DNA from: Chloroflexota bacterium
GTDB lineage: Bacteria > Chloroflexota > Anaerolineae > JACRMK01
DNA: 33,660 nucleotides
Reading direction: 5' to 3'
Assembly: GCA_016200765.1 (NCBI GenBank)
Contig: JACQEC010000030.1
Location: 1 to 33,660, forward strand
The position numbers and the translations under genes are program-made. Below are positions 1-33,660 of the stretch, one piece after another. Every line of letters starts with the position of its first letter. Position 1 is the stretch's first letter. A model generated the notes under the pieces. The model saw only the letters and a program-made list of their open reading frames with translations, was not told the DNA's origin and ran no database searches.

Positions 1-645
1 ATTAGCGGGACGCTGGCCGCGCGCGGGGGCAGTGTCCGGCTCGACGGCGACGACCTCGGCAGGCTGAACGCCCGCCGGCGCGCCCAGCGGGTCGCGGTGG
101 TGCCGCAGGGCGCGCGCCTGCCGGAGGCGTTCACCGTCATGGAGGTCGTGTTGATGGGGCGCACGCCGTATCTCTCACTGTTGGGACGCGAGAGCGCCGC
201 CGACCTCCGCATCGCGCGCGAGGCGCTGGCGCAGACCGACACGCTGGCGCTGGCCGAGCGGCGGGTTGGCGAACTCTCGGGCGGCGAGCAACAGCGCGTG
301 CTGGTCGCGCGCGCGCTGGCGCAACAGCCCAAAGTCTTACTGCTCGACGAGGCCACGGCGCATCTCGACCTGCGCTATCAGGCGGAGGTCGCCGGGCTGG
401 CGCGCCGCTGGGCGCACGGCCATGGCCTGATCGTCATCGCCGCCATGCACGACCTCAACCTCGCCGCGCTGTACGCCGACCGGCTGGCGCTGATGCACGA
501 AGGTGAACTGCTGGCCGTGGATCGGCCCGCCGCGGTGCTGACGCCAGCCCTGCTGGGGCGGGCCTACGGCGTGCCGGTGGTGGTGAGCGAGCACCCCATC
601 CACCGCACGCCGCTGGTGGCGTTGAAGGACGAGGAAAAAAGTTGA
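1..645 (+). CDS. ABC transporter ATP-binding protein, iron-siderophore/cobalamin (FecE/FepC/BtuD-like) type; 5' end lies outside the window
   Basis: Frame 1 is open from nt 1. The translation carries the ABC signature LSGGEQQRV, Walker B LLLDEATAHLD and an H-loop-like AAMHDLN. Walker A must lie upstream of the window. Confidence 0.85.
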   Translation: MSGTLAARGGSVRLDGDDLGRLNARRRAQRVAVVPQGARLPEAFTVMEVVLMGRTPYLSLLGRESAADLRIAREALAQTDTLALAERRVGELSGGEQQRVLVARALAQQPKVLLLDEATAHLDLRYQAEVAGLARRWAHGHGLIVIAAMHDLNLAALYADRLALMHEGELLAVDRPAAVLTPALLGRAYGVPVVVSEHPIHRTPLVALKDEEKS

Positions 646-1265
646 CCCGACTCTCACGCCGTTTCTTCGCGCGCCCGACACTACAAGTGGCGCGAGACCT
701 GCTGGGACAGCGGCTGGTGCGGCTCTATGAGGGAGAGCGCCTCGGCGGGATCATCTGCGAGTGCGAGGCGTATATCGGCGAAGCGGACACGGCCTGCCAC
801 GCCTCGCATGGCCGCACCGCGCGCACCCAGGTGATGTACGGCGAGCCGGGGCGCGCCTACGTTTATTTCACCTACGGCATACACTGGATGCTCAACTGCG
901 TGACCGAGCGCGTGGACTTTCCGGCGGCGGTGCTGATCCGCGCGGTCGTTCCGGATGAGGGGATTGAGACGATGCGGGAACTGCGCGGACGCAAACCGGA
1001 AGCCGACCGACTGCGGGGGCTGGCCGACGGCCCGGCCAAGTTGTGTCAGGCGCTGGCGGTTGACGGCGCGCTGAACGCCGAAGACCTTGTGACGAGCGAG
1101 CGGTTATTCATCGAGCGGCAGAAGGTCGTCCCCGAAGCGCGCGTGCGGCAGACGCCGCGCATCGGCATCGAAAACGCCGACCGCGTGGCGCGCGATCACT
1201 TGTGGCGGTTTGTGTTACTGCCGGACACAGCCCAACGCGGCACGCACAACGCGCAACGGGTTTAG
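642..1265 (+). CDS. mpg: DNA-3-methyladenine glycosylase (Mpg/AAG family)
   Basis: TTG start overlaps the upstream stop (GTTGA). The 207-aa product has FFARPTLQVARDLLGQ.L and GEADTACHA..GRT....MYG..G.AYVYFTYGIHWMLN, typical of the Mpg family. The C-terminal tail AQRGTHNAQRV is encoded by an AACGC/GCGTT-type repeat (1231-1262). Confidence 0.85.
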   Translation: MTRLSRRFFARPTLQVARDLLGQRLVRLYEGERLGGIICECEAYIGEADTACHASHGRTARTQVMYGEPGRAYVYFTYGIHWMLNCVTERVDFPAAVLIRAVVPDEGIETMRELRGRKPEADRLRGLADGPAKLCQALAVDGALNAEDLVTSERLFIERQKVVPEARVRQTPRIGIENADRVARDHLWRFVLLPDTAQRGTHNAQRV

Positions 1266-2161
1266 ACAGGCGCGCCGTTGGGGAAGAGGCGCGCGGCCTC
1301 CCACGCTTTGTAGGAGGATCGCACCAGCGGGCCGGAGGCGATATAGAGGAAGCCCATCCGCTGGCCGTCCTCGCGCAGGTGCGCGAAGACATCGGGGTGG
1401 ATGTACTCCATCAGCGGGTAGTGACGCTTCTTGTTCGTGGGGCGCAGGTATTGGCCGATGGCCAGCAGGTCGCAGTTCGCATCGCGCAGGTCGCGCATCG
1501 TCTCGACCACTTCGTCGTAAGTTTCGCCCAGCCCCAGCATGATACTGCTCTTCGTCATGATGGCGGGGTTGATCGCTTTGACGGTCTCGTAGCCCGCGCG
1601 CCGGTCGCGCACCTCGTAGGTCAGCCGCCGCACCGTCTCGATGTTCTGCGCGATGACGGCCGGACGCGCATCCGCCAGCGTCTTGATGTCCGCGTAACTG
1701 CCGCGGAAGTCGGGAACGAGCACCTCGACAATGGTCTTGGGCGACTTCGCCTTGATCTGCCGCACCGTCTCGGCGAAGATGCCCGCGCCGCCGTCGGGCA
1801 GGTCGTCGCGATCCACCGAGGTGACCACCACATAGGTCAAGCCCATCTGGCTGATGGCTTCGGAGACGCGCCACGGCTCCAACTCATCCACCACGCCGCC
1901 GGGGTTGCCGGTCGTCACCGCGCAGAAGCGGCAGGCGCGCGTGCAGACATCGCCGAGGATCATGATGGTGGCGGTGCCGGCGCCCCAGCACTCGCCGATG
2001 TTGGGGCAGAGCGCCTCCTCGCAGACCGTGTGCAGTTGCAGGCCGCGCATCAACCCCTTCAGGCGCGAATACTCTTCGCCCCAAGGGGCGCGCACCTTGA
2101 TCCATTCGGGGTGGCGGGGCCGGACGGGTGCGGTGGTCATGGGTTCGACATCCTTCGACAT
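1262..2161 (-). CDS. lipA: lipoyl synthase (radical SAM)
   Basis: Contains the radical-SAM CTRACRFC motif plus the auxiliary-cluster motif CEEALCPNIGEC and a C-terminal RSSY. An alternative in-frame ATG at 2140 has a better-spaced AAGGA. The stop overlaps the convergent mpg stop. Confidence 0.9.
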   Translation of the reverse strand: MSKDVEPMTTAPVRPRHPEWIKVRAPWGEEYSRLKGLMRGLQLHTVCEEALCPNIGECWGAGTATIMILGDVCTRACRFCAVTTGNPGGVVDELEPWRVSEAISQMGLTYVVVTSVDRDDLPDGGAGIFAETVRQIKAKSPKTIVEVLVPDFRGSYADIKTLADARPAVIAQNIETVRRLTYEVRDRRAGYETVKAINPAIMTKSSIMLGLGETYDEVVETMRDLRDANCDLLAIGQYLRPTNKKRHYPLMEYIHPDVFAHLREDGQRMGFLYIASGPLVRSSYKAWEAARLFPNGAPV

Positions 2162-2195
2162 CCTTCGACAGGCTCAGGATGCTGGCTCAGGATGC
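2144..2195. repeat. Short tandem repeats: TTCGACATCC x2 (+ partial third copy) followed by GGCTCAGGATGC x2
   Basis: Read directly: ttcgacatcc ttcgacatcc ttcgaca ggctcaggatgc t ggctcaggatgc. It straddles the lipA start and the korB-lipA spacer. The core CCTTCGACAGGCTCAGG recurs as CCTTCGACAAGCTCAGG (reverse complement) at 10472-10490. Confidence 0.7.
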
Positions 2196-2212
2196 AGGCT
2201 TACCGTGCAAGG

Positions 2213-3130
2213 CTAAGCCTTGTACCGGCTGATCAATTCCGGCAGGGAGAACTTCGTGCCGGCTTTGGCGCGGGTCTCCAGCGCGTTCTGAACCATGCTG
2301 GGGCGTTCCTCGCTGTAGAACTCGCCCAGATAGAGTTGCTCCGAGTCCAGCGCCATCTTGAGCGCGGCGATCTTGTCGTGCCGGTCGTGGGCGATTGGCA
2401 AGGGCTTGGTCACTTCTTTGTAATGATCGTAGGTGTCGTAAAAGGTGACACAGGGCGAGTAAATCTGGATGAAGGAGAAGCCGGTGTGGGTCAGGCCGCG
2501 CTTGATCAACTCGGTGACCTCTTTGGGCTTGGACGAAAAGCCGCGCGCGACGTAGCTCGCGCCGTAGACGAGCGCCATCGCAATGGGGTTGATGGGCGCG
2601 TCGGTGTTGCCGTAGGGCGTGGACTTGGCGGCCTTGCTCTCGCCATAGGGCGCGCCTTTCGGGCTAAGGCCGACGGGACTGGTGGGCGAGGCCTGGCCTT
2701 TGGTCAGGCCATAGATCTCGTTGTCCATCACGATATAGGTGATGTCAATGTTGCGGCGCGCGGCGTGGGGCAGGTGCCCGGCGCCGATGGAGAAGGCGTC
2801 GCCATCGCCGCCGACCGCCGCGACCAGCAGGTCGGGGTTAGCCATCTTGATGCCGGTCGCCAGCGGCAGGGCGCGGCCATGCACGCCGTGGAAGCCATAG
2901 GCCTCGACGAAGGCCGGGAAGCGCCCGGAACAGCCGATGCCCGAGGCGATGACGGCCTTCTCCGGCGGGATGCCCAACTCGCTCAAGGCTTTATAGAACG
3001 CGGAGAGCACGCCGAAGTCGCCACAGCCGGGGCACCAGATGGGCTTGACCTCGCTCTTGTATTCGTTCGCCTTCAACTGCACCTGATGCAGCAACGGCGC
3101 AACCGAAGACTGCATCGTAGCCGTAGTCAT
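2213..3130 (-). CDS. korB: 2-oxoacid:ferredoxin oxidoreductase, beta (TPP-binding) subunit
   Basis: Motifs IWCPGCGDFG and GGDGDAFSIG match the KorB/OorB type. ATG at 3130 is preceded by GAGGAG 6 nt upstream. The ORF-track TTG at 3154 would run into the intergenic palindrome. Confidence 0.85.
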   Translation of the reverse strand: MTTATMQSSVAPLLHQVQLKANEYKSEVKPIWCPGCGDFGVLSAFYKALSELGIPPEKAVIASGIGCSGRFPAFVEAYGFHGVHGRALPLATGIKMANPDLLVAAVGGDGDAFSIGAGHLPHAARRNIDITYIVMDNEIYGLTKGQASPTSPVGLSPKGAPYGESKAAKSTPYGNTDAPINPIAMALVYGASYVARGFSSKPKEVTELIKRGLTHTGFSFIQIYSPCVTFYDTYDHYKEVTKPLPIAHDRHDKIAALKMALDSEQLYLGEFYSEERPSMVQNALETRAKAGTKFSLPELISRYKA

Positions 3131-3150
3131 AACAAACTCCTCACTAGCGT

Positions 3151-3187
3151 CCAAACCCGAAGGGTTTTTAAAACCCTTCGGGTTTGG
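3151..3187. repeat. Perfect 18-bp inverted repeat (1-nt centre) in the korA-korB spacer
   Basis: ccaaacccgaagggtttt-t-aaaacccttcgggtttgg. Each arm also contains its own small hairpin (cccgaaggg / cccttcggg). Confidence 0.8.
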
Positions 3188-3188
3188 T

Positions 3189-4810
3189 TTATCTCATCTT
3201 CGCGTATTCTTCGCGGATGGACTGCACGATTTCGCGCGCCGTGAACGGCACGCCGCCATACGAGTTGAGCTTGACGAAGGGCCGCAGGAACGCGCCGCGC
3301 AGGATGTCGGCCAGCTGGCCGGAGTAGTTCATCTCCGGCACGATGACCGTCTTCTTATTCTTCAGAAACTCGGCAATCGGCTTTTCCGGCAGGGGCATCA
3401 GCGCCTTGGGATAGAAGGCGTGAACCGCTATGCCATCGTCGGCGCACGATTGGATGGCCTCGCGCACCGGACCGATGGTCGAGCCCCAGCCGATGATCCC
3501 CAACTCCGCTTTCGGGTCGCCGAGATGCTCCCACATCTCGTGCAGTTCGATGTATTCCAGCGCGGCTTGCAGTTTGCGGGCGCGCTTGCGCATGTTGGCC
3601 GAGTGCATCTCCACGCTAAAATTCGGAGCGCCGCTGGGGAAGTGTTCCAGCCCTTCGGCGATGTATTGCCCGCCGCTCTGCCCGGGAATCGCCATAGGCG
3701 AAACACCGCTTTCGGTGTCCGTGTAGCGCTCGTAGGGGCCGGCGCCGTTGGCCGATGGGTTGTAGAGCAGGCGCGGCTCGTGAAACACTTTCGACAGGTC
3801 AAACGGCTCGATGGTTTGCACGCGCACCGCCATATCCTGATCGGACATGAAGATGACGGGCGTCTGGTATTTCTCGGTCAGGTTGAAGGCGTGGATCATC
3901 TGGTAGAAGCAGTCTTCGATGGTGGTTGGCGCGACGACGATGCGCGGCGTGTCGTCGTTTCCGGCGAAGCAGGCGTTGCGCAGGTCGCCCTGCGAGACTT
4001 TGGTCGGCATGCCGGTTGAAGGGCCGCGATTTCGTCTTCGGCCTGAATGACCGTGCCGCCGTATTTGGGGAACTCGGCGGCCAGAAACTCCATGATCTCC
4101 GAGGCCGGGGTGATCGGGTATCCGGCGAAGAAACGGCAGTTCGCCGCGATCGCGCCGAGCGAGATGGCCTGATTGCCCGACAGCACCAGGCGGTCAATGC
4201 GCGGCCCGCTGGGGATGGGCAGGTGGAAGGGGGCGTCCTTGCTCACCTTCTGCTCGACGAACAGGTAGCCTTTTTCCAGCGCGGCGATGTTCGTCGGCAG
4301 AACGTCGGCGTGGCGGCCAAAACGTTTCTCGACCGCTTTCTTGGCGATGTCCATATCCATGTCGAACAGCTTGACCAGCGCGCCCACCGCGACCATGTTG
4401 TAGCCGCGCGCAAACGAGAGCGACTTGGCGATGTCGTGCAGTGGGATGCCGATCTGCAGGTGGCTGTCGCCGTTGGGGTCGAGCTTGACGTCGTTGCTGT
4501 TGTAGACGAGCACGCCGTTCCGCTTCAACAGCCGGTGGTAGCGCTCGTAGGTTTCTTCATCGTAGGCCAGCAGGACATCCAACTCGTCGCCTTGCGCGAC
4601 AAGCGGCTCCAGCGCGGCGCGCATCTGGTACATGACGTGGCCGCCCTTGATTTCGGCGGGGATGGTGCGCGTGGTATAAACTTCCAAACCGGCATAGGCC
4701 GCCATAAAGGCGAAGATTTCGCCCGTGGCGACGATGCCTCCGGCGGCAGAATCACCCCCCACGCGCAAGACGAGGTCTTGACTGCCGCTGTGACCGTTCG
4801 AGGTACTCAT
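3189..4810 (-). pseudogene. korA: 2-oxoacid:ferredoxin oxidoreductase alpha subunit (gamma-alpha fused), disrupted by an internal out-of-frame deletion
   Basis: The N-terminal ORF (4810..3896) reads ...AGYPITPASEIMEFLAAEFPKYGGTVIQAEDEIAA and then becomes nonsense. The C-terminal ORF, in another frame, resumes at (NR)GPSTGMPTKVSQGDL... The conserved block of about 45-50 aa normally between EDEIA and QRGGPSTG.PT is absent. Junction is at about 4020-4030. Confidence 0.75.
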
Positions 4811-4846
4811 GCGAACTAACTCCTCAACATATAGGCAAAAGGATGT

Positions 4847-4883
4847 AAAAGCCGACAGGCGTCGGCTCTTGGTTATTATAGCA
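4847..4883 (-). promoter_or_regulatory. korA leader: TGcTATAAT-like extended -10 box followed by a stem-loop with a U-tract
   Basis: The minus strand reads atgcTATAATaaccAAGAGCCGACgcctGTCGGCTTTTacatccttttgcc, followed by GAGGAG and ATG(4810). The -10 lies at 4880-4875 and the hairpin at 4870-4847. Confidence 0.3.
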
Positions 4884-4965
4884 TAGATTCCGCTTGGGCG
4901 GCTGACCCGCTGACAGGCTCGATCAGGGGCGGGGATTTTACCGCAGAGGACGCCGCGATTTGGGG

Positions 4966-5008
4966 ATTTTTGATTTCAGATTTTAGTCAAAAATCTGAAA
5001 TCAAAAAT
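4966..5008. repeat. AT-rich 19-bp perfect inverted repeat, possible terminator of the thiolase gene
   Basis: atttttgatttcagatttt-agtca-aaaatctgaaatcaaaaat, 15 nt downstream of the thiolase stop. The left arm is nearly identical to 30338-30356. Confidence 0.6.
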
Positions 5009-5022
5009 GGATTCGGCGGGTT

Positions 5023-6225
<1,203 letters not shown>

Positions 6226-6286
6226 CAGACCTCCAGTCGTGCCTGTGGATTGCCCCATTCAGGGGCAGGCGCAAGAGCGCGCCCAC

Positions 6287-6315
6287 AGTCTACAATAGAG
6301 TGCGCGCGGTGGCAA
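6287..6315 (-). promoter_or_regulatory. Possible sigma-70-type promoter for the thiolase gene
   Basis: The minus strand reads TTGCCA-17 nt-TAGACT, about 60 nt upstream of ATG 6225. Confidence 0.3.
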
Positions 6316-6430
6316 AAGCGGCGATGGTGTGGGCGCGTTGGCGCGTTCCGCGTTGCCGTGACGGGGTGCGAATGACGATAGGCGACCGGCTGTGCGTGAG
6401 CGAGCGCTATGAAGGAAACGGTTGATCTTT

Positions 6431-9400
6431 CTACCGTTCGATAACCGGCAGGTACAACCAATACTCCTGTTTCGCCACGATGTAGCCGGTCTGCGTTAGC
6501 GATGCGCTGCCCGCCGGGCCGCTGATGGTCAGCATGACGGTGTACGTGCCCGGCGTATCGTAGACGTGAACTGGGTTGGTCAGCGTGCTGGTCTGTCCAT
6601 CGCCAAACGACCACAGACTCTGCGTGAAGTCGCCGCTCGATAGGTTGCTGAACGTCACCGTCAAGGGCACCGTGCCGCTGACCGGCACGGCTGTGAAGGC
6701 GGCTACCGGTGGTTGATAGACCGTAAGCATGTGAGTAGCACTAATGGCGCTGACGGTATTGGTCGCCGTCACCGTGATCGTCTGCGGGCCGGGTAAGGTG
6801 AAGCTGAAGTTGGCCGTGTCGCTTAAACCGCCGGTGTGAGTCAGCAACAACTGATTGGTCACCTGCCAGACATAACTGATCGGCTGGGTGGCGGTGAGCG
6901 GTCCAACGGTGGCTGTGATTGTGTAGAGGCTATTGGTGGTCGCCGTGACCGGACCGCTCAAGTCAAGGCTGCCCAGCGGTATAGTGAAGGTGGCGGTAAG
7001 CGCGCGGTCGGCGGTGAGCGTGAGCGTCAGTGGATTGGACGAACTGTTCACGTCGCCGCTCCAATTGCTGAAGCGGTAGCCCTGCGTCGGCGTGGCGGTC
7101 AGGGTGACCGTGACGGGCGGCGTGCTCGTGATATAACCCGCGCCGCCGTTGCAGTTGCCGGATGGGCTGGCCGTGATTGCGCCCGCCCCCGAAGGATTCG
7201 CGGCAATCGTCAACGTGTAACAGAGTGCGCTGGTTAGCCCGACCACACCCACCGGAGCGACCTGAAAGTAAGCCGTGCCATTGCCCACCTCGCCATAGAA
7301 GTTATAGCCCCAGCACTTGAGGCCGCCACCGGTCGTCTGGCCGCAGGTGTGACCGTAACCGGCGGCGATAGCGCTCACGCCGCTGGTGAGGCCCACCACA
7401 TCCACTGGGGTGATGCGGTCGGTGGTCGTCCCATCGCCCAACTGGCCAAAGTAGTTCCGGCCCCAGCACTTGACGCCCCCGTCGGTTGTCAGCACGCAGG
7501 AGTGATAGTAACCGGTGGCGATGGCGCCGATGCCGCTGGTGATCCCCACTACACCCACTGCGATGTTGCGCTGGGTGGTCGTCCCATCGCCCAATTGGCC
7601 GAAGTAGTTATAGCCCCAGCACATGACGCCCCCGCCCGTCAACAGCAGGCAGGTGTGGTAGAAACCGGCAGTGATGGCACTGACGCCACTGTCCTGCCCC
7701 GCCACATCCACCGCGGTCAGCCGGTTCGTGGTCGTCCCATCGCCTAACTGGCCGTAAGTGTTAACGCCCCAGCACTTGAGGCCGCCGCCGGTCGTTAGCG
7801 CGCAGGTGTGGTAGAGACCGGCGGTGATGGCGCTGACACCGCTCGTCAGTCCCGCCACATCCACTGCGGTCAGCCGATCCGTGGTCGTGCCATCGCCCAA
7901 CTGGCCGTCATAGTTATAGCCCCAGCACTTGACCCCGCCACCGGTTGTCAGCGCACAAGTGTGGTAGTCCCCGGCGGCGATGGCGCGGACGCCGCTGGTC
8001 AACCCCACCACATCTACTGCGGTGGAGTGGTCGTTGGTTGTTCCATCGCCCAACTGGCCGGAGTAGTTCCGGCCCCAGCACTTGACGCCGCCGGCCGTCG
8101 TCAGCGCGCAGGTGTGATATTCACCAGCGGCGACCGCGCTGACCCCGCTGGTCAGACCCGCCACATCTACTGCGGTGGCGCGCTGCATGGTTGTCCCATC
8201 ACCCAACTCGCCGTCGTAGTTATAGCCCCAGCATCTGACGCCACCTGCGCTGGTCAGCGCGCAAGTGTGGTAGCCTCCGGCGGCGACTGTGCTGACGCCG
8301 CTGGTCAGCCCCACCACGTCTACTGAAGTGACTTGAAAGAGAATCACACCATTGCCCAACTGGCCGGAGGAGTTATTGCCCCAGCACCTGACTCCGCCTG
8401 TGCTGGTCAGCGCGCAGGTGTGATAGCCCCCGGCGGCGACCACACTGACACCGGTGGTCAGCCCCGTCACATCCACCGCGCTGGCGCGCTGCGTGGTCGT
8501 CCCATCGCCCAACTCGCCTTCGTAGTTATAGCCCCAGCACTTGACGCCGCCTGCGCCGGTCAGCGCGCAGGTATGATAGTAACCGGCGGTGACGACGCTG
8601 ACGCCACTGGTCAGGTCCACGACATCCACCGCGGTCGCACTCAGCGTGGTCGTCCCGTCGCCCAATTGGCCATAGGCGTTCCAGCCCCAGCACTTGATGC
8701 CGCCGACCGTCGTCAGCGCGCAGCTGTGCTGGTAACCGGCGGCGATGGCGAGGACGCCGCTCGTCAGCCCCACCACATCCACTGCGGTGAGGCGGTCGTA
8801 AATGGTCGTCCCATCACCCAGCTGGCCGAGGCCGTCATAGCCCCAGCACTTGATGCCGCCGACCGTCGTCAGCGCGCAGCTATGCCTACTTCCGACGGCA
8901 ATAGCGCTCACGCCGCTGGTCAAGCCCAACACATCCACCGCGCTCAGCCGGTTCGTGATCGTCCCATCGCCCAGTTGGCCGTAGTAGTTCCAGCCCCAGC
9001 ACTTGACGCCGCCTTTTGTCGTCAACGCGCAAGTGTGCAAGCCTCCGGCGGCGATGGCGCTGACCCCGCTGGTCAGGCCCGTCACATCCACCGGGGTGGT
9101 GCGCTGGATGGTCGTTCCGTTGCCCAACTGGCCATAGAAGTTCCAGCCCCAGCACTTGACGCCGCCGCCGGTCGTCAGCGCACAGCTATGCTCACCCCCG
9201 GCGGAGATGGCGCTCACGCCGCTGGTCAGGCCCGTCACATCCACCGGGGTAGTGCGCTGGGTGGTCGTCCCATCACCCAACTGGCCGTAGAGGTTATAGC
9301 CCCAGCACTTGACGCCGCCGCCGGTTGTCAGCGCACAGGCGTGAAAGCCCCCGGCGGCGATGATACCGTTCGTTTGCGGCATCAGGCTCAGCGCTGATGG

Positions 9401-9655
9401 CGCCGCCGGTAGGGGCAATTGAGCGATACGCGTATCGGCTGACACTGGCATCGCATCGGGCGGTGGATGGGGCAGGGTGATGGTGCTGACGCCGTCGGCG
9501 GCACCCTGCGGCGCGTGCTGAGACGGTAGGGAAACGGCACGGGAGATTGTTGCGACAGGGTACGCCGTGGCCGCCTGCGGCCAGACGAGAAGCAACCCAC
9601 AGACCGCGAGGGACAGCCTGCGGATCGCGAGGTAGAGCCAGTGCTGAGATGACAT
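6431..9655 (-). CDS. Secreted RCC1-repeat protein (14 repeats) with C-terminal Ig-like/PKD domains
   Basis: N-terminal signal-like LSLAVCGLLLVWPQAATA. There are 14 copies of the ..H.CALT..GG.KCWG.N.YGQLGDGTT. unit. Then follows an ANPSGAGAITASP...YRFSNWSGD module (InlB-B-repeat-like), an Ig-like module and a PKD signature (WSFGDG...Y..PGTYTV.L). Confidence 0.85.
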   Translation of the reverse strand: MSSQHWLYLAIRRLSLAVCGLLLVWPQAATAYPVATISRAVSLPSQHAPQGAADGVSTITLPHPPPDAMPVSADTRIAQLPLPAAPSALSLMPQTNGIIAAGGFHACALTTGGGVKCWGYNLYGQLGDGTTTQRTTPVDVTGLTSGVSAISAGGEHSCALTTGGGVKCWGWNFYGQLGNGTTIQRTTPVDVTGLTSGVSAIAAGGLHTCALTTKGGVKCWGWNYYGQLGDGTITNRLSAVDVLGLTSGVSAIAVGSRHSCALTTVGGIKCWGYDGLGQLGDGTTIYDRLTAVDVVGLTSGVLAIAAGYQHSCALTTVGGIKCWGWNAYGQLGDGTTTLSATAVDVVDLTSGVSVVTAGYYHTCALTGAGGVKCWGYNYEGELGDGTTTQRASAVDVTGLTTGVSVVAAGGYHTCALTSTGGVRCWGNNSSGQLGNGVILFQVTSVDVVGLTSGVSTVAAGGYHTCALTSAGGVRCWGYNYDGELGDGTTMQRATAVDVAGLTSGVSAVAAGEYHTCALTTAGGVKCWGRNYSGQLGDGTTNDHSTAVDVVGLTSGVRAIAAGDYHTCALTTGGGVKCWGYNYDGQLGDGTTTDRLTAVDVAGLTSGVSAITAGLYHTCALTTGGGLKCWGVNTYGQLGDGTTTNRLTAVDVAGQDSGVSAITAGFYHTCLLLTGGGVMCWGYNYFGQLGDGTTTQRNIAVGVVGITSGIGAIATGYYHSCVLTTDGGVKCWGRNYFGQLGDGTTTDRITPVDVVGLTSGVSAIAAGYGHTCGQTTGGGLKCWGYNFYGEVGNGTAYFQVAPVGVVGLTSALCYTLTIAANPSGAGAITASPSGNCNGGAGYITSTPPVTVTLTATPTQGYRFSNWSGDVNSSSNPLTLTLTADRALTATFTIPLGSLDLSGPVTATTNSLYTITATVGPLTATQPISYVWQVTNQLLLTHTGGLSDTANFSFTLPGPQTITVTATNTVSAISATHMLTVYQPPVAAFTAVPVSGTVPLTVTFSNLSSGDFTQSLWSFGDGQTSTLTNPVHVYDTPGTYTVMLTISGPAGSASLTQTGYIVAKQEYWLYLPVIER
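7223..9370. repeat. Tandem coding repeats of about 153 bp x 14 (RCC1 blades)
   Basis: The CWG...GQLGDGTT periodicity is about 51 aa. The repeat periodicity produces periodic long antisense ORFs. Confidence 0.85.
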
Positions 9656-9786
9656 GGCGCGCTTCTAGGGTTGAGACGCGACGAGTTCGATGTTGACACA
9701 CCTGCCGCGCCGCTCGCGAGCATGGGCCGCGCGGCGCTTCGTATGCTACGCTCTCACGCGCATGATGTCAAATGGTCGCAGACGCG

Positions 9787-9896
9787 GCATCGGTTGGAAA
9801 CCGACGCCTACAGTTGGAAAACCCGCTACGCGGGTTGGGGACGCCGAACCGGCGCAGCCGGTTTGATAGCAATAGGCGTCGGTTTCCAACCGATGC
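9787..9896. repeat. 110-nt composite inverted repeat: 24-bp perfect outer stem enclosing two internal hairpins (REP/MITE-like or structured RNA)
   Basis: gcatcggttggaaaccgacgccta (9787-9810) is the exact reverse complement of 9873-9896. Inside are cccgc-tac-gcggg and ccggc-gca-gccgg hairpins. It lies directly after the GNAT stop codon. Confidence 0.7.
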
Positions 9897-9897
9897 C

Positions 9898-10977
9898 TCA
9901 CCCCTTCAGCCGCGCTTCCCACACCGTCTCAAACCCCAGCCCCGACCAGAACTTTGACGAGAGCGGGTTGTGTTGCAGGTAGATCAACCAGTAGTTGGCG
10001 ATGCGGCGCGCGCGAAACCACTCGTCGGCGGCGGCGAAGAGCAGGTGGCCAATGCCCTGCCCGCGGCGGCGCTCGTCCACCGCGGCTTCGGCGATCAGGC
10101 CGTAGCGGCCGGTGGCGAACAGTGGTTGCGCCCAATCGTCGTTGATCGTCTGCACATAGAGGCTGAAAAAGCCGACCACCGCGCCCGCGTCCTCCGCGAC
10201 CAACAGCGTGCTCTCGCGGCCATCTGCGGCGGCCTTCTCGAAGGTGCGCTTCATGCGCGCCGCTTCGCCCAGCGCAATCTGCAAGGTCGGCTCCAGCGCG
10301 GCGTGGTAGGCCATGCTCTGCATGCCGATGCGCACCGCGCCGTCAACATCGCGCGGCCCGGCGCGGCGCACCCGCACGGCGGGCGTGTTGGGGGCAACCG
10401 GAGGGGCAACCGCAAGGGTTGCCCCTACCGATGGGGTGTAGGGCGGGACGGGCGGGCGGCGCAAGGGCTCGCCCTGAGCTTGTCGAAGGGTGTAGGCGTA
10501 ATAGGGGCGGAAACCGAACGCGCGCGCGGCCTCGCGCATGGCTTCATCGCGGGTCGGGATGTGCACCAGCAAGGACGGCGTGCCCCAACGGACGGCTTGA
10601 TCTTCGGCGCGCGCCAGCAGGTCGGGCCATGTGGCGGGCGCTCCGGCAAACAGCCCGATGCTGGTAAAGGAACGGGGATAATACGACGCGAAGATGTCGC
10701 TCTCGCGCTGTTCGGCGTGGTAGAGGGCGATGGCGCCGGTGATGACGCCGCCCTCCTCCGCCGCGAAGGTCGCATAGCGCCCCAGCGACAGCCCGTCGGC
10801 AGAGGCTTTTGGGGCCAGCAGTCCCTTGATGAACCCGGAACTGCTCGGGAACGGAATGGCGTGCGGCGATGCTGTCAAGCGCGGGTCACGGCGGACGCGC
10901 TCGGCGGCCTGCGCCTCCGCCAGCGCTTCCAGCGCAGGCAGGTCGCGACTTTTGGCGAGCCGAATAACGTGGGTCAT
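9898..10977 (-). CDS. GNAT-family N-acetyltransferase, two tandem GNAT-like domains
   Basis: The C-terminal domain has the acetyl-CoA motif VDERRRGQGIGHLLF, and the N-terminal half is also GNAT-like. The linker LRQAQGEPLRRPPVPPYTPSVGATLAVAPPVAPN is encoded by repeat elements. Confidence 0.8.
   Translation of the reverse strand: MTHVIRLAKSRDLPALEALAEAQAAERVRRDPRLTASPHAIPFPSSSGFIKGLLAPKASADGLSLGRYATFAAEEGGVITGAIALYHAEQRESDIFASYYPRSFTSIGLFAGAPATWPDLLARAEDQAVRWGTPSLLVHIPTRDEAMREAARAFGFRPYYAYTLRQAQGEPLRRPPVPPYTPSVGATLAVAPPVAPNTPAVRVRRAGPRDVDGAVRIGMQSMAYHAALEPTLQIALGEAARMKRTFEKAAADGRESTLLVAEDAGAVVGFFSLYVQTINDDWAQPLFATGRYGLIAEAAVDERRRGQGIGHLLFAAADEWFRARRIANYWLIYLQHNPLSSKFWSGLGFETVWEARLKG
10391..10490. 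repeat. REP-like elements embedded in the GNAT coding sequence
   Basis: Contains ggggcaacc, then the hairpin ggggcaacc-gcaag-ggttgcccc (10403-10425). Also contains ccctgagcttgtcgaaggg (10472-10490), the reverse complement of the 2163-2180 motif family. Confidence 0.6.
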
Positions 10978-10980
10978 GGG

Positions 10981-11199
10981 CGCGTTATGCGTTGTGCGTT
11001 AGTGCGTTGCGCGTTGGCGCGATAGGTTCACCGCCGAGCGCGCCGAGAACGCCGGAGAGAACTCGGAACTTCACGCTCGAAACTTCACGCCGCGAAAGCG
11101 CCAGAGGAAATCTCTGCGTACTCGGCGTTCTCGGCGGTGAATGATTGCCCGCTTCGACGGTGCACGCGTGAACGCATAACGCGACAACGCGCTACGCCG
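10981..11199. repeat. Composite imperfect palindrome built of several short repeat families
   Basis: The left end has gcgttatgcgttgtgcgttagtgcgttgcgcgttgg and ttcaccgccgag(cgcgccgag)aacgcc. The right end has the mirror image ggcgttctcggcggtgaa ... gaacgcataacgcgacaacgcg. The centre has aacttcacgc x2. Confidence 0.6.
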
Positions 11200-11808
11200 C
11201 TACGCCGCACAGCGATCCACCACATCCACCAGCGTCTCCAACGGCTGTGCGCCGACCACCAGATACTTGCGCCCGACGATGAACGCCGGCACGCCGCTTA
11301 ACTTGTACATGAACCCCAGCGCCAGTTCGCGATCCACGCGGGCTTTCAGCGCGCGCTCGTCCAGCGCATGGCGGAAGGCCGCGCCATCCAGCCCCGCCGA
11401 TTCCGCCAACTCGGTCAGCACGTTCGGGTCGCTCAAGTTGCGCCCCTCGGCAAAGTGCGCGTGAAAGAGCGCGCGCGCATATGGCTCGATCAGCCCCGCG
11501 TCCTCCGCGAACTTCGCGCCCTCCAGCGCCAGCCGCGAGCGCGCATTGCGGTTGCGCGGCCCGAAGGTCAAGCCGTAGCCCTGCGCCATCGCCTGCACCT
11601 GCGGCCAATGCTCGTCCACCTTGCGGCGGTAGGCGGCTGTGCGCCGCTCCTCCTCCGGCGACGGCGGCGCGCTCGACTCCGGCCGTAGTTCATACGAGAG
11701 CCAGCGCACCTCGACATCGCGGATTCTACGCAAGCGGTCCAAACTGGACTGCGCCATGTAGCAGTACGGTCAGATGAAATCGCTGAAGACCTGAATCTCA
11801 ACGGGCAT
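11200..11808 (-). CDS. DsbA/FrnE-like thiol:disulfide oxidoreductase with in-frame TGA at the first active-site Cys (candidate selenoprotein; alternatively a nonsense pseudogene)
   Basis: ATG(11808) MPVEIQVFSDFI-TGA(11772-11770)-PYCYMAQSSLDRL..., continuing into the 185-aa ORF. GAGGTGA lies 5 nt upstream of the ATG. The C-terminal region (LSGVPAFIVG) is typical of the DSBA family. Confidence 0.6.
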
Positions 11809-11826
11809 ACGTCACCTCTCGGCGCA

Positions 11827-13032
11827 TTATACCGCAGATTCCGGCAGTGGTTGCCGCGCGCGCGGGATGCCAACCAACAAACCGATCGGCCCCAGCGCGA
11901 GGAGCACCATCGCCCACTCCAACCCGAAGTTCTCGGCGGCCAGCCCCAGCAACCACGGCGTGACTCCGGCGGCCATGGCCGCGACCGAGGAGAGGGCCAT
12001 GCTGGTGCCCGACTGCCCCGGCATGGCCGAGTAGAGTTGGCCGCGCACAATTGCGTACCAGCCGGCGGTCAACAGCCCGACCACCGCCAGCAGAATATAC
12101 TTGAGCCCGACCACCGGCGTGGCCAGCAAGGCGGCATAGACCATCAGCACAAGGAGCGCGCTCCAGCGCAGATAGGTCAGCCCGCGCACGCGCTCTAACA
12201 GCGGGATGATGAAGAAGCCTCCCACCAGCCCGGCCACCGATAAGACCGTCACCGCCAGCGCGGCTTCTGCCGTCGTCACCTGCACCACATCGGTAAAGTA
12301 GAGCGGGGCAAATTCGAGGAAGATATCGAGTATCAGGTTGCAGAGCTCGAGCAGAATCAACCAGCGCAGGATGTTGCGGTCGCTCAAGGCGCGCAGGGCG
12401 CTGACGACTCCGGCGCGGAATCCGGCGGTCACATCCGCTTCCTGAAAGGTGTCTGTGACGCTGGCGTGAGCCGCCCTCTGTGACCAGATCAGCGCCACCA
12501 GCGCGAGGGCGAAAACCGCGAAGCCCAGATACAAGGCCCGCCAGCCCCAACCCAGCGCCAGACCGCCGGAGACGAGCAGAGAGCCGCCCACCACGCCCAC
12601 CGAGCCGAACAGCGTCCAGCGCGCCATCATCTGTTCGTGGCGGCCGGGGTTCAGGTCCATCAGCGTCGCCTGCGACAAACTGACAAACGCGCCGCCGGCC
12701 GGGTAGAAGATCACAAAGCCAACCAACAGCGCGATGAACGTCTGGCTGAAGCCGATGATCGCCAGTGCCAGCGCGAAGACCAGCCCCCCGCCGACGATCA
12801 GCGCCTTGCGCTTCCAGACATCGCCCAGAATGCCGAGCGCCGGCTCCAGCGCATTGCCGACCAGCGCGGGCACGCTCAACAGCAGGCCGATCTGCTCGTA
12901 ATTCAGGTTCAGGTCGGCGCGGATGACCGGCAGGGCCGCGCCTTGCGCGCCATAGACCAACTCATCGAGCAGTTCAATCGTCAGGATGACGAGCGTGGCG
13001 CTCCAGAGCGAACGCAGGGCGGGGCGGCGCAT
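11827..13032 (-). CDS. MFS transporter
   Basis: About 12 predicted hydrophobic helices in an MFS-like pattern. Start set at ATG 13032 (MRRPALRSLW) because the longer ORF would read through the 13041-13109 inverted repeat. Confidence 0.75.
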   Translation of the reverse strand: MRRPALRSLWSATLVILTIELLDELVYGAQGAALPVIRADLNLNYEQIGLLLSVPALVGNALEPALGILGDVWKRKALIVGGGLVFALALAIIGFSQTFIALLVGFVIFYPAGGAFVSLSQATLMDLNPGRHEQMMARWTLFGSVGVVGGSLLVSGGLALGWGWRALYLGFAVFALALVALIWSQRAAHASVTDTFQEADVTAGFRAGVVSALRALSDRNILRWLILLELCNLILDIFLEFAPLYFTDVVQVTTAEAALAVTVLSVAGLVGGFFIIPLLERVRGLTYLRWSALLVLMVYAALLATPVVGLKYILLAVVGLLTAGWYAIVRGQLYSAMPGQSGTSMALSSVAAMAAGVTPWLLGLAAENFGLEWAMVLLALGPIGLLVGIPRARQPLPESAV

Positions 13033-13040
13033 GGGCGAAG

Positions 13041-13109
13041 TAGGGGCGAAGCCGCGCGCACGCATCACCACGTTAACGAGCAGTCTAAGCGCGCGCGGCT
13101 TCGCCCCTA
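13041..13109. repeat. Inverted repeat TAGGGGCGAAGCCGCGCGC / GCGCGCGGCTTCGCCCCTA (19-bp arms, 31-nt loop); likely terminator or REP-like element after the SLT gene
   Basis: Arms at 13041-13059 and 13091-13109 are exact reverse complements. It belongs to the same TAGGGGCGAA...TTCGCCCCTA family as 27362-27387. Confidence 0.6.
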
Positions 13110-13130
13110 TCGGCGGGGGTGCTCCCACGT

Positions 13131-13685
13131 TTAGCGTGGCAAGTAGCGCTTGAAGCGCTCGTAGTAGGCCAGCACCGCCGGCACATAGCGCTGGGTCTCC
13201 GCCGGCAGGAACCCGGCGTAGGCGTCGTAGCGGGCGATGGGCGCGTTGGCGCGCCGGGCCGCGCCGCGCACTCCGGCGTAGCGGTAAGCGGGGTTGCGCG
13301 ATACCTCTTCGTCGAGCAGGCCAGGGCCGGCGTTATAGGCCGCCAGCGCGGGGCGCAAATCCTTAAAGGTCTGCAAGTGGCCGGCCAGAATATGCACGCC
13401 TAGCGCCACGTTGGGCTGTGGGTCAAACGGGCCGCCCAGCACCTGCATCAGGCCGTTGGCGCCGGCGCGGGATTGCGCGTTGGGGTTGCCGCCGGACTCC
13501 TGCATCATGATCGCGGCAATCAACACCGGATCAACCTTATACTGGTCGGCGGCCGGCTCGATCAACTCCCACCAGCGAGTAACCGCGTCGGGCGGGCTGT
13601 CCGATACGCCCAGCGAGCCGAGCAGAAGGATGGCGCCGATCAGCACGACGGCGCAGATGAGCCAATAGCGCATAAGTGTCATCAC
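13131..13685 (-). CDS. Lytic transglycosylase (SLT domain) with N-terminal membrane anchor
   Basis: SLT catalytic context AAIMMQESGGNPNAQSRAGANGLMQV, and an N-terminal TM segment YWLICAVVLIGAILLL. Confidence 0.8.
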   Translation of the reverse strand: MMTLMRYWLICAVVLIGAILLLGSLGVSDSPPDAVTRWWELIEPAADQYKVDPVLIAAIMMQESGGNPNAQSRAGANGLMQVLGGPFDPQPNVALGVHILAGHLQTFKDLRPALAAYNAGPGLLDEEVSRNPAYRYAGVRGAARRANAPIARYDAYAGFLPAETQRYVPAVLAYYERFKRYLPR

Positions 13686-13793
13686 CGATTACGGTGTTGA
13701 GGCATTATACCCTCGAACCGTCGAAAAAGGGTAGTCCGACTTAACGCTTGACCCCTACTCCAAATTGAGAATTGCTGTTGCAGCCCCAACCTC

Positions 13794-13822
13794 TTGACAG
13801 TATCGTACCGTCGTGGTATTAT
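13794..13822 (+). promoter_or_regulatory. Sigma-70-type promoter of the hrcA-grpE-dnaK-dnaJ operon
   Basis: TTGACA (13794-13799), 17-nt spacer, TATTAT (13817-13822). Confidence 0.75.
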
Positions 13823-13835
13823 CTTTAGGTAAGGT

Positions 13836-13872
13836 TTAGCACTCAAAGCATATGACTGCTAACGAGTGCTAA
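13836..13872 (+). promoter_or_regulatory. CIRCE operator (HrcA binding site) with duplicated right half-site
   Basis: TTAGCACTC-aaagcatat-GACTGCTAA-c-GAGTGCTAA. The canonical N9 spacing pairs with a 1-mismatch arm. A perfect second right arm follows 1 nt later, which is N19 relative to the left arm. Confidence 0.85.
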
Positions 13873-13884
13873 GGGGTTTCGAGA

Positions 13885-14913
13885 GTGCCAATTGACCTGA
13901 CGGGCAGACAACAATTTATTCTGGCTCAGGTGGTGCAGAATTATGTCACGATGGCCACCCCCATCGGCTCCGAGCTGATTGCTCAACGGATGCCGATGCG
14001 CACCAGTTCGGCCACCGTGCGCAACGAGATGGCCGCCCTGGAGGAGTTGGGCTATTTGATGCACCCCCACACCTCGGCTGGGCGCGTGCCGACGGCCAAG
14101 GGCTACCGCTATTTCGTCGAGCGGCTGATGGAGCAGTCCGACCTGACCGAGGCAGAGAAGCGGACGATCCAGCACCAGTTCCATCAGGCACACCTTGACC
14201 TTGAGCAGTGGATGCGGCTCGCGGCGGCGGTCGTCAGCCACACGGCGCAATCTACCGCGCTGGTGACGGCCCCGAAATCCCCGCAGTCATACTTTAAGCA
14301 CCTCGAACTGCTGGCGATCAGCGAGAACCTGATTCTGGTGCTGTTGGTGCTGCGCGATGGCACGGTCAAACAGCAGATGACCGCCACCCCACAGCCCGCC
14401 CCCGCGCAGGAAGAACTCAGCGTGCTGTCCGCCCAACTCAACGCGCACCTCGCGGGGCTGAACGCGCGCGGGGTCTCGGCGTTGATGGCGGAGGCGCACG
14501 GGCTTGAGGCGCAGGTGCTTGACCGCGTCGCCACGATTATGTACCAGATTGACCATCGCGGTAATCTGGAGATTTATCGCGACGGCTTGAGCCTGATGCT
14601 GCAACAGCCGGAGTTTAAGAGCGGCTCGCACGCCGAGCGGCTGATGCACATGTTGGAGGCAGGCACGTCTATGGAGCGCCTGCTCGACGAGGCGGCGACG
14701 GCCAACGGCGTGCAGATCGTGATCGGCGGCGACGAGCGCTGGAGCGACATGCGGGACGTGAGCCTGATCCTCGCGCGCTATGGGGGCATGGCCGAAGCGA
14801 CGGGCGTGGTGGCCGTGTTGGGCCCCCTGCGCATGTCGTATGGCCGCGCCATCTCCACCGTGCGCTTTGTCGCCAGTGTGATGGATGGTCTGGTCGAGTG
14901 GATTTATAAGTGA
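13885..14913 (+). CDS. hrcA: Heat-inducible transcription repressor HrcA
   Basis: GTG start 8 nt after AAGGGG. N-terminal winged-helix LTGRQQFILAQVVQNYV....PIGS..I and ...SSATVRNEMA.LEE.GYL..PHTSAGR.PT..GYR. Sits in the hrcA-grpE-dnaK-dnaJ context downstream of CIRCE. Confidence 0.9.
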   Translation: MPIDLTGRQQFILAQVVQNYVTMATPIGSELIAQRMPMRTSSATVRNEMAALEELGYLMHPHTSAGRVPTAKGYRYFVERLMEQSDLTEAEKRTIQHQFHQAHLDLEQWMRLAAAVVSHTAQSTALVTAPKSPQSYFKHLELLAISENLILVLLVLRDGTVKQQMTATPQPAPAQEELSVLSAQLNAHLAGLNARGVSALMAEAHGLEAQVLDRVATIMYQIDHRGNLEIYRDGLSLMLQQPEFKSGSHAERLMHMLEAGTSMERLLDEAATANGVQIVIGGDERWSDMRDVSLILARYGGMAEATGVVAVLGPLRMSYGRAISTVRFVASVMDGLVEWIYK

Positions 14914-14958
14914 TGGACAAACATCCACTTACCCAATAGTTTAACGCGGAGGCATTGA

Positions 14959-15480
14959 TTGAGCATGTCTGAAGAGAAGGTCGCCGAAGCGACCACACAG
15001 GAGCAGACCGAGGAGCAGGCCGACGACGAGTTGGTTGCCGCCCAAGAGCAGGCCGCCGAGTATCTGGATCAGTGGCGGCGCACGGCGGCGGAGTTTTCCA
15101 ACTACCGCAAGCGCAAGGACCGGGAGGTCGCCGACGCGATCAGCACGGCGAGCGCCGACGTGATCAAGCGGCTGTTGCCGGTCCTAGATGATTTTGACCG
15201 CGCGTTCAAGGCGCTGCCGGACGACTTGCAACGCCACGCCTGGCTGGAAGGCTTCCGGCTCATCGAGCGCAAGTTCAAGCAGGTGCTCGATCAGGCCGGG
15301 GTCACGGTCATCGAGACGGTGGGCCAACGTTTCGATCCCACCGTCCACGAGAGCGCGGCGCTGGAGGAGAGCGATCGAGAAGAAGGCACGATACTGGAAG
15401 AGTATCGCAAAGGTTACAGGTTAGGCGACAAGGTCTTGCGGCCGGCGATGGTGAAGGTCGCACAGCGCGCAAGCGATTGA
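14959..15480 (+). CDS. grpE: Nucleotide exchange factor GrpE
   Basis: Motifs AEFSNYRKR, LLPVLDDFDRA and a C-terminal LRPAMVKV. TTG at 14959 lies 6 nt after GGAGG; an alternative ATG lies at 14965. Confidence 0.9.
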   Translation: MSMSEEKVAEATTQEQTEEQADDELVAAQEQAAEYLDQWRRTAAEFSNYRKRKDREVADAISTASADVIKRLLPVLDDFDRAFKALPDDLQRHAWLEGFRLIERKFKQVLDQAGVTVIETVGQRFDPTVHESAALEESDREEGTILEEYRKGYRLGDKVLRPAMVKVAQRASD

Positions 15481-15506
15481 ACTGATCATTTTAGGAGCGA
15501 TTGAAC

Positions 15507-17411
15507 ATGAGCAAGATTATCGGCATTGATCTCGGCACGACGAATTCGGTGGTGGCGGTGATGGAAGGCAGCGAGCCGAAGGTGATCCCCAGCGCGGAAG
15601 GCTCGAACCTCGTCCCGTCTATTGTGGCGGTCAACCCCAAGACGGGCGAGCGCATGGTGGGACAGGTCGCCAAGCGGCAGGCCGTCACCAACAGCGAGAA
15701 CACGATCTTCTCGATCAAGCGCCTGATGGGGCGCAAGTATAAAGACGCGGAGGTGCAGAAGGCGCTCAAGATTCTGCCCTACAAGGTTGTCGAGGCGCCC
15801 AATGGCGACTGCCGCGTGGTGATGGGCGGCAAGGAATATTCGCCGCCGGAAATCTCGGCGATGATCCTGCGCAAGTTGAAGGAAGACGCGGAGACGTATC
15901 TGGGCGAAAAGATCACGCAGGCGGTCATCACCGTGCCGGCCTACTTCAACGACTCCCAGCGCAACGCGACCAAAGACGCCGGCAAGATCGCCGGACTGGA
16001 CGTGCTGCGCATTATCAACGAGCCGACCGCTTCGGCGCTGGCCTACGGCCTGGATAAGAAGAAGGACGAGAAGATTGCCGTCTATGACCTCGGCGGCGGC
16101 ACCTTCGACATCTCGATCCTGGAACTGGGCGAGGGCGTCTTTGAGGTCAAGTCCACCAACGGCGACACGTTTCTCGGCGGCGACGACTTCGATCAGCGCA
16201 TCATGAACTGGATCGTGGACGAATTCAAACGCGAGCAGGGTATTGACCTGCGCAACGACCGCATGGCTCTGCAACGACTGAAGGAAGCGGCGGAGAAGGC
16301 CAAGATCGAGTTGTCCAGCACACAGCAGACCGAAATCAACCTGCCGTTTATTACGGCGGACGCTTCCGGCCCGAAGCATATGGTCATGCCGCTCACCCGC
16401 TCGAAGTTGAACCAGTTGACCGAAGACCTGGTACAGCGCTCGGTCTCGCCGGTCAAGCAGGCGCTGGACGACGCGAAGATGCGCCCGGCCGAGGTGGACG
16501 AGGTGGTGCTGGTGGGCGGCATGACCCGCTCGCCGCTGGTGCAGGAGACCGTGCGTAAGTTCTTCGGCAAGGAGCCTAACCAGAGCGTCCACCCCGACGA
16601 GGTGGTGGCGGTGGGCGCAGCGATACAGGCCGGCGTGTTGGGCGGCGAGGTGAAGGATGTGCTGTTACTCGACGTGACGCCGCTGACGCTGGGCATCGAG
16701 ACGCTGGGCGGCGTCGCGACGCCGCTGATCGAGCGCAACACGACCATCCCCACCAAGAAGTCGCAGGTCTTCTCGACCGCCTCCGACGGCCAGACCTCGG
16801 TGGAGATTCACGTGGTGCAGGGCGAGCGCCCGCTGGCGACCGACAACAAGACGCTGGGCCGCTTCATCCTCGACGGCATCCCGCCGGCGCCGCGCGGCCT
16901 GCCGCAGGTCGAAGTGACCTTCGACATTGACGCCGACGGCATCCTGCACGTGACCGCGCAGGACAAAGCCACCGGCCGCGAGCAGAAGATTGCCATCACG
17001 GCCTCGTCGGGTTTGAACAAAGAGGAAGTCGAGCGCATGGTCAAGGAGGCGCAGCGCCACGCCGCCGAAGACGCCAAGCGCAAGGAAGAGATCGAGACGC
17101 GCAACACCGCCGATAACCTCGCCTGGCAGGCCGAGAAGTTTGTGAAGGAGAACGGCGAAAAGATCGGCGCCGACAACAAGGCGAAGCTGGAAGGCAAGAC
17201 CGGCGCCCTGCGCGAGGCGCTGAAGGGCAAAGACACGGCGGCCATCAAGCGGCAGGCCGAGGACTTACAGGAAACGTTACAGCAGGTCGGCGCGGCGATG
17301 TATCAGCAAACCGGCGGCGCGCCGCCTCCCGGCGACGGCGCCTCCCCGGACGGCAGCGACGGCAAGAAGCAGGAAGAGGGCACCGTCGAGGGAGAGTACA
17401 GGGAAGTATAA
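15507..17411 (+). CDS. dnaK: Molecular chaperone DnaK (Hsp70)
   Basis: Motifs [22 protein letters not shown] and [11 protein letters not shown] at 15507 lies 9 nt after AGGAG. Confidence 0.95.
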
Positions 17412-17424
17412 TGGGGCAGGTCGG

Positions 17425-17454
17425 GTCGTTGGGCGGCGTGAGCCGCCCAACGAC
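17425..17454 (+). other. 13-bp perfect stem-loop in the dnaK-dnaJ spacer (partial terminator or mRNA-stabilising hairpin)
   Basis: gtcgttgggcggc-gtga-gccgcccaacgac. No U-tract follows. Confidence 0.5.
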
Positions 17455-17510
17455 CAAACGATCGGAGTTGGTTTGACCCTCTTGGCAGAATCCAGTAAAC
17501 TCAAACCCTC

Positions 17511-18580
17511 ATGAGCAACAACAAACGCGATTATTACGACGTGCTGGGGGTGCCGCGCGGCGCCAGCGCCGATGACCTCAAGCGCGCCTACCGCAAGCTG
17601 GCGATGCAGTATCACCCCGACCGCAACAAGAACGCCGACGCCAGCGCCAAGTTCAAGGAAGTGAACGAGGCGTACGAAATCTTGAGCGACGACCAGAAAC
17701 GCTCGCTCTACGACCGCTTCGGCCACGCCGGCCCGCGCGGCGGCGGCTTCTCCGCCACCGACTTTGAAGGCTTTACCGGCTTCAGCGACATCTTTGAAGA
17801 CCTGTTCGGCGGCTTCACGCGCAATACGGCCTCTCAACGACGCGCGCCCCGCCGCGGCGCCGACCTGCGCCACGTCCTCAACATCACCTTTGAAGAGGCG
17901 GTCTTCGGCGCGGACAAAGAGATTGAGGTCCTGTCTTACGACAGTGCAACGGCAGCGGCGAGATGCGGCGCGTTCAGCAGACGATCCTCGGCTCGATGGT
18001 CAACGTCAGCACCTGTGACCGCTGTGGCGGCGAGGGCGAGATCGTCACCACGCCCTGTCACGAGTGTCGCGGCCACAAGCGTGTCCAGCGCGCGCACACC
18101 CTCACCGTGCAGGTTCCGGCCGGCGTGGACGACGGCACGCAGATTCGGTTGGCCGGTCAGGGCGAACTCGGCGTGAACAACGGCCCGGCGGGCAACCTGT
18201 ACGTGCAGTTGAAGGTCAAGCCGCACCCATACTTCCAGCGGCAGGAGAACGACATCCTGCTCGACGTCTCGATCAACTTCGCGCAGGCCGCGCTCGGCGA
18301 CGAGATTATCGTGCCAACACTGGACGGCGACACGCCGTTCAAAATCCCCGCCGGCACGCAGACCGGCAAGGTGTTCCGCCTGACAGGCAGAGGCGTGCCG
18401 TTCCTGCGCCGCAACGGGCGCGGCGACCAGCGGGTGACGGTGCACGTGGCGACGCCCACCGACTTGAGCGACGAACAGCGCAAGTTGCTCAAGCAGTTGG
18501 CGAAGACGCTGGGCAAAGAGGTGATCGAACAGCCGGGCAAGGGGATCTTCGATAAGATGAAGGATGCCCTTGGAGTTTAA
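17511..18580 (+). pseudogene. dnaJ: Co-chaperone DnaJ, disrupted: internal deletion removing about 1.5 zinc-finger CxxCxGxG motifs plus a frameshift
   Basis: The J domain (YYDVLGV...HPDRN) and G/F region are intact up to ...[10 protein letters not shown] second frame then continues [47 protein letters not shown]... Only 2.5 of the 4 expected CxxCxGxG motifs are present. The frames differ (17963-17511 = 452, which is 2 mod 3). Confidence 0.75.
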
Positions 18581-18606
18581 GCGCCCTTAAAAGGTCAACA
18601 CAACAG

Positions 18607-18678
18607 AATCCCAAATCCCAAACCCCAATCCCCAAACGGATGACCTGTTTAGGATTGGGGATTTGGGATTTTTTCTTT
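18607..18678 (+). terminator. Rho-independent terminator of the heat-shock operon (low-complexity hairpin + T-tract)
   Basis: aatcccaaat...ccccaatcc pairs with ggattgggg-atttgggatt (18652-18670), followed by TTTTTCTTT. Confidence 0.75.
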
Positions 18679-18691
18679 GTACACCGAACTC

Positions 18692-19533
18692 ATGAACTTG
18701 TTGGAAGTTTCAGTCAACGCCGACGGCGAGGCCGCCGAAGCGATCAGCGAACTGTTTAACCGGCTGGGCCGGGGCGGAGCGATCCTTGAGGAAAGACCCG
18801 CCGCCGACAGCGCCCCGGAATCTTCGTGGGCGGACGACCCGCCGGAGCCGCGCGCGATTGTCGTCAAGACCTATCTGCTGGCCGACGAGCATATTGACGC
18901 CAACCGCCGCGCGATTGAGGAGGGTCTCTGGCATCTGCGTCGTTTCATCCGGTGCAGCACGTCGGCGCGCGCGTGGTGCTGAAGCCGACTTGGCGCGAGT
19001 ACGATCCACAGCCCGGCGAGTTGGTGGTTGAGCTTGACCCCGGCATGGCCTTCGGCACCGGCCAGCACCCCTCGACGCGCTTCTGCTTGCTCGCGCTGGA
19101 GCGCCATATACGCCCCGGCATGAGCGTGCTGGATGTCGGCACCGGCTCCGGCATTCTCGCCATCGCCGCCGCGAAGTTGGGCGCAGGCGCGGTCTTCGCC
19201 TTCGACGACGACCCGCTGGCGGCGCAGATTGCGCGCGAGAACGTGGCGCTCAACCGGCTGGGCGAGCGTGTGCGGCTGGCGGCAGGCACGCTCGACGCGC
19301 TCAACCTTGAACCGGAGGCGTGGGATTTGATCCTCATCAATATCCTCGCGCCGGTGATCGTCGCGCTGTTGCCGCGCGCGCGCCTCTTACTGCGCCCCGG
19401 CGGTCAGGTGATTCTGTCGGGCATCATTGCCACGCAAGAGAGCGATGTGCTGGATGCCCTGCGCGCCGTCGGCCTGACGCTGGTCGAGCGCCAGCAGGAA
19501 GGCGACTGGGTACTGCTGGTTGGTGGAAGATGA
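18692..19533 (+). pseudogene. prmA: Ribosomal protein L11 methyltransferase PrmA, disrupted by an internal deletion plus frameshift
   Basis: N-terminal MNLLEVSV..DGEAAEAISELF...GLWHLRR, then a second frame continues FHPVQHVGARVVLKPTWREY...LDPGMAFGTGQHPST...VLDVGTGSGILAIAA. The usual (E/D)DW..AWK block before F/YHP is missing. The frames differ (18952-18677 = 275). Confidence 0.7.
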
Positions 19534-19571
19534 GGCGCGCCCCGCGCATCGTGTATCTTGCATCCTGACCC

Positions 19572-20306
19572 GTGACGCCCCGCTTCTTTATCTCCCCCGA
19601 TTCACTGCGTCATGAGCGCGTCACGCTCGACGCGGTGGTCGCCCATCAGGTGCGGCACGTCCTGCGCCTGCAGGCGGGCGACACCATCCTCTTGTTAGAC
19701 AATTCCGGCTGGGAGTTTGAGGTGGAGTTGGAGGCGGTCGGGCACGACGCGGTCAGCGGGCGTGTGGTTGACAGGCGGCTGGCAGGCGGCGAGCCGCGCC
19801 TGCGGCTAACCCTCTATCAAGCCCTGCTGAAGGCCGACAAGTTTGAGTGGGTCTTGCAGAAGGGCACCGAACTGGGCATCGCTGTTTTCCGGCCGGTGCT
19901 GGCCGAGCACTGCGTGCGCGGTGACGTGAGCGAGGGGAGGATGGAACGCTGGCGGCGCATCGTGCAGGAGGCCGCCGAGCAGAGCCGGCGCGGGCGGGTG
20001 CCGTCGCTCCATGAACCCGTGTCGTTCGCGCAGGCCGCGCAGGAGGCCGGGCAGTCCGGGCTTTCGCTTATCGCTCACGAGCAGGAGCGGGGCCAGTCCT
20101 TGCGCGCATGGTTGAGCGCGCACAAGGCCGCGCCGAGCCTCGCGCTGTTCGTTGGGCCGGAGGGCGGCTTCAGCGCGGGCGAGATGGCGCTGGCCGCACA
20201 GCACGGCCTCGCCGCCGTGTCGCTGGGGCCGCGCATCCTGCGCGCGGAGACGGCGGGGCTGGTCGCGGCCAGCGCGATTTTCTATGAGACGGGCGAGATG
20301 GGGTAG
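19572..20306 (+). CDS. rsmE: 16S rRNA (uracil1498-N3)-methyltransferase RsmE
   Basis: GTG start. N-terminal MTPRFFI, and the C-terminal SPOUT motif FVGPEGGFS..E...A......SLGPRILR.ETA. Confidence 0.85.
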   Translation: MTPRFFISPDSLRHERVTLDAVVAHQVRHVLRLQAGDTILLLDNSGWEFEVELEAVGHDAVSGRVVDRRLAGGEPRLRLTLYQALLKADKFEWVLQKGTELGIAVFRPVLAEHCVRGDVSEGRMERWRRIVQEAAEQSRRGRVPSLHEPVSFAQAAQEAGQSGLSLIAHEQERGQSLRAWLSAHKAAPSLALFVGPEGGFSAGEMALAAQHGLAAVSLGPRILRAETAGLVAASAIFYETGEMG

Positions 20307-20326
20307 GCGGGCTTCGGCGGGCGGCG

Positions 20327-20677
20327 CTAGCGCTGGGATGATATCTCTGCGATAGGCAATATCACCCGCTCACCTTCACGCCGCGCAATTTCGATGATGG
20401 CACTGGTATCGTCTTCTAGCCATTGCCGTTCGCCACAGGGTATCGGTTCAATACGGCTGTCGCTGCTCGCCGCCAGCCGCCACAGCAAATCAATATCGCT
20501 TCGCCGGCATCCACCGTCAAAGGCGGGCGAAACGACCACCAGATCAATATCGCTCCATTGATGGTCTTTGCCCGTTGCCCAGGAACCAAAGATCACACCG
20601 AAGCGCACAGCCAAGCCGCTAGTGTGCACACGCCGCAAATAATCTTGGACGATCCTTACAATTGATGCATCAACCAC
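20327..20677 (-). CDS. Minimal nucleotidyltransferase (MNT/NTP_transf_2 family, antitoxin-like)
   Basis: GS.ATG.....SDIDLVVV motif in a 116-aa protein. Lies in a lower-G+C region. Confidence 0.75.
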   Translation of the reverse strand: MVDASIVRIVQDYLRRVHTSGLAVRFGVIFGSWATGKDHQWSDIDLVVVSPAFDGGCRRSDIDLLWRLAASSDSRIEPIPCGERQWLEDDTSAIIEIARREGERVILPIAEISSQR

Positions 20678-20775
20678 TGAAAGACCTCTGTAGCCCGGTT
20701 CAGGTAGGCACGCGCCTCTACTTCCACTGGCCGGCCGGAGCGTTCGCTCTCATGGCCATATTCGTTCTCTTCCAT
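20656..20775 (-). pseudogene. 39-codon ORF resembling the C-terminal helix of a HEPN-domain partner (possible remnant)
   Basis: MEENEYGHESERSGRPVEVEARAYLNRATEVFQWLMHQL. Overlaps the MNT start by 22 nt and abuts the stop of the GT-C gene. The resemblance is judged by eye only. Confidence 0.25.
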
Positions 20776-20780
20776 CGCGT

Positions 20781-22712
20781 TTATCGCCACGTTATATGGG
20801 CAAAGCGTACCGCCGCATCAACGTAGGTTGTTCCATTGCTGTCTACCACGCTAATTCGCTGGCCCGTCTTTCGGTCATATAACCCAACAGCGAGCGTATA
20901 TGAGCCTGATGGCAAGTCTGGTGACACATCCAGGCGACGGACATCGTGCACGATATCGCCAGGCTGCCAGAACTGCAAGGCGGATAGGTTCCCCAGTGGA
21001 TAGCCATCGGCCTGGGCGACCAGCTTGCCCGCGCCGTCATAGAGGTGGAGGAATACGGTCCGGTCATCAGTATTGGCCTGCTGGCAAGCCCAATCCAATT
21101 CAGCGACGATCACACCCGATTCGATTCGCGCTGTGGCGTTCTGTAGGATGATCGCTTGATCCCAGGTAGCGATGCCAGCCCCGCGTGGCAAGCCCTCCGA
21201 GTGCAGGCTGCCTACGCGATGTATGACGAGTTGGTCGGGTAATATATCGGTTATATAGGCCGTATCCGTCTGCCTCAGCGCAGCATCGAAAGCGCGCAGG
21301 TCCGCGCTCTCACTGTACGGCCCTAGGTAATACTGCCAGGGTTTCAGAATATCGGCATACGTCAGTGCTTTGATCTTCGGGCGTATACCCGTGTGCACAT
21401 AGACAACCTGATCGAGGCCGACATACGAGGGAATCATGGTGACACCGGAGTGGCCCATCGGGTACTCGGCCTCACGTAGGGCCAGCCAGGAAGGCAGATT
21501 GACCGCCAGAAGCCGGGCTGTATTCCCCTCGGCGCTGGCCGTTGCCACAAAGTCCCGTACAATCCGACTGCCCTGTCCATATAATTGATCGCGCCTAGAG
21601 AGGAAAGCCAAGCTACTAAACGTGATCGCCAACGCTAGCAACAGGCACAGGCTGCGCCACCACCGGCCGAAGCCAGCGCTCTGAAAGCGTAGGGAGAAAA
21701 GGCCACCCCAGGCGATGGCGATGCCAACCGATGGTAAATAAAGCAGTCGCGGGCCATCTACAACATACGCGAAGTTGAGCGCCAACCACACGGGTAGTCC
21801 GCTGATTGCGAACCAGGCGGAGGCTAGCATCAGTGTAGGAAGCATCCGGCCACGCCCATAGGCGGCCAGCAAAAAGAAAAGTGCCGCTGCAACAGCGAAG
21901 GGCAACAGTGTTTGCTGATCTGTGTGGGTGGCTGCCCCTAGCCAGGTCAGCGTACCGGTCAGGGGATAAGCAAAACCCTGCAGGAAATAGAGCGCGCTCT
22001 GGGCGATGGAGTCCAGTCCCACAAGAGCATTCACTGTCTTCTTGGGCACGGCTAGCCACAATACAACATAGGCCAGACTCAATCCCCAGTAGGCCAGCGG
22101 CCAGAGCGCCGGTCGGACGCCCGGTCGCTCCGGTCGCTGTCGCCACCATTCCTGAACTTCCCATAAGGTGATCAAAGGGCCGAGGATCACGGCTTCTTCA
22201 TGGCTCAGTAGCGCCAGTACGGCGCAGGCTAGCGATAAGCCCAACCAGGGCCAGCGTTGGCCTGCGCGGGCGCGAGCGTAGCCAAGCACCGCGCCCAAGA
22301 TAAACAGGGTGACCAGCGGATGAAAGAGCGCCGATGACCCAAGAACCGCTTGATAACTGAATGGATAGACAGCAAACAGTATCGCCGCACAGAAAGCAGA
22401 GCGTGAGCCAGCCAACCGCTTGCATAGAAAATAGATGAGGCTACTGTTCACAGCATGGATCAACACGGGCACGAGATGATACCAGAACGGGTCATAACGC
22501 CCCAACATCTCGTGCATCGCCTGCCAAATAATAAATGGTAGCGGTCGAAAGTAGGCGTAACCTTGTGCGGAAGTGAGAAGACTCCAGAGGGTGCGTCCCT
22601 CAGCCCGTGTCAAGTCCAGCGGGTCGTCGTACATGAATGAGTACGAGGTCGCCGGAGCATAGACCAGGGCGGCGAAGAGGAACAGGCTGAGGGGGATCAG
22701 TGCCCTTTTCAA
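20781..22712 (-). CDS. GT-C-fold membrane glycosyltransferase (PMT/ArnT/TMTC-like) with C-terminal extracytoplasmic domain
   Basis: N-terminal FMYDDPLDL (acidic DD motif after the first TM) and YFRPLP, with about 11-13 hydrophobic helices. The soluble C-terminal domain (VFLHLYDGAGKLVAQADGYPLGN...GSYTLAVGLYD..TGQR) is as seen in ArnT-like proteins. TTG start overlaps an upstream small-ORF stop. Confidence 0.7.
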   Translation of the reverse strand: MKRALIPLSLFLFAALVYAPATSYSFMYDDPLDLTRAEGRTLWSLLTSAQGYAYFRPLPFIIWQAMHEMLGRYDPFWYHLVPVLIHAVNSSLIYFLCKRLAGSRSAFCAAILFAVYPFSYQAVLGSSALFHPLVTLFILGAVLGYARARAGQRWPWLGLSLACAVLALLSHEEAVILGPLITLWEVQEWWRQRPERPGVRPALWPLAYWGLSLAYVVLWLAVPKKTVNALVGLDSIAQSALYFLQGFAYPLTGTLTWLGAATHTDQQTLLPFAVAAALFFLLAAYGRGRMLPTLMLASAWFAISGLPVWLALNFAYVVDGPRLLYLPSVGIAIAWGGLFSLRFQSAGFGRWWRSLCLLLALAITFSSLAFLSRRDQLYGQGSRIVRDFVATASAEGNTARLLAVNLPSWLALREAEYPMGHSGVTMIPSYVGLDQVVYVHTGIRPKIKALTYADILKPWQYYLGPYSESADLRAFDAALRQTDTAYITDILPDQLVIHRVGSLHSEGLPRGAGIATWDQAIILQNATARIESGVIVAELDWACQQANTDDRTVFLHLYDGAGKLVAQADGYPLGNLSALQFWQPGDIVHDVRRLDVSPDLPSGSYTLAVGLYDRKTGQRISVVDSNGTTYVDAAVRFAHITWR

Positions 22713-22816
22713 TTGCGGTTCTCCCCGTCACACCGCATCCACAGACCTTCTTTCTGCTCGTAGGCATCAATGATCGTACTGGTGTTCGTGCCGGTAGTCA
22801 TGGTGGTTCCTCGGTT

Positions 22817-22869
22817 CAAAAAAGAAGGGGAATAGAACAGGCGATGGACAACATGTCCATCGCCTGTTC
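22817..22869 (-). terminator. Terminator of the acyl-CoA synthetase gene
   Basis: The minus strand reads gaacaggcgatggaca-tgt-tgtccatcgcctgttc (16-bp perfect stem), then tattccccttcTTTTTT. Confidence 0.55.
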
Positions 22870-22889
22870 TGTCGTCCACGAAACCGCGC

Positions 22890-24518
<1,629 letters not shown>

Positions 24519-24565
24519 CGCTGCCTCCGGGAAGTTAGGATTCTAGACTGCCGACGGTTGGGGCT

Positions 24566-24594
24566 ATTATAGGACGATGTGAATAGGAGTTCAA
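24566..24594 (-). promoter_or_regulatory. Probable promoter of the acyl-CoA synthetase gene
   Basis: The minus strand reads TTGAAC-17 nt-TATAAT. The -35 overlaps the stop of the upstream SDR gene. Confidence 0.5.
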
Positions 24595-25592
24595 ATGCGC
24601 TCGCGCCACAAGCGCAAAAGTTCGGCCTCTCGTTCCGGCTTCATGCCGGCGCGCTTCTCGATGGTGGGCGGGCGAGTAGTGGCCCAGGCCAGCGTGTCGC
24701 GCACCGTCTCGGCCAGCGGGCGGCAGGTCAGTCCGGCGGCCATTGCCTTGTCGCAGTTCACGTCGGAAAAGCCGGCGTATTGCGGGCTGTTCTCGCCGCC
24801 AATCCACAGCGGCAATTCGATCCACGGCTTGACGCCGGAGTCGAGCAGGAACTGCCCATCCACCCAGACGAAGCGCGCGTCACTGCCGCTGGCGGTCCGG
24901 CACTCGGCGAGCACCTGCCCCATCGTCAACGGAGTGTCCGGGCCGGTGGCGTTGAACACGCCCGTGCGCCCGGCCTCGACCAGGCGGATGTTCCACTCGG
25001 CCAGGTCGCGCACGTCTATGAGCTGCACGCGCGTCTGCGGGAGACCCGGCGCGAGCACCTCGCCGCCTTGCGCGACGCGCACCGGCCAGTAGGTGAAGCG
25101 GTCGGACGGGTCATGCGGGCCGACAATCAGGCCGGGTCGGATGACAAGCGCGCGGCCCGGCATCGCCTGCTCGGCGGCCTGCTCGCATAGCGCCTTGAGC
25201 GGGCCGTACGTCTCGCCCGTGATGGCCTCCACGCTCTGATCGGCCAGCGTGCCCACCGGCGCGCTTTCGTCCATGCGCGGCTGGCTGAAGTCGGCAAAAA
25301 CGGAGATGCTGGAGATAAACGTGTAGTGCCCGACCGCGCCGGACAGCATCTCGGCGGAAGCGCGCACGATGCGCGGCACGTAACCGCTGGTGTCAATCAC
25401 CGCGTCCCACGCGCGCCCGCGCAGAGCGTCCAGTCCGTTGGCGCGGTCGCCGCGCAGTTTCTCCACCTGCGGGAATAGCTCCGGGTTATGCTGTCCGCGG
25501 TTAAACAGCGTCACGCGGTGGCCGCGCGCCAGCGCCGCCTCGACCAGCGCGCGACCCAGAAAAACCGTGCCGCCCAGAATCAGAAGGTCCAA
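24591..25592 (-). CDS. NAD(P)-dependent epimerase/dehydratase-family (extended SDR) protein
   Basis: Rossmann motif ILGGTVFLGRALV. Start placed at TTG 25592 (MDLLILGG), 7 nt after AAGGA. The ORF track extends to ATG 25685, giving an atypical 31-aa leader. Confidence 0.75.
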   Translation of the reverse strand: MDLLILGGTVFLGRALVEAALARGHRVTLFNRGQHNPELFPQVEKLRGDRANGLDALRGRAWDAVIDTSGYVPRIVRASAEMLSGAVGHYTFISSISVFADFSQPRMDESAPVGTLADQSVEAITGETYGPLKALCEQAAEQAMPGRALVIRPGLIVGPHDPSDRFTYWPVRVAQGGEVLAPGLPQTRVQLIDVRDLAEWNIRLVEAGRTGVFNATGPDTPLTMGQVLAECRTASGSDARFVWVDGQFLLDSGVKPWIELPLWIGGENSPQYAGFSDVNCDKAMAAGLTCRPLAETVRDTLAWATTRPPTIEKRAGMKPEREAELLRLWRERI

Positions 25593-25825
25593 TGGGTAAT
25601 CCTTTCGATGCCAGAGTGAATTGGGTGAAAAGGGGCTGACCGGCGGCGCGAACGACGAGCCTGTCATGACGCATAGACGGCTCAATTATACGGGATATGC
25701 GCGCGAGGGGGGAAATCGCGCGCCACACGCTGGCGCGCGTTTGTCTTCCTTGACAGGATGTATTATCATCTCTGAAACATCGCGTTATCCGGTTTCCAGT
25801 TTATGCTGTCAAGAAGGAGATCACC

Positions 25826-27364
25826 ATGAGCGCACACCAGCGGCTCCGCTCGCTAACCCTGATGGCGGTTGTTCTTATCGCTTTGCTGGCCGGTTGCGGG
25901 GCTCCGGCGGCCAGTCCCACGACCGCGCCCGCCGCCCAGCGGCAGGGCGCCCTGCGCATCGCGTTTGAGATTCCGGCCAAGCTCGACCCGGCGTTCGCGT
26001 CCGCCGACAGCGAAATCGCTATCCTCAACGCCATCTACGACTACCTGATTGACGTCAACACCGAGTCGAAAATTGTGCCGCGGCTGGCGGCGCAGTGGAC
26101 GACCAGCGCCGATGGCCTGACCTACACCTTTACCCTCGCGTCCGGCGCGGCGTTTCACGACGGCAGTCCGGTCACGGCGCAGGACGTGGTGTGGACGTTC
26201 GACCGCCTGCGCGACCCGCAGCTCAAACTGCCCACCAGCAGCCTGTACGAGAACATCGCCGGCATTACCGCCACCGGCGATAAAGTCGTCACCTTCAAGC
26301 TCAAACAGACCAACCCGTTCTTCCTGTACGACTTGAGCGACAACCATGCGCTGGTGCTGAAGGCGGGCACGACCGACGCGGCCACGAAGTTCAACGGCAG
26401 TGGCCCCTTCCGCGTGGTCAGCTACAGCCCGGAGAACCGCATGGAGCTGGCGGCGAACGACAAATACTTCATTGCCGGCAAACCGGGCCTGGCCAGCCTG
26501 ACCTTCATCTTCTTCAAGGATCAGACCGCCAGCGTGAACGCCCTGCGCGGCGGTCAGGTTGATCTGGTGATGCGGATGCCGAGCGCGCTGTTCAAGACAC
26601 TGCAAAGCGAGCAGGGGTTGACTACCGTGTCCATCCCGACCAATGGCTTTGACGAGGTGCGCCTGCGCGCCGACCGCAAGCCCGGCAACGACCCGCGCGT
26701 GGTCAAGGCGTTCAAGCTGGCGACCGACCGCAAGGCGATCTTCCAGACCGTCTCGCTGGGACTAGGCGCGGCCGGACGCGACAGCCCCATCGGGCCGCTG
26801 TTCAAAGCCTTCTACAGCGAGGAGACGCCGCTTCCCGCGCGCGACCCCAAAGCCGCTAAAGACTTGCTGGCGCAAGCCGGCTACCCGAACGGCTTGAAAC
26901 TGGACCTGCACGTGCCCGACTCCGGCGACCGTCCCGATCTGGCGGTCGTCCTCAAAGAACAATGGAAAGACGCCGGCATTGATGCCAACGTCGTGGTAGA
27001 GCCGGAGAGCGTCTACTACGGCAATAACGGCTGGCTGGAGGTTGATCTGGGCATCACCGGCTGGGGTTCGCGCCCCATCCCGCAGTTCTATCTGGATGTG
27101 ATGCTGGTGACCGGCGCGAAGTGGAACGAGGCGCACTGGAGTGACGCCGAACTGGATAAACTGGCGAAGACCGCCGGCACGACGCTCGACGAGGCGGAGC
27201 GCGCCAAAGCCTACAAGGACATCCAGCGCATCCTGATCGAGCGCGGGCCGATCATCATCCCCTACTTCTTTGCGCAGTTCGGCGCGGTGAAGAACACCTT
27301 CACCGGCTTTAACCTGAACGCATTCGCCGGCCGCACCGACCTGGCGGCGATCCGTGTGAAGTAG
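25826..27364 (+). CDS. ABC transporter substrate-binding lipoprotein, peptide/nickel family (SBP family 5)
   Basis: Lipobox LLAGC after a signal peptide and AAGGAGA 6 nt upstream of the ATG. Family-5 SBP-like sequence (LRIAF..P..LDPA, WTF.LR.G..FHDG.P.TA.DV). Confidence 0.9.
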   Translation: MSAHQRLRSLTLMAVVLIALLAGCGAPAASPTTAPAAQRQGALRIAFEIPAKLDPAFASADSEIAILNAIYDYLIDVNTESKIVPRLAAQWTTSADGLTYTFTLASGAAFHDGSPVTAQDVVWTFDRLRDPQLKLPTSSLYENIAGITATGDKVVTFKLKQTNPFFLYDLSDNHALVLKAGTTDAATKFNGSGPFRVVSYSPENRMELAANDKYFIAGKPGLASLTFIFFKDQTASVNALRGGQVDLVMRMPSALFKTLQSEQGLTTVSIPTNGFDEVRLRADRKPGNDPRVVKAFKLATDRKAIFQTVSLGLGAAGRDSPIGPLFKAFYSEETPLPARDPKAAKDLLAQAGYPNGLKLDLHVPDSGDRPDLAVVLKEQWKDAGIDANVVVEPESVYYGNNGWLEVDLGITGWGSRPIPQFYLDVMLVTGAKWNEAHWSDAELDKLAKTAGTTLDEAERAKAYKDIQRILIERGPIIIPYFFAQFGAVKNTFTGFNLNAFAGRTDLAAIRVK

Positions 27365-27387
27365 GGGCGAACGGCCGTTCGCCCCTA
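27362..27387. repeat. 26-nt perfect palindrome TAGGGGCGAACGG/CCGTTCGCCCCTA (REP-like hairpin)
   Basis: Includes the SBP stop codon TAG. It fills most of the 33-nt SBP-permease spacer. Confidence 0.8.
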
Positions 27388-27397
27388 CCGCCCATGG

Positions 27398-28246
27398 TTG
27401 CCCCTGATGGCCGATGAGGGCGCGCCGCCATTCCTGTCTGTCCTTTACGCGCAAGCGGCGTCGGCGTTTGGCACGTCGGTTGTTCTGCTGTTCCTGTTCG
27501 TAGCCGTTTTCGGGCCGCTGTTCGCCCCGTATAGCCCGACCCAGCAGATCGCGTCCGAAGCGCGCCAGCCGCCCTCGCCGCAACATTGGTTTGGCGCCGA
27601 TCGGCTGGGGCGCGATGTGTTCAGCCGCGTCGTTTACGGCGCGCGCGATATCATCAGCCTCGCCGGGTTGGGCAGTTTGCTGGCGGTCATCGCCGGCACG
27701 TTGTTTGGTCTGATCAGCGGCTACCGGGGCGGTCTGTTTGACGAACTGCTGTTTCGCCTCTTCGACGCCTTCCTATCACTGCCGTCGCTGCTCCTCGCTC
27801 TGCTCCTGCTGGGCACGCTCGGCCCATCGCGCAACAGCGTCCTGATCGTCATTGTGTTTGTCTATACGCCGATTGTGGCGCGCGTCGTGCGCAGTGTTGT
27901 GCTGGGTGTCCGTCACAAGGGTTTTATCGAAGCGGCGCAGATGCGCGGTGAAGCGGGTTGGTACATCCTCTTCCGCGAAATACTGCCCTCGGTCTTGCCG
28001 GCGCTGGCGGTGGAAGCAGCCTTGCGTTTCTCCTATGCGATCTTCCTCGTCTCATCGTTGGGTTTTCTGGGCGTGGGCGTTCAGCCGCCCAACCCGGACT
28101 GGGGCCTGATGGTGAGTGAAGGGCGCAACACTATATCGCTGACCCCGTGGGCGCTCTACTTTCCGGTCGGCGCGATTTCGCTGTTGGTGATCGGCGTCAA
28201 TTTGATGGCCGACGGCGTTCGGCGCGCCCTGCAAGGGGAGGCGTAA
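27398..28246 (+). CDS. ABC transporter permease, DppC/OppC type
   Basis: N-terminal FGPLFAPYSP and EAA-loop-like FIEAAQMRGEAGWYILFREILPS. TTG at 27398 (alternative ATG at 27407). The stop overlaps the next start (TAATG). Confidence 0.85.
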   Translation: MPLMADEGAPPFLSVLYAQAASAFGTSVVLLFLFVAVFGPLFAPYSPTQQIASEARQPPSPQHWFGADRLGRDVFSRVVYGARDIISLAGLGSLLAVIAGTLFGLISGYRGGLFDELLFRLFDAFLSLPSLLLALLLLGTLGPSRNSVLIVIVFVYTPIVARVVRSVVLGVRHKGFIEAAQMRGEAGWYILFREILPSVLPALAVEAALRFSYAIFLVSSLGFLGVGVQPPNPDWGLMVSEGRNTISLTPWALYFPVGAISLLVIGVNLMADGVRRALQGEA

Positions 28247-30345
28247 TGGCGCTGACCATCGGCGACCTGACCGTTTCCTACCGGCAACAGGGACGCTGGC
28301 TCGACGTGGTGCGCGAGGTGAGTTTGTCCATCCAGCCGGGCCAGACCTACGGGCTGGTGGGCGAGAGCGGGTCGGGCAAGACCACACTCGCGCTGGCGGT
28401 CATGCGTTATCTGGGTGAGCATGGCCGCATCCGCCAGGGAACGATTGAACTGGCCGGGCTAAACCTGCTGACGCTTGACGAAGCCAGTCTCGTCCGCGCG
28501 CGCCGCGATCTCATTCGGCTGGTTCCGCAGAACCCGCAATCGTCGCTCAATCCGTCTATGCGGATTGGAGAGCAGGTCGCCGAGACCCTGCCCGGCTTAT
28601 CAGAGAGCGAGGGCAAACGGCGCGTGCTGGCTCTGCTGTCTAGCGTGCGCCTGCCCGACCCCGAACGGGTGATGCAGAGTTATCCGCATCAATTGAGCGG
28701 CGGGATGTTACAGCGGGTGATGATCGCCATGGCCCTTAGCGGCGAGCCGGCGCTGTTGATACTGGACGAGCCGACGACGAACCTCGACGCAACCACCGAA
28801 GCGGCCATCCTCGACCTGATCCGCGACCTGATTCGCGCGCGCCGCACCGCCGTGCTGTACGTGTCGCACAGCCTGAGCCTCATCTCCCAGTTGTGCGAGC
28901 GGGTGGCGGTCTTGTACGCGGGTGAGTTGGTTGAGGACGCGCCGGTGGGCGAACTCTTTCAACGGCCTTTGCATCCCTACACACAGGGCCTGCTCGACAG
29001 CGTGCCGCGCATCGGCCAGAACAAGCGGGCCGCCGAACTGCGCCCCATCCCCGGCCAGATACCGCGTGCGGGTGAGCGGCCGCCGGGCTGTGTCTTTGCG
29101 CCGCGCTGTCATCTCGCCAATGCCCTATGCGAACAGGCGCGCCCGCCGCTGGATACGCCCGGCGAAGGCCGGCGTGTGCGCTGTCACCGTTGGCCGGAGA
29201 TCGCGGCCGGCGCGGTAGGGGCGAACCAAATCGTTGAGCGTTACGGGTTTCGCGTTCACGCGCCAACGCGCCAACGCACAACGCATAGCGCGCCGCCGGT
29301 TGTGCTGGCCGTGACGCACTTGCAGAAGCGCTTTCCGGTGCGGCGCACCCTCGGCGAGTGGCTGAACGCCAGGCCGCCGCGCCAGATTGAGGCAGTGCGG
29401 GGTGTGGATTTAGAAATCTCGCGTGGCCGGACGCTGGGGCTGGTGGGGGAAAGCGGAAGCGGGAAGACGACGGTAGCGCGCTGTATTATCGGCCTGAGCG
29501 AGCGCAGTGGGGGCGAGGTCGCCCTGCTCGACATCCCGCTCGCGCCCTCTATCGCACAGCGCGCGCCCGATCTCCTGCGCCGCCTGCAAATGGTCTTGCA
29601 GAATCCCGACGAAGCGTTAAACCCCTACCTCAATGTCGGCGAGATTCTGGGCCGTCCTTTGCAAAAACTGGCGGGCTACGCCCCGGCCGATGCCGCGCGG
29701 GGGGTGTCTCGTCTGCTGGAAGCCGTGAAGCTCGACCCGGCCACCGCCGCGCGCTTGCCCGGCCAACTTAGCGGCGGCGAGAAGCAACGCGTCGCTATCG
29801 CGCGCGCGTTTGCCACCCGCCCAGACCTGATCCTGTTTGACGAGCCGGTGTCGGCGCTGGATATGTCGGTGCAGGCGGCGATTTTGAACTTGATCGCCGA
29901 ACTCCAGCGCGAGAGCCGCCATAGCGTCCTGCTCATCTCGCACGATCTGGCGGTGGTTGGCTATCTGGCCGACGAGGTTATCGTAATGTATCTGGGGCGG
30001 GCGATGGAGGTAGCGCGTACCGAGGACATCTTCACCCCGCCCCACCACCCGTATACCGAGGCGCTTCTCTCCGCCATTCCCGTGATGCCGCGACCGGGCG
30101 AGTCACCACTAACCCGCGCCCAGCCCATTCACCTCGACGGGGACATACCAAGCCCGATGGATGCGCCGGCCGGTTGCCCATTCCACACGCGCTGTCCGCG
30201 CTCGCTGGGCGAGATTTGCGCCCGGCAGGAGCCGCCCTGGCAGGTGGGCCAGAACGGTCGCCGCGTCTTCTGTCACATCCCGCTAGACGATTTGGAGAAA
30301 GCCCAGCGCACTAACAGCGACCGAGAGCCGAGAGTTGATTTTTGA
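28246..30345 (+). CDS. Fused double ABC ATPase (DppD-DppF-like, two nucleotide-binding domains)
   Basis: Two Walker A motifs (GESGSGKTT x2) and two signatures ([18 protein letters not shown]). Each half has the oligopeptide-type C-terminal Cys-containing extension. ATG at 28246. Confidence 0.9.
29233..29292. repeat. GCGTT/AACGC-type repeat element embedded in frame in the ATPase interdomain linker
   Basis: gttgagcgttacgggtttcgcgttcacgcgccaacgcgccaacgcacaacgcatagcgcg is closely similar to the intergenic copy at 33338-33382. Confidence 0.65.
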
Positions 30346-30396
30346 TTTTAGATTTTGATGGTCAATCTAAAATCACAAATCTAAAATTGAAAATGG
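30337..30396. repeat. AT-rich inverted/direct repeat element between convergent genes
   Basis: gatttttgattttagatttt ... aatctaaaatc ... aaatctaaaattgaaaatgg. gattttagatt (30344-30354) pairs with aatctaaaatc (30364-30374), and a second aatctaaaat copy lies at 30378-30387. Same family as 4966-5008. Confidence 0.6.
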
Positions 30397-30422
30397 TCGC
30401 CCGCGCCATCGCCCCATACGAC

Positions 30423-33302
30423 CTAAACGACAGTTGGCGCAACCTCCGCCGCCGGGGCCGCGGCGCGGGAGATCTCCTGCTTGACGCGCTCCCAGGTGGA
30501 TAAGGGAATGGTCAGGAACGCATCCACCACCGCCGGGTCGAACTGGGTGTCGCGCTGGCGGCGGATTTCGGCGGCGGCTTCGGTGAAGGAACGCCCGATG
30601 CGATAGGGGCGCGTGTTCGTGATCGCGTCCAGCGTGTCGGCGATGGCAAAGATACGGGCTGGCAGGGGAATGTTTTCGCCGTCAAGACCATAGGGGTAGC
30701 CGGAGCCGCTCCAGCGCTCGTGATGGAATTGCACAACCGCCAGCGCCGGTTGCAGGAAGGAGATGTCCAGCAGGATTTGGCGGCCAATCTCCGGGTGACG
30801 GCGCATCGCCTGCCATTCGGTCGGATTGAGCGGGCCGGGCTTGAGCAAGATGGCATCGGGCACGCCGATTTTCCCGATGTCGTGCAGGAGCGCGCCGAGT
30901 TCAAGCGCTTGATGGATGACAGGATCGGTCACGCCCAGCGCGTCGGCCAGCACCAGCGCATAGGCTGTGACCCGTTTTGAGTGGCCTTCGGTTTCGCGGT
31001 CTCGCGCATCCAGAGCCGCGCTCAGGGCGCTGAGAGTCGCCTGATAACTCTGGCGCAGGTCGCTCAGCGCCTCCGCCAAGGCTTCTGCCTGCAGTTCCGT
31101 TTTTTTGTGAAGCGAGACGCGGTGAATGGCAATGCCTCCGATTTCGGTAATCGTCTGCGCCAGGCGCAGTTCATCCTCGGAGGGCGGATGATTGAAGACC
31201 AGCGATAGCACGCCTATGGGGTTGCCGCCCGGACGCATCGGCAGGGTGAGGCCGCACGCCCCGCCGCCCAGCGTGTCTCTCAAGGTGGGGGGAAAGCGCC
31301 CGTCCTGCGGCAGGTTGAGGGAGAGGTCGGGTTGCAACGTCTCCAGAACCTGTGACGCGAGGCTGCCCGCCAGCGGCAAGCGCAGGCCCTGCATCGGCGC
31401 GAGCACGCCGACCGCCAGCGTCAGTCGAACTTCCTCACGCTCCGGGTCAAGCAGGTGGATGGCGCCCCCCACCACGCCCAGCGTACTGCTCAGTTGTTTG
31501 AGCAAGGTCTCCATCACCGATTCAAGGTCAGTCGCTTGGCGCATGGTGGTGCTGACCGACAAGAGGGTCACGAGCTCCGCCACCTGCCGCTTGACCGTCG
31601 CGTAGAGCCGGGCGCGCGTCAGCGCCATGGCTCCCTGCTGGCCGAAGATAGTCGCGACCTCCACATCCAGCGGCGTGAACCGCTCGTCGTTCTGCGTGTC
31701 AATCAGGATCAGCGCGCCCACCGCCGCGTCGTCGCTCAAGAAGGGCACGCCCAGAATGGAGCGAATGTCAAAGAGGGAGACGAGCGGCTGGCTGGCCTGA
31801 TTGGAGGTGCGCGCATGGTTGACGAAAATAGGCTTCCGTTCCCGCACCACGCGCGCGCCGACCAGCTTCGGATCGGACAAAGACTGGCGCATCCCGATGA
31901 ACTTCTCGCGTTTGTGGCCGCGCGCCGCGTGACCAACCAGTTCGTCGCCCTCGCGCAACCAGAGCAGCGCCAGGTCCACGTCGAACAGCCTCATGCTTTC
32001 CTCGCAGATGGTGTCCAGCACGCGGTCGAGGTCGAGTGTCACGCCCATCGCGAGGCCAATCGGAATCAACGCTTCGGCCACCCGCCCGCGCTCCAGCGCG
32101 ACCTGCTGTTTTTGCAAGGTTGTCGTGCGCTCAATCAGCAACTGGTCGCCGCGCCGCACCACCAATAGCAAGACAATGAACAGCAGCGCCGACATGCCCA
32201 CAAACAGCCCGCTGGTGCCCCAGCGCACGACGTTGAGTTCGTCGGGCGAAACCAGCGGCCCCAACAATTGCGCGGCCAGATCGCCGCCCAACAGCGCCAA
32301 CAGCGCAACGGCGATAACGCTGGTCGCGGCGAAATAGCGGGTCAGTTCAAAGTGGCGTACCTGCTCGTATTCCGCCACCACCGCGCCCGTGGCAAACACG
32401 AACCCGATGAGCATCAGCAGATGGTACAACCACCAGCTGAGATGCCAGAGCGGCATCGTCGCCATGGAGAAGACCGCTTCGGCCAGAAAGCCGCACGCCA
32501 TAGCGAGCGCGCCTTCCAGCGGCCGCCCCTCGCGGCGATAGACCGTCCAGAAATAGATTCCGACTCCGGCGTACAAGAGCATCGCCAGCGCGGCCAAGAT
32601 ATAGAGACTTGAGGGGCTTAGCTCTGCGAGCGCCGCCAGCGGCGCTGGCGCGAGAAATGCCATCAGGATATAAAGGATATAGACGATCAAACCGACCTGC
32701 CAGAGGCGGCGGCGCTGGGAGAGAAGCTTGAGTTGTAGAGGGGTCGGCCAGGGTATAGCGGCCAGCGCAAGCAGAATCGCGCCCACCATCAGGCTAATGG
32801 GCGCCGACCAGGTGACGGCCAGAGTGGGGTCAACGGCGAGACGCGGGGGTGATGGCGATGCGGCGGCCGGCGCTGAAGATTTGGGCGACTCATATTCGTC
32901 GCTCAGTTCAGCCGACGACGCGGCGTCGGGCGTGACGTGGCCGGCGTGCGGGTTGACGGTGAAGAGCACGCCCGGCGTCGCCACCCCGTGGATGAGGAAG
33001 ACGCTGGCGATGCCGGCGAAGGCCAGCGTAACCAACAGCGTGCGCGCGTCGGCTACCGGGGCGGCCAAACTGCCGATCAGTATGGCGACGACCAGCGCAA
33101 TCAGGCTTGTCAGGGAGACAATCTGAAAGTGCGCCCACAGCGCAATCAACCCGATATCCCATGCCGGCACGAGCCGCAAGACCGCCAGCAGTGCCAGCGG
33201 CAACAGCAGTGTGCCGGAGAGGACGAGCGGGTTAACGGCCGCGCGCGCCGGCGTTCTCAAGGGTGCCCCGGAAGTGATCACAAGTGAGCATGATTCTAGC
33301 AC
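30423..33302 (-). CDS. Membrane-anchored GAF-GAF-HD-GYP signalling protein (probable c-di-GMP phosphodiesterase)
   Basis: The C-terminal HD-GYP domain has HDIGKIGVPD and HHERWSGSGYPYGL. Two GAF-like regions precede it. The N-terminal ~380 aa form a polytopic membrane domain. Confidence 0.85.
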   Translation of the reverse strand: MLESCSLVITSGAPLRTPARAAVNPLVLSGTLLLPLALLAVLRLVPAWDIGLIALWAHFQIVSLTSLIALVVAILIGSLAAPVADARTLLVTLAFAGIASVFLIHGVATPGVLFTVNPHAGHVTPDAASSAELSDEYESPKSSAPAAASPSPPRLAVDPTLAVTWSAPISLMVGAILLALAAIPWPTPLQLKLLSQRRRLWQVGLIVYILYILMAFLAPAPLAALAELSPSSLYILAALAMLLYAGVGIYFWTVYRREGRPLEGALAMACGFLAEAVFSMATMPLWHLSWWLYHLLMLIGFVFATGAVVAEYEQVRHFELTRYFAATSVIAVALLALLGGDLAAQLLGPLVSPDELNVVRWGTSGLFVGMSALLFIVLLLVVRRGDQLLIERTTTLQKQQVALERGRVAEALIPIGLAMGVTLDLDRVLDTICEESMRLFDVDLALLWLREGDELVGHAARGHKREKFIGMRQSLSDPKLVGARVVRERKPIFVNHARTSNQASQPLVSLFDIRSILGVPFLSDDAAVGALILIDTQNDERFTPLDVEVATIFGQQGAMALTRARLYATVKRQVAELVTLLSVSTTMRQATDLESVMETLLKQLSSTLGVVGGAIHLLDPEREEVRLTLAVGVLAPMQGLRLPLAGSLASQVLETLQPDLSLNLPQDGRFPPTLRDTLGGGACGLTLPMRPGGNPIGVLSLVFNHPPSEDELRLAQTITEIGGIAIHRVSLHKKTELQAEALAEALSDLRQSYQATLSALSAALDARDRETEGHSKRVTAYALVLADALGVTDPVIHQALELGALLHDIGKIGVPDAILLKPGPLNPTEWQAMRRHPEIGRQILLDISFLQPALAVVQFHHERWSGSGYPYGLDGENIPLPARIFAIADTLDAITNTRPYRIGRSFTEAAAEIRRQRDTQFDPAVVDAFLTIPLSTWERVKQEISRAAAPAAEVAPTVV

Positions 33303-33337
33303 GAACCCAGCACCGGCGGCAACCGGCAGAAAATCCC

Positions 33338-33382
33338 GTTGCGCGTTACGGGTTCACGCGTTCACGCGCCAACGCTCAACGG
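33338..33382. repeat. GCGTT/AACGC-type repeat element (intergenic copy)
   Basis: cgttgcgcgttacgggttcacgcgttcacgcgccaacgctcaacgg. Related copies occur at 29233-29292, 1231-1262, 6335-6365 and 10981-11020. Confidence 0.65.
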
Positions 33383-33384
33383 TT

Positions 33385-33412
33385 TTGACAACCCTTGCCG
33401 CCATGTTATAAT
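33385..33412 (+). promoter_or_regulatory. Consensus sigma-70-type promoter of tRNA-Leu
   Basis: TTGACA (33385-33390), 16-nt spacer, TATAAT (33407-33412). The tRNA 5' end lies 12 nt downstream. Confidence 0.75.
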
Positions 33413-33424
33413 TTCTCCGACGAT

Positions 33425-33510
<86 letters not shown>

Positions 33511-33557
33511 CTCACACCCCCAGTGCTACGACACTCGGGTGATGTCATTTCTATCCC

Positions 33558-33660
33558 TTATCGTACTCTGGCAATCTTGAACCTGCCACGGGAGAAGATA
33601 TAGCGGATACCGACATAGGGATAATACCACAGGTGCAACACCACCGCCTGATTCTGGTCG
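33558..33660 (-). CDS. 3' end of an unidentified gene running off the window (34 codons)
   Basis: All three minus frames are open here. Only the frame ...DQNQAVVLHLWYYPYVGIRYIFSRGRFKIARVR* has high GC3 (about 2/3 by hand count). No function can be assigned. Confidence 0.3.
   Translation of the reverse strand, partial: DQNQAVVLHLWYYPYVGIRYIFSRGRFKIARVR

Follow-up and report, generated by a model that had tools for sequence, protein, structure and literature searches.

A UGA codon predicted to encode selenocysteine in a mis-annotated FrnE/DsbA-like oxidoreductase gene of a Chloroflexota bacterium

DsbA-like selenoproteins with a UxxC motif ('DsbA-like protein form 1', PF01323/COG2761) were first predicted from Sargasso Sea metagenome data (PMC1088965); members from Anaeromyxobacter, Desulfovibrio desulfuricans and Desulfotomaculum reducens were added later (PMC1794560). 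A survey in 2016 reported them in 41 organisms (PMC5029168), and the family is included in a 2026 review (PMC13188914). The initial annotation of the locus studied here stated that such proteins had mainly been predicted computationally and from metagenomes, which is correct (PMC1088965, PMC1794560, PMC5029168). FrnE of Deinococcus radiodurans (DR_0659; PDB entries 5cnw and 5cp1) is a cytoplasmic disulfide reductase/isomerase from the FrnE subfamily of DsbA (cd03024); a C-terminal CxxxxC tail is found in many FrnE proteins, including that of D. radiodurans, but not in all of them (PMC8945050). For bacterial SECIS elements (bSECIS), the published criteria are a loop of 3-9 nt that starts with G followed by U, a stem of 4-16 bp, a spacing to the UGA of 16-37 nt and a minimum free energy (MFE) of -7.5 kcal/mol or lower (PMC13188914). 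Chloroflexota are documented users of selenocysteine (Sec) (PMC13326102, PMC13582414), and among the related lineages Sec use is described for Chloroflexota and Desulfosporosinus (PMC13326102, PMC1794560).

The sequence examined was the whole contig JACQEC010000030.1 (33,660 bp) of a Chloroflexota bacterium, assembly GCA_016200765.1, which is referred to as the window. As judged from its sequence, the gene at 11808-11200 very likely encodes a 202-residue cytoplasmic FrnE/DsbA-like thiol:disulfide oxidoreductase, in which the UGA at codon 13 is decoded as Sec to give the motif U-P-Y-C. The features of the locus are the following.

11200 to 11808, minus strand: predicted coding sequence of the FrnE/DsbA-like selenoprotein, 202 codons followed by TAG (11202-11200), with UGA as codon 13.
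11773 to 11808, minus strand: twelve sense codons 5' of the UGA (MPVEIQVFSDFI), corresponding to strand beta-1 and the F-S-D-x-x lead-in.
11770 to 11772, minus strand: in-frame UGA, predicted Sec (U13) at position 1 of the U-P-Y-C redox motif, assigned from column conservation and the FrnE alignment.
11761 to 11763, minus strand: TGC codon for Cys16, the predicted resolving Cys of UxxC; Cys (TGC or TGT) is present in 18/18 aligned loci.
11733 to 11755, minus strand: candidate bacterial SECIS hairpin GGCG-[CA]-GUCCA-GUU-UGGAC-CGCU, proposed from an MFE of -8.7 kcal/mol, conservation and covariation.
11812 to 11818, minus strand: Shine-Dalgarno-like GAGGTGA, 3 nt before the ATG, with its GAGG core 6 nt before it; putative function.
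11826 to 11831, minus strand: TATAAT, tentative candidate -10 box, overlapping the TAA that ends the MFS transporter gene upstream.

Read from the ATG at 11808, the frame gives MPVEIQVFSDFI*PYCYMAQSS, and the TGA at 11772-11770 is its sole interruption. In the codons upstream of the TGA, GC3 is 9/12, in agreement with the high GC3 claimed for them in the initial annotation. Gene predictions begin downstream of the TGA: the public gene call for the window gene starts at TTG 11742 (P0001, 180 aa) and the mechanical open reading frame at ATG 11757 (185 aa). Nearly all close database homologues likewise begin at a Met just past the CxxC, and the public calls of the window gene and its close homologues have 180-192 residues with the active site missing. 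These homologue entries are devoid of the CxxC because the gene callers halted at the TGA. No NCBIfam model captured the clade and only sub-threshold matches were obtained, among them NF041057 (Rcas_1661 family thioredoxin-like (seleno)lipoprotein) with 30.1 bits against a cut-off of 190, covering the C-terminal 75 residues only.

When Cys was put in place of the stop, the protein matched Pfam DSBA (PF01323) with E=1.1e-36 and 126.8 bits against a cut-off of 25.6. The match runs from residue 5 to 196, spans the TGA and covers profile positions 2-189 of 191. As it begins at residue 5, the 12 upstream codons belong to the DSBA domain. In a phmmer search against the PDB the best match was D. radiodurans FrnE (5cnw/5cp1; E=8e-19, residues 3-198 aligned to 12-216), followed by SCO1869 (3e-14), and U13 aligned with Cys22 of the FrnE CPWC motif. 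The claim that an in-frame TGA replaces the first Cys of the CxxC in a FrnE/DsbA-like gene could thus be confirmed by the sequence, by Pfam and by the FrnE alignment.

Both FrnE and the window protein have an x-P-(W/F/Y)-C motif near the N-terminus, a thioredoxin fold with a helical insert and no signal peptide, although their identity is low and the relationship is at the family level. Only strand beta-1, MPVEIQVFSDFI, precedes the motif at residue 13 of the window protein, and a signal peptide or membrane anchor is absent as read from the sequence. The two proteins differ at the first motif position, which is Cys in FrnE and predicted Sec in the window protein. They also differ at the C-terminus: the FrnE CxxxxC tail (residues 239-244) regenerates the active site, whereas the window protein has no such motif and ends at residue 202 with ...VVDRCAA, which contains a single Cys; its homologues end with VVDKC or without Cys. 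By its sequence features the window protein is a cytoplasmic FrnE-like member of the DsbA family.

An alignment of homologues, suggested as a check in the initial annotation, showed that the TGA is kept at the same column: it was found at the U13 column in 42/43 of the motif-bearing loci first retrieved, and in every one of the Chloroflexota-type loci fetched later. The TGA loci originate from Anaerolineae, Caldilineaceae, other Chloroflexota MAGs and soil metagenomes and also include ~25 Desulfosporosinus loci, named strains among them; orthologues are carried by D. fructosivorans 63.6F, Desulfosporosinus sp. OT and sp. BG, with the active-site segment YSDFL-U-PFC given for this genus, and by the MAGs GCA_038198935.1, GCA_016235055.1 and GCA_030157145.1. 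They are independent assemblies with protein identities of 35-76%. The Sec/Cys pairs that had been sought at this column were identified as well, with Cys encoded by TGC in P0029/L056 and by TGT in P0073/L057 and in L043.

The initial annotation had named as the competing explanation a TGC to TGA nonsense mutation or a base-call error, in which case the gene would be a pseudogene or an assembly artefact. A single base separates TGC from TGA, and the window does carry other apparent gene lesions, as had been stated: frameshift-like splits were observed in dnaJ, prmA and the OFOR alpha subunit, and the sequence quality of the contig is therefore regarded as imperfect. However, these lesions look like frame splits, probably indels, and not like substitutions, and the remaining part of the oxidoreductase gene is intact with full Pfam coverage. 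Moreover, >40 independently assembled loci share this TGA. They differ in sample, phylum and sequencing project, and at the identities given above they are hence not cross-contaminated copies of one sequence. Because independent assemblies carry the same TGA, a nonsense mutation or base-call error can be excluded for all practical purposes.

The 12 codons before the TGA were compared in 11 close-clade orthologues. Variable sites were distributed over the three codon positions as 3/1/10, and 5' of the ATG 60/60 positions were variable in the same 11 orthologues. The 12 upstream codons evolve as coding sequence, and the conservation of the corresponding residues, looked for at the suggestion of the initial annotation, is present with mostly third-position variation. 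These data bear on the explanation that the TGA is a genuine stop, with a product that starts from ATG 11757 or TTG 11742 and consists of a DsbA domain without CxxC, and with the 12 codons acting as a leader peptide or being non-coding. The ATG five codons past the TGA is indeed conserved in all Chloroflexota-type loci, and public annotations take ATG 11757 or a nearby start. However, the conserved Met is part of a P-x-C-Y-M motif that is common to the Cys forms (P0029), the upstream codons match the DSBA profile over strand beta-1 and FSDxx, and their variation is dominated by third positions. Lacking both beta-1 and the redox centre, such a product would have only part of a thioredoxin fold, and the covarying hairpin described below would be left without a role. 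In addition, it is ATG 11808, not ATG 11757, that follows the Shine-Dalgarno-like motif and the TATAAT. A genuine stop at the TGA is considered very unlikely.

Of these upstream signals, GAGGTGA was found before the ATG as claimed, but the spacing of 5 nt given for it was not upheld, since 3 nt were measured (6 nt from the GAGG core). Most close-clade loci have GAGG or GGAG in the corresponding position. The TATAAT box noted at 11831-11826 is present, and 9/11 close-clade loci have a TATAAT at a distance of 16-25 nt before the ATG, including loci in which another gene lies upstream. A consensus promoter scan near the gene yielded neither a full -35/-10 sigma-70 promoter nor a terminator, and because a full promoter was not found, the assignment of TATAAT as a promoter stays tentative. 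The neighbourhood is conserved in the Chloroflexota clade, with the order SLT/M23 - MFS - dsbA(U) ... GNAT - thiolase.

Downstream of the UGA, the candidate hairpin consists of an apical 5-bp helix (11749-11745 with 11741-11737) closed by the loop GUU (11744-11742), and a lower 4-bp stem GGCG/CGCU (11755-11752 with 11736-11733) with a 2-nt CA bulge. The 23-nt segment has an MFE structure of -8.7 kcal/mol, and 25 nt lie between the loop G at 11744 and the UGA. The apical part GUCCA-GUU-UGGAC and the spacing of ~25 nt had been described correctly in the initial annotation, but its lower stem is better drawn as GGCG/CGCU with the CA bulge. Its statement that the geometry is compatible with bacterial SECIS elements also holds, as the GUU loop, the 5-bp stem, the 25 nt and the -8.7 kcal/mol lie within all the published limits (PMC13188914). 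Like the bSECISearch model (PMC13188914, Fig. 2) and the SECIS of E. coli fdhF, the hairpin is located inside the coding region directly 3' of the UGA. The loop starts with G-U, and when drawn alternatively as A-GUU-U it fits the N1-G-[G/U]-N-N2 of the model. With 5+4 bp and a triloop, the hairpin is at the small and weak end of the bSECIS range. No SECIS family was matched in Rfam: at gathering score only a tRNA was found in the window, and no match with E<=10 was obtained in 11650-11830.

When the 76 nt that follow the UGA were folded as a single sequence, the result was no better than chance (z=+1.23; 180/200 shuffles folded at least as well), and this fold was dropped as evidence for the hairpin. 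The significance of the hairpin therefore rests on the comparative data only. RNAalifold predicted the apical 5-bp helix independently. Across loci, 92% of the cells were paired, compared to 79% after shuffling (0/500 shuffles as high), and pairing was 25-48% when the partners were slid out of register. The closing pair 11749/11737 was GC in 7 loci, UA in 6, AU in 3 and GU in 1, and was unpaired in 0. This covariation forces the amino-acid pairs Q..D, H..E and K..D. The hairpin codons TCC-AGT-YTG are free of synonymous changes save for T/C at the loop position: the first Ser codon is TCC in 17/18 loci, the exception being Ala GCC in L037, and the second is AGT in 18/18. AGT is rare, accounting for 8% of the Ser codons in the window, yet it is fixed in the hairpin. 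The Pro, Cys, Tyr and Leu codons next to the hairpin vary freely. The lower stem does not vary among close-clade loci, and the distant clade has kept it only in part.

In the three Cys-form genes L056, L057 and L043 the hairpin is not present, and its forced energy is positive. Among the TGA loci the energy is -6.9 kcal/mol in the H..E variants and -3.5 to -6.1 kcal/mol in the Caldilineae-type clade, which is weaker than the -7.5 threshold. The hairpin of the window clade (N-UCCA-GUY-UGGA-N') is unlike the candidate hairpin of the Desulfosporosinus orthologues. By analogy with described elements, the hairpin in the window is regarded as a candidate SECIS that may be bound by SelB.

The Sec machinery was searched for on the 33,660-bp contig with ARAGORN, Rfam, Pfam and tblastn, and selA, selB, selD and tRNA-Sec were not found on it. 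ARAGORN and Rfam identified only a tRNA-Leu in the window, tRNA-Sec was also not detected by ARAGORN in the window and 44 loci, Pfam annotation of the 26 window ORFs gave no SelA, SelB or SelD, and tblastn with E. coli SelA, SelB and SelD gave no match in the window and 490 kb of related loci. A 'SelA (faint)' annotation 3 kb from the orthologue in GCA_030157145.1 was rejected, since this protein is a DgaE-family PLP ammonia lyase and not part of the Sec machinery: it matched selA_rel TIGR01437 with 1.9e-66, and the true selA model with 52 bits against a cut-off of 268. Further in-frame TGAs between coding-like segments were also looked for across the window; only an antisense artefact at 30978 came up, and the contig thus has no second selenoprotein candidate.

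That Sec machinery was not found on the contig would fit a third explanation, in which read-through of the UGA takes place without Sec, either by near-cognate Trp or Cys insertion or as low-level read-through after loss of the Sec machinery. One homologue entry (P0071) does translate the homologous codon as W, which probably reflects the translation table used. Against this explanation, TGA works as an efficient, normal stop in the window, where it ends hrcA, grpE, prmA and further genes, and the genetic code is therefore not reassigned. The column is the catalytic Cys in the Cys-form homologues, so that Trp at this position would abolish redox activity. The conserved SECIS-type hairpin with its G-U loop signature at the canonical distance also argues against non-Sec read-through, as does its absence from the Cys forms, which is what SelB-dependent decoding predicts. 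Finally, Chloroflexota and Desulfosporosinus are known Sec users (PMC13326102, PMC1794560). Read-through without Sec is therefore considered very unlikely. For the UxxC selenoprotein reading, most of the tests proposed in the initial annotation that could be run were in its favour, namely those on the TGA, the Sec/Cys pairs, the upstream codons and the hairpin.

If Sec is inserted at the UGA with the help of SelB, as the analogy with known bacterial selenoprotein genes suggests, the following sequence of events can be proposed. The mRNA would probably start just downstream of the TATAAT and translation would start from ATG 11808. As the ribosome reaches the UGA, the hairpin at 11755-11733 (GUU/AGUUU loop) may be bound by SelB·GTP·Sec-tRNA(Sec), and SelB would deliver Sec in competition with release factor 2. 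In the thioredoxin fold, Sec13 would be the attacking nucleophile at the N-terminal end of helix alpha-1, and, if it behaves like the CPWC centre of FrnE, it might cycle between a selenolate and a selenenylsulfide with Cys16. Like D. radiodurans FrnE, the protein probably reduces or isomerises disulfides in the cytoplasm under oxidative stress.

The window gene is less novel because the DsbA-like UxxC family is already established, and it is a mis-annotated new member of a selenoprotein family known since 2005. It shares with this family PF01323, predicted Sec in place of the first Cys, widespread Cys homologues and, just 3' of the UGA, a small candidate SECIS hairpin whose apical loop contains a G, and, like the window gene, the family is known from bioinformatics only. 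The window gene is set apart by its Chloroflexota clade with the conserved neighbourhood given above. The Chloroflexota orthologue group looks Sec-only, and its SECIS may be unusually small and lineage-specific, with a 5-bp helix and a GUU triloop. Among the best 150 cluster representatives (50% identity), 77 have no N-terminal room for a CxxC, compared to 39 full-length Cys forms. Tentatively, and with more doubt than confidence, it might be proposed that in this FrnE-like branch of DsbA Sec prevails over Cys as the predominant state in environmental bacteria, and that the branch would then be systematically mis-annotated as N-terminally truncated 'DsbA family proteins'.

Replacement of the first CxxC Cys by Sec in thioredoxin-fold proteins, DsbA-like ones included, has been known since 2005, and a new question is not opened here. 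The corrected annotation would regain a predicted redox-active selenoenzyme in Chloroflexota and Desulfosporosinus genomes, and the uncultured organism of the window is a probable selenium user. The hairpin represents a clean case of an RNA element within a coding region that constrains both synonymous sites and the choice of amino acids.

On the minus strand, the gene of the putative UxxC oxidoreductase, dsbA(U), reads ATG(11808) CCC GTT GAG ATT CAG GTC TTC AGC GAT TTC ATC TGA(11772-11770) CCG TAC TGC TAC ATG GCG CAG TCC AGT TTG GAC CGC..., and its frame stays open past the TGA until TAG 11202-11200. When Cys was put for the stop, the 202-residue product matched Pfam DSBA (PF01323, E=1.1e-36) over residues 5-196 (profile 2-189 of 191). 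As this match spans the TGA, the twelve preceding codons are part of the domain and not a stray extension. TGA is also the ordinary stop of hrcA, grpE, prmA and other window genes, and therefore the genetic code is not reassigned. The following signals were read from the sequence:

11831-11826, minus strand, TATAAT
11818-11815, minus strand, GAGG motif
11749-11737, minus strand, hairpin GUCCA-GUU-UGGAC

These positions agree with the initial annotation, from which only the Shine-Dalgarno spacing differed slightly. TATAAT was found 16-25 nt 5' of the ATG in 9 of 11 close-clade loci, also with a different upstream gene; a consensus promoter scan called no full promoter near dsbA(U). Among eleven close-clade orthologues, all 60 positions directly 5' of the ATG were variable, and the 36 nt before the TGA had 3, 1 and 10 variable sites at codon positions 1, 2 and 3. 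The 12 residues 5' of the TGA are thus conserved, as had been asked of homologues, and by this third-position-rich variation the codons upstream of the TGA can be regarded as translated.

A homologue search returned ~27 proteins with 63-76% identity, nearly all of 180-192 residues and starting at a Met just past the CxxC position (MA[QH]SSL[DE]RL...); a second tier at ~45% identity was truncated likewise. Homologue DNA was fetched and scanned for the motif [FYW]SD-x-x-?-P-x-C. The queried column held TGA in 42 of 43 loci and TGT in one, and all Chloroflexota-type loci fetched later had TGA. The TGA loci were obtained in projects with no relation to each other, the sources being Chloroflexota MAGs (one of Anaerolineae, one of Caldilineaceae, and others), soil metagenomes and Desulfosporosinus; this rules out a base-call error or private nonsense mutation. 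About 25 loci were from Desulfosporosinus, among them D. fructosivorans 63.6F and strains OT and BG; this genus is presumably a Sec-decoding member of Firmicutes/Clostridia. Full-length Cys forms exist (P0029, 45% identity, SDYVCPWCYMG; P0073; locus L043), so that the column shows the classical Sec/Cys pairing that the initial annotation had proposed to look for. In the public collections, entries P0001-P0028 are N-terminally truncated calls of 180-192 residues beginning past the active site, and in P0071 the UGA is translated into W. For the dsbA(U) clade of the window, all NCBIfam models stayed below their cut-offs.

Taken singly, the hairpin was unremarkable (76-nt fold against shuffles, z=+1.23), and an Rfam search of the window returned nothing for it. 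Seventeen distinct 60-nt segments from the TGA on were aligned without gaps, and RNAalifold independently predicted the 5-bp apical helix. For the 9-pair structure GGCG-[CA]-GUCCA-GUU-UGGAC-CGCU, 92% of cells pair compared to 79% after shuffling (0/500 as high), and sliding the 3' partners by 1-3 columns as a control gave 25-48% pairing. The closing pair of the apical helix was G-C in 7, U-A in 6, A-U in 3 and G-U in 1 of the seventeen sequences, and unpaired in none. Both its bases are third codon positions, and therefore the pairing is visible as coupled amino-acid changes (Q..D, H..E, K..D, L..D), which were already apparent in the homologue protein list. The helix codons were static (AGT in 18/18 loci, TCC in 17/18), with AGT being only 8% of Ser codons among window genes, and the flanking Pro, Cys, Tyr and Leu codons were free to change. 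In the three Cys-form genes the hairpin could not be formed (forced energies +8 to +12 kcal/mol). The conserved hairpin sought in homologues is thus present, and the alignment strongly argues that an RNA structure has been conserved, with covariation, along with the TGA.

The window hairpin falls within every limit of the bacterial SECIS model (PMC13188914, Fig. 2), including the spacing that had been described as SECIS-compatible.

Fit of the window hairpin to the bacterial SECIS model
Apical loop length: limit 3-9 nt; window 3 nt (GUU)
Start of the apical loop: limit G then U; window GU
Upper stem: limit 4-16 bp; window 5 bp
Spacing from UGA to loop: limit 16-37 nt; window 25 nt
MFE: limit <= -7.5 kcal/mol; window -8.7 kcal/mol

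H..E variants of the hairpin were no better than -6.9 kcal/mol, and hairpins of the Caldilineae-type clade ranged from -3.5 to -6.1 kcal/mol. No variation is seen in the lower stem within the close clade, and the distant clade preserves it only in part. Desulfosporosinus loci (L007-L019, L027-L041) have other hairpins 18-47 nt past the same UGA, namely GGGAAAGUCCC at +18 and CUUGACC-AGUU-GGYCAAG at +30. The latter shares its CC-AGUU-GG apex with the Chloroflexota element and has an A·C mismatch alternating with A-U. By these sequences, the position of the SECIS seems to have shifted between the phyla.

With the conserved TGA and hairpin, the proposal of a UxxC selenoprotein was borne out, and the window TGA is very probably a genuine Sec codon. 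The residual doubt stems from the computational basis of what is known of the family, and from the Sec machinery, since no tRNA-Sec, selA, selB or selD was seen on the 33,660-nt contig, all of which is the window, or in 490 kb of related loci. L058 (GCA_030157145.1) has a 'SelA-like' gene of 417 residues (5718-6971, minus strand) at a distance of 3 kb from its dsbA(U) orthologue; this gene codes for a DgaE-family PLP ammonia lyase (TIGR01437, 1.9e-66) and not a selenocysteine synthase. Some of the richest bacterial selenoproteomes are found within Chloroflexota (PMC13326102, PMC13582414), and Firmicutes/Clostridia rank second in selenoprotein family richness (PMC1794560), which gives indirect support for Sec decoding.

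Among solved structures, Deinococcus radiodurans FrnE (5cnw/5cp1, E=8e-19) is the closest match, and its Cys22 (C22-P-W-C25) aligns to the Sec of the window protein. According to a review (PMC8945050), drFrnE is stress-induced and has disulfide isomerase and reductase activity, and its C-terminal CxxxxC tail, absent from some homologues, serves regeneration. The window protein, in contrast to drFrnE, lacks this tail; it has no signal peptide and its active site is at residue 13. It is presumably a cytoplasmic selenol/thiol oxidoreductase, in which Sec13 would be the nucleophile and would form a selenenylsulfide with Cys16. In most clade members a Cys stands 2-3 residues short of the C-terminal end (VVD[KR]C; ...VVDRCAA in the window, 11203-11211); P0004, P0019 and P0026 lack it. 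By loose analogy with the FrnE CxxxxC, this Cys might be a selenenylsulfide partner. The representatives search also returned proteins of 620-1200 residues with 3-6 tandem DsbA-like domain matches (P0124, P0126, P0127, P0137 and similar).

The contig carries housekeeping genes (lipA, OFOR subunits, thiolase, hrcA-grpE-dnaK-dnaJ-prmA-rsmE, opp transporter) and encodes a GAF-HD protein. The neighbourhood SLT/M23 transglycosylase - (MFS transporter) - dsbA(U) ... GNAT - thiolase (window 5023-13685) is kept across Chloroflexota loci (L004, L045, L046, L058). A 1074-residue RCC1-repeat/PKD protein (6431-9655) lies between GNAT and thiolase in the window only. Three genes are split. The dnaJ gene (17511-18580, plus strand) lies in two frames: 17511-18176 holds the J domain, and 17963-18580 holds the C-terminal domain together with what is left of the Zn finger. 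At ~17930-17960 the initial CxxCxGxG repeats are seemingly absent. Either an indel or assembly error accounts for this, or the essential chaperone gene is truly damaged. The ribosomal protein L11 methyltransferase gene prmA (18653-19533, plus strand) has two frames overlapping at ~18919-18982, and the Pfam PrmA match of the second starts only at profile position 109. The 2-oxoacid:ferredoxin oxidoreductase alpha subunit (3189-4810, minus strand) has POR and the start of POR_N in 3896-4810 and, in a different frame, the remaining POR_N and PFOR_II in 3189-4010. As the third frameshift-like lesion on the contig, this split suggests indel errors in the assembly.

The 'DsbA-like protein' (COG2761, PF01323, UxxC) entered the literature in 2005 as a then new family of selenoproteins, based on nine Sargasso Sea sequences with predicted SECIS elements (PMC1088965). 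Members were later reported from Anaeromyxobacter dehalogenans, Desulfovibrio desulfuricans and Desulfotomaculum reducens (PMC1794560) and from 41 organisms in a 2016 survey (PMC5029168), and a 2026 review uses the name 'DsbA-like protein form 1' (PMC13188914). As the window gene has each tested defining feature, it is placed in this family as a new member; the selenoprotein is not novel in kind, the family being already known. The compact SECIS of the Chloroflexota orthologue group may be mildly new. In an exhaustive search, 77 of the best 150 50%-identity representatives had no N-terminal room for CxxC, whereas 39 were full-length Cys forms; some of the 77 will be contig-end fragments. Sec usage in the DsbA-like family may be wider than appreciated. 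The finding is of use chiefly for annotation, and as a clear case of a SECIS-shaped coding sequence.
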